A stretch of DNA of 64,000 nt from an uncultured Gammaproteobacteria bacterium (GTDB lineage Bacteria > Patescibacteriota > Patescibacteriia > SG8-24). The position numbers and the translations under genes are program-made. The DNA is taken from contig CAZVED010000001.1 in the NCBI GenBank assembly GCA_964626205.1, positions 64,961-128,960 of the forward strand, in the 5' to 3' direction. Positions 1 to 64,000 of this stretch are shown one piece after another (positions within the stretch are counted from its first letter, which is position 1; every line of letters begins with the position of its first letter). The notes under the pieces are model-generated. The model had not been told where the DNA came from. It did no database searches and was given only the letters and a program-made list of their open reading frames with translations.

Positions 1-211
1 CGACAGCCGCATTCAGGCAGTAGATGGCTTTGTCGATACCGGCGCTCGCGATACCTGTCGCTTCGAAGCTCTGCTCCAGGGATTTTCCGGCCTGCCGACC
101 GCTCAGAATGGAGTCTGCCAGGATGAGCGTGAACGTGAGCGTGATGCCCAGCAGGATGGCGACGGAAACGAGAGCAAACCCGCGAGAGGGTTCCGGGAGG
201 TGTGCGGTCAT
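1..211 (-). CDS. prepilin-like (pseudopilin) protein, N-terminal ~70 codons only; gene runs off the window start
   Basis: Minus-strand ATG at 211, 3 nt after the stop of the next pilin gene. N-terminus MTAHLPEPSRGFALVSVAILLGITLTF is a charged leader plus hydrophobic helix as in class III (prepilin) signals, but it lacks Glu+5. Third pilin-like ORF in the pilB-pilC operon. Confidence 0.4.
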   Translation of the reverse strand, partial: MTAHLPEPSRGFALVSVAILLGITLTFTLILADSILSGRQAGKSLEQSFEATGIASAGIDKAIYCLNAAV

Positions 212-214
212 AGG

Positions 215-805
215 CTAGTCGTTACGGAGGGTAAGGGAGGTCCACGCAGGACTGTCGTAGGTCTGTCCGCGGACAGTGACGTCGTTGATAAGGAGCAAGG
301 AGACGCGCGATGCCTGTGTCGGATCAGGGTCATCGTAGCGGAAGACGAGCGCGGCGTTGTTCCTCGTGACGACGCGCGTTCCGGCGAATCGTGCCGACCC
401 GGGAGCGGGGTCCGTGGCGGAGATGACGACATCCGACTCTGACGGATGTCGGGCGAAAGCGATGCGGTCATAGGATGCGGGGATGAGCGCGCCATCGACG
501 TCCGCTGCCGGAAGTTCCAGCACCAGCGTCGTCGCAGAGGTCTCATAGAGCGTGCCGTCGATGGTCGCCGAAGCGAGAATGGCGTTCGCGCCGCGCGCGA
601 GGTCGGAAATGCTCCGTGCCGCGAAGACGGTGCCAGTGTCGGCTTCGATGCGCGCGACCTGCTTGGCGTAGACATCGAACGTCGAGAGGAAGATCTGCGA
701 GATGAGCAACATGATGGTCGTCATCACGGCAAGGACGACGAGCGTTTCCATGAGGGTGACGCCGCGTTCGTCGATGTGTCGTTGTGGTGCCTGGAATCCG
801 CGCAT
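215..805 (-). CDS. type IV pilin-like / pseudopilin (prepilin N-terminal cleavage-methylation motif)
   Basis: N-terminus ...ERGVTLMETLVVLAVMTTIMLL matches G|xTLxE plus a hydrophobic helix. Start codon lies 1 nt after the upstream pilin stop. Composition is normal for this genome, unlike the R-rich antisense frames. Confidence 0.7.
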   Translation of the reverse strand: MRGFQAPQRHIDERGVTLMETLVVLAVMTTIMLLISQIFLSTFDVYAKQVARIEADTGTVFAARSISDLARGANAILASATIDGTLYETSATTLVLELPAADVDGALIPASYDRIAFARHPSESDVVISATDPAPGSARFAGTRVVTRNNAALVFRYDDPDPTQASRVSLLLINDVTVRGQTYDSPAWTSLTLRND

Positions 806-806
806 A

Positions 807-1760
807 TCAGCGGGTGATGAGGGTCGATGCCGACCGCGACTTGGTGAAGAGACCGTCCCGCCAGGTCATGGTTGCGGTCACGGATTTGAGGTAGGCGTCG
901 CCCCCGACGTCCGTGATGGTGAGCGTGCCAGTACCGAGCGGGAGGTCGGCGTAGCTGCGCCGCATCCAGTCCGCCGGGACGGTCCCGACATCGTCGGTAT
1001 CGAAATTCCATACCGTCGTCACCCCGCCTTCTGTCACGACGACGTCGTCGAATGCCATGAGCGCGCCGTTCAGCGCGATGATGCCGATATCGCCGGACGC
1101 GAACGATCCGTCCGCGACCGTCGTGAGCGTGACGCCATCGCGCCGGAGCGTGAAGGAGTTGCTGGACGCGATGATTTGGAGCTCGTACCACGTGCCCGTA
1201 GAATGAGCGACGCTTTGGGACCACAACGTCGTCCGGACACCACCAAGGACGCGGTCCATCGCGATACCGCCGGACGTATACCGGAAGCGGTAGTGGTTCT
1301 CTGCATCACGATAACCGAAGACCACACCCGCACCCCATCCTGCGGGAGAAGAGGAGTCCGCGCGGATGTCTGCCGTGAAAGTGACATTCTCACGGTAATT
1401 GCCAGGGGCAATCATGAGACCTGTTTCCTCGACTGTTGCGGTTTGTGCGGTGCCGATGCGCATCGCCTGCTGTCCTGCGACATCTTGCACCGCCCACCCG
1501 CCGCGCTGGACAGGGGTTCCAAGGAACCGTCCGTCCGTGCGTACGGCTAGTGTTCCGAGCGGGAGGTTCCGTAGCGCTTCAAGTTGTTCCTGCAGAAAAG
1601 CCGCCGCTTGGACCTCATACTGCGTGCGGCGCAGGAAAATGAGACCGGAGATGACGGAGAAATACGTTGCCAAAAGCATCGCGGCGAGGCCGAGGGTAAC
1701 GAGGGTTTCGGCGAGCGTGAAACCGTCTTCGTCGTGGATGGTGCGTCGTATCTGCGGCAT
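807..1760 (-). CDS. type IV pilin-like / pseudopilin (317 aa)
   Basis: N-terminus ...DGFTLAETLVTLGLAAMLL is a prepilin-type motif. ATG at 1760 lies 1 nt after the pilC stop at 1762. Confidence 0.7.
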   Translation of the reverse strand: MPQIRRTIHDEDGFTLAETLVTLGLAAMLLATYFSVISGLIFLRRTQYEVQAAAFLQEQLEALRNLPLGTLAVRTDGRFLGTPVQRGGWAVQDVAGQQAMRIGTAQTATVEETGLMIAPGNYRENVTFTADIRADSSSPAGWGAGVVFGYRDAENHYRFRYTSGGIAMDRVLGGVRTTLWSQSVAHSTGTWYELQIIASSNSFTLRRDGVTLTTVADGSFASGDIGIIALNGALMAFDDVVVTEGGVTTVWNFDTDDVGTVPADWMRRSYADLPLGTGTLTITDVGGDAYLKSVTATMTWRDGLFTKSRSASTLITR

Positions 1761-1761
1761 A

Positions 1762-2856
1762 TTACTGGCTGGCCACGCTCTCGGTGAGCGAGTACATCGG
1801 CATCATGACGGCGAGCGCGATGCCGCCGACCATGCCGCCGAGGATGAGGATGAGGACCGGTTCGATGATGGAGGACAAGTTTGCGAGCGTCTGGTCGACC
1901 TGTTCCTCGTAGAAGCCGGCGACGTCGGCCAGAAGACCGTCGATGTTGCCGGATCGTTCGCCGACGAGCGTCATTTGTACGACGAGCGGGGGATAGAGTT
2001 TCGGATACTCCTTCAGTGTGTCGGAAATGTTGTCACCCTTCTTGATACGCTCCGATGCTTTGAGGACAGAGTCGCGGTAGTGGACGTTGCCGAGCACGGC
2101 TGCCGTGATGACGAGCGATTGCACGACCGGGACATCCGTGCGAAGCAGACTGGAGAACGTGCGCGAGAACCGCGCAAGGTTGACCTTGCGTGCGACCGGA
2201 CCAATGAGCGGACCGCGGATGATGCCGTAATGGAAGATCGCGCGGCCACGGACGGTGTTGCCGAACGCGACAAGCGCGCCGGCGAACGCGAGCGCGGCGA
2301 ACGCCACGAGCAGGCCGTTTTCTTGGACATAGTCGCTCAGGAAGATGAGGATGCGTGTGGGAAGCGGAAGCTGGATATCGCCGAACTCCTTGAAGATGCC
2401 GAGGAGCTTCGGTAGGACGAAGGTGAGGAGGCCGATCGTGATGCCGGACATCGCGACCAAGATGACGATGGGGTAGGTCATCGCACCTTTCACCTTGGAA
2501 CGAAGGTTGTGATCCTTCTTGATCTGGTTCGTGAGTTCCTGAAGGGTGTCTTCGAGCGTACCAGATACCTCGCCGACCTCGATCATCTTGATGAAGATGT
2601 CCGGAAACGCCTTCGGAAACTTCGCGAGTTCGGCGGAGAGCAGCTTGCCTTGATTCACGCCGTCGCGGACTTCGGTGAGAATAACGCGGAAGGTCTTTGA
2701 TTCGGTCTGCATGGCGAGCGTCGCGAGGCCTTCGGAGAGCGACAAGCCTGCATGCACCATGACACGGAGGTTCTCCGTGAAGAACATCTTCTCGGTCAGT
2801 GGGACGCCGGAGTTCCGGATGAGCCAGCGATCGATTTTAGCGAATACTGACGGCAT
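1762..2856 (-). CDS. pilC: type IV pilus / T2SS inner-membrane platform protein PilC/GspF family
   Basis: Polytopic membrane protein with GspF-family repeat architecture. ATG at 2856 overlaps the pilB stop (TGATG); the track's GTG at 2859 is an alternative start. Confidence 0.85.
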   Translation of the reverse strand: MPSVFAKIDRWLIRNSGVPLTEKMFFTENLRVMVHAGLSLSEGLATLAMQTESKTFRVILTEVRDGVNQGKLLSAELAKFPKAFPDIFIKMIEVGEVSGTLEDTLQELTNQIKKDHNLRSKVKGAMTYPIVILVAMSGITIGLLTFVLPKLLGIFKEFGDIQLPLPTRILIFLSDYVQENGLLVAFAALAFAGALVAFGNTVRGRAIFHYGIIRGPLIGPVARKVNLARFSRTFSSLLRTDVPVVQSLVITAAVLGNVHYRDSVLKASERIKKGDNISDTLKEYPKLYPPLVVQMTLVGERSGNIDGLLADVAGFYEEQVDQTLANLSSIIEPVLILILGGMVGGIALAVMMPMYSLTESVASQ

Positions 2857-4616
2857 CACTCTTTGGTTACGCGAAGGATTTCCTCGATGGTCGTGACCCC
2901 CTTGATTGCCTTGATGAAGCCGTCCTCGACCATGAGGAGCATGCCTTGTTCGACTGCCTTGTCTTGGATTTCCGCAGTGGTCGCCTTATGCGCGATAAGG
3001 TCGGCGATCTCCGCGGTGACCTCGAGCGCCTCATGGATGCCGGCGCGGCCTTTGTAGCCGGTGTCGCCGCACTCGTTGCAGCCGGACCCGCTCCAGAACA
3101 TCGTCTCCTCGACGGTTTGCTCTGCCTTCACGACACCTTCGCGCTTGAGGTTCTTCCAGATCCGTTCAAGGTCGACCTGTTCGCGAAGCTGCTCCAGCAC
3201 GTGCGTGGGAATCCGGAAAGAACGCAGACAGTCTTGGCAGACTTTGCGGACGAGGCGTTGGGCGACGATGACGTTGGTCGTGGCGGCGATGAGGAAAGGT
3301 GGGACGTTCATGTCCGTGAGGCGGGGGATGCTCGCAGCGGCGGTGTTGGTGTGGAGCGTGCCAAGCACGAGGTGGCCGGTCATGGCCGCCTGGACGGCGA
3401 TGCCGGCGGTCTCTTCATCGCGGATTTCACCGACCATGATGACGTTCGGGTCTTGGCGGAGGAGTGCGCGGAGGCCTGCAGCGAACGTGAGACCGATCTT
3501 CGCATTCACCTGGGTCTGGTTCACGCCAGGCATGCGGTATTCGATTGGATCTTCGACGGTCGAAAGGTTTACTCCTGGTGTGTTGAGGAGGCCAAGGACG
3601 GAATAGAGCGTCGTTGTTTTTCCGGAGCCTGTCGGACCTGTCACGAGCAGGAGGCCGTGCGGTTTTGCCGCGTTGCGTTCGAGTATCGCTTTGAGCTTCG
3701 GACGGAAGCCGAGCTGGTCGAGCGTGAGCGCCCCGCCGGATTCCTTGAGAAGACGCATGACGATTTTCTCGCCGTCGTAGACCGGAAGGATGCTGACGCG
3801 GAACGCGTACTTGTACTGTGGTGTCTCGATCTTGAAGCGGCCGTCCTGCGGAAGGCGGTGCTCGTCGAGCTTGAGGTTGGAGAGGATCTTGATACGCGCG
3901 ACGATGCCGCTCGCGACCTGTTGCGGGAATGTCATGACTGCGCGAAGCACGCCATCGATGCGGTAGCGCACCGTGATCTCTTTTTCCGCTGGTTCGATAT
4001 GGATGTCGGACGCGCCTTCGAGGATGGCGTGTTCGAGGATGGAGTCGACGACGCGCACGATGGGGATGTCCTCCGCCATCTGCGCGAGCTTCTTGCGTTC
4101 TTCGTCGGATCCGCCTTCCTTTTCCGGAGCGTGCGTGAGTGCGCCGAGTTCGGCGCTGAGACTCTTCTTGTATTGGCTGAGAGCGGTCTCGAGCGACGCG
4201 GGATTGGTGTAGTACACCTTCACCTTGGAGCTCGTCTTTCGCTTGATGAATTCGAATGTCTGGAGGTTTGTCGGGTCGAGCGTCGCGACGCGGAGTTCGT
4301 CGTCTACCTGATCGAACGCGACAATGCCGTGCGATTTCGCGATGGGCTCGGGAATGAGGAAGAGGATATCCTGGCGGATCGGCTGGTCGCGGAGGTTCAC
4401 GAACGGCAGCTTGTAGAACTGCGCCACGATGCGATAGAGCATCTCCTCGGGCATCTTCTTCTCCTTGAGGAGGAACTGTTCCAGCGTCGTATCCTTTCCT
4501 GAGGCGTCCTTTTCCGTAAGCAAATCAGCGAGGCCTTTCGGCGTGAAAGTCCCGGTCTTCCGCAGGATTTTCTTCAGGAGTTCGTCATTGAGCATAGGCG
4601 GCGAGGTTCCCTTCAT
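2856..4616 (-). CDS. pilB: type IV pilus assembly ATPase PilB/GspE family
   Basis: Walker A GPTGSGKTTTLYS. GspE N-terminal domain. C-terminal tetracysteine motif CQDC...CNECGDTGYKGR. 586 aa. Confidence 0.9.
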   Translation of the reverse strand: MKGTSPPMLNDELLKKILRKTGTFTPKGLADLLTEKDASGKDTTLEQFLLKEKKMPEEMLYRIVAQFYKLPFVNLRDQPIRQDILFLIPEPIAKSHGIVAFDQVDDELRVATLDPTNLQTFEFIKRKTSSKVKVYYTNPASLETALSQYKKSLSAELGALTHAPEKEGGSDEERKKLAQMAEDIPIVRVVDSILEHAILEGASDIHIEPAEKEITVRYRIDGVLRAVMTFPQQVASGIVARIKILSNLKLDEHRLPQDGRFKIETPQYKYAFRVSILPVYDGEKIVMRLLKESGGALTLDQLGFRPKLKAILERNAAKPHGLLLVTGPTGSGKTTTLYSVLGLLNTPGVNLSTVEDPIEYRMPGVNQTQVNAKIGLTFAAGLRALLRQDPNVIMVGEIRDEETAGIAVQAAMTGHLVLGTLHTNTAAASIPRLTDMNVPPFLIAATTNVIVAQRLVRKVCQDCLRSFRIPTHVLEQLREQVDLERIWKNLKREGVVKAEQTVEETMFWSGSGCNECGDTGYKGRAGIHEALEVTAEIADLIAHKATTAEIQDKAVEQGMLLMVEDGFIKAIKGVTTIEEILRVTKE

Positions 4617-4662
4617 TTTAGCACAGTTGAGGAAGGCTGGGTATTGGGCGTATACTTCGGGA

Positions 4663-5040
4663 ATGACTGACCTTCTTCGTTACCGCTCATTCCTGCTCGG
4701 CGCCATGGACCGTGCAGGCGTGAGTCTTGCTGTCGCCGCCTTCACGGTGCTGTTGGGGCACTGGCTTGCCGTTCTCTGGTTCGTCGTTCCCCGTTTAGGG
4801 ACGCTCGACTTCCTCCGGCTGCATTATACCGCCGGTCTTGGCATCGACCGTATCGGCGTTTGGTGGCACATCTTCCTCTATCCCGCGGCAGGATTCATCG
4901 TATTCATCGTGAACGTCCTTTTGTCGGCGGTTGCAGGGAGGAAGCATCGTCTGCTGGGGACGCTTGTGCTTTCCGCGACGGTCGTGGTACAGGTCCTTCT
5001 CGCGGCGGGTGGTATCATTGCCGTCTCATTGAACCGATGA
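4663..5040 (+). CDS. small hypothetical membrane protein (~125 aa)
   Basis: ATG at 4663 follows a TATACT -10 box (4651-4656). Three predicted transmembrane helices. The track ORF from 4465 overlaps the pilB 5' end and is probably an over-extension. Confidence 0.5.
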   Translation: MTDLLRYRSFLLGAMDRAGVSLAVAAFTVLLGHWLAVLWFVVPRLGTLDFLRLHYTAGLGIDRIGVWWHIFLYPAAGFIVFIVNVLLSAVAGRKHRLLGTLVLSATVVVQVLLAAGGIIAVSLNR

Positions 5041-5044
5041 CCGT

Positions 5045-6100
5045 ATGGACACCTTTGGCATCATCAAGATTTTCTTCCTCAGCGCGCTGTCGTTCATCGT
5101 CGCCATGATGGTGACGCCGGCGGTCACGCATTTTCTTTATAAGTACCGGATGGGCAAGCAGATCCGCGACGCGGCATCCGCGCCGATCGTGGCGAAACTC
5201 CATGCAGCGAAGGCGGGGACGCCCACCATGGGCGGCATCATCGTCTGGGGGACGGTACTGCTCGTCATGCTCGTTTTCCATTATGGTGCCGTCCTCACGG
5301 GGTGGGCGTTCTTTATGGATTTTACCTTCCTCTCGCGCCCGCAGACGCTCTTGCCGCTCGGGGCATTGGTCGCCAGCGCGCTCGTCGGTCTCGTCGATGA
5401 TTATTGGAACGTGAAGAAGATCGGTCCGTTCGGCGGTGGTCTGCGGTTCCGGCACCGGTTCATGGTCTACTTCGGCATCGCCGCAGTCGGTGCATGGTGG
5501 TTCGCCACGAAGCTGCAGTGGGATCTCTTGCATGTGCCGTTCGTCGGCGACTTCAACATCGGTGCGTGGTACATCCCGGTCTTCATCCTCGTCATCGTCG
5601 CGACGTCGTTCTCGGTGAACCAGGCCGACGGTTTGGACGGGCTTGCCGGCGGGTTGCTGCTCACCGCGTTCGCCACGTATGCCGCCATCGCGTTCGCGCA
5701 GGGCAAGACCGACCTTGCCGCATTCTGCGGAGCCATCGCAGGCGCGCTTCTCGCGTTCCTCTGGTTCAACATCACGCCCGCGCGGTTTTTCATGGGGGAT
5801 ACCGGATCCATGTCGCTCGGCGTGACGCTCGGCATCGTCGCAATGCTCACGAACACGGCACTCCTTCTGCCGATTATCGGCAGCATGTTCGTTCTGGAGG
5901 CCGTGTCGACCATCGTGCAGATTGGTTCCAAGAAGCTCCGTGGAGGGAAGAAGGTGTTCCTGTCCGCACCGATCCACCACCATTTCGAAGCCATCGGATG
6001 GCCGGAAGCGAAGGTCGTCATGCGGTTCTGGATCATCGGTGCGGTCTCCGCGGTCGTCGGACTCATTCTCGCGCTCATGGACATCGGGACCATCCGTTAA
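5045..6100 (+). CDS. mraY: phospho-N-acetylmuramoyl-pentapeptide transferase MraY
   Basis: Motifs PTMGGI, NQADGLDGLAGG and FMGDTGSMSLG. Multi-pass membrane protein, 351 aa. Confidence 0.9.
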   Translation: MDTFGIIKIFFLSALSFIVAMMVTPAVTHFLYKYRMGKQIRDAASAPIVAKLHAAKAGTPTMGGIIVWGTVLLVMLVFHYGAVLTGWAFFMDFTFLSRPQTLLPLGALVASALVGLVDDYWNVKKIGPFGGGLRFRHRFMVYFGIAAVGAWWFATKLQWDLLHVPFVGDFNIGAWYIPVFILVIVATSFSVNQADGLDGLAGGLLLTAFATYAAIAFAQGKTDLAAFCGAIAGALLAFLWFNITPARFFMGDTGSMSLGVTLGIVAMLTNTALLLPIIGSMFVLEAVSTIVQIGSKKLRGGKKVFLSAPIHHHFEAIGWPEAKVVMRFWIIGAVSAVVGLILALMDIGTIR

Positions 6101-6124
6101 GTCGCATAGCATCACAGACCTCCT

Positions 6125-8527
<2,403 letters not shown>

Positions 8528-8530
8528 CCT

Positions 8531-9655
8531 ATGCGGGGCGGGCGGCATGACCTCGTGTTCCTCGCATTGTTGGGCGCGATCATCGTGCTCGGCTTGGTGA
8601 TGCTCACGTCCGCGTCGGGTCCGGTCGCGTACCAGCGGTTCGGTGACGCGTTCTGGTTCCTGAAGCATCAGTTGTTCTTCGGCATCCTTCCCGGAGTCGT
8701 CGCGTTCGCGGTCCTGTCGCGCATCGACTATCGGTTTTGGCGCACGATGGCGTTGCAACTGCTCGTCGCTTCCGTCGTCCTGCTCTTGCTCGTATTCGTT
8801 CCCGGTCTCGGCGCGGAATGGGGAACGTCCCGCAGCTGGATCAATGTTTTCGGCTTTTCCCTGCAGCCTGCGGAAATCGTGAAGCTGACATTCCTCTTGT
8901 ACCTCGCCGCATTGCTCGAAGGGAAAGGGGAGGAGGGTGTTCGCGACCTGTCTGCCGGCCTCGCCCCATTCCTGATTGCGCTCGGCACCATAGCACTCCT
9001 CATCATCCTGCAGCCGGACCTTGGGAGCCTCATGGTCATCGCCGCAATCGCGGTATCCATGTATTTCTTGGCGGGCGCGCCGTGGGTGTACCTGCTCGGC
9101 ATGGGTGGTGCAGGCGTCGTGGCGCTGGCGCTCCTCATCAAGAGCGCACCATACCGCGCCGCGCGCCTCATGACGTTCCTGCATCCGGAGCTCGATCCGC
9201 AGGGTACCGGGTATCACATCAACCAGGCATTTCTCGCCATCGGCTCCGGCGGTCTGTTCGGTCTCGGTCTCGGGCACTCCCGGCAGAAGTATCTCTATCT
9301 TCCTGAGGTCGTCGGTGATTCCATCTTCGCGGTGATGGCCGAGGAGTTTGGTTTCATCCTGATGCTTGGCGTGCTTGCGCTCATTTTGGCGTTCCTGCTT
9401 CGCGGTCTCCGTATCGCGCAGGAAGCTCCAGACGCGTTCGGACGTTTTATCGCGTCGGGTATCGTCGCGTGGGTGTTTTTCCAGACGCTGTTCAACGTCG
9501 GGTCTATGGTCGGTGTCATGCCGATGACCGGTCTGCCGATGCCGTTCGTGAGCTATGGCGGTACGGCGATGCTGGTGATCATGGCGGCAATGGGCATCAT
9601 GGCGAATATCGCGAAGCAGTCAGGTACAAGCGCTTCGCGCACACGACGCTCCTGA
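8531..9655 (+). CDS. ftsW: SEDS-family peptidoglycan polymerase FtsW/RodA
   Basis: About 10 transmembrane helices with SEDS-family architecture. Sits between lon and murG with 1-3 nt junctions. Confidence 0.8.
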   Translation: MRGGRHDLVFLALLGAIIVLGLVMLTSASGPVAYQRFGDAFWFLKHQLFFGILPGVVAFAVLSRIDYRFWRTMALQLLVASVVLLLLVFVPGLGAEWGTSRSWINVFGFSLQPAEIVKLTFLLYLAALLEGKGEEGVRDLSAGLAPFLIALGTIALLIILQPDLGSLMVIAAIAVSMYFLAGAPWVYLLGMGGAGVVALALLIKSAPYRAARLMTFLHPELDPQGTGYHINQAFLAIGSGGLFGLGLGHSRQKYLYLPEVVGDSIFAVMAEEFGFILMLGVLALILAFLLRGLRIAQEAPDAFGRFIASGIVAWVFFQTLFNVGSMVGVMPMTGLPMPFVSYGGTAMLVIMAAMGIMANIAKQSGTSASRTRRS

Positions 9656-9656
9656 T

Positions 9657-10745
9657 ATGCGGCGCATTCTTTTCACTGGTGGAGGGACACTTGGCCCCGT
9701 GACTCCGCTGCTCGCGGTCGCGGAGGCGGTTCGTGTCCACGTTCCGGATGCGGAGCTTTCATGGATCGGCACGATGACCGGCCCGGAGCGGGCATTGGTG
9801 GAGTCTGCCGGCATTCCGTTCTTCGTCGTTCGGTCGGGGAAGCTGCGGCGGTATTTTTCGTTGCGCAACATCTCCGATATTTTCAACATCAAGATCGGAT
9901 TTTTCCAATCGCTGCGGCTCCTGCGGCGTCTGCGTCCGGATGCGGTTATCTCGGCAGGCGGATTCGTCGCGGTACCGGTCATTTGGGCGGCATGGTTCCT
10001 GAGGATTCCCGTGCACATACACGCGCAGGACATCCGCCCAGGGCTTGCTAACCTGTTATCGCTTCCAGTCGCGAGGTCGGTTTCCGTTGCGTTCGCTCCG
10101 TCGCTCAAGGATTTTGAGCGACATCGTCCGGTTTTGACGGGGAATCCGGTCCGCCGAACGGTGCTGTCCGGGTCGCGTGATACAGCCCGCGAGCTTTTCG
10201 GTCTCGAGCATGACGTCCCGACGTTGCTCGTGCTTGGTGGTGGCACAGGGGCGGCGGGCCTCAATGCGCTCGTTCGCGCCGCAACGCCAGAGCTCGGCGT
10301 GTCGATGCAAGTGCTGCATATCACCGGGAAAGGGAAGGGGGATACGACATTCTCGCATCCGCGGTACCACGCGGTCGAGTTCCTCACGGATGCCATGGCG
10401 CATGCCTATGCCGCTGCCGACCTCGTCGTGACGCGCGCGGGCATCGGGACGCTGTCCGAGCTTGCCGCGCTCGCCAAGCCTGCCGTCATCGTGCCGATGC
10501 CGCGTTCGCATCAGGAAGAGAATGCCGCACACTTTTCCGCTGCCGGAGCGGCAATCACGCTTGATGAGATCACCGTGACGCCGGCATCATTCGCGGAAAC
10601 AGTCCTTGCATTGCATGCCGACGCGGCACGTTTACAGGAACTTCGGAGCGGCATGCAGGCACTCGCTGCTCCTGCTGGTGAGCAAGCGGACGCCGCCGAG
10701 GTTGTCGCGGAGCTCGTGTTGCGGATCGCAAGCAAGGGCGGTTGA
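9657..10745 (+). CDS. murG: undecaprenyldiphospho-muramoylpentapeptide beta-N-acetylglucosaminyltransferase MurG
   Basis: N-terminal MRRILFTGGGTLGPVTP glycine loop. GT28 two-domain fold. C-terminal UDP-GlcNAc binding region. Confidence 0.85.
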   Translation: MRRILFTGGGTLGPVTPLLAVAEAVRVHVPDAELSWIGTMTGPERALVESAGIPFFVVRSGKLRRYFSLRNISDIFNIKIGFFQSLRLLRRLRPDAVISAGGFVAVPVIWAAWFLRIPVHIHAQDIRPGLANLLSLPVARSVSVAFAPSLKDFERHRPVLTGNPVRRTVLSGSRDTARELFGLEHDVPTLLVLGGGTGAAGLNALVRAATPELGVSMQVLHITGKGKGDTTFSHPRYHAVEFLTDAMAHAYAAADLVVTRAGIGTLSELAALAKPAVIVPMPRSHQEENAAHFSAAGAAITLDEITVTPASFAETVLALHADAARLQELRSGMQALAAPAGEQADAAEVVAELVLRIASKGG

Positions 10746-10801
10746 CGCCACGTCGGCACCGACGTACGGTGCATGCACGGTCATTGGAAAGGAGGTTCTT
10801 C

Positions 10802-11050
10802 ATGTCCGACCAGCTTGCGTGGGGTCTCGTCATTTTCGTATTCGGCGCCTTCGCGCTCATCATGCTGGCGTTCGCGCTCCACGAGCGGCGGCGGTCGAAG
10901 GCGTTGCGCGCATACGCCGATGCGCTGGCCGAGCAGAACGAGGAGCTCCGACGCATCATCGCGGGGCGAAGCCGTGCTGCGGACGGCACATTGGAGGACG
11001 TCCTTGAGGAGATGGCCGATCGCCCTGGACCAAGAGACACCATCCATTAG
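10802..11050 (+). CDS. small membrane protein (82 aa)
   Basis: ATG at 10802 is preceded by a GGAGG Shine-Dalgarno. One transmembrane helix plus a charged tail. Followed by an intrinsic terminator. Confidence 0.45.
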   Translation: MSDQLAWGLVIFVFGAFALIMLAFALHERRRSKALRAYADALAEQNEELRRIIAGRSRAADGTLEDVLEEMADRPGPRDTIH

Positions 11051-11057
11051 CTTCCAT

Positions 11058-11084
11058 CACCCCTCCGCAAGGGGTGTTTTTTGT
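11058..11084 (+). terminator. rho-independent terminator
   Basis: cacccctccgcaaggggtg hairpin followed by a U-run. Confidence 0.7.
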
Positions 11085-11085
11085 C

Positions 11086-11114
11086 TTGACAGAACCGTTG
11101 GGTGGCGGTAGGGT
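11086..11114 (+). promoter_or_regulatory. sigma70-like promoter TTGACA-N17-TAGGGT
   Basis: Exact -35 hexamer with 17-nt spacing, upstream of the ORF at 11144. Confidence 0.45.
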
Positions 11115-11143
11115 CACGCGTTGTCCTTTTTCGAGGAGGAAGC

Positions 11144-11632
11144 ATGGATACCGCCCCTATGGTCATGGAGCAGATTGCCTCGTTGTGGAGGTTCATCGGC
11201 CTGCTGGCGATCGCGCTCGCTGCGGCGCTCGCGGTCTGCGCGCACGTATGGTTCCGCCTCAATCGTTTCGAGCGGAGGGAATCGCGCATTATCGCGAATC
11301 TCAAGGGTGAGATCGACGCGATGTCGGATACCATCCGCAGGGCATCTGGCATTGCCAAGCCGAAAGGTGAGGCGATGTACGCCGACGATGCGGAGCCGAA
11401 CGCGGACGAGCTCGACGCCGAGGTGGATGAGTTTCTCTCGCATCCGTTGCCGGAAGGTCGGCCACGCACCATGCTGCCGCCGCCGATGGATGGCATCGCG
11501 ACGGTCACCTCCATCGAGGCCGGTCGGATAAAGCGGAGCGCCGTATCCCGGCTCGATCGCTCCGGCTTGCGACCACGTGCGCCGGGCCCGTTCTCCACGA
11601 CGACGGACGAGACCCCGTTCGATGACAGTTGA
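11144..11632 (+). CDS. hypothetical membrane-anchored protein (162 aa)
   Basis: GGAGGAAG Shine-Dalgarno then ATG. N-terminal transmembrane helix followed by an acidic, proline-rich tail. No recognisable domain. Confidence 0.45.
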   Translation: MDTAPMVMEQIASLWRFIGLLAIALAAALAVCAHVWFRLNRFERRESRIIANLKGEIDAMSDTIRRASGIAKPKGEAMYADDAEPNADELDAEVDEFLSHPLPEGRPRTMLPPPMDGIATVTSIEAGRIKRSAVSRLDRSGLRPRAPGPFSTTTDETPFDDS

Positions 11633-11635
11633 CCG

Positions 11636-11665
11636 ATGACGGCACGCTTGTGCCGTCTTTTTTCT
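11636..11665 (+). terminator. rho-independent terminator
   Basis: gacggcac-gctt-gtgccgtc stem followed by tttttt. Confidence 0.6.
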
Positions 11666-11707
11666 TTCCGTGGTATGCTGCCGGAAACAGCCACCATCAT
11701 CATTATT

Positions 11708-11932
11708 ATGGATAATCTTGCATTCACGGTCGACGATCTGTACGAGGAGGTCAAAGAGAAGGCACGCGAAGAAGGCGCGATGAGCCGCGAAGACTGGCAT
11801 GAGATGGTCGACGAGGTGCTCGACGACAAGTTCGAGTTTCAGGAGATCCATGACGACGAAGATGTCGCGCAGTTGAAGGAGGCTTTGCAGGCGCGGTACG
11901 ACGACTTCATGGTGGAGACGGAAGTGATGTAA
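11708..11932 (+). CDS. small acidic hypothetical protein (74 aa)
   Basis: ATG at 11708; the earlier Met in the track ORF lies inside the terminator. Highly acidic, helical. Candidate extended -10 TGgTATGCT at about 11672. Confidence 0.4.
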   Translation: MDNLAFTVDDLYEEVKEKAREEGAMSREDWHEMVDEVLDDKFEFQEIHDDEDVAQLKEALQARYDDFMVETEVM

Positions 11933-11967
11933 AAAGAAACGCCCTCACGTGAGTGGGGGCGTTTCTT

Positions 11968-12043
11968 TGGTGCGCCGGCCGGGGATCGAACCCGGGACCA
12001 TCAGCTTAAAAGGCTGTTGCTCTACCGGCTGAGCTACCGGCGC
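11968..12043 (-). tRNA. tRNA-Lys (anticodon UUU)
   Basis: Manual cloverleaf on the reverse complement: acceptor GCGCCGG/CCGGCGC, D-arm GCUC-AGCCGGUA-GAGC, anticodon loop CUUUUAA, T-arm CCGGG-UUCGAUC-CCCGG, encoded CCA. Confidence 0.9.
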
Positions 12044-12169
12044 GGAGTCCATTTTTGAGCAGGACAACAATAGCATGGCATGACGGTACAGGCAACGGTC
12101 GGATAGCGGTTGCGATTGAGCCTATTTTTTGCTATACTTTCCTCATACTATTCGCGTAACTGCACGGTC

Positions 12170-12481
12170 ATGACCGATCAGGAATTCGACCTTAAGGAGA
12201 ACGTCATCGCCCAGCTTGGCCTGCAGGAGCTCCCTGAGAACAAGCGGGCGGAACTGCTCGACCAGATGGCGCAGCTCGTGGAGCGACGCGTGATGTTGCG
12301 TCTTATTGATGCGTTGTCCGAAGATGATGTCATCGCGATTGCCGAGCTCGAAGAGAAGCCGGAGGAATTGTTGGCGTACATGGCAACGAAGGTCCCGGAC
12401 ATCACCGCGATCATCGCCGAGGAGACAGAGAAAGTGAAAGCCGAATTGGCCGACGCAGCGAAGGATGAAGACGTGCTTTGA
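12170..12481 (+). CDS. small acidic hypothetical protein (103 aa)
   Basis: TTGCGA-N17-TATACT promoter (extended -10 TGCTATACT at 12130-12138), then ATG at 12170. Helical, glutamate-rich. Confidence 0.45.
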   Translation: MTDQEFDLKENVIAQLGLQELPENKRAELLDQMAQLVERRVMLRLIDALSEDDVIAIAELEEKPEELLAYMATKVPDITAIIAEETEKVKAELADAAKDEDVL

Positions 12482-12487
12482 CGCGCT

Positions 12488-12658
12488 ATGGCGGATGCAG
12501 TGCCGAAAGCAACATTGATTCAGCGGCTGAGCGATGCGCACGTGGTCGTTATGGAGGCTTTGCGGAAGCGGCAAGATGCGTTGCTGGTGCGTGTTATCGG
12601 TCGTATGGATCGTGAACGGGCGGAACGGATTGCAGACGATATCAAGAAAACGATGTAA
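12488..12658 (+). CDS. possible small protein (56 aa), unannotated in the ORF track
   Basis: ATG lies 7 nt after the preceding stop and the ORF ends 12 nt before the next ATG. Sequence MADAVPKATLIQRLSDAHVVVMEALRKRQDALLVRVIGRMDRERAERIADDIKKTM. Fits the tight packing of the locus. Confidence 0.25.
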   Translation: MADAVPKATLIQRLSDAHVVVMEALRKRQDALLVRVIGRMDRERAERIADDIKKTM

Positions 12659-12669
12659 GGTGAACGCCT

Positions 12670-15009
12670 ATGAAAGCACCTGAACGATCGGGAGCGCCGC
12701 AGTCACCGGAGCTTTCCGGTGACGAGACACCGTCGGAAAAATTGCAAAATGAGCAGGATACCGCACAGGGGAGCGGTCTTGAATTGGCGTTGACGCCGGA
12801 GCAGATTGCCGCGGAGAAGAAGGAACGGGCTGCGAAGGCTGCGCGGGCGGTCGAGTTTTCGCTGGCTGACAATAAGGGACGCGAGCGGATGTCTGCTGAC
12901 GCTGCGCGAGAGCGTGAAGATCGTGCCGAGCAGGAGGCGAAAGAAGCGGCGTTCGCCTTGGCGCGAAAATGGCAGGAGCGTGTTCATGCAGGAAAGAAGC
13001 GTATCGAAGAGAAGGCTGCGGAGGACGGGGGGTCGCTGGCACCAGATGAGCAGAAGGAGAACGATGCGATCGTTACGGAAGCAGAACGAGAGTTTGATGC
13101 GTTCAAGGATTCCATGGACGAGTTTGTCATCACCGACAAGGCTGGTATGGAAGAGGCGTTGGTTGCAGATTCCGGAAAGTGGGCGCGTCCTGCAGAGGGG
13201 GAAGGTATTGCTGCTACGGCGTCTGCTGGAGAGGCCGAAGTTGTGCATTCCGCGACACGCATCGAGGACCTCCGTACCTACGCCAAGGAGATGCGCACAA
13301 AACGTGAGACAGTCGCGACGTTGCGCGCCAAACTGACGAAGTACGACGGCATTGGCGGTATCCGTGCATTGCTGCCTGGCGGCGCTTCCGAGAAGTCCAT
13401 GCTTGCCGCAGAGCTCGTGGAAGCCGAGAAGGACTACGAGGCCATGCGTGCGGAGTACGTCGGTGAGAAGGCCTACCGCAAGAACAAGGAAGAAATGCTC
13501 CTCGCGGATGCTGCAGGTGCCGCTTTGACGAAGGAAAAAGGCGTGAGCGGAAAAGTCTACGACGCATACAAGTGGCTCGGCGATCAGAACCTCACCAAGC
13601 TCGGTTGGAAGCCGACGGGCAAGATCGGTGGTATGGTCGCGCGCGGTGTGAGCTTGCGTTCCGGCGTGAACATCGCCTTGATGGGCGGAGGTTTCGCGCT
13701 CGGTGGCGCTGTTGGGGTGGCCGCGACCATTCCCGCAAGGCGCGTCCTCGGAGGCATTTTCGGATCGGCAAGTTCCTTCGATGGCATGCGGCATTTCTTC
13801 GATCGGCAGAAGAGTCTGTCCCAGGCGGAAGTGAAGAAAATGGATTACGCGGAGCTGCTGTCACGCATGGATGCATTGCGTGCACAGGCGGCGACTGGAG
13901 GCCGTGCGGTTTCCAAGGATGCGGAATTTTTGCGCCTTAAGGCCGAGCTCGGCACGCGCGAGAAGTCGGCGCTGGAGCGCGGACTTCTCACGACGGAGTA
14001 TCTCGGAGAGGCAATGGATGCCGCGAATGATCGTCTCAAGAAGGTCGCGAAAAAGCGGGGTATTCGTGATGCTGCGCTTAAGGGAGTCGCGGTAGGGGTC
14101 GGAACCCTCGTCGGAACCGGAGTGCTCGCGGAGGCTGTCGGCGGCGTGGCGAAAGCCGCGACGAAGGTTGGAGCGGAGGCTGGTAAAATCGGGCTCGAGA
14201 TGGCGGACAGCTTTTTCGGTACGAACACGACACCTGTCTTTACGGAGCCTGTCATCACGGAAGCTGTAACGCTACCATCTGCGGCGGAAGGCGTTGTCGA
14301 TGCTCCGCCAGACATCATTCATGAAGCGCCTTCCGATGCGGTGTCGTCAGACATCCTTCCTGATGCGCCGCCTGAGGAGATTGCTGAGCCTGCATCGTCG
14401 GAGGTACCTAATGGAGACACGGAGCCTGCTGCTGAGGGTCCAGTATCGTTGGATGACGCGCTGCTGAAGCCGGGTGAAGAGGTCGGTGTGTCCGACGAGG
14501 CGCGCGATGCGGTTATTGCGAAGATCAAGGCCACACAGGGCGGCTTGCGTACGGGCGGCGATGTCGTTTCAGAGGTGCCGGTTCAGGATATCGCAGAGAC
14601 AGCGAAGACGACGCTTGAGAGCGGACGGTTTACGTTCGATGGGGGTCGTGCGATGTTCGAGACGGACGATGGTGGGCGTGTCATCAGCGTTGCTGTCGAG
14701 GGTAGGGCCTCTGGAATCCCGGGCGTACTGCGGAACGGATATGAGTTCGATATCGGGAAGCAATCAGACTATTACGGCATGGATGAGTCGTTTGCCGTGA
14801 ACATTGGGGAAGGAGAGGCGAGAGACCTGACATTGCAGATGAATGCCTACAAAGCGATGCTGGATGCGGGAAAGCAGGATACGCCGGAAGGGCGCTTCCT
14901 GGTACAGACCATCCGCGCAGGCGCCAATGATCTTCGGAGGAATTTCGGTGCGAAGATGCTGAAGCCGGGCGTCTTCACGACTATCGCGAAATGGACCGGC
15001 GGCGCATAG
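12670..15009 (+). CDS. large hypothetical protein (779 aa): charged coiled-coil N-terminal region, two glycine-zipper hydrophobic segments, acidic P/E linker, C-terminal globular domain
   Basis: Long ORF with normal codon usage for this genome. No signal peptide. Segments GVAVGVGTLVGTGVLAEAVGGVAKAATKVGAEAG and IALMGGGFALGGAVGVAATIPA. No recognisable catalytic motif. Confidence 0.6.
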   Translation: MKAPERSGAPQSPELSGDETPSEKLQNEQDTAQGSGLELALTPEQIAAEKKERAAKAARAVEFSLADNKGRERMSADAAREREDRAEQEAKEAAFALARKWQERVHAGKKRIEEKAAEDGGSLAPDEQKENDAIVTEAEREFDAFKDSMDEFVITDKAGMEEALVADSGKWARPAEGEGIAATASAGEAEVVHSATRIEDLRTYAKEMRTKRETVATLRAKLTKYDGIGGIRALLPGGASEKSMLAAELVEAEKDYEAMRAEYVGEKAYRKNKEEMLLADAAGAALTKEKGVSGKVYDAYKWLGDQNLTKLGWKPTGKIGGMVARGVSLRSGVNIALMGGGFALGGAVGVAATIPARRVLGGIFGSASSFDGMRHFFDRQKSLSQAEVKKMDYAELLSRMDALRAQAATGGRAVSKDAEFLRLKAELGTREKSALERGLLTTEYLGEAMDAANDRLKKVAKKRGIRDAALKGVAVGVGTLVGTGVLAEAVGGVAKAATKVGAEAGKIGLEMADSFFGTNTTPVFTEPVITEAVTLPSAAEGVVDAPPDIIHEAPSDAVSSDILPDAPPEEIAEPASSEVPNGDTEPAAEGPVSLDDALLKPGEEVGVSDEARDAVIAKIKATQGGLRTGGDVVSEVPVQDIAETAKTTLESGRFTFDGGRAMFETDDGGRVISVAVEGRASGIPGVLRNGYEFDIGKQSDYYGMDESFAVNIGEGEARDLTLQMNAYKAMLDAGKQDTPEGRFLVQTIRAGANDLRRNFGAKMLKPGVFTTIAKWTGGA

Positions 15010-15019
15010 GTCCTGATGA

Positions 15020-15053
15020 AAAAACACCCCCGGTCAGCCGGGGGTGTTTTGTT
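15020..15053. terminator. bidirectional intrinsic terminator shared by convergent genes
   Basis: aaaaaa-cacccccggtcagccgggggtg-ttttgtt. The minus-strand stop codon at 15034 lies in the loop. Confidence 0.8.
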
Positions 15054-16116
15054 GTAGGAAGCGGTACACGGCGCGAAACGTCTGGACGTAATGGACGGTG
15101 GGCTTGAGCAGGCCTGGACGCTTGCGGTCGATGCGCCAGGAGTGTTCTTGCGCCCACGTGTCACCATGACGGAGGAGTGCGCGATGCGAGTATTTCGGAC
15201 CGCCGTTGTAGGTAGCCGCGATGAATGCGCCGAGTTCTTCGTCGCCTGCCGCGATGAAGCGCGTGAGGCGCTTCTTCGGGAGGTCGGCGAGGATAGCGTC
15301 CGCGAGGCAGGTCTCCGCCATAGCGGCGTTCTCGTGATCGCGCATACCGCGGATGAAGTTCGGGTCGAGTCGCGCGCGACGGTAGGTCTGACGCATGCCA
15401 CGATACGTCTTCGGCATGAACTGGTATGCGCCACGCGCGCCGACCGGGGAGACGGCGTAGTCGAACGCGTCCCCGCGGTTCACGGCGAATCCGGTGAACG
15501 CACGGCGTATTGCCGTTTCTGGCGCAATGCCGGCAGCGATCTCTGGCGCTACGCGCTCCACGATGGGGAGCGCCATGAGCGTCAGGTTAGACACGAGCGT
15601 TCCGACCGTTTCTTTCGCATGGCCTGGGATCGTCGAGCGGACGCGGCGCTGGGCGAGTATGCTTCGTGCGGAGGACGTTACGTCTGCGAGGTAGGCGATG
15701 CCATCCTCGACGCGGACGTCGTCCGCGAGCTCGTCCGTTGCCGTGATGGTCGTCACGGCCTTGAACCATGGGCGCCCGGAATGATCGCGGACGTTCATGC
15801 GGAAGGCGAGCGTGACGTAGCCAGGCGGGTCGGTGACCTCGTAGACGGTTCCGACGCCGCCACCGCGCGCGGCACGGAGCGAGAACGCTGGGTCCGTGGA
15901 TGCGCCCTTCCAGACATTGATTGCTCGGACTGGTTCATTGGAACCGAGGAGCCATACCGCAACGACTCCGTGGGTCGCGCCGATGTATCGCGTACCGATG
16001 GGTGCACCATCGAGTAGGGTCACCGCTTCGGTCACCCGCGCGCCCGGAATGGACTGTGCCGTGGCTGGCAAGGTAGCGAGGAGGAGCAAGGCGCAGGACA
16101 GAATCAGGTGGCGCAT
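15034..16116 (-). CDS. secreted lytic transglycosylase-like protein (MltB/SLT_2-like C-terminal domain)
   Basis: Signal peptide MRHLILSCALLLLATLPATA. C-terminal GARGAYQFMPKTY resembles the MltB motif G..GQ.QFMPST. Confidence 0.55.
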   Translation of the reverse strand: MRHLILSCALLLLATLPATAQSIPGARVTEAVTLLDGAPIGTRYIGATHGVVAVWLLGSNEPVRAINVWKGASTDPAFSLRAARGGGVGTVYEVTDPPGYVTLAFRMNVRDHSGRPWFKAVTTITATDELADDVRVEDGIAYLADVTSSARSILAQRRVRSTIPGHAKETVGTLVSNLTLMALPIVERVAPEIAAGIAPETAIRRAFTGFAVNRGDAFDYAVSPVGARGAYQFMPKTYRGMRQTYRRARLDPNFIRGMRDHENAAMAETCLADAILADLPKKRLTRFIAAGDEELGAFIAATYNGGPKYSHRALLRHGDTWAQEHSWRIDRKRPGLLKPTVHYVQTFRAVYRFLQQNTPG

Positions 16117-16214
16117 GAGGCTCTCCGTATGATGGGAAATGAGCGGAATCGCAGGATATCCCTATCAAGGAAACGCCAACATGTCAATCCGTCTCCATGC
16201 TATACTTTTCTCAT

Positions 16215-17330
16215 ATGCGCATCGTCATGATCGGACAAAAAGGCCTTCCGGTGCGGAAGGATGCTGGGGGCGTTGAGCGACACGTCGAGGAACTCTCGAC
16301 GCGTCTTGCTGCGCGCGGCCATGAGGTTATCCTGTATGTTCGTGAGCGGTACGCGCCCGTTCCCGGCGCCATGACGCCGGACCGCGTAGAGATCCGCGTG
16401 GCGCCATCCATCCCCACGAAACACCTCGATGCCGTCACGTATTCCTTTACCGCAACGGTGCTTGCGCTGTTCGCTGGCGCGGACGTTTTTCATTATCACG
16501 GCATAGGACCGGCGACGCTCGCATGGATTCCCCGCATCTTCGCTCCGTTCGCGCGTGTGGTCGTGACGTTCCACAGCGTCGATCGGCGGCACGGGAAGTG
16601 GGGAGCGTTCGCCCGTGCGTACCTTGCGTATGCGGAATGGGCGGCACTCGTGTTTCCGCACGCGACCATCGCGGTTTCCAAGACCATTCAGGAGTATTGC
16701 AAACGTGTGCATCGAAAGGATGCCATCTATATTCCGAACGGCGCGAACATTGTCGCGTCGCGCGGAAACGACCGTCTCGCTCGATGGGGACTTACGCCGG
16801 AGCGGTACATTCTGACGGTCGCGCGACTCGTGCCGCAGAAAGGCATCCACCACCTCATCGCCGCATATGGCGGCCTTGAGACCGACATGCCGCTCGTCGT
16901 GGTCGGGGACGGGGGCGGAACGGAACCCTATGTCGCTGGGCTGCAGGATCAGGCGTCCGGATCAAGCTCGGTCATCTTCACCGGCTTCCAGTCCGGTGAG
17001 GCGTTGCGGCAGCTGTACGCGAACGCGTATCTCTATGTGCATCCGTCCGAAGCGGAGGGGTTGTCCATCTCCATTCTGGAAGCCATGGGCGCGGGCAGGT
17101 GTGTTCTTGTGTCCGATATTCCGGAGAACGTGGAGTCCATCGACCATAGCGGGCTCTCTTTTGCCAATGCGAACGTGGATGATCTCCGTGAGGCCATGGG
17201 GGAATTACTGCACCATCCGGAGATCGTCCGGGAGCGCGGTGAGCGTGCTCAGAGGTGGGTGCGCGAGGAGTACGACTGGGGCGTCATCACGACGCGCGTC
17301 CTTGCCGTCTATGGTCTCCGGCAGGCTTGA
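16215..17330 (+). CDS. glycosyltransferase family 4 (GT-B, retaining)
   Basis: N-terminal MRIVMIGQKGLP...GGVERHVEEL. C-terminal E...EGFG-like nucleotide-sugar binding half. Extended -10 TGCTATACT at 16198-16206. Confidence 0.7.
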   Translation: MRIVMIGQKGLPVRKDAGGVERHVEELSTRLAARGHEVILYVRERYAPVPGAMTPDRVEIRVAPSIPTKHLDAVTYSFTATVLALFAGADVFHYHGIGPATLAWIPRIFAPFARVVVTFHSVDRRHGKWGAFARAYLAYAEWAALVFPHATIAVSKTIQEYCKRVHRKDAIYIPNGANIVASRGNDRLARWGLTPERYILTVARLVPQKGIHHLIAAYGGLETDMPLVVVGDGGGTEPYVAGLQDQASGSSSVIFTGFQSGEALRQLYANAYLYVHPSEAEGLSISILEAMGAGRCVLVSDIPENVESIDHSGLSFANANVDDLREAMGELLHHPEIVRERGERAQRWVREEYDWGVITTRVLAVYGLRQA

Positions 17331-17390
17331 CCGGAGGCGCATCGTATGATAGGAGGAAGTGGGGGAAACCCCGTACATGAAGGAGGTCGT

Positions 17391-18974
17391 ATGGAAGATC
17401 TCACGGTCACCGGACTGCGCCGAAAAGCGCGCTATGTCTCGGTGAGTGACCAGCATCTCTCCGAGGGCGCCTTCATCATGGAGGAGGAGCGCCTGTCGTC
17501 GTGGGAGCGTCTTCGTCGCCGGATGCGCGGCGAAGAGATTCCCGTCGCCCGCGTGGCGAATCCGTTGGAGGACTTCCCGCACGACGAGGAGTTTTCCGCG
17601 TTCATGGACCGTCTCTGCGAAGAGGCGTCCGGGTACGATCGGACCACGCTCGTTCTGAATGGTGACAACTACGATTTCCTCGCGGTCCGCTGGAACGGTC
17701 GTTTCAAGGCGTCGGAGATCGAGTACGAGTACGAAGGTGTCGAGAAGATGCGTGTCATCATCGAGGGGCACCCCGTCTACTTCGACGCGCTGGCGCGGTT
17801 TCTCGCACGGCCGGACACGGAAATCGTGTTCCTGCCGGGCAACCACGATCAGCAGCTCATCTGGCCGGAAGTGCAACGGCTTATCGCTTGGCGCATCGGG
17901 GGTATCGACCCTGGTCGTCGCGCGCGCGTCGTCTTCGTGGATGAGGACGAGCGCGAGCATGGAGTGTTCCGGTTCGAGCGTGACGGCTTGCTCTTCGAGC
18001 ATGGTAACAACGCCGACCCGATCAACTCCACGCCGCCCAAATGCATCCGGCATCCGCGCTTCGGGCGCGGCAAGGGGCTTCCGTACATGGAGATGAACTT
18101 CGGCGCCCGCTGGTCCGAAGCCGTCAACCAGATGAAGCTCCGTAACGAGAAGATCGGACGGAACCACTACGCGGAAGGGTCGCACGTCTGGATCCACGCG
18201 TTGCTGTACTCGTGGGGCTGGTGCCGTACTGCGGCATACTGGTTCCTCGTGACAGTGTTCCGGCTCATCCTTCCGTTCTGGACCGAAGGTTGGCTGCGCC
18301 GCATGGGTCTCGTCTCGGCCGTGCTCGTAAGCACGATCTGGGAGGACAAGGGCGCGATGGACCGGTGGTTGGAGCGTATCCGACGTGCGAAGCCGGGCGT
18401 GAAAGTCATTGTCCATGGGCATACGCATGCCGCAGGGCGCAGGACGGAGGTGGTCGACGACGGATCCAAGCGGACCGTCACGGACATCAACACGGGCACG
18501 TGGATCAGCATGATCCGAGTGACCTGGCCGTCGTTCCCGCTCATGTGGGCGCGCTTCCGGTGGCTGGAGTTCCTGTTACGCGCCTTCGGTCGCTTCCTGC
18601 GGACCGGCAAGATCAGCAACGCAAGCAAGATCATCCGGATCGCATGGATGGTCACGGTCGCTGCCGCGCTCGTCCTGTTCCTGCTTGCGAACTTTCCGGA
18701 GGCAGGGAACGACCTGTTCTGGAATATCAGCCCGAACGACATTCGATGGCCTATCGGCATCGTGCTGACGTTCGTCCTGTTCGCCGCCGGCATCCGCATC
18801 TTCGCGGAGCGTCCGGACGAGCAGGTGTTCCGCAAGCTGACGTTCGCGGACATCTCCTACGGTGTCACTGAGACACCGGGGGAGGACGGAAAGACGCTCC
18901 GGACGTTTGATAGCCTCCGCGCGGATTGCATGGAGTGGATCCCGCAGGAATCGGCGACGCGGGAATGCGTCTGA
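17391..18974 (+). CDS. calcineurin-like metallophosphoesterase with C-terminal multi-pass membrane domain
   Basis: AAGGAGG Shine-Dalgarno then ATG at 17391. Phosphoesterase motifs LNGDNYDF (GDxxD), LPGNHDQ (GNHD) and VIVHGHTHAAG (GHxH). Four C-terminal transmembrane helices. Confidence 0.7.
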   Translation: MEDLTVTGLRRKARYVSVSDQHLSEGAFIMEEERLSSWERLRRRMRGEEIPVARVANPLEDFPHDEEFSAFMDRLCEEASGYDRTTLVLNGDNYDFLAVRWNGRFKASEIEYEYEGVEKMRVIIEGHPVYFDALARFLARPDTEIVFLPGNHDQQLIWPEVQRLIAWRIGGIDPGRRARVVFVDEDEREHGVFRFERDGLLFEHGNNADPINSTPPKCIRHPRFGRGKGLPYMEMNFGARWSEAVNQMKLRNEKIGRNHYAEGSHVWIHALLYSWGWCRTAAYWFLVTVFRLILPFWTEGWLRRMGLVSAVLVSTIWEDKGAMDRWLERIRRAKPGVKVIVHGHTHAAGRRTEVVDDGSKRTVTDINTGTWISMIRVTWPSFPLMWARFRWLEFLLRAFGRFLRTGKISNASKIIRIAWMVTVAAALVLFLLANFPEAGNDLFWNISPNDIRWPIGIVLTFVLFAAGIRIFAERPDEQVFRKLTFADISYGVTETPGEDGKTLRTFDSLRADCMEWIPQESATRECV

Positions 18975-18978
18975 TGTT

Positions 18979-19010
18979 GCCCGCACTCATCTTGAGTGCG
19001 GGCTTTTTTG
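18979..19010 (+). terminator. rho-independent terminator
   Basis: gcccgcactc-atcttg-agtgcgggc followed by tttttt. Confidence 0.8.
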
Positions 19011-19076
19011 TTGCCGATGGCACCTTGCCAATCGGGGAGGAAGAGGGGATACTGGGTGCACACTAACCACCACCTT

Positions 19077-19235
19077 ATGTCCAAGAAACCGTCGTTCTCG
19101 AAGTCCGTCCGCAAGCATATTCGCGTCCAGAAGGGCCTTATCCGTTCGACCGGAACGTCTGCCGAGCAGGCAAAGCGTATCACGGACCTCTACGCGAAGT
19201 TCGCACCGGCCGGTACGCCGCCGTATGCTCGATAA
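19077..19235 (+). CDS. possible small basic protein (52 aa), uncertain
   Basis: ATG-initiated ORF MSKKPSFSKSVRKHIRVQKGLIRSTGTSAEQAKRITDLYAKFAPAGTPPYAR. Its stop overlaps the translin-like start. No strong Shine-Dalgarno. Confidence 0.2.
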   Translation: MSKKPSFSKSVRKHIRVQKGLIRSTGTSAEQAKRITDLYAKFAPAGTPPYAR

Positions 19236-19800
19236 GGCGTACCTTGCCAGCATCCGCGAGCGCAAGGCTGCGACGTCTGAAGGGCGTCGGGAGATTATTA
19301 AATGCTCCGGCGACGCACTCAATGCCTCCAAGCGCGCGATTTTTTCGTTGCACCGTGGTGATACAGAGGGAGCTGATACGTTGCTCAAAGAGGCGGATAC
19401 GCTTTTTGCGCAGGCGCGCGAGCGCATTAAGGACATTCCGTCGCTCGACGGCGTCGGTGCCTATCGTGCTGGGTTGGAAGAATTTGTGGAAGCCACGCTG
19501 TACCGTCAGTTTGCCAAGGATGGTTCGGTCGGTACGGTGGAGTATCCGGATGTCGACGACGATATCTATCTTTCCGGACTCTGCGATCTGGTCGGCGAAT
19601 TGCAGCGGCGTCAGGTGAAGGCGGCAACGGACGGCGACATGGATGCGGTGGTGAAGATCAAGGACGTCATGGACGATATCATCGCATCGCTGCTTGCCAT
19701 CGACCTCGAAGGTACCCTTCGCACCAAGTTCGACCAGGCAAAGAACGCGATGCGTCGCGCGGAAGACGTCCTCTACGACGTGAAACTGCGGACGATGTGA
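19225..19800 (+). CDS. translin-family protein (191 aa)
   Basis: Alignable with archaeal and eukaryotic translin: ...AIFSLHRGD...EADTLF... and YLSGLCDLVGELQRRQ match the translin IRALHRGD / YLLGLADVVGELRR blocks. Stop overlaps the murD GTG start. Confidence 0.6.
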   Translation: MLDKAYLASIRERKAATSEGRREIIKCSGDALNASKRAIFSLHRGDTEGADTLLKEADTLFAQARERIKDIPSLDGVGAYRAGLEEFVEATLYRQFAKDGSVGTVEYPDVDDDIYLSGLCDLVGELQRRQVKAATDGDMDAVVKIKDVMDDIIASLLAIDLEGTLRTKFDQAKNAMRRAEDVLYDVKLRTM

Positions 19801-21287
19801 AGAAGGAGGCTGTCGCCACCACATCGGACTGGTTCCGAAACAAGCGTGTCACCGTCATGGGGCTGGGGCTCAACGGCGGCGGTTCCGGTATGGCACTGTG
19901 GCTCCTGCGTCACGGCGCAAAGGTGACGGTCACGGATCTTAAGGATCAGCATGCGTTGGCGTCATCGATCGCGACGCTCGAACGGGCATTCATCCGCGCG
20001 ACCCATCGCGGGGACAAGCGCCTGTTCCATCGTTTCACCTACGTCCTTGGCAGGCATCGCGAGGAGGATTTCCGCGATGCGGACATCGTCATCAAGGGGC
20101 CAGGCGTACCGAACGGCAATCCGTTCATTGTCGTTGCGGAAAAAGCCGGAGTTCCCGTCGAGACCGACGTGAGCTTGTTCTTCCTGCTCTGCCCGTTTCC
20201 GGTCATCGGTATCACGGGGACGCGCGGAAAATCCACCACGACCTCGCTTGTGGCGGACATGTGTCGCCGTCACGATCGCCGTGCCGTCGTGGGCGGCAAC
20301 ATCCGTATTTCGGTCATGGATGGTTTGGACAAGCTTCTCGCCATCTCGAAGCGTCGTGGCGCCAAGGCGCCGCCTATCGCGTTCGAACTGTCATCATGGA
20401 TGCTCGAGGGTCTGGAACCGCATCATCGTAGTCCGCATATCGCGGCGATTACGAACATCCTTCCGGATCATCTCAATCGGTATCGGAACATGGCGCACTA
20501 TGCGACGACCAAGGTCGGCATCATCCGGTATCAAGACAAGGGTGATGTCGCGGTGCTCAACGCCGATGATGCGCGCGTCGTCGCTGCGGCAAAACGCACG
20601 AAGGCGCAGGTGCGCTGGTGCTCCGCCAAGCCGCTCGCGAAGGGTCGCGACGGGGGATTCCTCAAGAACGGCAACCTGATGCTCCGCGACGACGGTCGCG
20701 ACATCCTGCTCGTTCCACGGAACGCCTTGCGCGTTCCAGGCAGCCACAATGCGATGAACGCCGTCATGGCCGCGGTCATCGCGCATGCCGCAGGGGTTCC
20801 GTTGCAGCACATCCGTGGCGCCATTCGCGCGTTCAAGGGTATTCCCGGACGCATTGAGACGGTCGCAATCAAGGGTGGGGTTACGTTCGTGAACGACACG
20901 ACCGCCACGTCGCCGGATGGCGTCATCGCGGCACTCGACGCGCTCGCTGAGGGCGGAAATAGGGGTCGCATCATCCTTATCGGTGGCGGCACAGACAAGA
21001 ACCTCGTATTCGGGGAGTGGGCAAAGGAGGTTCGTAAACGCGTTGCGCATCTCGTACTTTTCGATGGTACGGCGACGGTCAAGATGGAAGCCGCACTTCG
21101 TAAGGCTGGAGGATTCGCGGCTACAGTCGGCGCTCGCGACATGGGCGAGGCTGTGCGTATCGCGGCAGGACTTGCGCAGAAAGGCGATACTGTTCTTCTT
21201 TCGCCGGGCTGTGCGAGCTTCGGACTGTTCATCAACGAGTTCGATCGCGGTGACCGGTTCGTGCGGGCTGTCCGGCGGATGCGGTGA
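19797..21287 (+). CDS. murD: UDP-N-acetylmuramoylalanine--D-glutamate ligase MurD
   Basis: N-terminal Rossmann region VTVMGLGLNGGGSGMALWLLRHGAKVTVTD. Mur ligase P-loop GITGTRGKSTTTS. GTG start overlaps the translin stop (GTGA). Confidence 0.85.
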   Translation: MKKEAVATTSDWFRNKRVTVMGLGLNGGGSGMALWLLRHGAKVTVTDLKDQHALASSIATLERAFIRATHRGDKRLFHRFTYVLGRHREEDFRDADIVIKGPGVPNGNPFIVVAEKAGVPVETDVSLFFLLCPFPVIGITGTRGKSTTTSLVADMCRRHDRRAVVGGNIRISVMDGLDKLLAISKRRGAKAPPIAFELSSWMLEGLEPHHRSPHIAAITNILPDHLNRYRNMAHYATTKVGIIRYQDKGDVAVLNADDARVVAAAKRTKAQVRWCSAKPLAKGRDGGFLKNGNLMLRDDGRDILLVPRNALRVPGSHNAMNAVMAAVIAHAAGVPLQHIRGAIRAFKGIPGRIETVAIKGGVTFVNDTTATSPDGVIAALDALAEGGNRGRIILIGGGTDKNLVFGEWAKEVRKRVAHLVLFDGTATVKMEAALRKAGGFAATVGARDMGEAVRIAAGLAQKGDTVLLSPGCASFGLFINEFDRGDRFVRAVRRMR

Positions 21288-21302
21288 GGGTCCTAGAAAA
21301 GA

Positions 21303-21340
21303 AAAACGCCCCGCACCAGTGATGGTGCGGGGCTTTCGTT
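21303..21340. terminator. bidirectional intrinsic terminator (murD on plus, helicase on minus)
   Basis: gaaaaac-gccccgcacc-agtgat-ggtgcggggc-tttcgtt. Confidence 0.75.
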
Positions 21341-21341
21341 G

Positions 21342-23288
21342 TCAGTGAGTACGCTTGCGACGGTCGCCGTACGGGCGTTCCGAACGGCGTCGTTCGCGCT
21401 TTTGTTGCGACCGCTTCGTCGTCCGCTTGAGGAAGCGGAACGAGGGGACTGTGCGGAGGATCTCGTCGCAGGGGACGATATCCGGGAGCCACGCGGCGGG
21501 AACCGCGTGCAGGCCGCGCGCGTACGTTTCCGATGACTCGATGACGCCGGACGCCACGAGGTACTCCGGTGAGACGCGTCCGCGCAGCGACGATCCGCGG
21601 AACATCTTGATGCCCTTGAGGCGGCGTCCACGGTACGTCTTGCCGGTCTCGTCCTTCATGAGCAGGTTCGCGATGAGCCCCTTGGCGATGGCTTTGCCCA
21701 CCGCTTCGGCACCGTGCGTGTGCGTCACTGGCACGCCGTCCTCTTCGAGGATGGCGATAATCTGCGCTTCCACGTCGAGGATCTCCTCGAGCGCGGTCTG
21801 GTGCAGGTAGTTCGCCTTGGCGAACGCCATGCGGTCGCGGCTGAGCCGCCATGCGGTGACGGCCTTGAGCGTCGTGAGGAAGTCGGAGAAGTCGACGCGG
21901 AACCGCTCGTGAGCGGCGTCTGCGTCTTCCTCCTCGCCCTGCGGACGCACGAAGACCGGTCGCGTGGCGAACGTCGCGGCGATGGTGGCGACCGAACGGA
22001 CGCATCGGAGGTCGGTCGCGGCGAGCACCATCCGTGTCACCGCTGGTGGCAACGGGATGTCGCTCATGCGTTCGCCGTCCTTGGTAAGGTGTCCGTCCGG
22101 CGTGAGGCCGCGGAGCAGGATGAGGCGGTCGCGAGCGTCGTCCCAGAGCGCCGCCGAAGGCGGGTTCAGGAACGGCAGCTCGCGGAGCTCGTCACTGTCC
22201 AGGCCGATGCCTTTCAGCGCAAGCAGGACGGGTTCGAGCGACGAACGCAGGATCTCTGGGACGGTGTACGCCGGACGCTGGCGGAACTCGGCCTCGCTAT
22301 ACAAGCGATAGCAGATTCCCGGTTGCGTGCGGCCCGCGCGTCCGGCTCGCTGGTCGCAGCCGGCCCGCGCGTGCGGCACGACGCGGAACGTCGATGCCGC
22401 CCATGCGGGGTCGTACGACATCTCCTTGATGAGTCCCGAGTCCACGACCGCCGTGAGGCCGTCGAGGGTCAGGGACGTCTCGGCGATGTTCGTCGCGACG
22501 ATGACTGAGCGCCTAGTACGGTCCAGCACCGCTCGTTGTTCATCGGGCGACTGGTTGCCGTAGAGCGCGTAGATGCCGATGTCCGCATGTCGCTGCTCCA
22601 GGAGCGAGACGGTCAGGCGGATGTGCCGTTCGTCCGGCATGAACACCAGGACGTCGCCGTGGGTCTTCTTGAGCGCGCGCGCGGTGAAGTCCGCCGCGTG
22701 GCGGATGACGTCGGGCGAGCTGCCGACATATTCGATGTGCACCGGATGTGTACGTCCTTTGACGTGGATCACCGGGGCATCGAACGCCTGCGCAAAACGC
22801 TGTTCGTCGAGTGTCGCGCTCATGAGCACGAGCTTCAGCTCCGGACGCGCCGCGAGGACGGCCGGCATCAGCGCCATGAGGACGTCCTGGTTGATGCCGC
22901 GCTCATGCACCTCGTCCAAGATGATCACGGCGTATTTGCTGAGCAGCGGATCCGAACGCATTTCCCGGAGGAGGATGCCCTCGGTCGCGTACTTCACGCG
23001 CGTGGTCGAGTCCGTCACGTTCTTGTGGCGGATCTGGTAGCCGATCTCGGTGCCGAGTTCGGTACCATGGAGCGAGGACGCATACGCGCTCACTGCCATG
23101 GCGGCGATGCGGCGCGGTTGCGTGCAGACGATCTGGCCGGCGTTGCCGGACCAATCGTCCAGGAGCATAAGCGGGACCCGCGAGGTCTTTCCGCAACCGG
23201 TCTCGCCGGCGATGACCGTGACCTGATGGCGTCGGACGGTATCCGTGATTTCGGCAACGTGAGCATCGATGGGCAGGCGTGCTTGCAC
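21342..23288 (-). CDS. ATP-dependent DEAH-box helicase, HrpA/HrpB-like (649 aa from GTG)
   Basis: Motifs GETGCGKTS and DEVHER, helicase C-domain and HA2-like region, basic C-terminal tail. Start reassigned to GTG at 23288 with a perfect AAGGAG Shine-Dalgarno 6 nt upstream; the track's TTG at 23339 is less likely. Confidence 0.85.
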   Translation of the reverse strand: MQARLPIDAHVAEITDTVRRHQVTVIAGETGCGKTSRVPLMLLDDWSGNAGQIVCTQPRRIAAMAVSAYASSLHGTELGTEIGYQIRHKNVTDSTTRVKYATEGILLREMRSDPLLSKYAVIILDEVHERGINQDVLMALMPAVLAARPELKLVLMSATLDEQRFAQAFDAPVIHVKGRTHPVHIEYVGSSPDVIRHAADFTARALKKTHGDVLVFMPDERHIRLTVSLLEQRHADIGIYALYGNQSPDEQRAVLDRTRRSVIVATNIAETSLTLDGLTAVVDSGLIKEMSYDPAWAASTFRVVPHARAGCDQRAGRAGRTQPGICYRLYSEAEFRQRPAYTVPEILRSSLEPVLLALKGIGLDSDELRELPFLNPPSAALWDDARDRLILLRGLTPDGHLTKDGERMSDIPLPPAVTRMVLAATDLRCVRSVATIAATFATRPVFVRPQGEEEDADAAHERFRVDFSDFLTTLKAVTAWRLSRDRMAFAKANYLHQTALEEILDVEAQIIAILEEDGVPVTHTHGAEAVGKAIAKGLIANLLMKDETGKTYRGRRLKGIKMFRGSSLRGRVSPEYLVASGVIESSETYARGLHAVPAAWLPDIVPCDEILRTVPSFRFLKRTTKRSQQKRERRRSERPYGDRRKRTH

Positions 23289-23342
23289 GGGTAGCTCCTT
23301 GGTAAAAGGACCACGCTCCGGGGACGACCCGCGGAACAAGCG

Positions 23343-23371
23343 ACCATAGCGGAGAAACGCCTTTTCGTCAA
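23343..23371 (-). promoter_or_regulatory. sigma70-like promoter TTGACG-N17-TATGGT for the helicase gene
   Basis: Read on the minus strand, about 48 nt upstream of the GTG start. Confidence 0.45.
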
Positions 23372-23399
23372 TCAGAAAACCCGCTTATCTTCACGACGG

Positions 23400-23640
23400 T
23401 TTTTTGCTCGCAATATCCTATTTTAGGCGGCCCGTCCGACAGCCCGTCCTGACGCACGATTGCCCGGGCGGGTCTAAAGAAATACCCGCCCTTTGCTCGG
23501 TGATCTTCGTGCGTCAGGCCGTCCTGCCGGACGGGCCGCCAGAGCACCCGCGTGGAATGTGTCATTGCGAGCGGGCTGTACTCAGCCCCGAAGGCCGGGC
23601 TATCATCCTGATTCAATGTAGCCCGGCATCCCGCCCTTAG
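23400..23640. repeat. compound palindromic intergenic element(s), TGTCATTGCGAG family
   Basis: Nested inverted repeats: ggcggcccgtccg...cggacgggccgcc (13 bp), cctgacgcacga...tcgtgcgtcagg (12 bp), inner gggcgggt...acccgccc. Contains tgtgtcattgcgag and gtactcagccccgaag, which recur in the element at 30356-30461. Confidence 0.5.
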
Positions 23641-23719
23641 GTGGGTCAATCCCGAGCAGGAATAGGAGTGCGTCATGGCGCGTTCAGGGTTTGTCGTTCC
23701 GCGACCCACCCGCTCCGCG

Positions 23720-24325
23720 TCAGCCGTTGGAGGCAGGGGAGAGCGTGTTCGTGAAGCTCTGCAGGCGGCCGTCCGAAGAGAGGCTGATGCGTACGTGCGG
23801 TGGTTCGTCATCGTCCGCGCTTGGCGACGCGTAGTCGTCCCAGCGGAAATGATAGAGTTCGCCGCCCTCGTTTCCTTCGAACGGGTGCAGGCGGGTATAG
23901 CGATCCTCGAAATCCGGGACAAGGCGCCTCAGAAGAGAAACGGCCTTTTCTCGGATCGGTGCGACGCTCGTCCGTTCTTTTCGAGCGCGAGCCGTCCGTG
24001 TTGCCGGATAGTGATCCTTCGTTGGAAAAGACTGCAGGACGGAGAGGGAGCGGGGTTCGATCCAGTAGTGGAAACCGTTTTCGTCGACATAGACGTCTAT
24101 GAAAGTGTCGTTATGGGGGAGCGGATGGCGTCGGGAGGCGCTGTACCAGACACGCAAGTCGGGTTGTTCACGGAGCTCGCGAATGAGGTCTACCGCGGCT
24201 CGGTGGGCGGCATACGTCGCGCGAGCATCGAGACGGAGGTCCTGACGGATATCGTGATCGGTGCATCCGTACAGGAGCTCGCGTTCCAACGCGCGTTCGA
24301 TGTGGGCGAGATAGTCGTCATGCAT
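23720..24325 (-). CDS. hypothetical protein (~200 aa)
   Basis: Genome-typical codon usage. Internal ATG at 24325 chosen; the track starts at TTG 24367. The antisense plus-strand ORF 23675-24349 is R/A/V-rich and judged spurious. Confidence 0.5.
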   Translation of the reverse strand: MHDDYLAHIERALERELLYGCTDHDIRQDLRLDARATYAAHRAAVDLIRELREQPDLRVWYSASRRHPLPHNDTFIDVYVDENGFHYWIEPRSLSVLQSFPTKDHYPATRTARARKERTSVAPIREKAVSLLRRLVPDFEDRYTRLHPFEGNEGGELYHFRWDDYASPSADDDEPPHVRISLSSDGRLQSFTNTLSPASNG

Positions 24326-24369
24326 GGCATTCGAGCGACAGGTGAATGAGTTTTCCCCAGGGCTCAAGG

Positions 24370-24413
24370 ACCGTATGCAAAAGGAATAAAAGTGTCAAGA
24401 AGCTGACACTTTT
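24370..24413 (-). promoter_or_regulatory. promoter TTGACA-N17-TACGGT with a perfect palindrome overlapping the -35 (possible operator)
   Basis: aaaagtgtcaagaagctgacactttt (24388-24413) is a 7-bp perfect inverted repeat with A/T flanks; it contains the -35 TTGACA of the minus-strand gene at 23720-24325. Confidence 0.4.
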
Positions 24414-24462
24414 ACACCATTGAGCTTATTTTAAACTGAAAAGGGAGCTTGTGGATAACTTC

Positions 24463-24505
24463 AGAAAAGAAAATCCCGACCGTGCATGACATGCAGGTCG
24501 GGATC
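24463..24505 (-). terminator. intrinsic terminator for gene 24540-25202 (minus strand)
   Basis: ggatcccgac...gtcgggat 9-bp stem with palindromic loop tgcatgacatgca, followed on the minus strand by ttttcttttct. Confidence 0.6.
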
Positions 24506-24539
24506 GGATGTCATCGCGCTACGGCGATGATACGGATGT

Positions 24540-25202
24540 TCAGGCGTGCTTGGTTGAGCGGCTGATGACGCCGTCGCGGAGACGGCGGGCGCGGTGCGGG
24601 AGCGGATCGGGCTTCACGTCGAGCGCGGTCGCGCTGCCACTCTTCGCGATGCTCGCGAGGAGCTTGCTACCGAGTGTGTTGGTCACGGCATCGCGACGGT
24701 CGGTCCGAATGTCGATCGTCACGCGACGTGTGCCCGTCACCTTGCGACCTTTGCGGCTGGTGGGGCAGCTGCCATCGGCGCGGAAGACGTCGATGGGGAA
24801 CGGTGCGCCGTTCTGCTCCAGGTATTCCTCGAGCTCAGCGGCGTGAGATTCGAGATCTTGCTCGAGCGTGTGGATGCGGTGATCGAGCACCGATTCCAGG
24901 AACCGCTCCTCGGCGTCGAACGGGCTGCACGAACCGGGCTCGTACGCGCTGCCGTCATCATCACCGTCGGCATCGAGCAGGCGGAAGCCGTCGATCAGCG
25001 CGCCGGCGCAGTAGCGAGTGCAGCCGGCGAGCTCGGTCGCGGCGTCCACATGACTGCTGCCGCGAGTGGTGCTTGCACGCAATGCGTCGAACACGCGCTG
25101 CGACGTATCGAAAGCTTCTTCCCGACGGTCCAGATCCTTGCGGAGCGGGGTCGTGTTGGCGGGGCGAGCGGTTTTCCGGCCAGCGGCGTGGAAACGTGCC
25201 AT
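24540..25202 (-). CDS. hypothetical protein (220 aa), acidic centre, basic C-terminus
   Basis: GGAGGT Shine-Dalgarno 5 nt before ATG 25202. Own promoter and terminator. No recognisable domain. Confidence 0.5.
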   Translation of the reverse strand: MARFHAAGRKTARPANTTPLRKDLDRREEAFDTSQRVFDALRASTTRGSSHVDAATELAGCTRYCAGALIDGFRLLDADGDDDGSAYEPGSCSPFDAEERFLESVLDHRIHTLEQDLESHAAELEEYLEQNGAPFPIDVFRADGSCPTSRKGRKVTGTRRVTIDIRTDRRDAVTNTLGSKLLASIAKSGSATALDVKPDPLPHRARRLRDGVISRSTKHA

Positions 25203-25266
25203 GAGAACCTCCAAATGTAGAGAACGGGTTGGACAAGGGAAAATCCCTCATCTATCGACAACGATG

Positions 25267-25295
25267 AGCATAGCATAAATACGTCTTTTTGTCAA
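25267..25295 (-). promoter_or_regulatory. promoter TTGACA-N17-TATGCT (extended TGCTATGCT)
   Basis: Consensus -35 and spacing, upstream of the 25202 start. Confidence 0.5.
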
Positions 25296-25304
25296 TAATA
25301 GCTG

Positions 25305-25337
25305 ACAAAAAAGCCCGTACACGCATGGTGTACGGGC
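25305..25337 (-). terminator. intrinsic terminator for the small acidic gene
   Basis: gcccgtacac-gcatg-gtgtacgggc followed by tttttt on the minus strand. Confidence 0.65.
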
Positions 25338-25348
25338 CGGAGAAGCCG

Positions 25349-25516
25349 TCAGCTGGAGAGGGAGGCGATGTCCTCGATGTCCTCGCGGTCGAAGCGCCGA
25401 AGGGGATCGCGCTCCGCAGGCTCCTCTTCGCCGCGCATGTGGCGGTACAGCGCCTCGCTCTCTTCGCCATCGACTTCGTCGAACAAGATACCTTCGCTAC
25501 CACGACGCTTGGCCAT
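25349..25516 (-). CDS. small acidic protein (55 aa)
   Basis: TGGAGG Shine-Dalgarno then ATG. Sequence MAKRRGSEGILFDEVDGEESEALYRHMRGEEEPAERDPLRRFDREDIEDIASLSS. Own promoter and terminator. Confidence 0.4.
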   Translation of the reverse strand: MAKRRGSEGILFDEVDGEESEALYRHMRGEEEPAERDPLRRFDREDIEDIASLSS

Positions 25517-25551
25517 GAAAACCTCCACAAAGGACGAAAGTGTCCGACCGG

Positions 25552-25625
25552 AACGTAGCATGGTTCTGCACTTTTGTCAATGCGTCGAGGACGCCACTCC
25601 CGCTTTCCCGGACGCTTGCTATACT
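25552..25625. promoter_or_regulatory. divergent promoter region: minus TTGACA-N17-TACGTT; plus extended -10 TGCTATACT for holB
   Basis: Hexamers at 25575-25580 and 25552-25557 on the minus strand; plus-strand TGCTATACT at 25617-25625, 10 nt before the holB ATG. Confidence 0.45.
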
Positions 25626-25635
25626 TCGCTCACCT

Positions 25636-26628
25636 ATGAAGATCGACGCCACACAATGCATCGTTACAGAGCACCCAATCATCGGCCATGGTGCCGCGGT
25701 CGGTCTGCTGTCGCGTGCTTTTGAGAGCGGCCGATTGGCGCATGGCTACCTTTTCGTCGGGCCGGCGCATGTCGGGAAAGGCGTCGTCGCCCGTGCGCTT
25801 GCGGAGGCGCTCCTCGAGACGCATCAGCTTTCCGCGCACCCGGATTTTTTCCACGTGGAACGCGGCGTGGACGAGAAGACTGGCGCTGTGGCAAGCGGTA
25901 TCGGCATCGAGCAGATTCGTGACGTGCGCAGCAGGCTTTCGCTCGGCGCGATGATGCGTGGCTGGAAAGTTGTACTGATTGAGGATGCGCATCTGTTGAG
26001 CGAAGATGCGGCTTCCGCGCTGCTGAAGCATTTGGAAGAACCGCACCCGAAGACCGTCCTTATCCTGCTCGCGGACGATGCGGAGAATGTCTTGCCGACC
26101 ATTCGATCGCGTTGCCAGATGCTGAGGTTCCCGCGTGTCGCGATCGAGGACGTCCGTGATGGGCTGGTGGCGCGAGGTGTCGCGCAGGGCGATGCCGACC
26201 TGTATGCGCGATTGTCTGCAGGGAGACCCGGTCTGGCGTTGCGGTTCGCGGAGCGACCGGAAGAGCTCGACGCCGTGCGGACCATGCGTGACGCCATTAT
26301 CGACTTGCCCGTATTGTCGGTCGCGGAACGATGGAAGGCACTTGGTGCGTTTTTCCCGGCAAAGGCGACATTCATCGAACTCGGCATCGTCGCTGACGCG
26401 TTTCTTGACCTCGCAGCCGAGTTGTTGCGGGATGTCTTGTTGCTCCAACATGACGCCGATGCCGCGCTGACGCACGCCGACGAGCGCGCACGACTCGTGC
26501 AATGGGCTGCCACTATGCGTCAAGGTGGCGCGGAGGCGGCGCTTCATGAGCTTGAGGATGCTCGTGAGCGTGTCGCACGGAACGTCAATCCGCGCTCCGC
26601 GCTGGAGCATTTTGTCCTCGCGCTTTGA
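25636..26628 (+). CDS. holB: DNA polymerase III delta-prime subunit HolB
   Basis: AAA+ clamp-loader core GYLFVGPAHVGKG, LKHLEEP, sensor PTIRSRCQ. 330 aa. Confidence 0.8.
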   Translation: MKIDATQCIVTEHPIIGHGAAVGLLSRAFESGRLAHGYLFVGPAHVGKGVVARALAEALLETHQLSAHPDFFHVERGVDEKTGAVASGIGIEQIRDVRSRLSLGAMMRGWKVVLIEDAHLLSEDAASALLKHLEEPHPKTVLILLADDAENVLPTIRSRCQMLRFPRVAIEDVRDGLVARGVAQGDADLYARLSAGRPGLALRFAERPEELDAVRTMRDAIIDLPVLSVAERWKALGAFFPAKATFIELGIVADAFLDLAAELLRDVLLLQHDADAALTHADERARLVQWAATMRQGGAEAALHELEDARERVARNVNPRSALEHFVLAL

Positions 26629-26675
26629 GGCGGCGGCGTGCTATGCTTGTCCGTGAAGCCTTACCATCATCACGT

Positions 26676-27734
26676 ATGTCATCACGCAGCATGTTTTCCT
26701 TGCTCCTCGCCGCCATCGTCTTCGTTGGCGCGGGATGCATCACCATCGAGACCGGAGAGGGCGGTGCCGGAAACGGTGGTATCTTCAAGACCGTGGATAA
26801 GGGCGATGCTTGGACGCAGCGGGTCGCGATTCCGACGACGGACGGCTCGGCGCGCGGTATCGGCGCGTATTCCGTCGTGACCATCGCGCAGGACCCGCAA
26901 GATCCGAACGCTATCTATGTCGGCACATCCGAGAACGGTATGTGGTTTTCCTATGACGGTGGAATTGCCTGGTACCAACCGGCGCAACTTCGTCGCGGCC
27001 GCATCAACGCCATCGCCGTAGATCCGAAGAACAAGTGCGTCGTGTACGTCACATCCGAGAACCGCATCCTCAAGTCCACCGACTGTTCCCGAACGTACGA
27101 AGCGACGTATCTCGACACCCGCACGGCTCGTGTCATGACGGCAATCGTGGTCGATGCGTTCAATCCAAACATTGTCTGGATCGGAAACGATGGCGGCGAC
27201 GTGCTCAAGTCCGAAGACAGTGGCGTGTCATGGAAGCCGGTCACCTCCTTCCGGAGCGGGGTGAAGCGCATGGTTGCTTCCGCGGACGATAGCCGTCGTG
27301 TCTATGCGGGTACGGAGAAGAACGGTATTTGGCGCACGGACGATGCTGGCGCGAACTGGCTCGATCTACGCGAGAACTACAAGGAGATTCGTGACACCGC
27401 AGACCTGTACGACATGGCGCTCGGAGTGAGCGATCCGCAGGTAGTCGTCGCGGCGGTCAAGCAAGGGCTCATCGTGTCGAGGGATCGCGGCACGACGTGG
27501 ACTGCGATGGAGTTGCTCACGCCGGCATCGAGCGCGGTCATCCATGCTGTGGCCGTGGATCCGAAGGATGCGAACAGCATCTACTACGGCACGTCAACGA
27601 CGTTCTATCGCAGCCCGAACGGAGGCGTAAACTGGGTGCCAAAGAAACTCCCGACGACTCGTGCCGCGACAGCGCTCCTCGTTGACAGGTCGAATCCGAG
27701 CGTGTTGTATATGGGCGTCACGCAATTCAAGTAA
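26676..27734 (+). CDS. BNR/Asp-box repeat (Ycf48/sialidase-like beta-propeller) lipoprotein
   Basis: Signal peptide with lipobox FVGAGC. Repeated S-x-D-x-G-x-(T/S)-W motifs (SYDGGIAW, SEDSGVSW, SRDRGTTW, SPNGGVNW). Confidence 0.6.
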   Translation: MSSRSMFSLLLAAIVFVGAGCITIETGEGGAGNGGIFKTVDKGDAWTQRVAIPTTDGSARGIGAYSVVTIAQDPQDPNAIYVGTSENGMWFSYDGGIAWYQPAQLRRGRINAIAVDPKNKCVVYVTSENRILKSTDCSRTYEATYLDTRTARVMTAIVVDAFNPNIVWIGNDGGDVLKSEDSGVSWKPVTSFRSGVKRMVASADDSRRVYAGTEKNGIWRTDDAGANWLDLRENYKEIRDTADLYDMALGVSDPQVVVAAVKQGLIVSRDRGTTWTAMELLTPASSAVIHAVAVDPKDANSIYYGTSTTFYRSPNGGVNWVPKKLPTTRAATALLVDRSNPSVLYMGVTQFK

Positions 27735-27740
27735 TCATGT

Positions 27741-28295
27741 ATGAAACAGGAGATCGCGCAGTACAAGGACCTTTTCGAAAAACCCATCGCCTTCCTTCAT
27801 TCCGAGCTGTCCGTGCTTCGTACGGGTCGTGCCACGCCGGCGCTCGTGGAGCATATCCATGTTGAAGCGTACGGGACGCGCCAGGAACTGATGACGCTCG
27901 CGTCCATTTCCACCCCGGATTCTCGTACCATCGTTATCGAGCCGTGGGACAAATCCGTGACGAAAGACATCGAGCGCGGCATCACGGAAGCCGGAATTGG
28001 TCTGAATCCTACCGTGCAGGGAACCGTCATTCGCATCGTATTGCCTATTCTCACGGAAGAGACGCGCAAGAATCTTATCAAGGTCATGCACGAGAAGGTC
28101 GAAGAAGCCCGTGTGGGCGTCCGCGGTGCGCGCGACGAGGTGAAGGCGGTCATCGTGAAGGCGGAGAAAGACAAGGAAATTCCTGAGGACGACAAGTACA
28201 AGTTCCTCGAGGAGCTCGACAAGTTCGCCGCGATGTACAACGAGAAGATCAAAAAGATCGCGGAGGACAAGGAAACGGAGATTATGACGATGTAG
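27741..28295 (+). CDS. frr: ribosome recycling factor
   Basis: Full-length RRF (184 aa) with the characteristic ...LRTGRA.P.LV..I.V.YYG..TPL.Q.A.IS... region. Confidence 0.92.
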   Translation: MKQEIAQYKDLFEKPIAFLHSELSVLRTGRATPALVEHIHVEAYGTRQELMTLASISTPDSRTIVIEPWDKSVTKDIERGITEAGIGLNPTVQGTVIRIVLPILTEETRKNLIKVMHEKVEEARVGVRGARDEVKAVIVKAEKDKEIPEDDKYKFLEELDKFAAMYNEKIKKIAEDKETEIMTM

Positions 28296-28296
28296 T

Positions 28297-29214
28297 ATGA
28301 CGAACGACGACCACGCCCTGCGCCGTGCTCACGAGCAGGCGTCTGGGCGTGTCTGGGCGTCGTGCGTCGACATGAAAGACGTCGGCAGCTTCGAGGAGTT
28401 CATGGAAACATGGCCGATGTACTGGATGCCACGGAAGGTCGAGGTTGCGCGCATCCTTGCGATCGGGAAACAGATGCAGGCCGCCCGGGGAACGGGCGGT
28501 CCTTTGCGTATTCTCGAGGTCGGCGGAGCGAACGCGGCCCTTGCGGACCTGCTTGTCGGTCTTGCCGAGGAGAACGGTCTCGATGTCGCGTACACCATCG
28601 TTGATCCAGAGGCGGAGACCATGACAGAAGCCGCTATGGCGCATGTCGGCGACCGTCGTTTTTCATTCCATGCTGAAACCGTGGAGCACTTCGTGGCGAA
28701 GCGAGGCCGTGGCGATAGCGAGGATGTGCTTATGGAGGAGTCGCCGGCGTACGACCTCGTCATCAATGCTTGGATGCCGCCGGAGATGGATTTCACCAAG
28801 GATGTCCGTGCTGCGAACGGTGCGGCGATCGTTTATGTCATCGAGACGTGGGGTGGCACCGGAAGCAAAGAGAGCTACGACGGCGGACGGATGTATCGGA
28901 CCGTGGCAGGGTGGGTCGGTCATTCGTTGCCGGAATTGCAACGACAGGACGGTCGAGTAATCGAAGGGGAGCGCAGAGCAGAGTTTTGTAACGCGGTTCT
29001 CATACAGTATCGTCGTGATATCGATGGGGGCGGGCTTCTACCGGACCTGGAGCGCGCGGGCATCGACATGGGGGAGCCGTATCCGTGGGAGGCGGAGCTC
29101 ACGAAGCGACAAGGGGATGTTGCACCAGTGATTCCGCTTGGGGATCGGGAGTATCATGACGACCTGATGGATCTCGTGGAGAGAATGCTCGAACAGCGGA
29201 AAGAAAAGAGGTGA
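28297..29214 (+). CDS. hypothetical protein, possible Rossmann/SAM-MTase-like fold
   Basis: ATG 1 nt after the frr stop. LRILEVGGANAALADLL resembles methyltransferase motif I. Otherwise no diagnostic motifs. Confidence 0.4.
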   Translation: MTNDDHALRRAHEQASGRVWASCVDMKDVGSFEEFMETWPMYWMPRKVEVARILAIGKQMQAARGTGGPLRILEVGGANAALADLLVGLAEENGLDVAYTIVDPEAETMTEAAMAHVGDRRFSFHAETVEHFVAKRGRGDSEDVLMEESPAYDLVINAWMPPEMDFTKDVRAANGAAIVYVIETWGGTGSKESYDGGRMYRTVAGWVGHSLPELQRQDGRVIEGERRAEFCNAVLIQYRRDIDGGGLLPDLERAGIDMGEPYPWEAELTKRQGDVAPVIPLGDREYHDDLMDLVERMLEQRKEKR

Positions 29215-29221
29215 TGTAGAT

Positions 29222-29256
29222 AAAAAGAAAAGCGGCTCATGCAGAGCCGCTTTTTG
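29222..29256. terminator. bidirectional intrinsic terminator
   Basis: aaaaagaaa-agcggctc-atgca-gagccgct-ttttg. Confidence 0.8.
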
Positions 29257-29273
29257 CGAAGTCGGTTTGACCT

Positions 29274-29396
29274 CTACTCCCACGGATAGCTTTGGAGAGC
29301 TTCGGGGACATTCGGTAAGTCGCGGACGATGATTTCTTGCTGGAACATCATGCCCGCGACCATACCGAGGAGGAAGACGACGGTGACGGTGCGCAT
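29274..29396 (-). CDS. small hydrophobic peptide (40 aa), translationally coupled to the upstream peptide
   Basis: ATG overlaps the upstream stop (TGATG). Sequence MRTVTVVFLLGMVAGMMFQQEIIVRDLPNVPEALQSYPWE, with one transmembrane helix. Confidence 0.35.
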   Translation of the reverse strand: MRTVTVVFLLGMVAGMMFQQEIIVRDLPNVPEALQSYPWE

Positions 29397-29533
29397 CAGA
29401 ACAGGACTCGCATCACCACGAAGATGGTGGGGATGGAGCAACTGCCGAGCAGGAGGAAGGTCTTCCAGTCGCTGACCGGTTGATAGTCGGCGCGGGTGGT
29501 GCCTTCTTCGAACACGTTCGTGAGATCTGCCAT
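29396..29533 (-). CDS. small membrane peptide (45 aa)
   Basis: Strong AAGGAG Shine-Dalgarno 8 nt before ATG 29533. Sequence MADLTNVFEEGTTRADYQPVSDWKTFLLLGSCSIPTIFVVMRVLF. Below the ORF track's length cutoff. The track's 104-aa ORF is a frame fusion of this and the next peptide. Confidence 0.45.
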   Translation of the reverse strand: MADLTNVFEEGTTRADYQPVSDWKTFLLLGSCSIPTIFVVMRVLF

Positions 29534-29578
29534 TGAATGAGCTCCTTCTGGTGGAAAATCCACCGGGGTACAACGATG

Positions 29579-29607
29579 AATGTATCACATTTTGATGCTT
29601 TTGTCAA
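29579..29607 (-). promoter_or_regulatory. promoter TTGACA-N17-TACATT (extended TGaTACATT) for the two-peptide operon
   Basis: Consensus -35 with exact 17-nt spacer on the minus strand. Confidence 0.5.
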
Positions 29608-29702
29608 TACTGACGAGCAAGCTTATGAAAGGCGAATTTGCCTCATTTAAGGCTGGTATGGCAGGGGATACCCTGAAGTTTCGTGAGTAGTGCCAGAGAC
29701 TC

Positions 29703-29731
29703 TTGACAGATTCTCCAATTCGTGCTATAGT
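29703..29731 (+). promoter_or_regulatory. near-consensus sigma70 promoter TTGACA-N17-TGCTATAGT
   Basis: TTGACA at 29703-29708, 17-nt spacer, TATAGT at 29726-29731 with a TGC extension. Confidence 0.6.
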
Positions 29732-29737
29732 CCTTTG

Positions 29738-30178
29738 TCAGGCTCGGAACGCACCTTTGACGAAAGACTCCTCCTGGGAAACGTTATGGAGGGGGACCCC
29801 ATCGGACGCATCGCTTCGGCGAAATGTCCATGGTGATGTGGAACGAGGAAGAGCCCGGTTTCGACTGGGGTCTTCCACGAAGAAGCATCGTTGACCAGAG
29901 CAGCGCTTCGGCGCCCACCTCCGGTTTCCGTCTCCATAACGTTCCTCATGAGTTCGGGCCACGAAAGCCTGTCGGTTGATGTCTGCCATTTGGCCGCCGT
30001 CATTTGGACTTATGAGGATTATTTTTCCACCGCGCCCTGCCACCCACCCCGCTCCCTCATCCTCTCGAAGGCTCTCATGATGGCGGTGCTGACCCCACCG
30101 CGTACCGTGAGATCCTCATCGCTTAGCTGCCGGCCAGGTAGCATCCCCTCCGTTGTCTAGACGGGGGGTGATTTTTTA
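29738..30178 (+). ncRNA. candidate structured non-coding RNA (~440 nt), identity unassigned
   Basis: Promoter-to-terminator unit without a credible ORF. UUCG tetraloop hairpins (catcgc-UUCG-gcgaaa, gcgc-UUCG-gcgc). Terminator stem ccccuccgu/acgggggg at 30145-30168 followed by U6. Confidence 0.45.
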
Positions 30179-30203
30179 TATGGTGTTTTTTGCTCTCGTC
30201 AGC

Positions 30204-30274
30204 GGTCTGTCAGAGAGGGCTTTCGGCAAGGCGGCTCCAACTTTAGCCTCGCCGAAAGCCCTCTCCGACAGACC
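30204..30274. repeat. long palindromic element (24-bp arms, 23/24 matched)
   Basis: ggtctgtcagagagggctttcggc ... gccgaaagccctctccgacagacc with a 23-nt loop. Confidence 0.6.
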
Positions 30275-30355
30275 ACACGAGGCCGCGTCAACTTGATGTC
30301 TCATCCCGTTCCGGTCAGATACAGAGCGAGGATTTTTGCGGACTGCCGTCCCTAC

Positions 30356-30461
30356 TGTGTCATTGCGAGGGTCGACGTACTCGTCGGCCCGAAGCAATCC
30401 CGTTTCGAGATTGCTCGGGATTGCTTCGGGGTCTGAGTACAGACCCACTCGCAATGACACA
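30356..30461. repeat. compound palindromic element with TGTGTCATTGCGAG core
   Basis: Outer 14-bp perfect IR tgtgtcattgcgag/ctcgcaatgacaca. Inner IR gcccgaagcaatcccg/cgggattgcttcgggg (16 bp) and gtactc/gagtac. Shares core and sub-arms with 23560-23600. Confidence 0.6.
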
Positions 30462-30472
30462 ATAAAATAGGC

Positions 30473-30501
30473 TTGAAGGTATCTTTTAAGCGTGTTACTG
30501 T
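30473..30501 (+). promoter_or_regulatory. putative promoter TTGAAG-N17-TACTGT for glyQS, giving a near-leaderless mRNA
   Basis: -10 box ends 10 nt before ATG 30511. No Shine-Dalgarno. Confidence 0.35.
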
Positions 30502-30510
30502 TCGTGAACT

Positions 30511-31893
30511 ATGCCAGCCTCCTCAATGGATCAGATTATCACTTTGTCGAAGCGCCGCGGCTTCGTTTTCCCTGGCTCCGACATCTACGGTGGCCTTGCG
30601 AACTCGTGGGACTACGGCCCACTCGGTGTCGAGCTCAAGAACAATCTCCGCGACTGGTGGTGGAAGCGGTTCGTGCACGGACGCCGCGACATGGTCGGTA
30701 TCGATGCCGCGGTCATCATGAACCCCAAGGTTTGGGAAGCGTCCGGTCACGTCGCTGGCTTTAACGATCCGCTCGTCGAGGACTTGAAGACCCACAAACG
30801 CTACCGCGCCGACCATCTTCTGGAGCAGGCGCTCAACCGATCCGTGGACGGCTTGTCGACCGCGGACCTCGCGAAGCTTATCGTCGACAACGACGTGAAG
30901 TCGCCGGACGGCAATCCGCTTTCCGAGCCGAAGGTGTTCAACCTGCTCATGCAGACCGAGCTCGGCAAGATCGAGGGCGAAAAGACGGCGGTGTACCTCC
31001 GCGGCGAAATCGCGCAGGCCATGTTCGTGAACTTCAAGAACATCACGGACACGCAGCGCGTGAAGCTGCCGTTCGGCATCGCGTCGGTCGGCAAGGCCTT
31101 CCGCAACGAGATCACGCCCGGTAACTTCATCTTCCGCACACTCGAGTTCGATTTGATGGAGTTCGAGTATTTCATCCGCGAGAAGGACTGGCAGGAACAG
31201 TTCGAGTTCTGGCTCGGCGAGATGCGTTCCTGGCTCAAAGAGATGGGTTTCAAAGACGAGAGCACGCGCGTGCGCGAGCATGAACAGGACGAGCTTTCCC
31301 ACTACAGCAGGCGCACGGTCGACATCGAGTACAAGACGCCGTTCGGTTGGAAGGAGATGTTCGGACTGGCCTACCGTACGGATTTCGACCTCAAGGCGCA
31401 CATGGAGCATTCCGGACAGGACATGCGGTATTTCGACCAGGAAGCCAACGAGCGCTTCATCCCGCATGTCATCGAGCCGACGTTCGGCTTGTCCCGCCTC
31501 GTGCTCATGACTATGATCGAGGCATACGATGAGGAAGAGGTAAGGGATACCGAAGGAAACGTCGAGACGCGCACGGTGATGCGCTTCCATCCGCGCATCG
31601 CGCCGTACAAGGCCGCGGTGCTGCCGCTTTTCAAGAAGGAAGGCCAGCCGGAGCGCGCAAAGGAAATCTGGGAGAAGCTCTCGCGCCGTTGGAACGTGGA
31701 ATACGACGAGACGCAGTCCATTGGCAAGCGCTACCGCCGTCAGGACGAGATCGGCACGCCGTTCTGCATCACGGTCGATTTCGACACGGCGAATGACGAC
31801 GCGGTCACTGTGCGCCATCGCGACGCCATGACGCAGGAACGCGTGAAGATCACGGAGCTTGAGGCGTACCTCGCTGAACGCATCGAGGCATGA
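30511..31893 (+). CDS. glyQS: glycyl-tRNA synthetase, dimeric (alpha2) class II type
   Basis: N-terminus QIITLSKRRGFVFPGSDIYGGLANSWDYGPLGVELKNN. 460 aa with class II motifs. Eukaryotic/archaeal-type GlyRS as found in many bacteria. Confidence 0.9.
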   Translation: MPASSMDQIITLSKRRGFVFPGSDIYGGLANSWDYGPLGVELKNNLRDWWWKRFVHGRRDMVGIDAAVIMNPKVWEASGHVAGFNDPLVEDLKTHKRYRADHLLEQALNRSVDGLSTADLAKLIVDNDVKSPDGNPLSEPKVFNLLMQTELGKIEGEKTAVYLRGEIAQAMFVNFKNITDTQRVKLPFGIASVGKAFRNEITPGNFIFRTLEFDLMEFEYFIREKDWQEQFEFWLGEMRSWLKEMGFKDESTRVREHEQDELSHYSRRTVDIEYKTPFGWKEMFGLAYRTDFDLKAHMEHSGQDMRYFDQEANERFIPHVIEPTFGLSRLVLMTMIEAYDEEEVRDTEGNVETRTVMRFHPRIAPYKAAVLPLFKKEGQPERAKEIWEKLSRRWNVEYDETQSIGKRYRRQDEIGTPFCITVDFDTANDDAVTVRHRDAMTQERVKITELEAYLAERIEA

Positions 31894-33182
31894 ACGCGCC
31901 GAAGCAACTCACGCTCGCGAACGGTACGAGGGTCGTTCTCGTCCGCAACGACGAGGCCACGGCAGTGACTCTGCTCGTGATGTTCGCCGTCGGTTCCCGG
32001 TATGAGACGCGTGCCGTGAACGGCGCCGCGCATTTCATCGAACACCTGATGTTCAAAGGCACCAAGAAGCGCCCCAACACCATGACGATCTCGCGTGAGC
32101 TCGACGGTGTCGGCGCGGACTACAATGCTTTTACGAGCAAGGACTATACCGGCTACTACATCCGTCTCCAGGCCGAAAAATTACCGCTCGCCGCGGACAT
32201 GCTCTCCGACATGCTGTACGGCTCGTTGTTCCGCGAGAAGGACGTCGATGCCGAACGTCAGGTCATCAACGAGGAGATCCGCATGTACGAGGACAATCCA
32301 TCCTCCGCAACAGAGGAACGCATGGAAGAGGACCTGTTCCGCACGTCGCCGCTCGGGTGGCGCATCGCCGGCTCCGAGAAGTCGCTCGCCGGCATCACGC
32401 GCAAAGAGCTCATGGCGTTCCGTGACCGGTACTATGTTCCGTCGCGCACGGTCATCTCCGTCGCCGGAAGGTTCGACGAGGAACACGTGCTGCGTGTGCT
32501 CAATGCCACGTTTGGCGCGCGGAAGAACGGCGCGCATGGCCGCGAAGCCGTGCAGTTCAGCGCGGCGAAGGAGAAATGGGTCGCGCCGCGCATCAGCGTG
32601 GTGCATCGCTCAATCGAGCAGGCGAGCCTCGCCATCGGCTTCCCCGCATACGGCTACACCGACCCGCGCCTCCCGGCGCTCAAGGTACTCTCGACGATTC
32701 TCGGCGGGACGATGTCGTCGCGGCTCTTCATGTCCGTCCGTGAGAAACACGGGTTGTGTTATTCCATCAGCTCTGGCGTGAGCCCGTTCCACGAGACGGG
32801 GTTCTTTTCTGTGCAGTCCGGACTCGCCAAGGATCGCGTGCACAAGGCGCTGACGCTCATCATGAAGGAACTCAAGCGCATCAGGGACGCAAAGGTCACG
32901 GTCGAGGAATTGGCGCGTGCACAGGAGAATCTCAAAGGACGCCTCATGCTCTCCATGGAAAGCTCCAACGCCATGGCCGACTGGTACGCTCGGCAGGAGC
33001 TGCTCACCGGACGCGTGGAATCCCCGGAGGCGCGCATTGCCAGGTATGCCAAGGTCACGCGTGAGGACATTCAACGCGTAGCCAAGGACGTCCTTCGTCC
33101 GTCGAGAATGACGATGACTGTTCTTGGGGCGTATGCTGAGACGGATCACGAAACGTTCAAACGTCATATTACCGCGCTCTAA
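31890..33182 (+). CDS. M16 family zinc peptidase (pitrilysin/insulinase-like)
   Basis: Inverted zincin motif HFIEHLMFKGT (HxxEH) plus downstream Glu region. ATGA overlap with glyQS. 430 aa. Confidence 0.8.
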   Translation: MNAPKQLTLANGTRVVLVRNDEATAVTLLVMFAVGSRYETRAVNGAAHFIEHLMFKGTKKRPNTMTISRELDGVGADYNAFTSKDYTGYYIRLQAEKLPLAADMLSDMLYGSLFREKDVDAERQVINEEIRMYEDNPSSATEERMEEDLFRTSPLGWRIAGSEKSLAGITRKELMAFRDRYYVPSRTVISVAGRFDEEHVLRVLNATFGARKNGAHGREAVQFSAAKEKWVAPRISVVHRSIEQASLAIGFPAYGYTDPRLPALKVLSTILGGTMSSRLFMSVREKHGLCYSISSGVSPFHETGFFSVQSGLAKDRVHKALTLIMKELKRIRDAKVTVEELARAQENLKGRLMLSMESSNAMADWYARQELLTGRVESPEARIARYAKVTREDIQRVAKDVLRPSRMTMTVLGAYAETDHETFKRHITAL

Positions 33183-33185
33183 CCT

Positions 33186-33962
33186 ATGCAGTACCTTATC
33201 GCCAACTGGAAGATGCAGTTCAACGAAGCCGAGTCCGAGGCTGCCGCACGAGAGACCGTACGCCTGTGGTCTGCGCAAGCCGATCGTTCTCGTTCGGTTG
33301 CCGTGGTCCTCTGCCCAGGTGCCGAAGCTTTAGATGAGGTTGCTGCCGTGACACGCGGAACGAACGTCGCGTTGGGAGGACAGGATGCGTTCTGGGAAGA
33401 AAAGGGAGCCTACACCGGAGAGATTTCCCCGGTTTCCCTGAAGCAGGTCGGGTGCGAGTACTGCATCGTCGGGCATTCCGAGCGACGGGAGCATCTTGGT
33501 GAGACCGACGCGATGGTCGCCAAGAAGGTTGCGGCGCTTTTACGGCACGGCATCGTGCCGGTCGTTTGCGTCGGTGAAACGCGTGAAGACCGCGATGCCG
33601 GACGGCACACGTCGACGGTCATTGCGCAGGTCCGCGCGGCGCTTGCAGGGAACGTTCCCGTGGGCGCACAACGGGTCATTGTCGCTTACGAGCCACGGTG
33701 GGCAATCGGCACCGGCAAGGCCTGTTCGCCGGATGTTGCTGCAGAGATGACGCACCTCATCCGCGAAACATTGAGCGAGCTCTATTCCGCGGACGTCGTC
33801 CAGAACCAGTGTGCTGTCCTGTATGGCGGCTCCACGGATGCCGACAATATCGGCGCCTATGCCGACGTGCATGCCATTGATGGCGCGCTCGTGGGCGGCG
33901 CGTCCTTGAAGCCTGCGACGTTCGTGCGGATGGCGGAAGTGCTCGCAGACAAGGCGGTCTGA
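33186..33962 (+). CDS. tpiA: triosephosphate isomerase
   Basis: N-terminus IANWKMQ, catalytic region IVGHSERR, YGGS near the C-terminus. 258 aa. Confidence 0.9.
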   Translation: MQYLIANWKMQFNEAESEAAARETVRLWSAQADRSRSVAVVLCPGAEALDEVAAVTRGTNVALGGQDAFWEEKGAYTGEISPVSLKQVGCEYCIVGHSERREHLGETDAMVAKKVAALLRHGIVPVVCVGETREDRDAGRHTSTVIAQVRAALAGNVPVGAQRVIVAYEPRWAIGTGKACSPDVAAEMTHLIRETLSELYSADVVQNQCAVLYGGSTDADNIGAYADVHAIDGALVGGASLKPATFVRMAEVLADKAV

Positions 33963-33964
33963 GT

Positions 33965-34768
33965 ATGTGGTTCTACGTCGTCATCTTCGGCGTCATTGTC
34001 GCAGCTGCCGCCTACGCCGCGTTCATTGTCGTGCGGAAGTTTCCGCAGCTTTCGCTTATCGACACAGCATCGCTTCCGCAGGAACGTGAGACGAAGAAAA
34101 AGAAGGATATTATCCGTGAGCGCGTCCGGACGGGAATGCTCGCATGGTGGAAGCGTGTCGTAGTGCGTGTCTCGCCGGTTGTGTGGGATATCCGGACGCG
34201 GTACCGCAAGGCGTTCGCGCGCGTGCTGCGGCTCGATTACAAGTACCGCCGCCAGCGGCCAAAGCGGCTCGCGCCGGAGAAGGTTATAAAGAAGGTCGCC
34301 GCGCTCATGCGGGAAGCGCAGGAGCATGCGGATGCTGAAGACTACCATGAGGCAGAGCGGTCGTTGCTCCACGTGATACGGCTGGACCCAAGGAACGCCG
34401 AGGCGTACGGTCTGTTGGGCGATACGTACATGAAGGACCGGCAGTTCGCCCACGCGAAGGAGACCTTCGGATTCCTCGTGACGATGCGGGAAAAAGGCGA
34501 GGATATCGCGGACCTTGGGCAGGAGTACGTCCGGTACGGCCTTGCCTGCGAGGAGCTGGGGGAGCTAGCCGGGGCCCTCGAAGCCTATGAGATGGCGGTC
34601 TCCCTCGAGCCTTTGAACCCCAGGTACCTTGATTTGTTGTTGGAGGCGTGTATACTGGAAGGCGACCAAATCCGCGCCCGGGAAACCCTGGAGAAGCTCC
34701 GTGAGGTGAATCCGTTGAATCAGAAGCTCGATCAGCTTGAGCGGAAGGTCGACGAGATGCGTCCGTGA
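33965..34768 (+). CDS. membrane-anchored TPR-repeat protein
   Basis: N-terminal transmembrane helix, basic linker, then TPR-like repeats (AEAYGLLGDTYMKDRQFAHAKETF..., LGELAGALEAYEMAVSLEPLNP). Confidence 0.6.
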   Translation: MWFYVVIFGVIVAAAAYAAFIVVRKFPQLSLIDTASLPQERETKKKKDIIRERVRTGMLAWWKRVVVRVSPVVWDIRTRYRKAFARVLRLDYKYRRQRPKRLAPEKVIKKVAALMREAQEHADAEDYHEAERSLLHVIRLDPRNAEAYGLLGDTYMKDRQFAHAKETFGFLVTMREKGEDIADLGQEYVRYGLACEELGELAGALEAYEMAVSLEPLNPRYLDLLLEACILEGDQIRARETLEKLREVNPLNQKLDQLERKVDEMRP

Positions 34769-34776
34769 CCCGTCAC

Positions 34777-34852
34777 GCCACCTTAGCTCAGCTGGTAGAG
34801 CAACACTTTTGTAAAGTGAAGGTCCCGGGTTCGATCCCCGGAGGTGGCTCCA
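34777..34852 (+). tRNA. tRNA-Thr (anticodon UGU)
   Basis: Cloverleaf: acceptor GCCACCU/AGGUGGC, anticodon loop UUUGUAA, T-arm CCGGG-UUCGAUC-CCCGG, CCA encoded. Confidence 0.88.
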
Positions 34853-34902
34853 CTCACGTCCGCGATAAGGTCGACGACAATCGAAAACGGCATTTTTCAC
34901 GT

Positions 34903-34987
34903 GGGCCGGTACCCAAGCGGTCAAAGGGGGCGGACTGTAAATCCGCTGGCATCGCCTTCGAAGGTTCGAATCCTTCCCGTCCCACCA
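34903..34987 (+). tRNA. tRNA-Tyr (anticodon GUA), class II with long variable arm
   Basis: Anticodon stem-loop GCGGA-CUGUAAA-UCCGC, long variable arm, T-arm GAAGG-UUCGAAU-CCUUC, CCA encoded. One C:U mismatch in the acceptor stem. Confidence 0.85.
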
Positions 34988-34990
34988 CAT

Positions 34991-35066
34991 GCCGACGTAG
35001 CTCAGTTGGTAGAGCATCTCCATGGTAAGGAGAAGGTCACCGGTTCGATTCCGGTCGTCGGCTCCA
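34991..35066 (+). tRNA. tRNA-Thr (anticodon GGU)
   Basis: Acceptor GCCGACG/CGUCGGC, anticodon stem-loop UCUCC-AUGGUAA-GGAGA, T-arm ACCGG-UUCGAUU-CCGGU, CCA encoded. Confidence 0.88.
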
Positions 35067-35136
35067 CCCCGTTTCCCGGGGCTGGACACCGTTTTCCGTC
35101 TCTGCTAGGCTGCATCCAATCCAACGAACCACCCCT

Positions 35137-35292
35137 ATGTCACAGGACAACCTGATCAAGCTCGAATGCACCAGCTGCAAGCGGGTGAACTACTTCTCCA
35201 ACAAGAACAAGAAGAAGCTCAAGGAGCGCATGGAGCTGGCGAAGTTCTGCAAGCACTGCAAGAAGCACGAGAACCACAAGGAAACGAAGTAA
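35137..35292 (+). CDS. rpmG: 50S ribosomal protein L33
   Basis: 51 aa: MSQDNLIKLECTSCKRVNYFSNKNKKKLKERMELAKFCKHCKKHENHKETK. CxxC...CxxC zinc ribbon. Classic position after the thr-tyr-thr tRNA cluster. Below the ORF track cutoff. Confidence 0.85.
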   Translation: MSQDNLIKLECTSCKRVNYFSNKNKKKLKERMELAKFCKHCKKHENHKETK

Positions 35293-35295
35293 GCC

Positions 35296-35330
35296 ATCGG
35301 ACGGGCCTCGCAAGGGTCCGTTTTCGGTAT
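35296..35330 (+). terminator. probable intrinsic terminator after rpmG
   Basis: cggacgggcc-tcgcaa-gggtccg followed by ttttcgg. Confidence 0.5.
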
Positions 35331-35409
35331 CCATAAGGTGGGGGATTGAACGTTTTCCGGGCGCATGCTAAGCCTGAAGGGTCATCGCTCTTTCGCGACG
35401 AGGTGCACC

Positions 35410-36114
35410 ATGATCGTCTTCCGACGTCTGTTCTCGTTCACCATCATCGTCTTCGCCGCACTGGGGTGCGGGCCCGGTCAAGATGCCTCCTGGGAGGATC
35501 CGCCATCGTACCGGTACGTTCCGGACGGTGCTGCCTGCACGGTGCTTGGCGTCTGGCTGCAGGACGACCCCGACCTCTCTGTCTCGCTCGCCATCGATGG
35601 CTGCGACATGTGGGAGGACGTCGGTATCTGCTGCATGAGCGCTGAGCGCGACGATGCGCATATCCGCATCTACGGGAATCCGCAGCCGTGCCCGCCGTCG
35701 CCGGATGACCCCGAGTCGGTCGTTCTCGCGACCGCATACTCCGGACAGGGGACGGTCGTGGTGAACACGATGTGTCTCGGGCGTCCGTTCGGCCTCGTCG
35801 GCGAGCCGGATCCCGCGCAGTATCGCGTCATGATTGCGCACGAGATCGGGCACGTGCTCGGGGTATGGGACCATGTGCCGGCGACGTGCACGGAGCCGGG
35901 GATACCACTCCATCCCTCCGGCGCACCGGTCTGCGGACCGGCCGTCATGAATCCCATGAATACCCCGTCGCTTCGCGGCCTCACCGGACCGGACATCCTG
36001 CAGTACGATCGCAGGAGCTCGTATGACTCCGTCATTCCGGTGCCACCGGCATCATCCGTGATGCCGACCGGAGCGTCGTCCTGCGACCTGCTCGGTCCAC
36101 CACCTGAGGAATGA
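35410..36114 (+). CDS. metzincin/snapalysin-like zinc metalloprotease lipoprotein
   Basis: Lipobox FAALGC. HEIGHVLGVWDH (HExxHxxGxxD/H), downstream VMNPMN as a possible Met-turn. Many Cys. Confidence 0.6.
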   Translation: MIVFRRLFSFTIIVFAALGCGPGQDASWEDPPSYRYVPDGAACTVLGVWLQDDPDLSVSLAIDGCDMWEDVGICCMSAERDDAHIRIYGNPQPCPPSPDDPESVVLATAYSGQGTVVVNTMCLGRPFGLVGEPDPAQYRVMIAHEIGHVLGVWDHVPATCTEPGIPLHPSGAPVCGPAVMNPMNTPSLRGLTGPDILQYDRRSSYDSVIPVPPASSVMPTGASSCDLLGPPPEE

Positions 36115-36128
36115 CGCACATAAGAAAA

Positions 36129-36163
36129 GACCCGTCTCACATCGTGAGACGGGTCGTTTTTTT
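36129..36163. terminator. bidirectional intrinsic terminator
   Basis: gacccgtctcac-atcg-tgagacgggtc followed by ttttttt. Overlaps the minus-strand stop at 36163. Confidence 0.8.
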
Positions 36164-36696
36164 CAGTGTGGGGCGTCTTTGCGGACTTCCGGGGGAGGAA
36201 GGTCGTAGAGGCGGTAACGGTCGGTGGGGTTGTGGAGTGTCCCTCCGCCACCTCCGCGCCGAGCACGTCGTTTCGTGCGTTCCAAGACGACAGGGTGGCC
36301 TTTCTTGACCCGCTCCATGCCTTCCTGGACGAGCTTGTGCAGCTCGCGGGAATAGGGGAGCACGTAGGCGCGTGGTGTCCCGCGCGGGTAGTCGCGGTCC
36401 GCATCCTTGCCGAGCGGAACGAGCCAGAGATGGATGCGTCCAGGGTCGCCTTTTCCGGCATCTCCGGGTTCGTGGATGACCGCCCATTGCAGGAGTGATT
36501 TCCCCGGCACATCGGCAGAGGTCGGCCAGCCCATGAGGCTGTCCATGGATCCCCAGACCGCGATGCCGAAGCTCGGGATGACGACGATGAGCGCGAGTTT
36601 CACTTTCCATGAGCCGCGCGCACCGATGAGAATCCAGAGGAGCAATCCCGCGATGGCGATGAATGCCGCTGCGAAGACGAACGTGGAGAGGGTCAT
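36163..36696 (-). CDS. hypothetical membrane protein (177 aa), last gene of the ExbB-ExbD operon
   Basis: ATGA overlap with the exbD-like stop. Two N-terminal transmembrane helices, periplasmic/extracellular tail with a G5 run. No TonB proline-rich region. Confidence 0.5.
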   Translation of the reverse strand: MTLSTFVFAAAFIAIAGLLLWILIGARGSWKVKLALIVVIPSFGIAVWGSMDSLMGWPTSADVPGKSLLQWAVIHEPGDAGKGDPGRIHLWLVPLGKDADRDYPRGTPRAYVLPYSRELHKLVQEGMERVKKGHPVVLERTKRRARRGGGGGTLHNPTDRYRLYDLPPPEVRKDAPH

Positions 36697-37310
36697 GGCG
36701 TCGCTCCTTGGCCGCCGATGAGGCGGCGCGGCAGGTCGTTCACGTCGGTGACTTGCTCATGCTCGTCGATGGTCATGCGGAACGCGGTGCGTTCTTCTCC
36801 GGGATCGGTGAGAACGAGCTCGCGATGCACAACGGCGTCGTGCGTGCCGTCCATACGGTAGAGCGCGACGATGACCGGTGTTGGCTTGCTGCCGTCGCGC
36901 TTGGCGAAGACATGGACATTGACGACGTATTCACCGGGGATGATACCACGCATGATGACGCGTTCTTCGTTCTTTTCGGCAACGATGGTTGCGCCGGACG
37001 AAGTGCGTGCGGTGTCTGCGCTCCTGCCGAGGTCGTCGCGCTCCAGGTGGAGTAGCGCGGTCTTCGGCTTGGAGAAGTAGACGATACTTCGTTCCGGATC
37101 CATGACGTAGAGATCGATGTCGTCGTCCGAGTCCGCGGGCCACTCCAGTACGATGGCGAAGATACCGTCGGTTTCGATGGTCGGTTTCTTCGGCGGCGTT
37201 TCCGGGCGCACTTCCGCGAGCGCGGCGACGAAGAGGACGAAGACGGTGATCAGCGTGCAGGTCATGAGGTCGACCATGGGCACGTAGATGTTCACTTCAC
37301 GACGACGCAT
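36693..37310 (-). CDS. ExbD/TolR-family biopolymer transport protein (extended C-terminus)
   Basis: AGGAGG Shine-Dalgarno then ATG 37310. N-terminus MRRREVNIYVPMVDLMTCTLITVFVLFVAA is the typical ExbD/TolR anchor. The track's 53-codon N-terminal extension is rejected. Confidence 0.65.
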   Translation of the reverse strand: MRRREVNIYVPMVDLMTCTLITVFVLFVAALAEVRPETPPKKPTIETDGIFAIVLEWPADSDDDIDLYVMDPERSIVYFSKPKTALLHLERDDLGRSADTARTSSGATIVAEKNEERVIMRGIIPGEYVVNVHVFAKRDGSKPTPVIVALYRMDGTHDAVVHRELVLTDPGEERTAFRMTIDEHEQVTDVNDLPRRLIGGQGATP

Positions 37311-37836
37311 CGGAGCCTCCTGCATCGAGCTTGGCCTTGGTGATGGCGTGGTCCAGCATGTGGTACTGCAGCAGCACGATGGCTCCACAGACGAGACCGA
37401 CGGCTGTCGTGAGGAACGCCGGCCAGAGACCGGTGAGCAGGGCTCGCATGAGTGCCATGAAGGTACCATGTCCGCCGCCGACGCTGGACATGAGTCCTTT
37501 TTCCGCGGAGAGGAACATGATGATCATGCCCAGGATCGTTCCGAGGAAGCCGATGAGCGTACAGAGGTTCACTGCAAGGTAGCCATGCGAGGCGTCGTTG
37601 CGGAGATACTCGAACCTGTCGTCGAGTCCCGAACGCAGGTCGTCCTGCAGCTTCCACGTGAGCCGTCCGCACCAGGCGGTCGCGGCAATCATCATCACGA
37701 AGATGATGAAGCTGATGTTGGTAGGATCGTACCGCGCGATGAAGGAGAAGCCTCCAAGGATCGCCGCGGCGACGGCTCCCACCGTCATGAGGCTCGCAAA
37801 GAGCGCCCAGCGCAGGAAGAGGGCTTGTTGAGCCAT
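37297..37836 (-). CDS. MotA/TolQ/ExbB-family proton-channel protein
   Basis: Three transmembrane helices with the conserved C-terminal segment LGTILGMIIMF...LLTGLWPAF. 179 aa. Overlaps the exbD-like start by 14 nt. Confidence 0.7.
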   Translation of the reverse strand: MAQQALFLRWALFASLMTVGAVAAAILGGFSFIARYDPTNISFIIFVMMIAATAWCGRLTWKLQDDLRSGLDDRFEYLRNDASHGYLAVNLCTLIGFLGTILGMIIMFLSAEKGLMSSVGGGHGTFMALMRALLTGLWPAFLTTAVGLVCGAIVLLQYHMLDHAITKAKLDAGGSDASS

Positions 37837-37912
37837 GTCGTACCTCGTTTCTCGGTGAAAAGACCGACGAGTCCATCCTACCCACCGGTTCTTGAAAAGG
37901 CAACGACCTTTT

Positions 37913-38176
37913 TTAAGCTCGAATAAGGTCGAGTTTCTCCGCGCGTCTCAGATTTTTGATCTTGCGTTCAAGCTTGAGTGCAGCACTTTTGGTCTTGCAG
38001 CGTTTCTTCCAGAGCAGGCAGACTGGACCGCGACCACGCGTGTACTTCGCCCCGGTACCAGCATCGTGCTTCGCGAGGCGTTTGGTGACGTCTGTGGTGA
38101 TGCCGGTGTAGAGCGATCCGTCACCGCAACGGATGATGTAGACGTGCCAAGAGGGCATATGTGGGAAGTATAGCAT
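37913..38176 (-). CDS. GIY-YIG nuclease-domain protein (UPF0213/YhbQ-like, 87 aa)
   Basis: HVYIIRCGDGSLYTGITTDVTKRLAKHDAG...GAKYTRGRGP matches the GIY-...-YIG...R...E core. Confidence 0.7.
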   Translation of the reverse strand: MLYFPHMPSWHVYIIRCGDGSLYTGITTDVTKRLAKHDAGTGAKYTRGRGPVCLLWKKRCKTKSAALKLERKIKNLRRAEKLDLIRA

Positions 38177-38181
38177 GGTGC

Positions 38182-38372
38182 GGCAGGCTGGCGCTGGGTT
38201 GGCCGGACACGAAGGCTCACACGGGAAGCATTATCAGGACGTCGGATCTTACGCATGTCTCCTTGCATTGACCCCGTCGCGCAGGGCCCGACGACGGGGT
38301 CAGTACCCGTTGCTCAACCATGAGCCATTTCCCGGCTCACCCAGTGTCCGGCCAACCCAGCGCCAGCCTGCC
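38182..38372. repeat. perfect 29-bp inverted repeat flanking a 133-bp core (MITE-like element)
   Basis: ggcaggctggcgctgggttggccggacac (38182-38210) is the exact reverse complement of 38344-38372. The core contains an 11-bp hairpin tgaccccgtcg/cgacggggtca. Begins 6 nt from the GIY-YIG start codon. Confidence 0.7.
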
Positions 38373-38381
38373 GGCTCATGC

Positions 38382-38410
38382 TTGACACCTCCGCTTAATA
38401 TGGCTATAGT
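38382..38410 (+). promoter_or_regulatory. consensus sigma70 promoter TTGACA-N17-TATAGT for typA
   Basis: Exact hexamers with 17-nt spacer, 40 nt upstream of ATG 38450. Abuts the right IR arm. Confidence 0.6.
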
Positions 38411-38449
38411 ACGCCGGTAGCTAAACCGCCGCTTAAGCGGCATTTTTAT

Positions 38450-40243
<1,794 letters not shown>

Positions 40244-40257
40244 GAAGGACCGACCGG

Positions 40258-40290
40258 GGAGAGAGGCTGGACAAGGCCTCTCTTTTCTGT
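40258..40290 (+). terminator. rho-independent terminator after typA
   Basis: agagaggc-tggacaa-gcctctct followed by tttctgtt. Confidence 0.6.
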
Positions 40291-40332
40291 TAGCCTCCGA
40301 AAGACAGCGTATCGCAAGAGAAGGATGGCACC

Positions 40333-40638
40333 ATGGCGCGAAACGACCCGTTCCGCCCTCGATGTCCGGGTGGGGAACATGCCGGCCTTGTTCCGGGAAA
40401 GCTCTTTTGTACGGCTTGCGGCAGGCAGCGTGATGAGACTGATGGCGAGTATGCGGCTGCCGAAGTCGCCAAGTTCGACGAAGATCGTCTCCACGAGCTC
40501 GAAGCGAAGGTGGTCGCTCTTGGCGGTTCCCTTCGCTCGGGTGAACGGAACCTCCCGTTCTTGGAGGCGTATCACCGTATTCTCGTGCGTGCTTCGCGTG
40601 ATGTGGACGAACCCGAGCTTGACCCTTCCCTTAATTGA
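40333..40638 (+). CDS. small zinc-ribbon-containing hypothetical protein (101 aa)
   Basis: N-terminal CPGGEH...CTAC (C-x4-H...C-x2-C), then an acidic helical region. Confidence 0.45.
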   Translation: MARNDPFRPRCPGGEHAGLVPGKLFCTACGRQRDETDGEYAAAEVAKFDEDRLHELEAKVVALGGSLRSGERNLPFLEAYHRILVRASRDVDEPELDPSLN

Positions 40639-40676
40639 AACGACCCGGCCGCGCATGGCGCATCGGGTCGTTTTTA
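40639..40676. terminator. bidirectional intrinsic terminator
   Basis: acgacccg-gccgcgcatggcgcat-cgggtcgt followed by ttttta. The minus-strand stop at 40674 lies inside it. Confidence 0.65.
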
Positions 40677-41198
40677 TATGCGATACTTGTAGAGCTTCAG
40701 GCGATCGGGGGCGGCATCTGTTGCAACGGGCGTCCAGCCGTCGAGCGGCCAGACATAGGTGATGACGATGGTGTCGGACGCGAGCTCGGCTTCGAACTTC
40801 TTGCGCTGGCGTTCCTTATGTTCCGGCATGAGGAACGTATAGAGTACGTCCGTGCCACGGAGGTCGACGTTCCAAAAATCGCGATAGCGGATGACTGCGC
40901 GGCGGCGAACGTCGGCGGGGAGCATGGCGCGCCGCGTGAGTGCGAGGATGTAGGGGAGGAGGGAGATCTCGTACCCCACAGCGTCGGCGCCGGCCTTTGC
41001 CGCGGCAAACACGAGGCGTCCATCACCACATCCCAAGTCGACGAACCGTTTACCCGGCGCGAGCTCGGAAAGCACGAGGAAGCGGTCGACATCGGTCTTC
41101 CAGGTGGGTACCCACGGTGCGGCACGTAGCCCGGCGTAGCCGGCGGTCAGGAGAACTGCGGCTGCGAGGATGATGACGAGGAGGATGGAGATGGGCAT
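40674..41198 (-). CDS. membrane-anchored class I SAM-dependent methyltransferase (174 aa)
   Basis: ATG 41198 lies 1 nt after the upstream stop. N-terminal transmembrane helix, motif I VDLGCGDGRL, acidic motif II region. Confidence 0.6.
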   Translation of the reverse strand: MPISILLVIILAAAVLLTAGYAGLRAAPWVPTWKTDVDRFLVLSELAPGKRFVDLGCGDGRLVFAAAKAGADAVGYEISLLPYILALTRRAMLPADVRRRAVIRYRDFWNVDLRGTDVLYTFLMPEHKERQRKKFEAELASDTIVITYVWPLDGWTPVATDAAPDRLKLYKYRI

Positions 41199-41199
41199 G

Positions 41200-42015
41200 C
41201 TACTTGATGAGGACCTTTGTCCCGTACTGCGCGAACCAGTAGAGATGCTCCATGTCTGCAAGGCGTACGTTCACGCAGCCACCGGAGACCGGTGATGTGC
41301 CGAACTTGTCGTGCCAGTACGCACTATGGATGTAGTAGCGCCAACCGCGCCAGGTGGTGAACTGGAGGTTGTACTTCGTGTTCGGGTAGTCGTAGCCCGG
41401 ACCGACGTAGCGCTTCACGGGCACTTTCGCCATGACCTCGAACTCGCCATGCGGCGTGGGAGTGGACCTTTTTCCGGTAGAGACAGGAAGGACGCCGAGC
41501 ACGACATCACCGAAGGAGTAGGTGAGCGTGAGTCCTTTGTCGTCGATAACGATGAGTTTTTCACGTATCGATAAACCGTCGGAGAGCGGGTCGTAGCTCG
41601 CGGCGACCTCCGTGCCATCGAGGTAGAGGTCGTTATCGGTGTCGGGATTCATCAGGTTGGTACCAATCTTCAGCTCCCAGGCATCGACGAGGTAATCCTT
41701 GTCGGAATCGACGTCCATGAGGGTCTTGTTGTCGCCGAAGCGGGGAGAGAAGCCTCTGGCGACCTCGTCGCCATCGCTGAATCCGTCACCGTCAGTATCG
41801 GCATTGTACGGGTCCGTAAAATGGACGCAGGCTTCCGTGGCGTCATCGAGGCCATCGCCATCGCTGTCGAGAGCAGCGCGGGCCGCCCAGGTATCCGCGA
41901 CGCATTCCACAGGCATGGTGTAGGCGAGGACTACACCTACCGAACAAACAAAAAACCAAGCGGTTACAGCGCTGGTCGCAGCAAGAAGCTTCATTTTGTT
42001 TGTTTTTGTTTGCAT
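41200..42015 (-). CDS. L,D-transpeptidase (YkuD domain) with N-terminal thrombospondin-type-3-like Ca-binding repeats
   Basis: Signal peptide. Four D-x-D-x-D-G-x-x-D-x-x-E repeats (DSDGDGLDDATE, DTDGDGFSDGDE, DVDSDKDYLVDAWE, DTDNDLYLDGTE). Catalytic HSAYWHDKFGTSPVSGGCVNV. Confidence 0.75.
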   Translation of the reverse strand: MQTKTNKMKLLAATSAVTAWFFVCSVGVVLAYTMPVECVADTWAARAALDSDGDGLDDATEACVHFTDPYNADTDGDGFSDGDEVARGFSPRFGDNKTLMDVDSDKDYLVDAWELKIGTNLMNPDTDNDLYLDGTEVAASYDPLSDGLSIREKLIVIDDKGLTLTYSFGDVVLGVLPVSTGKRSTPTPHGEFEVMAKVPVKRYVGPGYDYPNTKYNLQFTTWRGWRYYIHSAYWHDKFGTSPVSGGCVNVRLADMEHLYWFAQYGTKVLIK

Positions 42016-42038
42016 TTTGGAAGAACGGCTACAGGCTC

Positions 42039-42067
42039 AGTGTAGCATATTTTCCGACGCTTGTTAA
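42039..42067 (-). promoter_or_regulatory. promoter TTAACA-N17-TACACT (extended TGCTACACT)
   Basis: Minus strand, upstream of the L,D-transpeptidase gene. The -35 sits inside the hairpin ttaaggc-gta-gccttaa, which also holds the ABC permease stop codon. Confidence 0.4.
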
Positions 42068-42076
42068 GGCGTAGCC

Positions 42077-42850
42077 TTAATTCTTCATTCCCACGCCCGT
42101 ACGCAGCAGGTAGAGGTTCGTCCAGACGAGCGCAACGATGACGGCAGTGATGAGCGCGATGCTTTGAGCGACCGGGATGCCAGCCGAGCCGAAGAAGCCG
42201 TAGCGGAAGCCGTCGACCATGTAGAGGATGGGGTTGGCTTTGGAGACGTTCTGCCACAGCGGCGGGAGCTGGCTCACGGAATAGAACACGCCGCCGAGGT
42301 AGGTGAGCGGAATGAGGACGAACGTGGAGAAGATGCTCGTATCATCGAACTTCTTCGCGAAGACGGCGTTGAGGAAGCCGGCAAGCGAGAAGAGGACACT
42401 CGTGAGCACGAGGAAGAGCAGGACGATCCACGGGTGTTGTACGACCGGTTGCGCGAAGACGGCGGAGACGGCATAGACGATGCCGCCGGTCACTGTGCCA
42501 CGCACGACGCCGCCGGAGACGTAGCCTGCGAGCATGACCCAGATGGGTGTCGGTGAGACGAGGATCTCGTCGATGTTCCGCATGAACTTCGCGCCGAAGA
42601 ACGAGCTCACGACGTTCATGAAGCTCGACTGGATGACGGCCATCATGACGAGGCCGGGGATGATGAACGTCATGTACGGGACGCCGTCCACGATGCCGAC
42701 GCGGGAGCCGATGAACGCGCCGAAGATGAGGAAGTAGAGCGACTGCGTGATGACCGGCGGCAAGAGCGTCTGCGTCCAGATACGGAAGATGCGATACGTC
42801 TCCTTGCGGAGGATGGTTAGGTACGCGTTTCGGGCGATGGTCCAGCGCAT
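42077..42850 (-). CDS. ABC-2 family transporter permease
   Basis: Six transmembrane helices with ABC-2 (DrrB/NodJ-like) architecture. ATG 42850 lies 1 nt after the ATPase stop. Confidence 0.75.
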   Translation of the reverse strand: MRWTIARNAYLTILRKETYRIFRIWTQTLLPPVITQSLYFLIFGAFIGSRVGIVDGVPYMTFIIPGLVMMAVIQSSFMNVVSSFFGAKFMRNIDEILVSPTPIWVMLAGYVSGGVVRGTVTGGIVYAVSAVFAQPVVQHPWIVLLFLVLTSVLFSLAGFLNAVFAKKFDDTSIFSTFVLIPLTYLGGVFYSVSQLPPLWQNVSKANPILYMVDGFRYGFFGSAGIPVAQSIALITAVIVALVWTNLYLLRTGVGMKN

Positions 42851-42851
42851 A

Positions 42852-43757
42852 CTATTTGGCGATGGTGGAAAGGTAGAGCTCTTCGAGGCGGTTCTGCGCA
42901 TGCGCGATGTCGACGATTGTGAGGTCTGCCGCGTGGATCTTCGTGAAGATGGCGTCGAGCGTTTCGCCGGAGGTAAGGTCCATGCGGATGACGGTGTCCG
43001 TGATGCGTTCCGCGCCGAGCGCGCGAAGCTGGTCGTCGGTCGGCGTCGTGGAGAGGGTCACCCGATACCCTCGTCCGTCGGCAGCAGAGACGAGGTTGGA
43101 GACCGGTCCTTGGCGCACGACAGAACCGGCCTGGATGATGGTCATTTCTTTGCAGAGTTGCTCCACTTCTTCTAAATAGTGCGTGGTGAGAAGAATGGTG
43201 GTCCCTGCGGCGTTAAGTTTGCGGAGGTAGTCCCACATGCCGCGACGCAGCTCTACGTCAACGCCGGCGGTCGGCTCGTCGAGGATGAGGAGCTTCGGCC
43301 GGTGCACGAGCGCGCGAGCGATCATGAGACGCCGCTTCATGCCGCCAGAGAGCGTCATGGATTTCATGTCGCGCTTGTCCCAAAGGCCGAGGTCGCGAAG
43401 TACCTCGTCGGCACGTGACTCCGCATCGCGGCGCGTCATGCCGTAGTAGCCGCCTTGCGTAATGACGATGTCGCGGACAGTCTCGAAGATGTTGAAGTTG
43501 AATTCTTGCGGGACGATGCCAATCATGGCGCGTGTGGCGTCCGGATCCTCATCTTGATTGATGCCGAACACGGAAACGCTGCCGGCGCTTTTCGTGACAA
43601 GACCGACGGTGATATTGATGAGCGTCGTCTTCCCTGCGCCATTCGCACCAAGGAGCGCGGTGAACGCGCCTTCTTTAACGGTAAGGTCGACGCCCTTGAG
43701 CGCCTCCGTCCCGCCGGCATAGGTTTTTTTGAGTCCTTTGATATCGAGTGCGTGCAT
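42852..43757 (-). CDS. ABC transporter ATP-binding protein (DrrA/CcmA-like, 301 aa)
   Basis: Walker A GANGAGKTT, signature LSGGMKRR, Walker B LILDEPT. Start set at ATG 43757; the track's upstream extension is rejected. Confidence 0.85.
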   Translation of the reverse strand: MHALDIKGLKKTYAGGTEALKGVDLTVKEGAFTALLGANGAGKTTLINITVGLVTKSAGSVSVFGINQDEDPDATRAMIGIVPQEFNFNIFETVRDIVITQGGYYGMTRRDAESRADEVLRDLGLWDKRDMKSMTLSGGMKRRLMIARALVHRPKLLILDEPTAGVDVELRRGMWDYLRKLNAAGTTILLTTHYLEEVEQLCKEMTIIQAGSVVRQGPVSNLVSAADGRGYRVTLSTTPTDDQLRALGAERITDTVIRMDLTSGETLDAIFTKIHAADLTIVDIAHAQNRLEELYLSTIAK

Positions 43758-43772
43758 ACAGAGTTGGGGAGA

Positions 43773-43806
43773 TGGCAAACCTCCGCAGAATGGCGGAGGT
43801 TTGCCA
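43773..43806. promoter_or_regulatory. perfect 14-bp hairpin in the 5' leader of the ABC exporter operon
   Basis: tggcaaacctccgc-agaatg-gcggaggtttgcca, 16 nt upstream of the ATPase ATG on the minus strand. No U-tract, so not a terminator. A further perfect hairpin cgtgccgtcg-aagattc-gacggcacg lies at 43931-43956. Confidence 0.35.
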
Positions 43807-43959
43807 GGAATCGGGTCGGAAGAACCGATAGAGGTTTCGAATCTTGGCAGAGCACGGGTGACGCTGCGAGAGGTCTCCACAAGCCGCGCGCCATGCGCGC
43901 GGAGCAGTGGAGATACGCAGCGGCAGGACCCGTGCCGTCGAAGATTCGACGGCACGAGG

Positions 43960-44532
43960 TTATTCCACGATCAACTGACCGACCATGCCGTTGGCGCGGT
44001 GGGCGCCGACGCTGCAGTAGTACTCGAATGAGCCCTTCTTGTCTGCCACGAACGTCACCTCGGTCACGCCTCCGGTCTGCACCTGTGCGGTAGCGGCGGA
44101 GAACTCATCGACGACCCAGTCATGGAAGCCGCTCTCGCTCGTGAAGACGACGCGGACCGTCTGCCCCTCCTTTACGCGGATGACTTCCTTGTCAAAAGCG
44201 AAGTTCGTGCCAGAAACCTCGATGGTCACGAGATCTGGATCGATGTCCGCTTCCATGGAAGTGTCGACGTCGGCAGCGGCGCCAGCAGCGTCCGTCGTGA
44301 CGGATCCCTCCAGCATGATTCCGCCGGCAGCAGCAGCGTCATCCGTGGCATCGGTTTCTTCCATCGAGCCATCGGTAGCATCTTCGGTGGGCATCATCGC
44401 GTCGTCGCCTTCTTCGGTAACGACAACGTCGTCAGCCGGAGCTGTGACAGGAGCCTTGCGCGTGACGGCGTAGCCGATGGCACCGATGACGATGACGGCA
44501 CCGACGAGGAACAGAATAGACGTATTCTTCAT
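43960..44532 (-). CDS. membrane-anchored cupredoxin (type-1 blue copper) domain protein
   Basis: N-terminal transmembrane helix, acidic linker, C-terminal ...FHDW...YYCSVGAHRANGMVGQLIVE giving His, Cys-x4-His-x4-Met ligands. Confidence 0.65.
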   Translation of the reverse strand: MKNTSILFLVGAVIVIGAIGYAVTRKAPVTAPADDVVVTEEGDDAMMPTEDATDGSMEETDATDDAAAAGGIMLEGSVTTDAAGAAADVDTSMEADIDPDLVTIEVSGTNFAFDKEVIRVKEGQTVRVVFTSESGFHDWVVDEFSAATAQVQTGGVTEVTFVADKKGSFEYYCSVGAHRANGMVGQLIVE

Positions 44533-44612
44533 AGCGTTTGATGAAGGTGAATAATGTAACAGTGAAATCACTACATATGGTAGTGTACCGTGCCGTCTCC
44601 GTCAAAAGATGC

Positions 44613-45434
44613 TCAGCCCCTAGCCCTTACGTCCTCTTCGCGAAGGTCCTGATAAAGGCCACTCATCTTGCCGAGCGTGCCGAAGGAGAGGAAGAGCGTT
44701 GACGCCGCGGCGTAGAAGGCGTAGTGGCTGAGGTACACGGCCTGGTGTGCTGCGAGGCCGGGGAAGAGTCCGAGCTCGAAGGCCATGTTCGGTAGCGCGG
44801 AGACGATAATGAAGAATGATGCGAGGATGAGATAGTTCTGCATCTTGGCGATGGCCGGGAGGATCTTGCGGATTTTGAAGAAGCCGATGATTTGGAACGC
44901 CGTAATGAGGACGAGCGAGATGCCGAAGAGCGACAAAGCAACGCTCGGAGCGCTCGCGGAACCATAGTGGGAGTCCGGCTTCACCATGACGTAGACGATG
45001 GAGGTAATGAGGCAGGTGAGCAGTACCACGAGGACCCAGGAGTACGGCGAGGACTGATGGCGCGTCTTGCGGAGGACGAATTGCACTCCAAGGATGAGGA
45101 AAAGGATGCTCACGACGTAGACGGCGAACACGTTCACGAGCGCGACTTGCGGCGGGAGCTTGAGTACCGCGATGGCGATGAATTCGATGACGTGCGACGC
45201 GGAGAAGAAGAGTAGCGAGATGAGTGCGGCGTTGACGAAGCGCTTGAGGAAGGGGTCGTACAGGTGGTAGTTCTGGAAGATACGGGTGAGCGAAAGGGCG
45301 ATGAAGAGAATCGCGATAATGTGGATGAGGCCAGTATCGTGGAAGAAGTGCCCGGTCAGTTCTGCTGCGGCGATGATGACGATATTGAGCGCGATGAGCG
45401 CTTTCGGAGTGAATAGGCGATCGAGGTCAACCAT
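44613..45434 (-). CDS. polytopic hypothetical membrane protein (~8 transmembrane helices)
   Basis: Hydrophobic throughout with normal codon usage. No motif recognised. Confidence 0.5.
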   Translation of the reverse strand: MVDLDRLFTPKALIALNIVIIAAAELTGHFFHDTGLIHIIAILFIALSLTRIFQNYHLYDPFLKRFVNAALISLLFFSASHVIEFIAIAVLKLPPQVALVNVFAVYVVSILFLILGVQFVLRKTRHQSSPYSWVLVVLLTCLITSIVYVMVKPDSHYGSASAPSVALSLFGISLVLITAFQIIGFFKIRKILPAIAKMQNYLILASFFIIVSALPNMAFELGLFPGLAAHQAVYLSHYAFYAAASTLFLSFGTLGKMSGLYQDLREEDVRARG

Positions 45435-45505
45435 AGGGGAGGTCGGGGAAGTGGATGAGGCTGTCGGTTGTCATGATAGCATATCGCGGCTAAGATAGGG
45501 CATAT

Positions 45506-46654
45506 ATGCGCAAGCTTTCCGTCATCATGCTCCTTCTCGCCGCGACCATTTTTCCGGGTGGCGTCTTGGCACAGGAGGCGGGGGAGGCGCGTCCCCCGGA
45601 TGTCCGATATTATCGCGCGGTCGTAACCGAAGTCGTCGAAACCGTCGTCGAGACCGACGAGTTCGTTCCCGGCGGGACGGCGTTCTCGCAGACGGTGCGC
45701 GTCCGGTTCACGGAAGGTCCACACAAAGGGAACAGCAAGGAGATCCAGTTCGTTCCGGGGTCCGAGGAGCAGGAGCTCCAGAAGGCTGAGCGGGTCGTGG
45801 TCGTGGAGACGGATGTCGTGGGTGGCATCGCTTGGTATGTCGTGGATCGCGATCGGCGCGGTGCCGTGCTGTGGCTTGCCGTCACGTTCCTCGCCTTGGT
45901 CACGGCCACGGCAGGCTGGAAGGGTCTCCGGTCGCTGTTCGGCCTCGCCTTCACGATACTCGTCATCGTGTTCGCCGTCGTCCCGAACGTTGTCGCGGGT
46001 GGGAATCCGTTCGTCACGTTCCTTGTGGGAGGTCTCGTCATTTCGGTTGTCTCCATCTATCTCGGACATGGCTTTACGCGCAGGACCACCGTTGCGGTCG
46101 TCGCGACACTCCTGACGCTCGGCGCGTCGGTGGCGGTGGCTGCCGCGAGCATCCGATGGACGAAACTGTTCGGTTTGGGTTCCGAGGAGGCGTTTTTCCT
46201 CCAGTCGGGAAATCTCGCAGGCATCGACTTGCGTGGTCTGCTCTTGGGCGGCGTCATCATCGGTATCCTCGGCGTTCTAGACGATATCACGACCGCGCAG
46301 GCCGCGACGGTGGAGGAGATCCATAAGGCCAATCCGGCGCTTTCGTTCCGCGAACTCGCCCGTCGCGGCCTCTCCGTCGGACACGAGCACATCATCTCTC
46401 TGGTGAACACGCTCGCGCTGGCGTACGTCGGCGCGTCGCTGCCGCTCCTCCTGCTCTTCACGCAAGCGGAGACACCGCTTTGGGTGACGCTCAACTCCGA
46501 GCTCATCACCGAGGAGATCGTGCGGACATTGGTCGGCAGTGCGGCGCTCGTCATCGCTGTCCCGGTTACCACGTACCTCGCGGCATGGTTCTTCGCCCGG
46601 TACGGGTCAGGGAAGGATGACGTAGAGCATGTCATGCATGCGCATCGTCATTAA
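45506..46654 (+). CDS. YibE/F-family membrane protein
   Basis: Signal peptide, soluble N-terminal domain, then six transmembrane helices with the YibE/F-like G-rich segments (LLLGGVIIGILGVLDDITTAQ). Confidence 0.55.
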   Translation: MRKLSVIMLLLAATIFPGGVLAQEAGEARPPDVRYYRAVVTEVVETVVETDEFVPGGTAFSQTVRVRFTEGPHKGNSKEIQFVPGSEEQELQKAERVVVVETDVVGGIAWYVVDRDRRGAVLWLAVTFLALVTATAGWKGLRSLFGLAFTILVIVFAVVPNVVAGGNPFVTFLVGGLVISVVSIYLGHGFTRRTTVAVVATLLTLGASVAVAAASIRWTKLFGLGSEEAFFLQSGNLAGIDLRGLLLGGVIIGILGVLDDITTAQAATVEEIHKANPALSFRELARRGLSVGHEHIISLVNTLALAYVGASLPLLLLFTQAETPLWVTLNSELITEEIVRTLVGSAALVIAVPVTTYLAAWFFARYGSGKDDVEHVMHAHRH

Positions 46655-46656
46655 GA

Positions 46657-46688
46657 AACACCCCTCCGCGCGGAGGGGTGTTTCGTTC
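46657..46688. terminator. bidirectional intrinsic terminator
   Basis: aaaca-cccctccgcgcggagggg-tgtttcgtt. Overlaps the RluA-family stop at 46687. Confidence 0.8.
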
Positions 46689-47358
46689 AGGATGGAAGCG
46701 GGAAGAAACTCCAATCCGGTCGAGAGCGGATGGTCGTCGGCTTGTCGCCGACTGGCGTGAAAAAGGTGAGGCTGACAGCATGAAGCGCAATGGTAGTCCC
46801 GTCGCCGAGCGGCTTCTTGGCGCCATACTTCACGTCGCCGACGATGGGCGTGCCGAGTGAGCGCATGGCGAGGCGGATCTGATGCGAACGGCCGGTTTTC
46901 GGCGTCACTTCGACGAGCGACATGCCGTCATGCTCGGCGAGCACGCGGTAGGTGAGTTCGGCATGTTTCGCGCCGGGAACCTCATGGTCGTATGCTTCCG
47001 CAACGTTGGTGTTGCGGTCCTTGAGGATCCATTGGGTGACAGAACCTTCGGTGGCTTTCGGTACCCCTTCGACCACGGCCCAATACGTCTTGGTCACGCG
47101 ATGTGTGCGGAACTGCTCCGAAAGGCGCGACGCACCTTTGCTGGTTTTTCCAAAAACGACAACACCACCGACTGGGCGGTCGAGGCGATGAATGAGGCCG
47201 ATGAATGCCTCACCGGGTTTGTTGTGACGGACCTTGAGGTCGGCTTGGACGAGCTCGAGGAGTGACGTGTCGCCGGACGCGTCGCCCTGTACAGGCATGC
47301 CGGCAGGCTTCACGACCGCGATACAGTGATTGTCCTCGAAGAGGACCTCGGGGGTCAT
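46687..47358 (-). CDS. RluA-family pseudouridine synthase
   Basis: Catalytic HRLDRPVGG motif, GKT...YWA.V.G. 223 aa. Confidence 0.8.
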   Translation of the reverse strand: MTPEVLFEDNHCIAVVKPAGMPVQGDASGDTSLLELVQADLKVRHNKPGEAFIGLIHRLDRPVGGVVVFGKTSKGASRLSEQFRTHRVTKTYWAVVEGVPKATEGSVTQWILKDRNTNVAEAYDHEVPGAKHAELTYRVLAEHDGMSLVEVTPKTGRSHQIRLAMRSLGTPIVGDVKYGAKKPLGDGTTIALHAVSLTFFTPVGDKPTTIRSRPDWSFFPLPS

Positions 47359-48206
47359 ACGACAGCGCGGATGGTGATGCCGGCGGGAAGGAGGAATCCG
47401 CGTTCGTTGGATTCCTTGAGTGCGAGCTCGATGTTCTCGGTCTTTGCTTCCGGGAAGACATCGCGGAGCGTCTGCTCGATGACGAGCGCGGGGAATCCCA
47501 TGGAGTAGGCGTTCACGAGGATGCGCGCGCCAGGGTTCACGATCTCCTTGCAGGCGCGGAACAGCGGAAGCAGGTCGCTCTCGAAGCGCCAGACCTCTTT
47601 ATCTGGACCACGTCCGAACGCGGGCGGGTCCATGACGATGACGTCGTATTTGTTGCCGCGACGCACTTCGCGCGCAACGAACTTCGTGACGTCGTCCTCA
47701 ATCCAACGGACCGGCTTCTCGGCGAGTCCGGAAAGCGCAGCGTTGTTCTTGGCGGAGGTGATGGCCGGACGGGAGGCGTCGACGTGCACGACGTCGGCGC
47801 CAGCGGAGAGCATGGCGAGCGTCGCGCCGCCGGTGTAGCCGAAGAGGTTGAGGCCTTTCATGCCCGGCTTCACGTTCGCGCGGAGGAATGCCCAGTTGGC
47901 AGCCTGTTCCGGAAAGAGGCCGGTGTGCTTGAAAGAGAAAAGACGCAGGCCGAAGCGGAGATCCTCCCAACCGACGGTCCAGTCGCCGGAGGGTTCGGCG
48001 CCTTCGACCTTCCAGCCGCCATCGTCGCCGTCCTGCTCGAAGAGCGCGCTCACACGCTTCCATGCCGCGTCAGAAGACGGGGACCACAAGGCTTGCGGTT
48101 CCGGTCGGGAGACGACCACGGAGCCGAAGCGTTCGCATTTCATTTGGTCGCCGGAGTCCAGAAGTTCGTAGTCCTTCCAGACGGCGATGTCGCGGCGGAG
48201 TTCCAT
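47355..48206 (-). CDS. class I SAM-dependent rRNA methyltransferase, RlmI/YccW-like
   Basis: Motif I LNLFGYTGGATLA, DPPAF (DPPxF) catalytic motif, PUA-like N-terminus. ATGA overlap with the RluA-family gene. Confidence 0.7.
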   Translation of the reverse strand: MELRRDIAVWKDYELLDSGDQMKCERFGSVVVSRPEPQALWSPSSDAAWKRVSALFEQDGDDGGWKVEGAEPSGDWTVGWEDLRFGLRLFSFKHTGLFPEQAANWAFLRANVKPGMKGLNLFGYTGGATLAMLSAGADVVHVDASRPAITSAKNNAALSGLAEKPVRWIEDDVTKFVAREVRRGNKYDVIVMDPPAFGRGPDKEVWRFESDLLPLFRACKEIVNPGARILVNAYSMGFPALVIEQTLRDVFPEAKTENIELALKESNERGFLLPAGITIRAVV

Positions 48207-48263
48207 AGGGTGGTGAGCTTAATGACAGCTTAGCATACACGGAACCCCGCCCCTTGTCTAGGC

Positions 48264-48350
48264 GGGAAATAAGCTGGATGCGGGTACCAAATTAAGGCGA
48301 AAGTGGGAAATAAGCGAGAGAGAATAGGCTGGACACTGGTACCAGCTTAA
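48264..48350 (+). repeat. imperfect tandem direct repeat upstream of the GH31 gene
   Basis: gggaaataagc-tggatgcgggtaccaaattaa / gggaaataagc-[gagagagaatagg]-ctggacactggtaccagcttaa. Confidence 0.4.
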
Positions 48351-48431
48351 ATCTTTACAAACCCGCTTATCCGTGCTCAGATTCGCCTGAGCCGAAGGGC
48401 TCAACGGACCTTCCAACGAGGATACGAGACA

Positions 48432-50969
48432 ATGGGAACCAAAGCCTTGCGTAGTCTCTCCGCAGTGGCGCTCATCTGCATGCTTTCCGCATGCAAGAAG
48501 GACCGCGATCCGCCTCCGGATGTTCCGGATGCCGGATCGGTCGAGGAAGTGACGGTGTCCGACGGCGACGTCGGTGCGCGTGTCACGCTCGACCCGTTCA
48601 CGGTGACCGTGTTCGGTCCGGATGGTGACGTGCTCACGACGGCGCCGCAGACCATCGGTCTGGTCGAGCGCGAGACGAAGATCGTCCCGCCGCTCCTGCC
48701 TGGCTTCGAAGGGTTCGATCATGCGGATCGTACGGACCGTTCGCGTCTCGGTACGGGAACGGTGGCACTCATCTCGCATGATGCGGCATCCGTCCGTCTT
48801 CTGACAGCGACCGCTGTCGATACCGATGTGGTTACGATGATAATGGTAATGATCTCCGCGGATGATGGCGTCGTGCGCATCGAAGCGGCGGCCGCAACGT
48901 CTCCGGAGTTTTCACGCTACACCGCCGCGGACATCGCGTTCTCCATCGCGGAGGACGAGAAGTTCGTCGGCATGGGGGAGCGCGAATCGTCCGTGGATCA
49001 TCGCGGTAAGACGCTCTACAACTGGACGGAGGAAGGCGGTATCGGCGGCGGCGAAAGCGCCGTGCCGGGGCCGACGAACCCGTTCCCGAACGGCGAGGGG
49101 ATGACGCACCTTCCGGTGCCGTTCTTCATCTCGTCGGGCGGCTACGGCGCCTGGCTCGACACGACATACCGTTCCGAGTTTGCGTTCGGTTCCGATGTTG
49201 CGGACGAGCTCCGTATCACCACAGACGAACCGCGCATCGCGCTCACGATCGCTCCCGGAACGCCGTCGGAGATCATCCAGCGGTACACCGACGAGGTCGG
49301 ACGTGCGACGTTGCCTGCTCCGTGGGTGTTCGGTCCGCGCAAGCGCATCAATGCCGACAGCATGGTGGACGGCGTTCCGGTTATCGAGGCGCTGCGCGAG
49401 CGGCGCATCCCGATGACGGGCGCGTTCGATGCCATGCATGTTCTTCCGCACGGAGCGCACATCGGCCGTGAGGAGGAGTTGCGCGCATGGAATGTACGCT
49501 TGGAGCAGCTCGGCTACAAAGGCATCGCGTACCTGAACGCGCATGTCTCGACCGAGCGGCCTGGCGGCGCGGGATACCTGGAACACGGTCGCAGTCACGA
49601 CATCTTCGTGAAGAACGCTGACGGCTCCGAGTTTCGGACAGGCATCATCTCCGGGGGGCAGCAGGATGTGGTGACCATCGATCTTTCAAGCCCCAGCGGT
49701 GTCCACTTCTTCGAGGAGGTCATGGCGGAGACGCTCGACCTCGGCTACGACGGATGGATGCTCGACTTCGGCGAATATCTCGCCTACGAGACCGTGCTTG
49801 CTGACGGGCGGACAGGTTGGGAAGCGCATAACGCGTTCCCGCTGCTCATGCAATCCGTCACGAAGCGATACCTGGACGACGTGCGTCCCAACGACCACTT
49901 CTTCTACGTCCGTAGCGGCTACGCGGGAACGCAAGCGTTGGTGCCTATGGTCTGGTCGGGTGACCCGTCTGCGAGCTTCGAGCCCGCGCGCGGCCTCCCG
50001 GCGCAGGTCCGAGCCGGCATCAGCGCTGGCCTCTCCGGTATTCCGTTCTGGGGCTCTGACGGGACAGGGTTCACCTGCCTCTTCGATGGACCGGCGGGCA
50101 AGGATGTTTCCTTGCGGTGGGTCGCCTTCGCGGCGCTTTCACCGGACATGCACGAGCAAGATGCCTGTGCGCGACGCCCGGAAGGCACGCGGAAGTGGAC
50201 CATGTGGGACGACGAGGAATCGACGACGGTCTACGCCGGCTACACCGGTCTTCACACGCGGCTCTTTCCATACATCTACGCCCACGCAAAAGAAGCGACG
50301 AGAAACGGCATGCCGATCATGCGGCACGCGCTGCTCATGCACTCGTCGCTTCCCGATGCCTGGAAGAAACCGCAGGAGGAGTACTACTTCGGCTCGTCGC
50401 TCTATGTCGCCCCAGTGGTGACGCGCGATGCTACGGACCGCACGTTCTGGCTCCCGCCGGGCGAGTGGTTCGACTGGTGGACGCGCGAAGCCGTGAGCGG
50501 AGGACGTATGGTCACTCGCGCGGTGCCGTGGGACGAGATTCCGCTCTATCAGAAGGCGGGCACCATGGTGCCGCTCCTCGACGAAGACGTGCAGACGCTT
50601 GCGACGACGGACAATCCGTCGGTGGTCGACATGGCGGACCGCGCAGACGTCATCGACATGCGTGTCGCGTTGACCGCCGAACGGCCCCTCGCCGGATGGA
50701 CGGACGATGTATCTGCGTTTGATGCGGGCTTCCTCGCTTCGTACCGATCCGACACCGGTCCGCTCACCATCCCGGACGGATTCGCGGAAGTGGACGACGA
50801 GTCCCTGCTCCGTACCTGCGACCGTTGTGCGATGATGGTGACGCTTCCTGACGGGACAGTGCGGTTCCGCGCCAGCTCGTCGGACGGCATCGCGACCGAC
50901 GGCCTCTCGCTGTTGCCTCCGGGCAACGACAAGCCGGCCATCGTGCGCTGGGACGTCCTGGTCCGTTGA
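48432..50969 (+). CDS. glycoside hydrolase family 31 (alpha-glucosidase/alpha-xylosidase-like) lipoprotein
   Basis: Lipobox LSAC. Catalytic nucleophile region YDGWMLDFGEY (WiDMnE-like). YVRSGYAGTQALVPMVWSGDPSAS matches the GH31 block tRS.faGsqRy...W.GD. 845 aa. Confidence 0.75.
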   Translation: MGTKALRSLSAVALICMLSACKKDRDPPPDVPDAGSVEEVTVSDGDVGARVTLDPFTVTVFGPDGDVLTTAPQTIGLVERETKIVPPLLPGFEGFDHADRTDRSRLGTGTVALISHDAASVRLLTATAVDTDVVTMIMVMISADDGVVRIEAAAATSPEFSRYTAADIAFSIAEDEKFVGMGERESSVDHRGKTLYNWTEEGGIGGGESAVPGPTNPFPNGEGMTHLPVPFFISSGGYGAWLDTTYRSEFAFGSDVADELRITTDEPRIALTIAPGTPSEIIQRYTDEVGRATLPAPWVFGPRKRINADSMVDGVPVIEALRERRIPMTGAFDAMHVLPHGAHIGREEELRAWNVRLEQLGYKGIAYLNAHVSTERPGGAGYLEHGRSHDIFVKNADGSEFRTGIISGGQQDVVTIDLSSPSGVHFFEEVMAETLDLGYDGWMLDFGEYLAYETVLADGRTGWEAHNAFPLLMQSVTKRYLDDVRPNDHFFYVRSGYAGTQALVPMVWSGDPSASFEPARGLPAQVRAGISAGLSGIPFWGSDGTGFTCLFDGPAGKDVSLRWVAFAALSPDMHEQDACARRPEGTRKWTMWDDEESTTVYAGYTGLHTRLFPYIYAHAKEATRNGMPIMRHALLMHSSLPDAWKKPQEEYYFGSSLYVAPVVTRDATDRTFWLPPGEWFDWWTREAVSGGRMVTRAVPWDEIPLYQKAGTMVPLLDEDVQTLATTDNPSVVDMADRADVIDMRVALTAERPLAGWTDDVSAFDAGFLASYRSDTGPLTIPDGFAEVDDESLLRTCDRCAMMVTLPDGTVRFRASSSDGIATDGLSLLPPGNDKPAIVRWDVLVR

Positions 50970-50981
50970 TCTTGCTTGATG

Positions 50982-51010
50982 GCCGCCGTGGAAACACGGC
51001 GGCTTTTTGT
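50982..51010 (+). terminator. intrinsic terminator for the GH31 gene
   Basis: ggccgccgtg-gaaaca-cggcggc followed by tttttg. Confidence 0.75.
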
Positions 51011-51019
51011 ATCGATAGA

Positions 51020-51053
51020 AAAACCCCGCCGTTTCTTACGAAGGGCGGGGTTA
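51020..51053 (-). terminator. intrinsic terminator for the HD-domain gene
   Basis: On the minus strand: ccccgcc-cttcgtaagaaac-ggcgggg followed by ttttt. Confidence 0.7.
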
Positions 51054-51056
51054 GAG

Positions 51057-52553
51057 TCAGGCAGAGGTCTTCGCATCGAGCGTCTTCGCCGCGGCGAGGA
51101 TTTCCTTGCGGAAGCTCGCGGCGTCGCAGTGCTTGCTGAGCGGCTTTTCCACGAAGAGGCGCACGGTTGCGAGCTCGTCGTTGCGGAGCGTGCGGATGAT
51201 CGGGGAGGCCTCGATCCAGGACTCGGCGTTGGGTTCGCGCGAGTACTTCCGGTTGGTGTCTACGACCAGCAGCAGTGCGCCGCGGTCGAGGTCCTTTGTC
51301 GCCTTGAGTGGCAGGCGGTCCACGATGAACCGTTTGTCCGGATGCAGGACGGCGAGGGCGTCGCGCAGACGTTCGGCGAATTCGCCGGCTTCCTCGCCTT
51401 CGAATTCGTACACACGCTTCCAGAGGTTCCGGTCGATGATGCGCTGCGCGATGTAGCGCACGCGCTCGTCTTTCGGAAATCCCGGTCGGAGGTGGCCGGC
51501 GAGCAGGCGGAGGAACACATCGTCCGAGAGGCTGATGAATCCCGCGCGAAACGCGTCGAGGTTCTTGGCGTCGAAGAGCGTGATGTCCGCGATGCTTGCG
51601 GCAACCGACATGTCTGCGAACATGAGCTCGGAGGCGCGCAGCGTCTTGTGGTAGTACACCTGCGCGAACATCGTGAAGCGCGAATGGACCGCGTTCTCGA
51701 TAGCGCGCAGGCCGCTTTTACGCCAGCCGAGGCGGTACCGTGCGGCGTCGTCCTCGTCGGTTCGGACGCAGAGGATGGACTTGAGGATCCGGTCCGTATC
51801 CAGGTTGCCGTACGGTTTGCCGAGCGTGTAGCTGTCGCGCACGAGGTAGTCGAGTCGGTCCGCGTCGAGCGGTGCCGACGAGACGATATCTCGGATGAAC
51901 GGGATCCACGGCGCGAGGTGCTTCGGCACGTCCGCTGACGGTTCCGCGTTGAGCAGCACCGACGTAACGACTGCGGGGACCATCGGCTCGTTGCCGAGGT
52001 CGTTCCACAGTGCCGCGAAGAGAATGCACGAGACGGCCTCGTGGCTGATACGTCCGGTTTTGGATTTGAGCAACGCATCGCGGTACGGCGCGATGGCCGC
52101 AAGTCGCGGGTCGTCCAGGAACGCGGCGACGTCCGCGCACGGAGGCGCGAACACCTCGAAGGCGTGCGAGAACGGACCATGACCGAGGTCGTGAACCAAA
52201 GCGCACATGCGTACCAGACGTTGCAGTGGAACACGGATGCGCTGAGGCACCTCGTGGAACCGAACTGCCTGACCGGAGGCGGCCTTACGTGGCTCGTAGA
52301 GCTTGTCCGCGTCGGCACGGGATGCCGTTTCGATGGCGTCGAGCATTCGCTGGGCGGATTCGACGACACCGATGCTGTGCTCCAGGCGGGTGTGGTTCGC
52401 CGAGGGCCAGACGTACATGAGGAGGCCCGTCTGACGGATCCAGCGGAGCCGTTGGAAGTCGGGACTGTCGATGACATCGACTTCCTCGCTCGTGAGCTGG
52501 ATCATGCCATAGAGCTTGTCGTGGACCGAGCGGGGGAATTCGAGGGGGTGCAT
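51057..52553 (-). CDS. HD-domain dNTP triphosphohydrolase (dGTPase/Dgt/SAMHD1-like), 498 aa
   Basis: HD motif MCALVHDLGHGPFSHAFE, N-terminal ...RTRLEHSIGV. Start reassigned to ATG 52553. Confidence 0.75.
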   Translation of the reverse strand: MHPLEFPRSVHDKLYGMIQLTSEEVDVIDSPDFQRLRWIRQTGLLMYVWPSANHTRLEHSIGVVESAQRMLDAIETASRADADKLYEPRKAASGQAVRFHEVPQRIRVPLQRLVRMCALVHDLGHGPFSHAFEVFAPPCADVAAFLDDPRLAAIAPYRDALLKSKTGRISHEAVSCILFAALWNDLGNEPMVPAVVTSVLLNAEPSADVPKHLAPWIPFIRDIVSSAPLDADRLDYLVRDSYTLGKPYGNLDTDRILKSILCVRTDEDDAARYRLGWRKSGLRAIENAVHSRFTMFAQVYYHKTLRASELMFADMSVAASIADITLFDAKNLDAFRAGFISLSDDVFLRLLAGHLRPGFPKDERVRYIAQRIIDRNLWKRVYEFEGEEAGEFAERLRDALAVLHPDKRFIVDRLPLKATKDLDRGALLLVVDTNRKYSREPNAESWIEASPIIRTLRNDELATVRLFVEKPLSKHCDAASFRKEILAAAKTLDAKTSA

Positions 52554-52661
52554 GGTCACCTTGCCTTCTGTGTAGCGAAAGAGCGCAGTCCGAGTATGCT
52601 GCCGTGGTCGTTGAAAGTCAAAAAGACCGCCCATGTCCGAGCGGACAGGGCGGTCTTACGT

Positions 52662-53411
52662 TCAGCCGAGGATGTGGGAGGTGGCGTTGAGGTAGTCGTT
52701 CATGGCAGGGATATCGAGCCGGTCGTCGTCCGTACGGAGGCGACCTTCGGCATCGATGTTGATGAATGGGCAGCATTCCGCGACGGGACGCACGAGCTCG
52801 GATGTCGGTCCAGAGAGTCCACCAGCGACACCGATGCCGAGACGTGGAAAGGTGTGTGCGATGGCACCGGCGAAGTGGAGGGCGAGGTCAGGGTCCATAG
52901 GGACGCCCGTGCCGCCGCTCGCGTCGATGAGGACATCGGTCACGATGCCGTCGTATGTGGCGAGACCATCGATGACGGTACTGATGTCGCCGTTTGTTGC
53001 ATCGGCGAGCGTCTTGCGGCCGAGCTGGAGCACGACGCGCATGCCACGGAGACATACGATGTCTTCGACGGGCGGCCACGCGACGTTCAGCTGCACGCCG
53101 TGCAGGTGCGGACCGCCGAGAGCGACGATGCGCTCGAGCTGCGCACTGAGCGTGCTTGGCTCGTCCGTCGCGTAGTGGATGAGGTTCAGCGCGAAGGGGT
53201 GGTCGTAGAACAGGTTGGCGATGGTGTCGACGTCCGGATACCGATTGGGATACCGATTCTTCTGCCCGGCGAGCGTCTTGGAGCTCGCAAGTACACCGAT
53301 CATGAGCCTTCGTCGCCGTGCCGAGCACGTGCCGCCGAAGGCAATGAGTGCGGACCGTACTTCCGCGACGTTCATGAATCCCGAAACACCGATGTAAGGA
53401 ACGGGTCGCAT
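52662..53411 (-). CDS. hypothetical (beta/alpha)8-barrel-like protein, weak PRAI (TrpF)-like similarity
   Basis: AAGAGGTG Shine-Dalgarno then ATG 53411. VLIDASGGTGVPMDPDLAL resembles the TrpF LLDs..GGtG..fDW block. Identity uncertain. Confidence 0.35.
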   Translation of the reverse strand: MRPVPYIGVSGFMNVAEVRSALIAFGGTCSARRRRLMIGVLASSKTLAGQKNRYPNRYPDVDTIANLFYDHPFALNLIHYATDEPSTLSAQLERIVALGGPHLHGVQLNVAWPPVEDIVCLRGMRVVLQLGRKTLADATNGDISTVIDGLATYDGIVTDVLIDASGGTGVPMDPDLALHFAGAIAHTFPRLGIGVAGGLSGPTSELVRPVAECCPFINIDAEGRLRTDDDRLDIPAMNDYLNATSHILG

Positions 53412-53483
53412 GCACACCTCTTTTCGTGGTTCTCCCGATAGGGAGGCGATGACCGTAGCAGGGCTGTATGGCGCGGTCAATCA

Positions 53484-53519
53484 TAAAAAAGACCCCGGCA
53501 CGTACAGTGCACGGGGTCG
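53484..53519 (-). terminator. intrinsic terminator
   Basis: On the minus strand: gaccccgtgcac-tgtac-gtgccggggtc followed by tttttt. Confidence 0.7.
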
Positions 53520-53524
53520 TGGCA

Positions 53525-53932
53525 TCAGGTGGGTGCGTAGCGAGCGCGCATATCCGCGAGCTCTGCGCGTGCCGCCGTGACACCGGCTTCGCAGCGTTCG
53601 CGGAGATCCTGCGAAAGCGTCTCGTCCGCGAGGAGCTTTTCATACTCCGTCACGACCGACGTGGCGCGGCCGAGGCGGTGCCAGGTACGGACATCCTCCA
53701 TGCTCGCGAACGGCTTCGCGGGGATCTCGCCGAAGCCGAGACCGTCCGCGTGGCCGGAGAAGTAGCCCAGCACGCTGCGGTAGTTGGTCTCCGCGAAGTC
53801 CTGTTTCTTCAGGCCGTTGGTGTCGTACAGATAGAACCGGCACTCGAGGTCTTCGGGGTCAGGAACCTCTTTTTCCGTCTCGCAAACGACCACCATGGAG
53901 TAGTCGCTGGCCACACGAAGCACATGGAACAT
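53525..53932 (-). CDS. hypothetical protein (135 aa)
   Basis: GGAGGAGG Shine-Dalgarno then ATG 53932. Mixed alpha/beta protein with an acidic patch. No motif. Confidence 0.4.
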   Translation of the reverse strand: MFHVLRVASDYSMVVVCETEKEVPDPEDLECRFYLYDTNGLKKQDFAETNYRSVLGYFSGHADGLGFGEIPAKPFASMEDVRTWHRLGRATSVVTEYEKLLADETLSQDLRERCEAGVTAARAELADMRARYAPT

Positions 53933-53993
53933 GAGTCCTCCTCCGTTTTCACGTGCACGGACGCTACCACGAAAAGGCCTTCTTGTCAATGCA

Positions 53994-54030
53994 AAACGCC
54001 CACCCGCGCTATGGCGGATGGGCGTTTTCG
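53994..54030. terminator. bidirectional intrinsic terminator
   Basis: aaaacgcccacccgc-gctatg-gcggatgggcgtttt. Confidence 0.75.
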
Positions 54031-54043
54031 TGGAGTGGGAGCC

Positions 54044-54325
54044 TTAGAGCAAGGCGTCCTTGACCGGCTTCGTGACGCGGAACTTTACGACGGTCTTCGC
54101 GGCGATCTTGATGGTCGCGCCCGTTGCCGGGTTGCGGCCCATGCGCGCCTTGCGGTGGACCTTCACGAGCTTGCCGAGGTCGGCGACCGTGAACTGGCCG
54201 TTCTTCTTGACCTCCTTGACCGCGAGGTCATGGAGTGCCTCGAGGACCGCAGTGACATCCTTTTTGGTGAGCTTGGTCTTATCGGCGAGCGTGGCGATGG
54301 TCTGGGACTTGGACATTTTTGCCAT
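54044..54325 (-). CDS. hup: DNA-binding protein HU (93 aa)
   Basis: MAKMSKSQTIATLADKTKLTKKDVTAVLEAL...GRNPATGATIKIAAKTVVKFRVTK is a canonical HU/IHF fold sequence. Confidence 0.88.
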   Translation of the reverse strand: MAKMSKSQTIATLADKTKLTKKDVTAVLEALHDLAVKEVKKNGQFTVADLGKLVKVHRKARMGRNPATGATIKIAAKTVVKFRVTKPVKDALL

Positions 54326-54407
54326 ACGCGAAGTTAGATGAATGACTACGGGAGGCAGTATAGCGTCAATAGAATAAGAATACGACCTGTGTTTTCCACA
54401 GGTCGTC

Positions 54408-54977
54408 TCAGCGGTTCCGGATGGCGGCGACAATGGCCTCCCGGACCGCTCCCAAGCCGCCTTTTTCGACCGTGGAGCAGGGGAGAACAGTGAGGTGCGG
54501 GTACTCTTTCGTCAGGTCGCGCTGGAGCAGGAGGAGCTCGGACTTGGAGAGCTTGTCTGCCTTATTCGCAACGACAACGAACGGAATCCGAGACTCCAAG
54601 AGGTGGAAGAACATGTCCTTGTCGAGGTCGGTCGGTCCGTGACGCGCATCGATCATCGCAAGGACGAGCGTGAGTGCGTCGGCATTCGCGAGGTAGTCCA
54701 TGACGAGGTCGGTGAGTGCGCCGCGCTTTGCTTTCGGAACTTTCGCGAACCCGTACCCCGGAAGGTCGACAAGGACGTAGCGCTTGTCTACGTCGAAGAG
54801 GTTGATGAGCTGCGTACGGCCCGGCGTCGCGGAAACGTGCGCGAGCTTCTGTCCGCCAGTGAGCGCGTTCACGAGCGAGGACTTACCGACGTTGGAGCGA
54901 CCCACGATGGCGACGTGCGGCTTGTTCTCGGGGAGTTCAGTGACGTCCGTGACGCTTTTGAGGAAGGTGGAGGCCAT
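54408..54977 (-). CDS. engB: ribosome biogenesis GTPase EngB/YsxC
   Basis: G1 GRSNVGKSSL, G3 DLPGYG, G4 NKADK. 189 aa. Confidence 0.85.
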   Translation of the reverse strand: MASTFLKSVTDVTELPENKPHVAIVGRSNVGKSSLVNALTGGQKLAHVSATPGRTQLINLFDVDKRYVLVDLPGYGFAKVPKAKRGALTDLVMDYLANADALTLVLAMIDARHGPTDLDKDMFFHLLESRIPFVVVANKADKLSKSELLLLQRDLTKEYPHLTVLPCSTVEKGGLGAVREAIVAAIRNR

Positions 54978-54978
54978 G

Positions 54979-56505
54979 TCAGCGGATGAGGTTAGTGAGC
55001 GTTTTCTCGTACCAGGTTTTTTTCGCGATGAGGTCTTCCTGTTGTGTGAACCAGTCCTCCCACAGCGGATGTGTCGTGCCAGAAATGTTATTCGTTGGCG
55101 TCACGCCACCGGTGGCATCGTCGTGGATGTACCACGAGAACGGTTTAGTCTCTGCGAGGCGACCTTGTTCCGCGTACCGTTTCGCTGTCATGAGCACGTC
55201 CGGTGAGAGCATGGTCATCTCGTAGAGGCTGATGCGTGATCCTTCCCGTTGTGCGAGTGCGATGTTTGTGCGGAAGATGAGTTGTTCCGTCGGCAGAACG
55301 GCGAGTATGCCGAACATCCAGAGGAAGAGGAGGAACGCGAAGCGGAGCACGTCGGCGCGGACGTGCTTGGTCATGTGAGCAAGGAGCCAGACGAAGAGGA
55401 TGGCGCAATAGAGCACGGCGTACGATGCGAAGAGTTTCTCATAGCTGAGTCCGTACGTCGTCACATAGAGCGCCATGCGGTGACCGGCAGAGACAAGCAG
55501 GAGAAGTGAAGCTGCGGAGAAGGCGAGCAGGATGCGCTGCACTGGAGCAGTCGTGCGACGATAGGTAAGAAACGTGATGACGATGTTGAAAGCAGTTAGG
55601 AAGAGCAGCTGCCAGAAGCCGGATTTCACCACGTGCTCCGTCGTTGCGAAGTCGAAAGGAAGGCTTCCGACCCACAGATGCTGTACCTGGATGCCGAGGA
55701 AAAGGAGGTAGAGGGCAAGCGTTCCGCCAAGCACGATACCGGCGACGATGGAGTCGACAGGTGCATGCGCGTCGTCGCGTTCCGTATAGGAAGACGGCTT
55801 ACACCATTCGACAACGCCGGCGATGGTGACGACGGAGAGGAATAGAGCGACGAGAATCTTCATGACGAGCGTCGTGGAAACGAAGGTGCGGACGAGGTCG
55901 AGGATAGTGTCCACGTGCGCGCCGAACGTCGCATCGGCAGAGGCGAGGAGCGGGATGACGACAGTCGCGGCAATCATGAGGAAGAGCACGGTGCCGAGCA
56001 CGATACGGCGGATGACGGCATGCTCTTTGCGTTCTGCGCGCTCGAGGACGCGGACGTGCAGGGCAGCGGCATTCCACAAGCCGGCGAACATGCCGAGAAC
56101 GCGACTGATAATCGTGAAGACAAGCCGCGCAGTCCAAAGATGCTTGCTGTTCTCAGCGATGAAGGCGTGGACGAGGAAGCCCGCGAAGAGCGGCGGGAGG
56201 ATGAGCAGACTCACCATCTTGAGGAACGGGTTGTCGTAGAGTCCGAAGCCCGCGATGATGAGACCCATCGGGATGATCCAATGGAGTTCTTTGCGGAGGT
56301 TCAAGCCTTTCCCGCGGGCGGACCAGAGGAAGAGCGCGGCGAGACCGCCAAGGTAGAGGAAGGCGTTCAGGCCGAGCGCGTACGGGCCACGGTCCCAGAA
56401 CCCCCAGCACAACAGCACCCAGCCCGTTGAAAGGGCGAGGCTCCAGGCGATGGCAATACGTGTCGTTGGCGGGATGCGGTACTGCGTGTCGGCGTGCGGT
56501 GTCAT
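54979..56505 (-). CDS. large polytopic hypothetical membrane protein (508 aa, ~12 transmembrane helices)
   Basis: Stop lies 1 nt from the engB ATG (translationally coupled). No motif recognised. Confidence 0.5.
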   Translation of the reverse strand: MTPHADTQYRIPPTTRIAIAWSLALSTGWVLLCWGFWDRGPYALGLNAFLYLGGLAALFLWSARGKGLNLRKELHWIIPMGLIIAGFGLYDNPFLKMVSLLILPPLFAGFLVHAFIAENSKHLWTARLVFTIISRVLGMFAGLWNAAALHVRVLERAERKEHAVIRRIVLGTVLFLMIAATVVIPLLASADATFGAHVDTILDLVRTFVSTTLVMKILVALFLSVVTIAGVVEWCKPSSYTERDDAHAPVDSIVAGIVLGGTLALYLLFLGIQVQHLWVGSLPFDFATTEHVVKSGFWQLLFLTAFNIVITFLTYRRTTAPVQRILLAFSAASLLLLVSAGHRMALYVTTYGLSYEKLFASYAVLYCAILFVWLLAHMTKHVRADVLRFAFLLFLWMFGILAVLPTEQLIFRTNIALAQREGSRISLYEMTMLSPDVLMTAKRYAEQGRLAETKPFSWYIHDDATGGVTPTNNISGTTHPLWEDWFTQQEDLIAKKTWYEKTLTNLIR

Positions 56506-56592
56506 GACGGCGTGCGGTCAAAGGTATGCGCGTAGCATAGGCGGAAAACGGTCGCAAGGCAACCTTGTAGGGGTTGAACAGGAAACGTTCTC

Positions 56593-57459
56593 ATGTTACC
56601 CTCGGGATACTCTTATAGTATGAAGCCGCACCCGAAAAAACGCCCGCCGATCTGGGAGAAACGTCGTCGCAAAGCCGATATCGCTTCGGGTAAGATCGCA
56701 GCGCCAAAACCGAAGACGACCTCTTGGGGAAGCGTCGCCGAATGGTACGACAAGATGCTCAAGGAAGATACTGGCACCTTCCAGAAGGAGCTTATCTTGC
56801 CGAATCTCAAGCGCCTCATGGCCATTGTGCCAGGGGACCGTGTCGCCGACCTCGCCTGCGGGCAGGGGTTCTTCGCGGCAGCATTCGCCGAAGACGGCGC
56901 CGAGGTCGTCGGTGCCGACCTTGCTCCGGAGCTCATCGAGCGGGCGCGTGTCAACGCGCCGAGCGCGACGTTTCATGTCGCCCCCGCGCACCACGTCCCC
57001 AGCATCCCGTCGGCGTGGGCGTCGCAGGTGACGGTTATCCTTGCCATCCAGAATATCGAGGATGTCCGCGCGACGTTCGCCGAGTGCGCGCGCATCCTGC
57101 GCCCGGGCGGACGGTTGCATGTCGTCATGAATCACCCCGCGTTCCGCATCCCGAAGCGATCGTCATGGGGATGGGACGAGAAGGAGCGGACGCAGTACCG
57201 CCGTACGGACGGCTACCTCACGGAATCCAAGGTGCCCATCGAGATGCATCCCGGCTCCGACCCGACCGTGCGCACCTGGACACTGCACCGCCCGTTGCAG
57301 TTCTACGTGAAAGCTTTCGCACGGAGTGGGTTCGCGGTTACGAACCTGGAAGAGTGGGTCTCTCACAAGAAGAGCGATTCCGGGCCGCGCGCGCCGGAAG
57401 AGAACCGTACGCGCGCAGAGTTCCCGATGTTTCTCTACCTGGAGGCGAAAAAAGCGTGA
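56593..57459 (+). CDS. class I SAM-dependent methyltransferase
   Basis: Motif I VADLACGQGFFAAAF, motif II region, C-terminal substrate domain. Start ambiguous between ATG 56593 and ATG 56620. Confidence 0.65.
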   Translation: MLPSGYSYSMKPHPKKRPPIWEKRRRKADIASGKIAAPKPKTTSWGSVAEWYDKMLKEDTGTFQKELILPNLKRLMAIVPGDRVADLACGQGFFAAAFAEDGAEVVGADLAPELIERARVNAPSATFHVAPAHHVPSIPSAWASQVTVILAIQNIEDVRATFAECARILRPGGRLHVVMNHPAFRIPKRSSWGWDEKERTQYRRTDGYLTESKVPIEMHPGSDPTVRTWTLHRPLQFYVKAFARSGFAVTNLEEWVSHKKSDSGPRAPEENRTRAEFPMFLYLEAKKA

Positions 57460-57482
57460 CCAATCGGTCACGCTTTTTTTGT
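57446..57482. terminator. bidirectional intrinsic terminator containing both convergent stop codons
   Basis: aaaaaa-gcgtgacc-aatc-ggtcacgc-ttttttt. TGA 57457-57459 (plus gene) and TGA 57468-57470 (minus gene) sit in opposite stem arms. Confidence 0.8.
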
Positions 57483-58980
57483 TAGTGGTAACTCAATCGA
57501 GAAGGTCGAACCTGCCCCTTCCTTCGATACGAAACTGAGCGTGCCGCCGTGGGCTTCGATATAGTACTTGGCGACATAGAGACCGAGACCGGAGGCATCC
57601 GGTTCCATGATGGAGGCGTTCGATCCACGGAAGAAACGCAGGAAGACCCTTTTCTGTTCCAACATCGGGATTCCGACACCGGTATCAGCGACCTCGATAC
57701 GGACCTTGTCGTCGTTCTTTTTCATCTGCACCGTGATCGTTCCGCCGGAATGGGAATATCGCATGGCATTCTCGATGAGCTTGGCGAGCGCGGCACGGAA
57801 CTTCGCGGCGTCCACCATCACGGTCGGGAGATCGATCTCTTTCCAGATGGCTTGGCACGTCAGGGAGTTGTTCTCGCAACGTTTCGCGAATTCCCCGATA
57901 ACCCCAAGGACGAGGCTTTCCAGATCGACCTCTTCCTTTTCGAGGGTGATTCGGCCTTCTTCGATATCGATGGCGGTCAGGAGGTCGCTGAGGCGGCGTA
58001 GGATCTCGGTCGTCGCCTCATAGCTTACGCGGACAAGCGATTCGTTTTCCTTGTTGATCTTGGCAAATTCGCTCGAGAGGAGCATTTCGAGGTTCCAGCG
58101 CACGGCATTGAGCGGTGTGCGGAATTGGTGGGAGACGATCTGGATGAACTTGCTTTTGAGGACATCGAGTTCCTTGATGCGCAATTCGTCCGCGTGGTGT
58201 TTCTCCAAGGATTCCTTCTCGAGCGTGATATCCTCGGTGAAACCGGCAGCGCGGTATGGTTCGTTTTTCTCGTTCAAGACAGGGTAGGAACGGAATCGTA
58301 TCCACCGTAAGGTCCCATCGGGTCGACGAATCCTAACCTCCTCGGAGGACGGCTTGCCGGCAATGCCGTTCTGTGTGGCGCGGAGCATGAGCGGTTGATC
58401 CTCCTCCACGATCGCCGCGAACCATTTTTCCGGATTCGCGTACGCCTCGGCGATGGGGAAGCCGAAGATCGTCTCGAATGACGGACTGAGATAGAGGAGC
58501 TTGCCGGTATGCGGATCAACCAAGAAGAACAGCTCTTTGAGATTTTCGGTTATCTGTTGAAGTTGCTGCTCGCTCTCCCTGATGTCGCTGAGCAGCTTTT
58601 TTTTGGTCGCTGACATCCATTTCGACGCCGACGAAACCAGAAAGTTCTTCGCCGTCGATAATGACAGGTGTCATCCAGATTTCCGCGGTGTACGTTTCTC
58701 CGCTCATGCGCGTCTGCTGGAGTTCGCCATGGAACGGTTGTTTTTCGACCTTGATTGCCTGCCACATGCGGTCGTAGAACTCCGCCGGCATCTTTCCGCC
58801 CCAAAGGCTCAGTGGCTTACCGATCATCTCTTTCCGATCATATCCGGTGATCCTTTGTGCGGCCGGGTTGGCGTAGACGATGATACCGTCCGCATCGGCG
58901 AAGATCATGTGAACGGGGGAGAATTCCGCGGCAATGCGGAACTTGTCCGCGTCGAACGTGACGTCGTTGTTGTTGGTCAT
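57468..58980 (-). pseudogene. PAS-PAS sensor histidine kinase interrupted by a frameshift at an A8 homopolymer (sequencing error, phase variation or pseudogene)
   Basis: ORF 58980-58516 (PAS domain, ends ...VEMDVSDQKKAAQ...) and ORF 58616-57468 (MSATKKKLLSDIRE..., second PAS, H-box SHQFRTPLN, HATPase GGTLSFVSKEGAGSTF) overlap in different frames. Removing one A from the run at 58597-58604 (minus-strand A8) fuses them as ...DVSDQKK-LLSDIRESEQQ... Confidence 0.6.
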
Positions 58981-59795
58981 GGAGATGGCGATAGGGTTTC
59001 TGAATCGAGGAGAGAAGGGGTGGCCGCTTCCACGACCTCGTCGGCGAAGACCACCAATCGTTCCGTGTACTGTCGCTCACTCTGGTCCCACGTTCCGGAG
59101 CAGGTGACGAGATTGAGGTGGGCTTTTCCATCCGTCGAAAAGAAGACCTCGGTCGCGTCCGCTGCGGCGTCGTATTCGCGGATTCCGCGTACGACGAACG
59201 AAGTGCTTTTACCGTCGCCTGCTTGTACGGTGATAATGTCGCCGGGCTTGAGCGTGTGCAGCTTGGCAAAGACCGCATGCGCGCTGTACATCCAACTGAC
59301 GTGTCCGGCGATGACTGCGCTCCCGACCTCTCCCGGGCGTGGGCCGAGCGCGTACCAAGCGGTGTCTGCAGGGCGTTTGGGAACGTCCATGGAGCCGTCG
59401 GCAGCCAAGCCGACCGCTCCGATCGGCGCGTTGACGCCGATTGCGGGAATGAGGAGGCGGGATGGCGCGGAGGTGTCAGCGGTTGCGGTGGTTGGTGGAG
59501 GAACAGGTGAAGAGGTAGGTGAGACAGCGCGTGCCGTGACGACGGCTTGTGGAGTCGGAACGGTTTCTGGTACGGAAGGGAGCGGAACGTCATGCGTGTC
59601 GAGGTCTTCCAGTACAAGCGGGGCGGGTAGGGAGACGGGCATCGTGAGGAGCTCACGATGGTCTTCGAGTGCGACGGGTTGCAGTATCGTATCCAAGAGA
59701 AAAGTCGGCCAGATGAGCGCATTGAGCACGACCAAAAAGATCGCGGAGGCTTCCAGAACCCGATACGTCTTTTGATGCGGTCCTTTTCTATGCAT
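58977..59795 (-). CDS. sortase (class E/C-like transpeptidase)
   Basis: N-terminal transmembrane helix, proline-rich linker. Catalytic His in VIAGHV, Cys in LNLVTCSG (TLxTC motif), Arg downstream. Stop overlaps the PAS ATG (ATGA). Confidence 0.75.
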   Translation of the reverse strand: MHRKGPHQKTYRVLEASAIFLVVLNALIWPTFLLDTILQPVALEDHRELLTMPVSLPAPLVLEDLDTHDVPLPSVPETVPTPQAVVTARAVSPTSSPVPPPTTATADTSAPSRLLIPAIGVNAPIGAVGLAADGSMDVPKRPADTAWYALGPRPGEVGSAVIAGHVSWMYSAHAVFAKLHTLKPGDIITVQAGDGKSTSFVVRGIREYDAAADATEVFFSTDGKAHLNLVTCSGTWDQSERQYTERLVVFADEVVEAATPSLLDSETLSPSP

Positions 59796-59805
59796 ACCTT
59801 TTTGA

Positions 59806-59840
59806 AAGAGAGGTCGGACGAACGACGTCCGACCTCTCTT
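59806..59840 (-). promoter_or_regulatory. perfect 14-bp hairpin between the LPXTG-protein and sortase genes (possible attenuator/processing site)
   Basis: agagaggtcggacg-aacg-cgtccgacctctct, 10 nt upstream of the sortase ATG. No clean U-tract on the minus strand. Confidence 0.4.
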
Positions 59841-59862
59841 TGCCGTTTCTTCTCCTGATGAC

Positions 59863-61653
59863 TTACGCCGTCCGCTTCTTGCGCAATGCTGCGAAGAGGA
59901 GCGAGGCGACGACGATTCCTGCGAGGAGGCTCCAAGCGAGCATGTTCCCCGGAGAGAGGGAGCCCGTGTTCGGGAGCGTCGGGACGACGACCGGAGCGAC
60001 GGCGACGACGACTGTCGCGATCGCGAAGTCGCGGGCGGTCAGGCCATTGGCATCACCGGCCGCAACGACGGTGTTCACTGTCGTCTGCGTGAGGTTCGTG
60101 CTGCAGGTGTAGACCCAGGACTCCGTCGGCTCCAACAGCGCGTTGCCGTTGGCATCGCCAGAGACGTAGCTCACCGGGCCGCACTTGTCGTCCGTGAGGC
60201 GGACGTTCTGCAGCGGCACGGTACCCGGGTTGGTGACCCTATTGGTGTACGTGACCATTCCACCGCCAGCGAGGAGTGTCAGCGGGTTCGGGACCTTGGT
60301 CACGTTAATCAGCGGAGGAACAATCGGTGCGCCGACGACGACTGTGGCGCTCGCGATGTCGGTCGCAGAAAGGCCATTCGCCCAACCCTTCGCGACGATG
60401 GTGTTGGTGTGCGTTTCTGTGAGCTGGGTGAAGCAGTGATACACCCACGTCTCATTCACGTCGAGCTGATTGTCGTTGTCGGTGTCACCGGAGGTCCGGT
60501 TGATAGGGCTGCAAGTGTCTCCGATCATTGAGATGTCGGTCACTGGGACGGTTCCGATGTTGCGGAGCGTGTAGGTGTAGTCCACGAGACCTGGACCGCC
60601 AGGCAAGGAGAGCGGGCTCGGCACCTTCACGACATCAATCAACGGCGGGACAGGGGGAGCCACTGGTGCTACTGGCTCGGCGATGTCGTTGTTCGTGATA
60701 ATGCAGAACTTGTGCTCATTAGCACCGAGGCTGATACCGCCGGTTGCGTTGCAATCACCGGAGAACGACTGTGTGTACCCGGCAGTGTTCGTTTCTGTGG
60801 CGTAGTAGAGGGATGCCGATGCAGGGAATACCGTTGCGCTGCCGGATACGACGGATACGCCGGATACGGACAAGGGGAAGTCGACGACGTGCTTGGTACC
60901 GCCGCCATCGTTGATGACGTGCTTAACGACGGTGATGCTCGACTGTTGCGAACCGCCGCCCGGCGCTTGTGCGCACGTCGGCTCGGTAATCTGCGAGTTG
61001 ATCATCGTCACCTGGGCGATGTGCGACAAGGCGCGTCCTTTCAAGGTCGCGGAATCCCCAAGGGAGATGAGCGAGGTGTTGGTGATGATGGTTCCTTCCA
61101 TGTGCGACCCGGCGCCGATGGTCATGGAATCCGCAACTGCCCAGAATACGTCGCTCGCGCAGGCACCGTTCGTCAGGACCATCTGTCCAGTGACCGGAGT
61201 CGTGGAGGAGCCGAGGAAGACGTAGACACCAGCACCGTCGAGCGTAAGGGTGCCGTTCAGTGAGGTTGCAGCAACATTATAGGTGCCCGGTCCAATCGTG
61301 TTGACCCCAGCAAGATCGAGAATGACGCCAGGACCTTGGGCTGTGAGTGCACCATAGGCGTTGCTGATGTCAGTCTGGAGCGCGGCCGGAGTCGGGGCGA
61401 TGATCGATCCATCGACCTGTGTCACGTCGTCGAGGTTCGTGATGCTTGGCAAGGAATCAGCACCGACGTTGCCCCAGTGATGCGTCGTTCCGACGTTGGA
61501 ATTATTCGTTACCCCTGCCTTACCCCAAGCCGAGAAAGGAGCGGCGGTACCAAGGTTTGGTGCCGTTGCCGCAGAAACAGAAATCGGCGTGACAACGCCG
61601 AAGAAGAACGAGAGCACCGCAGTTGCTAGCGAGAGCTTATTGAGTATTTTCAC
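59863..61653 (-). CDS. LPXTG-anchored surface protein: DUF3494/ice-binding-like N-domain plus two ~100-aa DUF11/CARDB-like repeats
   Basis: Signal peptide. C-terminal LPNTG, hydrophobic helix, RKKR. Tandem repeats (I/V)(D/N)V(V/T)KVP(S/N)PL(S/T)L...(Y/V)TYT..N.GTVP...W.VY.C.T.LT. GTG start. Confidence 0.75.
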   Translation of the reverse strand: MKILNKLSLATAVLSFFFGVVTPISVSAATAPNLGTAAPFSAWGKAGVTNNSNVGTTHHWGNVGADSLPSITNLDDVTQVDGSIIAPTPAALQTDISNAYGALTAQGPGVILDLAGVNTIGPGTYNVAATSLNGTLTLDGAGVYVFLGSSTTPVTGQMVLTNGACASDVFWAVADSMTIGAGSHMEGTIITNTSLISLGDSATLKGRALSHIAQVTMINSQITEPTCAQAPGGGSQQSSITVVKHVINDGGGTKHVVDFPLSVSGVSVVSGSATVFPASASLYYATETNTAGYTQSFSGDCNATGGISLGANEHKFCIITNNDIAEPVAPVAPPVPPLIDVVKVPSPLSLPGGPGLVDYTYTLRNIGTVPVTDISMIGDTCSPINRTSGDTDNDNQLDVNETWVYHCFTQLTETHTNTIVAKGWANGLSATDIASATVVVGAPIVPPLINVTKVPNPLTLLAGGGMVTYTNRVTNPGTVPLQNVRLTDDKCGPVSYVSGDANGNALLEPTESWVYTCSTNLTQTTVNTVVAAGDANGLTARDFAIATVVVAVAPVVVPTLPNTGSLSPGNMLAWSLLAGIVVASLLFAALRKKRTA

Positions 61654-61782
61654 ACGTATCGTTGTGAACCAATCTGGAGCATGACCGTGGAGTCAAGTGC
61701 TACAGCAATGAGTTATTTACTTGTGTAGGTTAGCACATTTTTCATGGGGGGTGTGGAAAAAAAGTGGATAACTTTTTGTCAG

Positions 61783-62496
61783 TTAAGCTCGTTCGGCATC
61801 TTCCTTTTCCTTGCGGAGCTGGTCATCCTCTCTCTTCATGGCGCGTTCCGCGACAGATTGTTTGGTGTAGAGACGCATCAGCGAGAAGATGACGGATCCT
61901 GCGAAAATGATGCAACCGGCATTCAAAAGGAAGATAACGAACGCATGCGCGATCATGTCGCCGTCGAAGCGGGCGATGCCGAGGCCGGTGACCGCCAGCG
62001 GGGGAATGAGCGACGCGGCAACGGCGACGCCTGGTAGTGCTGCGCTGAGGTGCGGTTTGATGAGCGCGTACGCTGCTGCGGAACCGGCAACGACCGCAAT
62101 GAGTGCGGAGAAGATGTTGGGCTCAAGGCGCGCGGCAATCTGCGCGTTCAGCTCTGGGCCGAGTCCTGCGACAGGGGCGAAGAGGAGTGATACGGCTGCG
62201 GCAGTCGGGATAGCGAAGAGTATCGAGCGACCGACGGTCATGAAAGATCGCGAGATAAGCGCGCGGTCGGCCATGACAACGCCCATGGCAACGCCGAGGA
62301 TGGGGGAGAGCAGCGGCGCGATGAGCATGCTGCCGATGATGACACCGGCGTCGTCGATGAGCAGACCGAACGTCGCCATCGTGACCGAAAGGACGATGAG
62401 AAGGAAGAAGTCGTCATGCGGCGTGCTATCGGCGATGAGGCGTTCGACGGCTTCCGATTTGTTCTTTTCGACGAGGCTGCTGAAGAGAGTTGTCAT
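61783..62496 (-). CDS. DUF389-family membrane protein
   Basis: Four to six transmembrane helices with G/A-rich repeats typical of the DUF389/TIGR00341 family. Charged C-terminal coil. Confidence 0.5.
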   Translation of the reverse strand: MTTLFSSLVEKNKSEAVERLIADSTPHDDFFLLIVLSVTMATFGLLIDDAGVIIGSMLIAPLLSPILGVAMGVVMADRALISRSFMTVGRSILFAIPTAAAVSLLFAPVAGLGPELNAQIAARLEPNIFSALIAVVAGSAAAYALIKPHLSAALPGVAVAASLIPPLAVTGLGIARFDGDMIAHAFVIFLLNAGCIIFAGSVIFSLMRLYTKQSVAERAMKREDDQLRKEKEDAERA

Positions 62497-62654
62497 ACGA
62501 TGGGTTTATGTTCGAACTGATACGGAAACGTCGACGAGATGCATCTTTTTCAGCATATGCTGAAAGGATACCGTATCGGTTAGCGCATAACAAAGCATAC
62601 AAAAAGCCGCCCTTCATGATGAGGGGCGGCTTACGTGTGGGTCGAGCAGGTCCG

Positions 62655-63248
62655 TTAGGAGCAGGACAGGGTCTGCTGGCTCGCGATCGCCAGCATGCGT
62701 GCTTCGCGCTCCGCGTCCGTCGTGTTCATCGGCCAGACAGCCGTGAAAACGATGACGTGGCCGCTTGCGGGGTTTTGGTGCAGGTGGGTGACGCCGCGCG
62801 TGACAGGTCCTTGTTCGTGGCCGTCCTTGCGCACACCGAAGCCGAACGAAACGGCCTCAGGTGCTCGCTTTGTCGCACCGATGGGCCAAGCGTAGAAGGG
62901 TGCGGGTACGGAGTTCACGACGTGCTTGTAGACCGCGTCGGTGACACCTTCGAAGTCCGCAGCGGCGCGGGTGAGCTGCACGGTGATGATGAGGTCACCG
63001 TCTTGCATCACGATCATGCCCTTCTGCGCGTGCACGTCGGCGACATCCGTCCAGCCGGGAAGGCTGATGCCGTACTCGCATGACCCGAGAGCGGCGGTTT
63101 CCGTGGCCGGTGCGACCTCGGTATACCCTTCGCCATAGAAGACGTCGTTCGTCGTGCGTGCCGGAGTCGTGGAAACGGTGTCAGGCGTTGTCGTCGCGCA
63201 GCCACCGCAGATGGCGGTGAGGAGAATGAGCAAAAGGATGCTGTGCAT
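62655..63248 (-). CDS. hypothetical lipoprotein (197 aa)
   Basis: Lipobox LTAICGGC then a T/P-rich linker. GGGAGG Shine-Dalgarno then ATG. Confidence 0.5.
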   Translation of the reverse strand: MHSILLLILLTAICGGCATTTPDTVSTTPARTTNDVFYGEGYTEVAPATETAALGSCEYGISLPGWTDVADVHAQKGMIVMQDGDLIITVQLTRAAADFEGVTDAVYKHVVNSVPAPFYAWPIGATKRAPEAVSFGFGVRKDGHEQGPVTRGVTHLHQNPASGHVIVFTAVWPMNTTDAEREARMLAIASQQTLSCS

Positions 63249-63307
63249 GGAAACCTCCCGAAACGGAAGCGGCTGACCCTGCCGAAGGGGTTCATGATGA
63301 ACGAGGG

Positions 63308-63336
63308 AGCATAGCAGAAAAACAGCCCTTTGTCAA
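63308..63336 (-). promoter_or_regulatory. promoter TTGACA-N17-TATGCT (extended TGCTATGCT)
   Basis: Consensus -35 and 17-nt spacer on the minus strand, upstream of the lipoprotein gene. Confidence 0.5.
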
Positions 63337-63357
63337 CGGTGGCCGGCCTTATTGAGC

Positions 63358-63388
63358 TTAAAAAAGACCACCACAGGAGGTGGTGGCC
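63358..63388 (-). terminator. intrinsic terminator for the SGNH-like gene
   Basis: On the minus strand: ggccaccacc-tcct-gtggtggtc followed by ttttttaag. Confidence 0.65.
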
Positions 63389-63392
63389 GGTG

Positions 63393-63896
63393 TCAGCGGA
63401 AGGTCGAATCCGCGATGGAGCGGAGGTAGGCGGCGTCCCTTTCGGAGAGCCCGGCGGTGAAACCGGATGGACTGATGGGGGCATCGATAATCGTTCGGAG
63501 GAGCGTTGCGGCGGCAAGGTAGGAGCCAAGCTTGCTCGGATGACTGCCGTCGTTCACCCACAGTGCGCGAGCATCGAACGGTCGTTGCGAGGCGTCATCA
63601 CGAACGATCTGCGCCCAACGTGTCCCAACCGGAGCGACATCCGCGTTCGTCGCTTGCCGGTAGAGGCGGTAGCCGTGCTGGAGCGCGGAGGTGTGACTGT
63701 CGAATGTGCAGGTCGCAGGTTGCGCGGTGCAGGTATGGTCATCGGTCTCACGTCGCCCCCATGTTTCGTAGAAGACGATCCGAGTATCCGAACGGTTCGC
63801 GCGGATGCGTCGCGCGAGCGCGCGGACATCCGGTAAGCTGTGGCGCCGGACGTCGTCAGTGCAACGACTCGGTACGAGGCTGTGGTCTTGGAGCAC
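63393..63896 (-). CDS. SGNH/GDSL-hydrolase-like protein (C-terminal part; N-terminus may extend past the track start)
   Basis: Block V ...WVNDGSHPSKLG (DGxHP). May continue upstream toward the window end in the same frame. Confidence 0.45.
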   Translation of the reverse strand: MLQDHSLVPSRCTDDVRRHSLPDVRALARRIRANRSDTRIVFYETWGRRETDDHTCTAQPATCTFDSHTSALQHGYRLYRQATNADVAPVGTRWAQIVRDDASQRPFDARALWVNDGSHPSKLGSYLAAATLLRTIIDAPISPSGFTAGLSERDAAYLRSIADSTFR

Positions 63897-64000
63897 GACG
63901 ACGTCCCACGGTTGGGACGCAATCGCCGCAAGCGTCTTCGCGCTGCGTCGATGGTAGGAGAGGGACTTGCCGCCGACGGCCGCGACGTCGACACTGATGT

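Follow-up and report, generated by a model that had tools for sequence, protein, structure and literature searches.

Gene layout downstream of murG

The window, as we call the whole 64-kb stretch of DNA that was analyzed, contains ftsW-murG and murD, and neither ftsA nor ftsZ is present within it. Downstream of murG (identified by Pfam), the open reading frame list gives six genes on the plus strand, encoding proteins of 82 (10802 to 11050), 162 (11144 to 11632), 74 (11708 to 11932), 103 (12170 to 12481), 56 (12488 to 12658), and 779 (12670 to 15009) amino acids. A tRNA-Lys(UUU) gene lies among them on the minus strand at 11968 to 12043 (ARAGORN; Rfam tRNA, 71.5 bits). All features named in the original prediction, the 56-aa gene included, are found at the positions given there. 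Five of the six proteins, the 56-aa product among them, have gene calls of the same length in a public protein collection, and the 74-aa gene is called there from a longer start. Moreover, the small ORFs are not lost in relatives: related contigs carry orthologs of all six proteins in unchanged order, with dN/dS ratios of 0.07 to 0.67, and thus the genes go beyond chance.

We conclude that the stretch consists of two unrelated, independent units, A (10802 to 11932) and B (12110 to 15009). The single orphan module proposed originally is abandoned, as unit A is tied to murG and restricted to a lineage, and unit B is widely distributed elsewhere. The tRNA-Lys gene sits between the two, and the contigs of two relatives (L018 and L001) both end at this tRNA. 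Each unit A gene has its own terminator, as had been claimed. A terminator-like hairpin with a U-run follows the 82-aa gene (11058 to 11085, plus strand; -11.5 kcal/mol, z = -2.2), and an intrinsic terminator with a U-run follows the 162-aa gene (11638 to 11667, plus strand; -15.1 kcal/mol, z = -4.8). A 16-bp GC-rich hairpin separates the 74-aa gene from the tRNA (11933 to 11968; -27.9 kcal/mol, z = -7.6); lying between an A-run and a U-run, it serves as a bidirectional terminator common to both. Unit B has a promoter-like site 5' of the 103-aa gene (12110 to 12138, plus strand), recognized solely by its match to the consensus, in which TTGCGA and TATACT are separated by 17 nt with an extended -10 TG. 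In L020, the equivalent gene is likewise preceded by a TTGACA/TATATT site.

Unit A is a lineage-restricted gene set tied to murG, kept only in two close relatives (L018 and L019) and each time directly 3' of murG. Two of its products are tail-in membrane proteins that evolve fast, and the third is an acidic protein under strong constraint. The 82-aa protein is a predicted single-pass membrane protein with an N-terminal transmembrane segment (residues 8 to 27; insertion estimate, -3.5 kcal/mol) followed by a run of basic residues, a short coiled coil, and a tail rich in acidic residues. Its orthologs (94 aa in L018 and 88 aa in L019) conserve the motif YAD..(A)QN(D/E)E and a C-terminal ..I/LH, and its dN/dS is approximately 0.5. 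The 162-aa protein is likewise predicted to cross the membrane once (residues 17 to 35; -0.9 kcal/mol), and a short helix and an acidic tail rich in proline come next. A word-index search with it returned only itself, and its dN/dS is approximately 0.6; its positional orthologs (175 aa in L018 and 171 aa in L019) have in common the transmembrane segment, an ...E(I/L)D... helix, and a C-terminal RL(D/E)R.GLRP....GPF motif. The soluble 74-aa protein is very acidic (pI 4.05) and is the most constrained in the stretch, with orthologs at the same position that are 91% (L018) and 82% (L019) identical and a dN/dS of 0.07 to 0.16, compared to 0.18 for murG. Family searches, Pfam and PHROGs among them, gave no match for either the 82-aa or the 74-aa protein.

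Unit B and the family of the 779-aa protein

Unit B is an operon in which a promoter is followed by the genes for the 103-aa, 56-aa, and 779-aa proteins, because the gaps between them are only 6 and 11 nt and a single promoter-like site lies upstream. The acidic, helical 103-aa protein was originally regarded as an orphan, and that is ruled out: it matches Pfam DUF5663 (PF18908) at 27.4 bits, above the gathering threshold of 23.7, and its gene has a dN/dS of 0.23. At 20 of 21 loci, a DUF5663 gene directly precedes or follows the large gene in the same orientation, and at the remaining locus the contig stops inside the large gene. The pairing is obligate. DUF5663 proteins have a pI of 4.1 to 5.3, complementary to the pI of 9.4 to 9.8 of the flanks of the large-protein core, and from gene order only we infer that DUF5663 physically binds the large protein. 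The 56-aa protein is basic (pI 10) and helical, and its ortholog in L001 is 70% identical, with a dN/dS of 0.14. Positional homologs of 57 to 80 aa occur in L002, L003, L006, L008, and L015; these are basic (pI 8 to 10.8) and align on a common hydrophobic pattern.

The 779-aa protein belongs to an undescribed family and is no orphan either. The family comprises at least 117 clusters at 50% identity (E ≤ 1e-3; 75 clusters at E ≤ 1e-10), with members in Paceibacterota, Liptonbacteria, and Uhrbacteria, and unit B is found time and again across ultra-small bacteria of the Parcubacteria type. The unit lies on the chromosome and is inherited vertically, the large gene is single-copy and core-genome-like without an immunity-like neighbor, and no phage, plasmid-like, or defense matches were found at unit B loci. 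The family keeps a common architecture, for which no relatives are known. Searches of Pfam, NCBIfam, PHROGs, PADLOC, PDB sequences, PDB folds, and phage genomes with the 779-aa protein gave nothing significant, and no clear remote relative in a known housekeeping family was found. The original view of the genes as uncharacterized stands. So does the finding of neither signal peptide nor catalytic motif: no hydrophobic segment was found at the N terminus, and a search for a catalytic motif found none.

The three-part anatomy first described for the 779-aa protein, a charged helical N-terminal half, two glycine zippers, and a P/E/D-rich linker leading to a folded domain, was borne out. Residues 1 to 189 (12670 to 13236) form an acidic, charged region of long helices (pI 4.6; AF2 pLDDT of 80 to 95 over residues 40 to 150) that is conserved only in close relatives, and HHH_5 or DnaJ domains occupy the equivalent region, N-terminal to the core, in four other members. 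Residues 190 to 511 (13237 to 14202) are the conserved core of about 320 aa, all helical and containing both zippers. A local profile of the core matches all 116 of 116 family sequences (1e-18 to 1e-113), and the core has neither a sequence nor a fold match in the PDB. When the core was modeled alone, AF2 gave a pTM of 0.72 and was confident on the soluble helices, not on helix 1 (pLDDT 44 to 57). Helix 1 spans residues 331 to 357 (13660 to 13740; Gly-rich segment called at 335 to 357) between the nearly invariant Arg330 and Arg358. Across the family, its N-terminal flank has 4.0 K+R and 0.3 D+E, compared to 1.0 and 0.9 in the C-terminal flank. Helix 2 (residues 466 to 490; 14065 to 14139) is less hydrophobic, and its flanking charges are ambiguous. 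The motif [GAS]xxxGxxx[GAS] is found in helix 1 of 85% and helix 2 of 86% of members, and in both helices the Eisenberg hydrophobicity is high and the hydrophobic moment low. The segment between them carries many charges and is basic overall (pI 9.8).

Behind the core, residues 492 to 644 (14143 to 14601) form a disordered, acidic P/E/D-rich linker (pLDDT <50; pI 4.05; 15 Pro). Residues 645 to 779 and the stop codon (14602 to 15009) encode a C-terminal domain, conserved and confidently modeled (pLDDT 88 to 94) as a 3-strand meander followed by three helices, for which the PDB gave no reliable match. By iterative profile search, the domain occurs in 40 of 106 members in one to three tandem copies, the last copy lying at the extreme C terminus in 31 members. 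Within the family, variability is greatest in the C-terminal regions.

Genomic contexts of unit B

The unit B pair occurs in many different gene contexts, with neighbors of housekeeping type such as infC-rpmI-rplT, RNase Y, RNase J, recA, and gyrB. In L020, ftsA-ftsZ lies directly upstream of the pair, and the pair is near mraZ-rsmH-ftsL-ftsI in L006, near ftsE-ftsX in L005, and near ftsK and a PGM/PMM-family phosphohexomutase, possibly GlmM, in L009; in the window, the corresponding neighbors are ftsW-murG and murD. In total, a division or cell-wall-precursor gene lies within three genes of the pair in 4 of about 13 independent contexts, and infC-rpmI-rplT is nearby in four others. Division genes are thus only modestly enriched, with a rough chance estimate of 0.006 to 0.13 depending on how gene clustering is modeled. 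The possible association with envelope or division that was first suggested has some support from the ftsA-ftsZ, ftsL-ftsI, ftsEX, and ftsK neighbors seen elsewhere.

The 360-aa gene that converges on unit B (15034 to 16116, minus strand) is present as described and lies outside the conserved module. Its product is a secreted protein with a weakly lysozyme/SLT-like C-terminal region, and the lytic-transglycosylase label rests on subthreshold matches only (SLT, E = 0.013, below the Pfam cutoff; PHROG endolysin, 1.3e-4). Orthologs are confined to the window's own lineage (L001, 74%; L002, 24%), and the gene is absent from L003 and every distant locus.

A candidate membrane scaffold and its alternatives

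How the large protein functions is perhaps best explained if it is a membrane-anchored, oligomerizing scaffold for the cell envelope or division with DUF5663 as its obligate partner, a function that we infer tentatively. The two conserved glycine-zipper helices would hold the protein in the cytoplasmic membrane and probably drive homo-oligomerization. We read the zipper segments as membrane helices because of their hydrophobicity, the roughly 85% conservation of the motif, the bracketing arginines, and the failure of AF2 on helix 1. Insertion estimates are marginal, however (medians of +2.7 kcal/mol for helix 1 and +4.6 kcal/mol for helix 2 on a simplified Hessa scale), and thus the protein may be peripheral, re-entrant, or posttranslationally inserting. 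The N terminus is likely cytoplasmic, since there is no signal peptide, the N-terminal flank of helix 1 is positive, and HHH_5 or DnaJ domains are N-terminal in four members.

Alternatively, only helix 1 might span the membrane, N terminus in, as in a type II protein with all downstream parts outside and a displayed C-terminal domain that binds cell wall, S-layer, or host surface. Helix 1 is clearly more transmembrane-like than helix 2, and the C-terminal regions, which vary most, carry one to three domain copies behind a proline-rich acidic linker; tandem domains after such a linker are common in the wall-binding modules of monoderm surface proteins. Moreover, in the window the large gene converges on the gene for a secreted lysozyme-like protein and adjoins a GT4 glycosyltransferase gene. 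We nonetheless consider a type II protein unlikely, as the lysozyme-like neighbor occurs in the window's own lineage alone, 100 members showed no known wall-binding or adhesin domain, the basic inter-zipper segment resembles a cytoplasmic side, and helix 2 with its zipper is as conserved as helix 1, which is hard to square with a soluble helix. A little less likely again, the zipper helices might oligomerize into a channel, as a conduit or accessory of DNA or protein translocation with orphan VirD4-like coupling ATPases, of which Patescibacteria have many. Glycine zippers are typical of homo-oligomeric channels and fit this idea. In L004, the gene directly 3' of the pair encodes a T4CP-like ATPase (DUF87, TraG-D_C, TrwB_AAD_bind), and in L005 such an ATPase is encoded one gene beyond that position. 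In an approximate NJ tree, the L004 member groups with members having an N-terminal DNA-binding HhH domain, and the L005 member falls in a neighboring group. In L008, a VirB4-like ATPase (Pfam P-loop_TraG, AAA_10, DUF87) and a PrgI-like small protein, identified by reading its sequence, are encoded 5 kb upstream. Most of the 5,713 T4CP homologs surveyed in Patescibacteria are not near virB4 and may be exapted for other functions (PMC12102498). The same virB4-neighborhood survey, however, reports nothing like the 779-aa family (PMC12102498), ATPase adjacency is seen in only two of about 13 independent lineages, there is no such ATPase within the 64-kb window, and the family does not resemble VirB6/TrbL, PrgH, or any other T4SS component.

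Less likely still is a chaperoned pore former or translocator that the acidic DUF5663 and the small helical protein keep soluble in the cytoplasm before its marginally hydrophobic zipper helices insert into the cell's own or a host membrane, much as T3SS translocators do with their class II chaperones, or as alpha-helical pore-forming toxins do. Small helical partner genes do adjoin a large helical protein that has two moderately hydrophobic segments, insertion energies too weak for a classical transmembrane helix, and no signal peptide, and XaxB/PaxB appear among its weak fold look-alikes. Those fold matches are not significant, however (E = 0.6 to 1.5; TM of about 0.12), and the cytoplasmic-type HhH and J domains of some members suggest a resident protein. 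Moreover, the gene's single-copy, core-genome-like, vertically inherited state without an immunity-like neighbor argues against this reading, and no dedicated secretion system is consistently linked. Finally, a phage tape-measure-like protein or prophage remnant is effectively refuted. Tape-measure proteins, the loose likeness raised originally, and minor-tail proteins are indeed the best BFVD fold look-alikes (best E, 2.5e-3), and long helices plus Gly-rich hydrophobic segments are common to them and the 779-aa protein. Their TM scores are only about 0.1, however; there is no PHROG family, no tblastn match in 50,697 phage genomes, and no IMG/VR relative; base composition is the same as in the flanks; and neighbors are of housekeeping type at every locus.

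The membrane scaffold, our tentative preference, would place the complex in cell-envelope growth or cell division, because division and envelope neighbors come from different gene clusters in independent lineages. The variable charged N-terminal region would be a cytoplasmic adaptor, carrying a DNA-binding HhH domain or a J domain in some lineages, with the basic core flanks lying against the membrane and a long, flexible acidic linker tethering the C-terminal domain. Both smaller products of the operon, acidic DUF5663 and the basic helical protein, may bind the large protein as stoichiometric partners or assembly factors. No homology or fold similarity between the large protein and division or scaffold proteins was found. 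Such a scaffold would be like EzrA, ZipA, or DivIVA-type scaffolds in manner but unrelated to them.

Two gene sets downstream of murG

The genes between 10742 and 15053 were originally taken for a single orphan module, an observation that was confirmed in its parts and an interpretation that was supported only in part. Every ORF, the tRNA-Lys(UUU) and the convergent 360-aa gene were found where they had been placed, and the "unannotated" 56-aa ORF is real, having an independent gene call of the same length (such calls cover five of the six proteins). The genes form two separate units instead of one. The 82-, 162- and 74-aa genes that follow murG (10802-11932, + strand) are confined to a narrow lineage, and the unit made up of the 103-aa DUF5663 gene, the 56-aa gene and the 779-aa gene (12110-15009, + strand, including a promoter-like site) is widespread. 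G+C content is about 60% across the window, with no compositional break at 10742-15053, and its genes make up a typical Patescibacteria (CPR) set. The type IV pilus genes pilB and pilC (1762-4616, - strand) are followed by mraY, lon, ftsW and murG, as identified by Pfam, and further on by genes for a GT4 glycosyltransferase and a membrane metallophosphoesterase and by murD; none of ftsA, ftsZ, ftsK, ftsI or ftsX lies within the window. We note that the lon protease gene (6125-8527, + strand) is full length and sits between mraY and ftsW, within the normally contiguous dcw cluster, and that a tRNA cluster for Thr(UGU), Tyr(GUA) and Thr(GGU) is found at 34777-35066 (+ strand).

Terminator hairpins with U-runs lie 3' of the 82-aa gene and of the 162-aa gene. 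Between the 74-aa gene and the tRNA, the sole match in an Rfam scan, is a 16-bp hairpin of very high stability (-27.9 kcal/mol, z -7.6). Upstream of the 103-aa gene is a single promoter-like site (12110-12138), and because the gaps that follow are of only 6 and 11 nt, the 103-, 56- and 779-aa genes constitute an operon. When seven proteins of the stretch were searched against Pfam, NCBIfam, PHROGs and PADLOC, the only matches were DUF5663 and a weak one to SLT; no PADLOC model of anti-phage defense was matched by any of them.

The three genes after murG are a separate, lineage-restricted set, and the 74-aa protein is its standout. Homologs of the 74-aa protein are 91% and 82% identical in two relatives of the window, where the gene orders are ftsW-murG-94 aa-175 aa-74 aa (contig L018) and murG-88 aa-171 aa-99 aa (contig L019). 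The 74-aa protein is acidic (pI 4.05; 11708-11932, + strand), has no family match, and its gene, with a dN/dS of 0.07 to 0.16, versus 0.18 for murG in the same comparison, is under tighter constraint than any other in the stretch; the protein may deserve a study of its own. The two membrane proteins are fast evolving (34 to 42% identity, dN/dS about 0.5 to 0.65). Each has a good transmembrane helix followed by a basic cluster (HERRRSK in the 82-aa protein and FRLNRFERR in the 162-aa protein), and thus their C-terminal parts are predicted to be cytoplasmic, unlike those of FtsB and FtsL. Candidacy as FtsB, FtsL or DivIC, which calls for a DivIC/FtsL profile match, an N-in/C-out topology and an external coiled coil, was rejected, as neither Pfam nor NCBIfam gave such a match and the predicted topology is the opposite. 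L018 ends inside tRNA-Lys, and contig L001, from the same sample, starts just before the DUF5663 gene. Thus, the overall order in the closest relative is probably the same, apart from an insertion that separates the 74-aa gene from tRNA-Lys and encodes a 193-aa P-loop kinase (PRK/AAA_33-like; L018 3762-4343). Moreover, the tRNA is the point at which L018 and L001 both break off, suggesting that the region flanking tRNA-Lys is variable.

The convergent gene encodes a secreted 360-aa protein (15034-16116, - strand) conserved only in the lineage of the window (74% in L001 and 24% in L002). A member of SLT (PF01464) would have to exceed the gathering threshold and carry a catalytic Glu before the S..GA.G..Q motif. 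The score was 15.5 bits (cutoff 21.3, E value 0.013), and the sequence contains a SPVGARGAYQFMPKT motif, ahead of which visual inspection could place no catalytic Glu at the expected position. With a PHROG endolysin match at 1.3e-4, the similarity to SLT and endolysins is sub-threshold only. Also kept in the lineage of the window, 3' of the large gene and before murD, is a GT4 glycosyltransferase gene followed by a gene for a 500- to 540-aa protein (window 16197-18974, + strand; L002 5403-8167; L003 4687-7522). A Pfam search of the window copy of the latter protein gave a weak match to calcineurin-like phosphoesterases, and its L002 and L003 counterparts align to it by tblastn at 32 to 34% identity.

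A new family with a conserved glycine-zipper core

The 779-aa protein, hereafter the large protein, had been described as having no recognizable motifs, and Pfam, NCBIfam, PHROGs and PADLOC gave nothing for it. A word-index search returned just three relatives, and an exhaustive phmmer search of 1.84 billion cluster representatives returned 117 at an E value of ≤1e-3, 75 of them at ≤1e-10. A search with a 7-sequence alignment gave six genome loci and five metagenome loci; a genome scan with a 4-sequence alignment gave no matches. The metagenome-assembled genomes of the relatives are labeled Paceibacterota, Liptonbacteria or Uhrbacteria, all in the Parcubacteria group. One 2.5-kb contig (L007, JBAIXY010000051.1) is binned as Vicinamibacterales, and the N termini of its ORFs and their spacing are as in the CPR-type locus L003; it carries apparently the same genes and is probably mis-binned.

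AlphaFold2 agreed with the three-part anatomy originally described, with long helices over residues 40 to 490, disorder over 492 to 644 and a folded alpha/beta domain over 645 to 779. What the family has in common is a helical core of about 320 residues (about 190 to 511), the profile of which matches 116 of 116 sequences at 1e-18 to 1e-113 and the window protein at 4.5e-98. The core alignment contains the motifs YE..RAEYVG and YK.LG..NL.K.GWKP, then zipper 1 (residues 331 to 357) between nearly invariant R330 and R358, then RR..SG.....GSYDL and a helical stretch of about 110 residues, and zipper 2 (466 to 490) with the motif K..A.G.G..VGSG..AK. Modeled alone, the core has a pTM of 0.72, with zipper 1 the least confident part (pLDDT 44 to 57). 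Internal duplication of the core, as helices plus zipper repeated twice, gained no support, with an hhalign probability of 2.8%. A second module under conservation is the C-terminal domain, detected in 40 or more of 106 members as a single copy or as two or three in tandem and usually closing the protein with ...PEA.FL...I....LEK.YGDILK, of which the window protein has a variant ending. The N-terminal regions vary (42 to 932 residues, rich in E, K and A). Among 100 other members, Pfam found nothing beyond a partial J domain (DnaJ) in one (P0025, residues 270 to 303) and HHH_5 directly before the core in three (P0057, residues 96 to 150; P0062, residues 26 to 78; P0060, residues 49 to 101). The DNA-binding HHH_5 and the J domains hint at lineage-specific cytoplasmic adaptors, to DNA and DnaK, respectively.

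Searches for distant relatives were negative. Profiles of the core, DUF5663 and the C-terminal domain found nothing reliable among PDB sequences, and a 50-residue vinculin helix match (E value 8e-4) was judged to be helical noise. Foldseek comparison of the full-length and core-only models to the PDB gave no significant match; the best E values were 0.18 to 0.36, and the top look-alikes were ABC-exporter transmembrane domains, GPCRs and XaxB. We conclude, from the sequence and the models, that no relative of the large protein with a known function or fold is detectable and that it is new at the family level. Newness here means that no relative is detectable; any mechanism is one that we infer.

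The DUF5663 partner and the genomic contexts

The 103-aa protein (12170-12481) is a bona fide member of DUF5663 (PF18908), scoring 27.4 bits against a gathering cutoff of 23.7 over profile positions 2 to 83 of 84, with 80 of the 84 covered. It shares the size and the acidic, helical character of the family and aligns with 14 other DUF5663 proteins, with N11, L16, L49 and E85 invariant. A DUF5663 gene adjoins the large-protein gene in the same orientation in 20 of 21 loci with a family member; in the remaining one, the contig stops within the large gene. The DUF5663 gene lies upstream of its partner in some lineages, including the window's, and downstream in others, and no fusion of the two proteins occurs among 117 members. 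DUF5663 proteins are uniformly acidic (pI 4.1 to 5.3), and the core is basic (pI 9.4 to 9.8) in the segments on either side of the zippers. Where the DUF5663 gene is upstream with a gap of 120 to 235 nt (the window, L001, L002, L003, L006, L008 and L015), the gap is filled by a basic, helical ORF of 56 to 80 aa with a common alignment pattern; between the window and L001, the dN/dS of the 56-aa ORF is 0.14. The function of DUF5663 is unassigned in Pfam. A literature search found no paper mentioning DUF5663 and none on DUF8128 or glycine zippers in Patescibacteria, and the pairing was found here with no earlier record located.

Other neighbors vary by lineage and are all core-genome genes, such as infC-rpmI-rplT, recA, gyrB, clpP, ftsH and those for RNase Y and RNase J. 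We conclude that the pair and its operon are a conserved, chromosomal, non-mobile Parcubacteria module, with a large subunit of a new family and an obligate DUF5663 partner. An association with the envelope or cell division, proposed originally from the dcw neighbors, was upheld in part. In four independent lineages, division or cell-wall genes, drawn from different clusters, are at most three genes away from the module: ftsA-ftsZ directly upstream of the pair in L020, mraZ-rsmH-ftsL-ftsI in L006, ftsE-ftsX in L005, and ftsK with a PGM/PMM-family phosphohexomutase gene (possibly GlmM) in L009. In the window's lineage, ftsW-murG and murD are a few genes away. The probability of such placement by chance, over about 13 independent contexts, is roughly 0.006 to 0.13, a range set by how gene clustering is modeled, and the neighborhood signal is suggestive, not proof. 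We note separately that an ECF-type sigma-70 gene recurs a few kilobases from the module in at least three lineages, identified by Pfam in L006 (13312-13812) and L012 (14538-15101) and by BLAST clustering with those copies in L016 (1439-1993) and L017 (17807-18361).

Possible roles and comparison with known systems

How the large protein sits in the membrane bears on what it may do. Across the family, the N-terminal flank of zipper 1 carries 4.0 K+R versus 0.3 D+E per 15 residues, and its C-terminal flank is not positive. Given that flank, the N-terminal J and HhH domains and the lack of a signal peptide, the N terminus is assigned to the cytoplasm. The mean hydrophobicity of both zippers is high and their hydrophobic moment is low, and on a simplified Hessa scale, their insertion energies are marginal (medians of +2.7 and +4.6 kcal/mol, versus -3.5 and -0.9 for the membrane proteins after murG and -2 to -4 for FtsW helices). 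The C-terminal half may be inside (two spans) or outside (one span), or the protein may be monotopic. The most likely mechanism, which we put forward tentatively, is that the large protein is a membrane-anchored scaffold in envelope growth or division. The glycine zippers would oligomerize the scaffold at the membrane, the N terminus would act as a cytoplasmic adaptor, the C-terminal domain would be tethered, and DUF5663 and the small basic protein would be partners or assembly factors. That it is instead a type II membrane protein whose C-terminal repeats are exposed on the outside, as a single span would have it, seems rather unlikely.

A conduit working with orphan T4CP-like ATPases is quite unlikely, although such genes do occur close to the pair. 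VirD4/T4CP-like ATPase genes (DUF87, TraG-D_C and TrwB, with precomputed DUF8128) lie 3' of the pair in L004 (4811-7630, directly after it) and L005 (13118-15871), and genes for a VirB4-like ATPase (Pfam P-loop_TraG, AAA_10 and DUF87) and for a small protein that reads as PrgI-like lie 5 kb upstream in L008 (982-4290). An 866-aa gene in L005 (10505-13105) is possibly related to the T4CP-like ATPase, with only N-terminal residues in common. The linkage is confined to a minority of lineages, however, with no such relatives in the window. Moreover, neither the window protein nor 100 other members matched VirB6/TrbL, PrgH, VirB8 or VirB3 in Pfam, and the 779-aa protein has just two hydrophobic segments, where a T4SS component would show polytopic topology and virB4 linkage; it thus differs from the MPF-FATA-like T4SS of Patescibacteria. 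A 2025 survey found many orphan T4CPs of unknown role in Patescibacteria, most T4CP homologs being unlinked to virB4 and possibly serving other functions, and reports nothing resembling the large-protein family (PMC12102498). A chaperoned pore-former, which we regard as improbable, would recall T3SS translocators with class II chaperones, or alpha-helical pore-forming toxins of the XaxAB/YaxAB type, in being a large helical coiled-coil protein with two moderately hydrophobic segments and a small acidic helical partner encoded alongside. XaxB and PaxB are weak, non-significant look-alikes, however (fold matches at E values of 0.6 to 1.5), no profile was matched, about 110 residues separate the hydrophobic segments, which form no hairpin, cytoplasmic HhH or J domains occur in some members, and no T3SS is present in the DNA analyzed. 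Finally, a relic of a phage tape-measure protein is scarcely credible. The resemblance, noted originally, lies in long helices with internal Gly-rich hydrophobic segments, and tape-measure and minor-tail proteins were the top look-alikes among viral structures (BFVD), but at non-significant E values of ≥2.5e-3 and a TM score of about 0.1, which we read from the models as a common texture of long helices plus a Gly-rich segment. No PHROG or Pfam profile was matched, the neighbors are housekeeping genes and not a tail module, and neither tblastn against 50,697 phage genomes nor a scan of IMG/VR contigs found a relative.

Parcubacteria and other Patescibacteria have tiny genomes that lack many textbook envelope and division factors, and for a sizable fraction of the genes that they conserve, no function has been assigned. 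We speculate that the trio may be a Parcubacteria-specific membrane machine without counterpart elsewhere, a reading that we hold to be unlikely. It could be the missing FtsZ- or nucleoid-to-membrane organizer of reduced cells or, more radically, an oligomeric glycine-zipper conduit that would draw its energy from orphan VirD4-like ATPases, be loaded by small chaperones and move DNA or other macromolecules across the episymbiont envelope. If either were so, a real gap in how ultra-small episymbionts build their envelope and divide would be filled; if not, the family is one more conserved hypothetical, now well delimited. Either way, an apparent orphan becomes a definable unit with a mapped core, two conserved zippers, a conserved C-terminal domain, an obligate partner and recurrent placement by different division gene clusters. 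DUF5663 gains a first functional handle, and the core, the C-terminal domain and the partner pair supply concrete constructs. The module is thus testable "dark matter," plausibly linked to a gap in CPR cell biology through its putative roles.

As a putative scaffold of envelope growth or division, the large protein invites comparison with ZipA, EzrA, DivIVA and SepF. It matched none of these: no Pfam or NCBIfam match was found at an E value of ≤1, the lists of the top 50 PDB folds for the two models included none of them, and it has no N-terminal hydrophobic segment, where ZipA and EzrA membership also demands an N-terminal transmembrane helix. With no similarity in sequence or fold, it further differs in its anchor, two internal glycine-zipper helices versus the N-terminal transmembrane or amphipathic helix of the scaffolds, and in its obligate DUF5663 partner. 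What it has in common with them is a long cytoplasmic helical or coiled-coil region joined to a membrane anchor. ZipA combines a charged region and a flexible, proline-rich linker with a globular C-terminal domain of about 140 aa, and the layout of the 779-aa protein resembles it. In L020, the pair directly follows ftsA-ftsZ.

What the first reader, a model, noticed from the sequence alone, without database searches (positions are those of the whole stretch)
19225..21287. Translin-family protein translationally coupled to murD
- **Translin homology.** The 191-aa protein aligns to translin/TRAX: ...GDALNASKRAIFSLHRGDTEGADTLLKEA... and ...YLSGLCDLVGELQRRQ... match the hallmark IRALHRGD and YLLGLADVVGELRR blocks. 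This nucleic-acid-binding/RNase family is mostly eukaryotic and archaeal, and rare in bacteria.
- **Coupling.** Its stop (TGA 19798-19800) overlaps the GTG start of murD. This implies co-translation with a peptidoglycan ligase.
- **Fragmented dcw cluster.** murD is detached from the other dcw genes, which lie 9 kb away with lon inserted.
Basis: partly seen in the sequence, partly recalled or inferred. Interest (0 to 1): 0.55.

Follow-up and report, generated by a model that had tools for sequence, protein, structure and literature searches.

The report
TRAX-like nuclease gene heading murD operon
A small protein of the translin/TRAX nuclease family, best known from eukaryotes and archaea, sits directly in front of the cell-wall gene murD in this uncultured Patescibacteria-type bacterium, and the same gene precedes cell-wall ligase genes in about 90% of related genomes; nobody has tested what it does there.

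Summary
ORF 19225-19800 (191 aa) matches Pfam Translin PF01997 at 78 bits against a cutoff of 25.9, over the full length. Its AlphaFold model (pLDDT 92.8) superposes on archaeal C3PO subunits at TM 0.86-0.89. It resembles TRAX, the catalytic subunit, more than translin. The four metal-binding residues of Nanoarchaeum C3PO map to E86, E89, D121 and E125, which are invariant in 28 homologues.

Its TGA stop overlaps the only possible murD start (GTG 19797) in the string ATGTGA. That junction is identical in two closely related metagenome contigs.

Two terminators bracket a three-gene unit: a conserved 52-aa basic ORF, the TRAX-like gene and murD.

The family is common in Uhrbacteria/Magasanikbacteria-type Patescibacteria (198 species genomes hit). 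In 65 of 71 informative loci a Mur ligase (MurE, or GT2-MurD-MurE) follows on the same strand within 1.6 kb, although the outer neighbours vary. Direct contact with murD is a derived state that followed loss of an intervening GT2 gene.

Most likely this is a homo-oligomeric Mg2+-dependent RNA/ssDNA endonuclease co-expressed with cell-wall genes. A direct role in cell-wall synthesis or division is unproven. I rate it a new member of a known family in a previously unreported conserved context.

The parts
18979..19003 (+). Intrinsic terminator-like hairpin (11 bp stem, T tract) that ends the upstream metallophosphoesterase gene and marks the 5' boundary of the unit
19025..19053 (+). Sigma-70-like promoter candidate, TTGCCA-17-GATACT. 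The GATACT element is identical in two related contigs.
   Evidence: This is a consensus match only.
19078..19235 (+). Small basic ORF (52 aa from ATG 19078). Its TAA overlaps the translin ATG by 11 nt. It is conserved directly upstream of the translin gene in Uhrbacteria-type loci and has no known family.
   Evidence: HMM hits in 22 sequences, 18 of them the training set incl. the window, always directly upstream of the translin gene. Independent gene calls exist in L081-L084 and the P0005 contig. No Pfam hit.
19225..19800 (+). TRAX-like translin-family protein, 191 aa, six-helix subunit. Predicted metal-binding tetrad: E86, E89, D121, E125.
19795..19800 (+). ATGTGA junction: the translin stop TGA (19798-19800) overlaps the murD start GTG (19797-19799)
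   Evidence: Identical in L081 and L082.
19797..21287 (+). murD, UDP-N-acetylmuramoyl-L-alanine--D-glutamate ligase, 496 aa
   Evidence: TIGR01087, 357 bits
21308..21333 (.). Bidirectional terminator hairpin (11 bp stem, 9 GC pairs) shared by murD (+) and the convergent HrpA-like helicase gene (-)
5045..10745 (+). The detached remainder of the dcw cluster in this window: mraY 5045-6100, lon 6125-8527, ftsW 8531-9655, murG 9657-10745

Best explanation
ORF 19225-19800 encodes a bacterial (Patescibacteria) member of the translin superfamily. It is of the TRAX / archaeal single-gene C3PO type. This is a roughly 190-aa helical subunit that probably assembles into a closed homo-oligomer, an octamer by analogy. 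That oligomer would cut single-stranded RNA or DNA inside its cavity by a two-metal mechanism using E86, E89, D121 and E125.

In this genome it is the middle gene of a compact unit bounded by terminators: a small basic ORF, the TRAX-like gene, then murD. Each downstream start overlaps the preceding stop (11 nt and 4 nt). No recognisable Shine-Dalgarno sequence precedes the two downstream starts. MurD synthesis is therefore probably fed by ribosomes terminating on the nuclease gene.

The direct contact with murD arose when a GT2 glycosyltransferase gene was lost. That gene separates the two in more distant relatives. The ancestral and strongly conserved arrangement places the nuclease gene at the head of the Mur-ligase/division block: (murG)-(P-type ATPase)-TRAX-like-[hyp-GT2-murD]-murE-bPH-divIC-ppiC-ftsEX.

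Shown here: family, fold, conserved active-site residues, overlaps, and synteny. Inferred: oligomeric state, nuclease activity, substrate, translational coupling, and co-expression with growth and division genes. The most economical functional reading is a housekeeping RNA-processing or RNA-decay nuclease whose expression is tied to the cell-wall operon. It need not be an enzyme of peptidoglycan synthesis.
For: Family. PF01997 scores 78 bits over the full length.

TRAX-like character. A profile of 28 homologues hits NeC3PO at 4e-21, fly and human TRAX at 1e-17 to 5e-15, and AfTRAX at 2e-16. Translin proper reaches only 3e-9 to 1e-7, and only over the C-terminal half.

Active site. The NeC3PO catalytic residues Glu82, Glu85, Asp117 and Glu121 (PMC5100593) map to E86, E89, D121 and E125. 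The RNA-binding and interface residues Ser26, Lys34, Arg124, Arg163 and Asp167 map to S28, K36, R128, R166 and D170. All but S28 are invariant in alignment A1.

Fold. The AF2 model has pLDDT 92.8. It matches NeC3PO at TM 0.86-0.88 with rmsd 2.3, and AfC3PO at TM 0.88-0.89 with rmsd 1.9.

Operon boundaries and overlaps.

Junction conservation. ATGTGA and the small-ORF overlap are conserved in L081 and L082. A gene also starts 4 nt before the translin stop in the P0005 contig.

Synteny. 65 of 71 loci with at least 1.5 kb of downstream sequence carry a Mur ligase on the same strand within 1.6 kb; 68 of 71 do within 5 kb. These loci range from 30 to 68% GC and their translin is 39-56% identical to the window's. 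By contrast, the commonest upstream neighbour reaches 31 of 65. The commonest gene family after the ligases (bPH/DivIC) reaches 25 of 57.
Against: - No biochemical data exist for any bacterial member.
- The oligomeric state was not modelled.
- The protein falls far below the cutoffs of the archaeal NCBIfam equivalogs PRK14562.x (92 bits against 228). It is therefore a separate clade whose substrate may differ.
- Conserved gene order in small, dense genomes can persist through operon inertia alone.
- In archaea the TRAX homologue is linked to SepRS, not to wall genes (PMC5424206). Context is therefore not conserved across domains.
- Three loci (L056, L059, L065) have no recognisable Mur ligase downstream.
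- No Shine-Dalgarno sequence or transcript data confirm coupling.
Confidence: 0.6

Rival explanations
1. The TRAX-like nuclease is a functional component of the cell-wall/division programme. For example, it could process the polycistronic mur/div mRNA, or act on a tRNA or small RNA needed for peptidoglycan synthesis. Linkage to Mur ligase genes would then be selected for function rather than for co-expression alone.
For: The translin-to-Mur-ligase linkage survives in 92% of loci while both outer neighbours are reshuffled. When murD and murE were separated in the window's clade, the gene stayed with murD. GT2 was lost in more than one locus type without breaking the link (window, L001, L030, L072). 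murG, divIC and ftsEX lie in the same block in many loci.
Against: There is no fusion with Mur or division domains among the best 150 representatives; the long hits checked are tandem translin domains from eukaryotes. Nothing known about C3PO connects it to wall synthesis. dcw clusters commonly carry unrelated passengers, such as lon in this window. No experiment has been done.
Confidence: 0.2
2. The protein is a non-catalytic, translin-like nucleic-acid-binding scaffold or chaperone rather than a nuclease.
For: Translin proper shares the fold and binds RNA and ssDNA without cleaving. JGI names homologues only as 'predicted translin family RNA/ssDNA-binding protein'.
Against: All four metal-ligand residues that distinguish TRAX from translin are present and invariant. 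Profile scores favour TRAX and archaeal C3PO over translin by about 8-12 orders of magnitude.
Confidence: 0.1
3. The adjacency and overlap with murD are an accident of genome compaction, with no regulatory consequence. On this view murD is translated independently.
For: Four-nucleotide overlaps are among the commonest junctions in prokaryotic operons (established knowledge). Direct contact exists only in the nearest relatives, and a GT2 gene intervenes elsewhere. The AAGGAGG just after the start is not conserved.
Against: There is no alternative start and no recognisable SD upstream of GTG 19797. The junction is identical in relatives whose flanking third codon positions have diverged.
Confidence: 0.1

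Closest known systems
Nanoarchaeum equitans C3PO (NeTrax, NEQ131; PDB 5jr9/5jrc/5jre) and Archaeoglobus fulgidus C3PO (AfTRAX; 3zc0/3zc1)
   Same: - Single-gene, roughly 190-aa minimal subunit.
- Same helical fold: TM 0.86-0.89.
- Same E-E-D-E metal-binding tetrad.
- Same Ser/Lys/Arg substrate-contact residues.
- Same Arg/Asp inter-subunit salt-bridge residues (PMC5100593).
   Different: - Bacterial host.
- Only 22-27% identity.
- Scores below the archaeal NCBIfam equivalog cutoffs.
- Genomic context is Mur ligase and division genes, whereas many archaea place it in a SepRS-type context (PMC5424206).
- Activity and oligomeric state are untested.
Eukaryotic TRAX (catalytic subunit of the translin-TRAX C3PO complex; 3pja, 3axj, 3riu)
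   Same: It shares the catalytic tetrad and the overall fold. The profile matches both halves of TRAX.
   Different: No separate translin partner gene was seen in the loci examined. The protein lacks the eukaryotic insertions and N-terminal extension (191 aa against about 270-290). RNAi does not exist in these bacteria, so its cellular role must differ.
Bacterial translin-superfamily proteins of Chloroflexi (Gupta, Kale and Kumar 2012, J Mol Evol, as cited in PMC5100593)
   Same: Single translin-superfamily gene in a bacterium, related to the archaeal proteins.
   Different: Different phylum. The Patescibacteria clade and its Mur-ligase context were not found in any paper searched. I did not compare sequences with Chloroflexi members directly.

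Membership tests
Translin superfamily (Pfam PF01997) | Sequence match above the Pfam gathering score, over the whole domain | tested here: met
   78 bits against 25.9, E = 1.3e-21, model positions 3-204 of 205
Translin superfamily (Pfam PF01997) | All-helical subunit fold of translin/TRAX/C3PO | tested here: met
   AF2 model with pLDDT 92.8 and six long helices. The 50 best Foldseek PDB hits listed are all translin/TRAX/C3PO, with TM up to 0.89.
TRAX / C3PO catalytic subunit | Four acidic metal ligands (HsTrax Glu123/Glu126/Asp193/Glu197 as given in PMC5100593; NeC3PO Glu82/Glu85/Asp117/Glu121) | tested here: met
   E86, E89, D121 and E125 align to the NeC3PO tetrad and are invariant in 28 homologues
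TRAX / C3PO catalytic subunit | Substrate-contact residues (NeC3PO Ser26, Lys34, Arg124) | tested here: met
   S28, K36 and R128. K36 and R128 are invariant.
TRAX / C3PO catalytic subunit | Closed homo- or hetero-oligomer (octamer or hexamer) with an internal active site | not testable with these tools
   Only a single chain could be modelled. The interface residues R166 and D170 (NeC3PO Arg163 and Asp167) are conserved, which is suggestive only.
TRAX / C3PO catalytic subunit | Mg2+/Mn2+-dependent endonuclease activity on ssRNA or ssDNA | not testable with these tools
   Requires biochemistry
Archaeal translin-like equivalogs (NCBIfam PRK14562.1-1 to 1-6) | Score above the curated equivalog cutoff | tested here: not met
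   Best is NF011161 at 92 bits against a cutoff of 228. The protein is related to these families but forms a distinct clade.
MurD (TIGR01087), for the downstream gene | Score above the equivalog cutoff, with the three Mur ligase domains | tested here: met
   357 bits against 212. MurD-like_N, Mur_ligase_M and Mur_ligase_C are all present.
Translationally coupled gene pair | Stop/start overlap on the same strand, with no alternative start | tested here: met
   ATGTGA at 19795-19800. There is no other in-frame start before the conserved N-terminal strand. The junction is identical in L081 and L082.
Translationally coupled gene pair | Downstream translation depends on upstream translation | not testable with these tools
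   Needs a reporter or ribosome-profiling experiment

The most novel reading that the evidence does not exclude
In the Uhrbacteria/Magasanikbacteria branch of Patescibacteria, a TRAX-like nuclease is an integral working part of the cell-wall/division gene programme. It could mature or degrade the mur/div polycistronic mRNA. It could instead act on a tRNA or small RNA that feeds peptidoglycan synthesis. Either way, RNA cleavage would be coupled to Mur ligase production. The conserved 52-aa basic protein upstream could be its partner or regulator.
Probability: 0.15. Interest if true: 0.7.

Novelty: new member of a known kind. Interest (0 to 1): 0.45.

Why it matters
C3PO/TRAX nucleases have been studied in eukaryotes (RNAi, tRNA processing) and in two archaea. 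The literature I could search records bacterial members only in Chloroflexi.

This work finds a large, well-conserved bacterial clade with an intact active site, in organisms with very small genomes. In such genomes a retained gene is likely to be important.

Its near-universal position ahead of murD or murE gives a concrete, testable hypothesis about how these uncultured bacteria tie RNA metabolism to cell-wall growth. It also offers a minimal, easily expressed C3PO for biochemistry.

If the link turns out to be only co-expression, the finding is a useful annotation correction and a lineage marker rather than new biology.

Tried and rejected
- Exact look-up of the window's own translin protein on assembled contigs found nothing. 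The taxon is therefore inferred from relatives' record titles, which name Patescibacteria, Uhrbacteria, Parcubacteria and Magasanikbacteria.
- tblastn with the window MurD first suggested that Magasanikbacteria-type loci lack a Mur ligase after the translin gene. Clustering and NCBIfam showed that the gene there is MurE.
- I searched the window for murE, GT2, hyp28, divIC, ppiC, ftsX, bPH and the P-type ATPase. Only an FtsE-like ABC ATPase at about 43.1-43.8 kb turned up.
- The AAGGAGG at 19803-19809, just after the murD start, looked like a Shine-Dalgarno sequence for a later start. No start codon follows it and it is not conserved in L081 or L082, so I rejected it.
- Pfam searches of the small basic ORF, hyp28, hyp19 and the 779-aa and 359-aa neighbours gave nothing significant.
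- Rfam found only four tRNAs in the window and nothing near the locus.
- Literature searches for translin with Patescibacteria, candidate phyla radiation, COG2178 or murD found nothing relevant.
- I looked for domain fusions that could hint at function. The long hits checked are tandem translin domains from eukaryotic algae, not fusions with wall enzymes.
Full report
**1. Observation**

The bases at 19795-19800 read ATGTGA. This holds the last Met codon of the ORF, its TGA stop, and, shifted by one base, the GTG (19797-19799) that opens a 496-aa ORF ending at 21287.

The downstream ORF is MurD. TIGR01087 scores 357 bits against a cutoff of 212, and the MurD-like_N, Mur_ligase_M and Mur_ligase_C domains are all present. 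The next in-frame start codon is codon 21, inside the conserved KRVTVMGLGLNGGG strand. TIGR01087 aligns from residue 17. GTG 19797 is therefore the only workable start, and the 4-nt overlap is real.

The rest of the dcw cluster in the window is mraY 5045-6100, lon 6125-8527, ftsW 8531-9655 and murG 9657-10745. murE is not in the window. All three parts of the observation are confirmed.

**2. What the protein is**

- **Pfam.** PF01997 (Translin) matches at E = 1.3e-21 and 78 bits against a cutoff of 25.9, over positions 3-204 of the 205-position model.
- **NCBIfam.** The best hits are the archaeal PRK14562 models, which are mislabelled 'haloacid dehalogenase superfamily protein'. They score up to 92 bits, well below their equivalog cutoffs. 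The protein is related to the archaeal proteins but forms its own clade.
- **Solved structures.** A profile of 28 homologues (A1) searched against PDB sequences gives Nanoarchaeum equitans C3PO (NEQ131) at 4e-21, Drosophila and human TRAX at 1e-17 to 5e-15, and A. fulgidus TRAX at 2e-16. Translin proper reaches only 3e-9 to 1e-7, and only over the C-terminal half.
- **Active site.** Zhang et al. (PMC5100593) give the NeC3PO two-metal site as Glu82, Glu85, Asp117 and Glu121. They give substrate contacts as Ser26, Lys34 and Arg124, and inter-subunit salt bridges as Arg163 and Asp167. In a pairwise alignment these map to E86, E89, D121, E125, S28, K36, R128, R166 and D170 of the window protein. 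All but S28 are invariant across A1.
- **Fold.** An AlphaFold2 model built on A1 has mean pLDDT 92.8 and six long helices. Foldseek against the PDB returns NeC3PO (TM 0.86-0.88, rmsd 2.2-2.3) and AfC3PO (TM 0.88-0.89, rmsd 1.9). Every one of the 50 best hits listed is a translin, TRAX or C3PO chain.

The protein is best described as a TRAX-like, archaeal-type single-gene C3PO subunit.

**3. Distribution**

The word-indexed protein search found 210 relatives. Nearly all are 188-196 aa, and the names given are Patescibacteria, Uhrbacteria, Magasanikbacteria or Parcubacteria.

The scan of one genome per GTDB species found 198 encoded relatives, and the 80 best were kept as L001-L080. The exhaustive profile search of 1.84 billion cluster representatives found 2,643 proteins at E <= 1e-3 and 373 at E <= 1e-30.

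The family is thus rare among bacteria as a whole but widespread in this lineage. The window has 60.6% GC. Its nearest relatives are metagenome contigs at 87%, 85% and 74% identity.

**4. The transcription unit in the window**

A strong terminator-like hairpin at 18979-19003 follows the upstream metallophosphoesterase gene. A sigma-70-like site (TTGCCA-17-GATACT) lies at 19025-19053. A bidirectional hairpin at 21308-21333 separates murD from a convergent HrpA-like DEAH helicase gene at 21342-23339, on the minus strand.

Between promoter and translin gene lies a 52-aa basic ORF (ATG 19078 to TAA 19233-19235). Its end overlaps the translin ATG by 11 nt.

This small ORF is conserved. An HMM built from 18 copies (the window's and 17 from related loci) matches 22 sequences, every time directly upstream of the translin gene. 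All are Uhrbacteria-type, and none is Magasanikbacteria-type. Independent gene callers also called it in L081-L084 and in the P0005 contig. It has no Pfam match.

I see no Shine-Dalgarno-like sequence in front of the translin or murD starts (direct reading). The AAGGAGG just inside murD is not conserved. The simplest reading is three genes translated as one coupled unit. This is an inference.

**5. Is the translin-murD adjacency conserved?**

In the two closest relatives with DNA available (L081 and L082), the order small ORF, translin, murD and the ATGTGA junction are identical, while neighbouring third codon positions differ. In the 74%-identity contig a gene of at least 279 aa starts 4 nt before the translin stop. 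At 59% identity and beyond, a GT2 glycosyltransferase gene of about 230 aa follows the translin gene and precedes murD. Direct contact is therefore a derived state caused by loss of GT2. Similar losses are seen in L030, L001 and L072.

I clustered ORFs from the 80 loci and named the clusters with Pfam and NCBIfam. Three layouts emerge:

| Layout | Gene order |
|---|---|
| Magasanikbacteria-type | (RpoD-MurG ...) or P-type ATPase, then translin, MurE, (bPH), DivIC, PpiC/SurA-like, FtsE, FtsX. A variant runs translin, MurE, GT2, then Wzy-like (-) and Fmt (-). |
| Uhrbacteria-type | P-type ATPase, (small ORF), translin, hyp28, GT2, MurD, MurE, bPH, DivIC |
| The window's clade | GT4, metallophosphoesterase, (small ORF), translin, GT2, MurD, then HrpA (-) or a hypothetical gene (-) |

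Of 71 loci with at least 1.5 kb of sequence downstream, 65 (92%) have a Mur ligase on the same strand within 1.6 kb of the translin stop. MurE comes first in 39 and MurD first in 26. Within 5 kb the count is 68. These loci span 30-68% GC, and their translin is 39-56% identical to the window's.

As an internal control, the commonest upstream neighbour (P-type ATPase) reaches only 31 of 65. The commonest gene family after the ligases (bPH/DivIC) reaches 25 of 57. The link between translin and a Mur ligase has therefore survived rearrangements on both sides.

The exceptions are L056, L059 and L065, where downstream ORFs have no recognisable family.

**6. How it most likely works**

Shown here:
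- family membership and fold;
- a conserved two-metal site;
- conserved substrate-contact and interface residues;
- the stop/start overlaps and the terminator-bounded unit;
- conserved synteny with Mur ligases.

Inferred, by analogy with NeC3PO and AfC3PO:
- a closed homo-oligomer that cleaves single-stranded RNA or DNA in its cavity with Mg2+ or Mn2+;
- a single promoter and chained translation that tie its production to that of MurD.

I consider a housekeeping RNA-processing or RNA-decay role, co-expressed with growth and division genes, the most economical explanation (confidence about 0.6 for the whole package). A direct role in the wall or division programme is possible but unsupported beyond synteny (about 0.15-0.2). 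A non-catalytic binding role is unlikely given the invariant tetrad. In archaea the TRAX homologue sits in an ancestral operon with SepRS (PMC5424206), so genomic context is not conserved across domains. That argues against reading too much into the bacterial context.

**7. Comparison with what is known, and novelty**

The closest characterised systems are the archaeal single-gene C3POs (NeC3PO, AfC3PO) and eukaryotic TRAX. The window protein shares their size class, fold and catalytic apparatus. It differs in host, in sequence clade (below the archaeal equivalog cutoffs) and in genomic context.

Published surveys cited in PMC5100593 list bacterial members only in Chloroflexi. Full-text searches for translin with Patescibacteria, candidate phyla radiation, COG2178 or murD found nothing relevant. 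JGI's pipeline already labels homologues 'predicted translin family RNA/ssDNA-binding protein', so family membership itself is not new.

What appears unreported is the size of this bacterial clade, its intact active site, and its conserved position at the head of the Mur-ligase/division block. I rate it a new member of a known kind with an interesting, testable context, and give it an interest of 0.45.

Noticed in passing
window 19078-19235 (+); also L002-L005, L007, L009-L012, L014, L018, L024, L044, L045, L049, L062, L078, L081-L084 directly upstream of the translin gene: A conserved 47-56-aa basic ORF (motif RS.R.HIR..KA.IRR ... ELY.KF) always abuts or overlaps the translin start in Uhrbacteria-type loci. 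This holds whatever gene lies further upstream. It has no Pfam family. It could be a partner or regulator of the nuclease.
   Followed up: partly
proteins P0125, P0129, P0132, P0136, P0142, P0205, P0256: Among the best matches to the Patescibacteria profile are 330-690-aa proteins with two tandem translin domains. The two that carry a source name come from stramenopile alga transcriptomes (Chattonella, Coscinodiscus). The C-terminal domain keeps the E-E-D-E tetrad and the N-terminal one appears not to. This looks like a covalently fused translin-TRAX pair.
   Followed up: partly
L002, L003, L006, L014, L015, L022-L024, L026 and many others (record titles): Many contigs with this Patescibacteria-type synteny are deposited under titles such as 'uncultured Gammaproteobacteria', Vicinamibacterales, Acutalibacteraceae or Binatia. 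These are probably mislabelled or mis-binned MAG contigs.
   Followed up: no
L071 3021-5525 and L078 6218-8731: In two Uhrbacteria loci the Mur ligase after GT2 is an ORF of about 835 aa. L071's ligase domains start only at residue ~519; its ~500-aa N-terminal extension has no family match. L078 was not scanned.
   Followed up: partly
L059 6197-10327: In Uhrbacteria GW2011_GWE2_46_68 the positions normally held by murD and murE are occupied by three consecutive ORFs of 475, 460 and 437 aa with no Pfam match at all.
   Followed up: partly
window 6125-8527 (+): A full-length Lon protease gene is inserted between mraY and ftsW inside the dcw cluster.
   Followed up: no
window 21342-23339 (-): A short (665 aa) HrpA/HrpB-like DEAH RNA helicase gene converges on murD and shares its bidirectional terminator. 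The same neighbour recurs in L008, L014, L023, L026, L081 and L082. It is a second RNA-metabolism gene next to the unit.
   Followed up: partly
window 17346-18974 (+): A 542-aa protein with a weak calcineurin-like phosphoesterase match and a hydrophobic C-terminal half is the conserved upstream neighbour in the window's clade. It takes the place held by the P-type ATPase in other clades.
   Followed up: no
window 12670-15009 (+) and 15034-16116 (-): Large ORFs of 779 and 360 aa have no significant Pfam match. The 360-aa ORF has only a faint SLT transglycosylase hint (E = 0.013).
   Followed up: no
window 59863-61653 (-): A 596-aa protein with an ice-binding-like domain (PF11999) plus DUF7507.
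   Followed up: no

What the first reader, a model, noticed from the sequence alone, without database searches (positions are those of the whole stretch)
23400..23640. Family of long palindromic intergenic elements sharing a TGTGTCATTGCGAG core (also at 30204-30461)
- **Shared core.** Two unlinked intergenic regions carry nested near-perfect inverted repeats built around the same sequence. tgtgtcattgcgag occurs at 23547-23560 and at 30356-30369, and its exact reverse complement ctcgcaatgacaca occurs at 30448-30461.
- **Shared inner arm.** gtactcagccccgaag at about 23578 matches the reverse complement of gcttcggggtctgagtac at about 30424, with two mismatches.
- **Scale of structure.** The 30356-30461 copy can fold into a bulged stem of roughly 45 bp. 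A separate 24-bp-arm palindrome lies at 30204-30274. The 23400-23530 copy has 13-bp and 12-bp perfect outer arms enclosing an inner hairpin.
- **Interpretation.** A 14-mer recurring in 64 kb, embedded in complex palindromes, points to a repeat family (REP/MITE-like, or a protein/RNA recognition site). It is not a terminator; there are no U-tracts.
Basis: seen in the sequence. Interest (0 to 1): 0.6.

Follow-up and report, generated by a model that had tools for sequence, protein, structure and literature searches.

The report
Hairpin repeats recognised by Ssn nucleases
The repeated TGTGTCATTGCGAG core belongs to a very widespread family of small DNA hairpin repeats that, in other genomes, flank a tiny GIY-YIG nuclease gene (the recently described Ssn single-strand DNA nucleases); this window holds three copies without the nuclease gene, so it is a new member of a known kind rather than a new system.

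Summary
The shared core is real. TGTGTCATTGCGAG occurs at 23558-23571(+), not at 23547-23560 as written, and at 30356-30369(+) and 30448-30461(-).

It is the 5' end of a ~45-nt unit:
- an unpaired YGTC tag;
- a 5-bp basal stem ATTGC/GCAAT;
- a GA/GAA purine loop;
- a freely covarying distal hairpin;
- a C-rich tail.

The window holds one inverted doublet (30356-30461) and one unit split by a 53-nt insertion (23558-23658).

The same unit occurs in many phyla and on at least 120 viral contigs. In 68 of 70 metagenome loci picked only by protein similarity, it lies within 150 nt of a ~95-aa GIY-YIG gene. That protein is 49% identical to a Neisseria gonorrhoeae ORF of the SsnA family.

This matches two published descriptions: CGTC-tagged REPs (Di Nocera 2013) and Ssn-related motifs, or SRM (Chenal 2025). 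In the second, SsnA cuts single-stranded DNA a few bases upstream of the tag.

This sequence class does not match the published SRM search pattern, and the window has no ssnA gene.

The other palindromes (23426-23540, 30204-30274) are unrelated and unique. A close relative lacks both elements upstream of glyS.

The parts
30356..30402 (+). Left unit of the inverted doublet. It comprises the tag TGTC (30358-30361), basal stem ATTGC (30362-30366) pairing with GCAAT (30394-30398), a GA / GAA purine internal loop, a distal hairpin GGTCGACG-TACT-CGTCGGCC (30370-30389, with one G:T pair on this strand), an invariant C (30399) and the tail CCG.
   Evidence: The DNA fold gives -12.6 kcal/mol, z -3.5, with tag and tail unpaired.
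30403..30415 (.). 13-nt spacer between the two units of the doublet.
   Evidence: Spacers of inverted pairs elsewhere run from 7 to 338 nt, mostly 15-60.
30416..30461 (-). Right unit of the doublet, in inverted orientation with its tag at the outer end. It has the same tag, basal stem and purine loop. The distal hairpin is GGGTCTG-TACT-CAGACCC, which shows compensatory changes relative to the left unit.
   Evidence: The DNA fold gives -9.9 kcal/mol, z -4.4.
23558..23593 (+). 5' part of a single unit: the tag, ATTGC, GAG, the distal hairpin GGGCTG-TACT-CAGCCC, and CGAAG.
   Evidence: It aligns with both doublet units up to CGAAG.
23594..23646 (.). A 53-nt stretch forming two small hairpins (GCCGGGCTA...TAGCCCGGC and CCCGCC...GGTGGG). 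It separates CGAAG from the rest of the unit. This is inferred to be an insertion into the unit.
   Evidence: The fold is (third sequence). No other copy was found anywhere. That it is an insertion is an inference from the displaced tail.
23647..23658 (+). Displaced 3' end of the single unit. CAATCCCGAGCA is identical, 12 of 12 bases, to the sequence that follows CGAAG in the right unit of the doublet.
   Evidence: Read directly. A 12-mer match within about 100 nt is expected by chance roughly 6e-6 times (my own arithmetic).

Best explanation
The elements are Ssn-related motifs (SRM), the same superfamily as the CGTC-tagged REPs and the Neisseria NTS/dRS3 repeats. They are short directional DNA hairpins and the recognition sites of small single-domain GIY-YIG nucleases (Ssn, cd10448).

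Shown for homologues (PMC11893778):
- The nuclease binds the hairpin only when the tag-bearing strand is single-stranded.
- It nicks a few nucleotides 5' of the HGTC tag.
- It acts on neither dsDNA, RNA nor the opposite strand.

Shown here:
- This particular sequence class brackets ssn genes as inverted units, in the layout unit -> ssn <- unit.
- The commonest arrangement without a gene is the same inverted pair with a short spacer.

Inferred:
- The doublet upstream of glyS and the split unit next to the helicase gene are gene-less derivatives, or relics, of such cassettes.
- They arrived by insertion or recombination into intergenic DNA.
- If a cognate Ssn exists elsewhere in this Patescibacteria genome, they would be cut at about 30352-30356 on the + strand, about 30463-30467 on the - strand, and about 23553-23557 on the + strand, whenever those strands are single-stranded (replication, repair or incoming DNA).
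For: Distribution:
- Even the GTACTC-loop form is present in 116 or more genome contigs. These come from Patescibacteria, Gammaproteobacteria, Bacteroidota, Chloroflexota and others.

Conservation outside the search pattern:
- GT precedes the pattern in 106 of 122 matches. CAATC follows in 93 of those 106.

Structure:
- Among 76 distinct distal-hairpin arm pairs there are 278 Watson-Crick pairs. Permuted controls give 135 +/- 9.
- G:T pairs outnumber A:C pairs 83 to 43 on the tag strand, p = 5e-4. This fits one functional single strand.

Association with the gene:
- 88 of 119 adjacent unit pairs are inverted with the tags outward.
- In loci chosen only by GIY-YIG protein similarity, unit density is 9.0 per kb within 150 nt of the gene and 0.32 per kb beyond 500 nt.
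- 68 of 70 such loci have a unit on at least one side, and 60 of 70 on both sides.
- The right unit often starts directly after the stop codon.
- The cassette protein is 49% identical (E 1e-31) to the ORF in N. gonorrhoeae that tblastn found with the cassette protein and that I take to be its SsnA homologue.
- In N. gonorrhoeae, A. lipoferum, S. meliloti, N. aromaticivorans and P. agardhii, the homologous gene is flanked by that species' own YGTC-tagged hairpins.
- In Syntrophomonadaceae arrays, the spacer of gene-less doublets is homologous to the sequence flanking the ORF.

Presence or absence:
- A relative with 91% identical GlyRS has about 55 nt where the window has about 290 nt carrying the doublet.

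Literature: PMC3733652 and PMC11893778.
Against: - No ssnA-type gene lies in the 64-kb window. The only GIY-YIG ORF (37913-38158, - strand) is of the UPF0213 type. It is 30% identical to the N. gonorrhoeae SsnA-family ORF and is not flanked by these units.
- The rest of the source genome could not be read. Whether the copies are live substrates or orphans is therefore unknown.
- The units do not match the published degenerate SRM search pattern.
- No clean empty site or target-site duplication was seen. How the copies spread remains unshown.
- No Ssn of this sequence class has been tested biochemically, as far as the papers read show.
Confidence: 0.85

Rival explanations
1. Classical REP/REPIN elements, mobilised by a RAYT (Y1 HUH transposase) acting on hairpins in the lagging-strand template.
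For: - The inverted doublets with a short spacer look like REPINs or BIMEs.
- The units lie between genes.
- The hairpin is conserved by structure.
Against: - The tag is YGTC, not GTAG.
- The gene bracketed by the units is a GIY-YIG nuclease in 60 of 70 loci.
- No other protein family recurred among 479 ORFs next to units; the largest cluster had 6 members.
- Di Nocera et al. found no RAYT flanked by CGTC repeats (PMC3733652).
Confidence: 0.04
2. RNA-level elements: transcript-stabilising or processing hairpins, or a cis-regulator of glyS or the helicase gene.
For: - The units fold strongly as RNA.
- In some phage contigs a unit sits just before a Shine-Dalgarno sequence.
- G:U pairs exceed A:C pairs on one strand.
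Against: - There is no orientation preference relative to flanking genes: 71 co-oriented against 76 antisense.
- No Rfam family matched, even at E = 10.
- A close relative lacks the doublet while keeping the glyS-proximal sequence.
- SsnA does not bind RNA (PMC11893778).
- G:T wobble is equally expected in a single-stranded DNA hairpin.
Confidence: 0.06
3. A MITE derived from a DDE-type insertion sequence, with TGTGTCATTGCGAG as the terminal inverted repeat.
For: - The outer 14 nt of the doublet form a perfect inverted repeat.
- In one MAG, inverted units enclose about 190 nt of conserved AT-rich DNA.
Against: - No target-site duplication is seen at 26 cassette ends.
- Single units of 24-45 nt are common and are complete structural modules.
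- No transposase family recurs next to the units.
- The enclosed gene is a 95-aa nuclease.
Confidence: 0.03
4. Chance recurrence of a 14-mer within GC-rich palindromic spacers.
For: With up to 2 mismatches, 2 of 100 shuffles reached 3 matches.
Against: - All three matches are exact.
- The gapped two-part pattern is never seen in shuffles.
- The same unit recurs in hundreds of unrelated contigs, with conserved flanking bases.
Confidence: 0.01

Closest known systems
Ssn-related motifs (SRM) / Neisseria NTS repeats with SsnA nucleases (Chenal et al., Nat Commun 2025, PMC11893778)
   Same: - A directional hairpin with an unpaired HGTC tag 5' of a palindrome that starts AT and ends AT, followed by a C.
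- Length of 20-50 nt.
- Flanks a ~95-aa single-domain GIY-YIG gene on both sides as inverted copies.
- The cassette protein here is 49% identical to the N. gonorrhoeae SsnA-family ORF.
   Different: - The stem is not one continuous 7-9-bp helix. It is a 5-bp basal stem, then a GA/GAA purine loop, then a second helix of free sequence and length.
- The published search pattern does not match it.
- In the sample seen here, the hosts are mainly Patescibacteria, Cyanobacteria, Chloroflexota, Desulfobacterota and phage-like contigs, rather than Pseudomonadota.
- The window copies are not next to any ssn gene.
CGTC-tagged REPs (Di Nocera, De Gregorio, Rocco, BMC Genomics 2013, PMC3733652)
   Same: - A CGTC or TGTC tag at one end.
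- A stem beginning with A-T and T-A pairs.
- A short C-rich tail.
- Mostly inverted dimers, lying between genes.
- Reported as lacking a dedicated transposase.
   Different: - The described families have 8-9-bp stems and 4-5-nt loops. This class has an interrupted stem with a nested hairpin.
- The tail in the window is CCC(G) rather than CCA.
- Their host list did not include Patescibacteria.
GTAG REPs / REPINs with RAYT transposases
   Same: - Short hairpin repeats between genes, often as inverted doublets.
- A single dedicated enzyme gene is flanked by the repeats.
- The enzyme recognises single-stranded DNA hairpins.
   Different: - The tag differs (GTAG).
- The enzyme fold and chemistry differ: an HUH/Y1 enzyme with a covalent intermediate, against a GIY-YIG hydrolytic nuclease.
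- The two are not homologous.
IS200/IS605 subterminal hairpins and MITEs
   Same: - Hairpin ends recognised on one strand.
- Small non-autonomous derivatives.
   Different: - No Y1 transposase or TnpB.
- No conserved cleavage tetranucleotide pairing.
- No target-site duplication as in DDE-type MITEs.

Membership tests
Ssn-related motif (SRM/NTS) repeats | Conserved unpaired HGTC tag immediately 5' of the palindrome, which gives the repeat an orientation. | tested here: met
   All three window copies have TGTC. Across matches, G and T before the pattern are 98% and 97% conserved although they were not searched for. GT precedes 106 of 122 matches.
Ssn-related motif (SRM/NTS) repeats | Semi-palindrome able to form a hairpin as single-stranded DNA. 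| tested here: met
   DNA folds of the two full units leave the tag and tail unpaired. The distal helix covaries: 278 Watson-Crick pairs against 135 +/- 9 when permuted.
Ssn-related motif (SRM/NTS) repeats | A cytosine directly after the palindrome. This was the most critical base for binding in Nm SsnA. | tested here: met
   The window has GCAAT-C in both full units. C is found at that free position in 109 of 122 matches.
Ssn-related motif (SRM/NTS) repeats | Match to the published degenerate search sequence HGTCWYN(0-2)YYVSBRHN(0-5)WNVSBRGN(0-2)RNCYNB. | tested here: not met
   There are 0 matches in the window. Neither the window units nor the canonical 24- and 30-nt forms match. The Neisseria and Azospirillum repeats do match. 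This pattern is a search tool, not a biological definition.
Ssn-related motif (SRM/NTS) repeats | Repeats flank a cd10448-type single-domain GIY-YIG gene (NTS-ssnA-NTS). | tested here: met
   This holds for the sequence class: 68 of 70 loci have a unit within 150 nt and 60 of 70 have one on both sides, with 28-fold local enrichment. Homology to the N. gonorrhoeae SsnA-family ORF has E 1e-31. It does not hold inside the window, which has no ssnA.
Ssn-related motif (SRM/NTS) repeats | Bound and cut by the cognate Ssn only as single-stranded DNA, a few nt upstream of the tag, on one strand only. | not testable with these tools
   This needs biochemistry. It has been shown for Nm, Ne, Nw and Wolbachia homologues only (PMC11893778).
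Ssn-related motif (SRM/NTS) repeats | Many copies per genome, enriched over shuffled genomes, together with an ssn gene in the same genome. | tested here: inconclusive
   There are 3 units in 64 kb. The source contig (143 kb, NCBI) and the rest of the genome could not be fetched.
CGTC-tagged REPs (Di Nocera 2013) | CGTC/TGTC tag, a stem whose first two pairs are A-T and T-A, and a short unpaired tail. | tested here: met
   The units read TGTC-ATTGC...GCAAT-CCC.
CGTC-tagged REPs (Di Nocera 2013) | A continuous stem of 8-9 bp with a loop of 4-5 nt (families CGTC-1 to -4). | tested here: not met
   The units have a 5-bp basal stem, a GA/GAA internal loop, and a second helix of 6-9 bp with a TACT loop.
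CGTC-tagged REPs (Di Nocera 2013) | Predominantly organised as inverted dimers. | tested here: met
   88 of 119 adjacent pairs are inverted with tags outward. The window doublet has this form.
GTAG REP / REPIN-RAYT | A GTAG tag and a flanked RAYT gene. | tested here: not met
   The tag is YGTC. The flanked gene is a GIY-YIG nuclease. No recurrent transposase-like cluster appeared among neighbouring ORFs. No HMM search for Y1 transposases was run.
DDE-type MITE | Terminal inverted repeats plus a target-site duplication. | tested here: not met
   The outer ends are inverted repeats. No duplication is seen at 26 cassette boundaries or at the window doublet.
Intrinsic terminator or curated RNA family | A U-tract after the stem, fixed polarity relative to genes, or an Rfam match. 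| tested here: not met

The most novel reading that the evidence does not exclude
The CATTGCGAG...GAAGCAATC units define a separate, very abundant Ssn specificity class.
- Recognition would be two-part: the tag, the 5-bp stem and a sheared G-A platform are fixed, while the distal helix is free.
- The class is missed by the published SRM search pattern.
- It is dominant in Patescibacteria, Cyanobacteria, Chloroflexota and on phage-like contigs.
- The unit-ssn-unit cassette would be an active IS-like selfish element, with the gene-less doublets as its miniature derivatives.

Orphan, co-oriented units on phage contigs, and units in DNA-scavenging Patescibacteria, would then mark a single-strand DNA restriction or conflict system that acts on incoming or replicating DNA.
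Probability: 0.25. Interest if true: 0.55.

Novelty: new member of a known kind. Interest (0 to 1): 0.3.

Why it matters
For this window, it removes a puzzle. The 'complex palindromes' upstream of glyS and next to the helicase gene are not regulators of those genes. They are copies of a known class of nuclease-recognition hairpins, sitting beside unrelated single-copy palindromes.

More broadly, three points may be useful to people who work on Ssn nucleases as single-strand DNA tools or on REP evolution:
- The published SRM search pattern misses a large class that spans many phyla.
- That class has a distinctive interrupted stem.
- It is common in candidate-phyla-radiation bacteria and on viral contigs.

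It also supports, in a further SRM sequence class, the answer that the 2025 Ssn paper gave to the 2013 question of which enzyme goes with the CGTC-tagged REPs.

Tried and rejected
- **Rfam.** Searches at gathering threshold and at E = 10 found only tRNAs and spurious miRNA-precursor or mraW matches to the other palindromes.
- **Sequence strings in papers.** Full-text searches for the core sequence found only primers.
- **An RNA motif.** I first suspected one (k-turn-like, or a ribozyme). I dropped this for lack of polarity relative to genes.
- **Neighbouring ORFs.** Clustering the ORFs next to units gave no dominant family, because the small nuclease genes are rare next to any single unit. The link appeared only when I looked for ORFs lying between two units.
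- **Elhai's small dispersed repeats.** That paper (PMC2527708) is not held.
- **Reaching the source genome.** Six exact-protein look-ups failed. I had spent the single genome-contig scan on the GTACTC-loop pattern.
- **The typA locus in a relative.** That contig ends 103 nt upstream of typA, so the 38172-38382 palindrome could not be compared.
- **The other three palindromes and the 53-nt insertion.** BLAST against all held sequence found no further copies.
- **A possible relic at 23407-23417.** The sequence CTCGCAATATC is at chance level: 26 matches in the window against 28 expected.

Full report
**1. The observation**

The 14-mer TGTGTCATTGCGAG is present exactly three times: at 23558-23571(+), 30356-30369(+) and 30448-30461(-).

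A two-part pattern, CATTGCGAG-N5-35-GAAGCAATC, occurs twice in the window, at 30361-30399(+) and 30419-30456(-). It never occurred in 100 dinucleotide-preserving shuffles. All three copies share the loop-proximal sequence GTACTC.

The other two palindromes named in the finding are real. One lies at 23426-23540 with 34-nt arms at 88% complementarity. The other lies at 30204-30274 with 29-nt arms at 93%. Neither contains the core. Neither has another copy in the window or in about 2.5 Mb of fetched loci. They are neighbours of the family, not members.

**2. Anatomy of the unit**

Each unit reads 5'-(Y)GTC | ATTGC | GA | G-[variable arm]-loop-[variable arm]-C | GAA | GCAAT | C-Y-C.

Folded as single-stranded DNA, the two full window units show:
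- the TGTC tag unpaired;
- a 5-bp basal stem ATTGC/GCAAT;
- a purine-rich internal loop, GA opposite GAA;
- a distal hairpin closed by a TACT loop;
- an unpaired C-rich tail.

The fold energies are -12.6 and -9.9 kcal/mol, with z-scores of -3.5 and -4.4.

The doublet at 30356-30461 is two such units in inverted orientation, with tags outward and a 13-nt spacer. On either strand it folds as a branched structure, at about -45 kcal/mol as DNA and z about -12.

The copy at 23558 matches the doublet units through CGAAG (23593) and then diverges. The 12-mer CAATCCCGAGCA, which follows CGAAG in the right doublet unit, reappears at 23647-23658. I therefore infer that this is a complete unit split by a 53-nt insertion that forms two small hairpins.

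**3. Distribution**

- The GTACTC-loop form hit at least 116 genome contigs. These came from Patescibacteria, Gammaproteobacteria, Bacteroidota, Chloroflexota and others, with a few chance matches inside genes.
- A 36-nt canonical form matches plasmids of Methylosinus, Methylocystis, Nostocales, Novosphingobium, Halomonas and Legionella. None of these sites is annotated.
- Bases outside the search patterns are conserved. G and T before the pattern are 98% and 97% conserved, preceded by Y. With a pattern that ended at CGAAG, 93 of the 106 matches preceded by GT continue with CAATC. Only 2 of the 16 matches without GT do so.

**4. Structure and strand**

- The distal helix has 219 distinct sequences and is mostly Watson-Crick paired.
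- In the GTACTC class, 76 distinct arm pairs give 278 Watson-Crick pairs. Permuting the arms gives 135 +/- 9, with 3-4 different pair types at each of the first five positions.
- About a third of the units repeat the GAG/CGA module next to the basal stem, which would give tandem G-A pairs.
- G:T pairs exceed A:C pairs 83 to 43 on the tag strand, p = 5e-4. This points to one functional single strand.
- Units show no preference for the sense or antisense strand of flanking genes, 71 against 76. This argues against a cis-acting RNA.
- Of 119 adjacent unit pairs, 88 are inverted with tags outward, 20 are tandem and 11 are divergent.

**5. The partner gene**

Looking for ORFs enclosed by two units turned up small GIY-YIG ORFs in L134 and L224. 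More were found by tblastn.

- The protein has at least 7,995 relatives at E <= 1e-5. They are about 95 aa long, carry PF01541, and are about 70% identical across cyanobacteria, Desulfobacterota, Chloroflexota, Firmicutes and KSB1.
- I fetched 80 metagenome and 4 viral loci chosen only by similarity to this protein.
- Units occur at 9.0 per kb within 150 nt of the gene and at 0.32 per kb beyond 500 nt.
- Of 70 loci with enough flank, 68 have a unit on at least one side and 60 on both.
- In 35 loci the nearest units are in the canonical arrangement, unit(+) - gene - unit(-).
- The right unit begins 0-8 nt after the stop codon in most clean cases. The sequence outside the tags is unrelated between loci, and no target-site duplication is seen.
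- In one Syntrophomonadaceae lineage the gene lies inside long arrays of doublets. The spacer of the gene-less doublets is homologous to the sequence that flanks the ORF.
- The partner unit in that lineage has the basal stem ATCGC/GCGAT, a compensatory change.

In cultured organisms the homologous gene is flanked by that species' own YGTC-tagged hairpins:

| Organism | Flanking repeat |
|---|---|
| N. gonorrhoeae | CGTCATTCCCGCGCAGGCGGGAATC |
| A. lipoferum (between sufB and sufC) | CGTCATCCCCGCGAAGGCGGGGATCC |
| S. meliloti | CGTCATCCTCGGGCTTGACCCGAGGATCC |
| N. aromaticivorans | CGTCGCCCCGTGCTTGACACGGGGC |
| P. agardhii | TGTCATTCTGAGTGAAACGAAGAATC |

**6. What is already known**

Di Nocera et al. 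2013 (PMC3733652) described CGTC-tagged REPs. Their features are:
- a CGTC or TGTC tag;
- stems starting with A-T and T-A pairs;
- a CCA tail;
- mostly inverted dimers;
- hosts in five phyla;
- identity with Neisseria dRS3 and Rickettsia RPE-4/6;
- apparently no dedicated transposase.

Chenal et al. 2025 (PMC11893778) showed several things.
- Such repeats (NTS, generalised as Ssn-related motifs, SRM) flank ssnA, a 94-aa single-domain GIY-YIG gene (cd10448). One or more SRM is found near 71% of homologues, and on both sides of 42%.
- SsnA binds the repeat only as single-stranded DNA of the tag-bearing strand. [quoted passage not shown]
- It acts on neither dsDNA, RNA nor the reverse strand.
- The three bases upstream of the palindrome matter most for cutting. 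The C just after the palindrome matters most for binding.
- In N. meningitidis the system lowers transformation by NTS-containing DNA.
- The NTS-ssnA-NTS layout looks like an insertion sequence, and the authors suggest domestication.

The cassette protein found here is 49% identical (E 1e-31) to the N. gonorrhoeae ORF that tblastn found with the cassette protein. I take that ORF to be the gonococcal SsnA homologue. My independent finding therefore rediscovers this system for a different sequence class.

**7. Membership**

The tag, the hairpin, the 3' C, the inverted-pair layout and the link to an Ssn-family gene are all met (see the membership table).

Two formal criteria are not met.
- The published degenerate SRM search pattern matches neither the window units nor the canonical CATTGCGAG forms. 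It does match the Neisseria and Azospirillum repeats.
- The stem is interrupted rather than a continuous 8-9 bp.

I treat the first as a limit of a search tool. I treat the second as a structural variation within the family. Hence the verdict 'new member of a known kind'.

**8. Context in the window**

- The source is a Patescibacteria bacterium, probably near Uhrbacteria. TypA and GlyRS are identical to proteins on a 143,069-bp NCBI contig, and the nearest named relatives are Patescibacteria and Uhrbacteria.
- The doublet lies between a + strand terminator-like hairpin (30146-30178) and the glyS start.
- A relative with 91% identical GlyRS and the same gene order keeps the terminator and the glyS-proximal sequence. 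It has about 55 nt where the window has about 290 nt carrying both the 30204 palindrome and the doublet.
- Neither that contig nor a 77% relative contains any unit. The elements are therefore dispensable and variable, as expected of inserted repeats.
- The split unit lies in the spacer next to the promoter-like site of the DEAH helicase gene.
- No ssnA is present in the 64 kb. The only GIY-YIG ORF (37913-38158, - strand) is of the UPF0213 type. It matches PDB 1zg2 at 5.9e-19, is 30% identical to the N. gonorrhoeae SsnA-family ORF, and is not flanked by these units.

**9. Mechanism, with its status**

- Shown by others for homologues: recognition of single-stranded DNA on one strand only, and cutting upstream of the tag.
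- Shown here: this sequence class is the flanking repeat of one Ssn subclade. Its distal helix is under structural constraint only. Gene-less inverted pairs are the commonest form. The window copies are absent from a close relative.
- Inferred: the window copies are gene-less derivatives or relics. They would be cut near 30352-30356(+), 30463-30467(-) and 23553-23557(+) if a cognate enzyme is encoded elsewhere in the genome.
- Not known: how copies spread (transposition, or recombination between units), and what the system does in Patescibacteria.

**10. Verdict**

This is a real and correctly noticed repeat, and it belongs to a family described in 2013 and explained in 2025. Interest is modest. 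The useful residue is threefold: a large class spanning many phyla escapes the published search pattern, it has an interrupted stem, and it is common in candidate-phyla-radiation genomes and on viral contigs.

Noticed in passing
window 37913-38158 (-) and 38172-38382: A small UPF0213-type GIY-YIG ORF (81-87 aa; PDB 1zg2 match at 5.9e-19) lies 14 nt from a large palindrome with 39-nt arms at 92% complementarity and 133 nt between them. The palindrome sits in the spacer before typA. It has no CATTGCGAG core and no other copy. This may be a second nuclease-plus-hairpin pairing, or it may be coincidence.
   Followed up: partly
L338:1-103 (relative of window 38347-38449): The contig of a 92%-identical relative ends 103 nt upstream of typA. 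That is where the window carries the large palindrome, which suggests an assembly break at a repeat or palindrome.
   Followed up: no
window 23426-23540: A palindrome with 34-nt arms and an inner hairpin. It folds at -80 to -86 kcal/mol as RNA. It is unique in all sequence held. Its weak below-threshold Rfam mraW match (27 bits against a gathering score of 50) looks like a generic hairpin hit. Its function is unknown.
   Followed up: partly
window 30204-30274: A palindrome with 29-nt arms. Its two mismatches are G:U pairs on the - strand only (-65.8 against -55.6 kcal/mol). It is absent from the 91% relative and unique in all sequence held.
   Followed up: partly
window 23334-23373, 25258-25297, 29570-29609, 63299-63338: Four copies of a ~40-nt motif (...CATAGC..AAA.AC...CTTTTTGTCAA..) lie at the starts of - strand genes. 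The copy at 23371-23343 reads as TTGACG-17-TATGGT on the - strand. This is probably a shared promoter architecture.
   Followed up: no
window 23407-23417 (-): GATATTGCGAG, a 9-of-11 match to the unit's 5' end, lies in the same spacer as the split unit and points the other way. It could be a decayed partner unit, but it is at chance level for the window: 26 matches against 28 expected.
   Followed up: yes
L001-L120 (viral contigs), e.g. L015, L038, L003: Unpaired units on phage-like contigs tend to lie on one strand of a contig (0:7, 0:4, 3:0, 3:0, 4:0 and so on). They may be either sense or antisense to the genes. Only 4 viral contigs encode the nuclease. Orientation may follow a replication or packaging strand.
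   Followed up: partly
L249, L271, L326, L329 (metagenome and Syntrophomonadaceae loci): Long arrays of 13-27 units with periods of about 110-130 nt surround the nuclease gene. A second gene copy sits two doublets away in L329. These arrays resemble BIME or NIME clusters.
   Followed up: partly
L334:470-1086 (Azospirillum lipoferum 4B plasmid AZO_p3): The GIY-YIG cassette, with a hairpin doublet on each side, sits between sufB and sufC. In other words, it lies inside an operon spacer.
   Followed up: no
window 215-805 (-) and 807-1760 (-): Two ORFs start with prepilin-like N-termini (...GVTLMETLVV......GFTLAETLVT...). This suggests type IV pilus or pseudopilin genes. It is possibly relevant because SsnA acts on DNA taken up by competent cells. 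The ORFs were not tested against family libraries.
   Followed up: no
window 11971-12043 (-), 34777-35063 (+): Four tRNA genes, three of them in a cluster. These are the only Rfam matches above threshold in the window.
   Followed up: no
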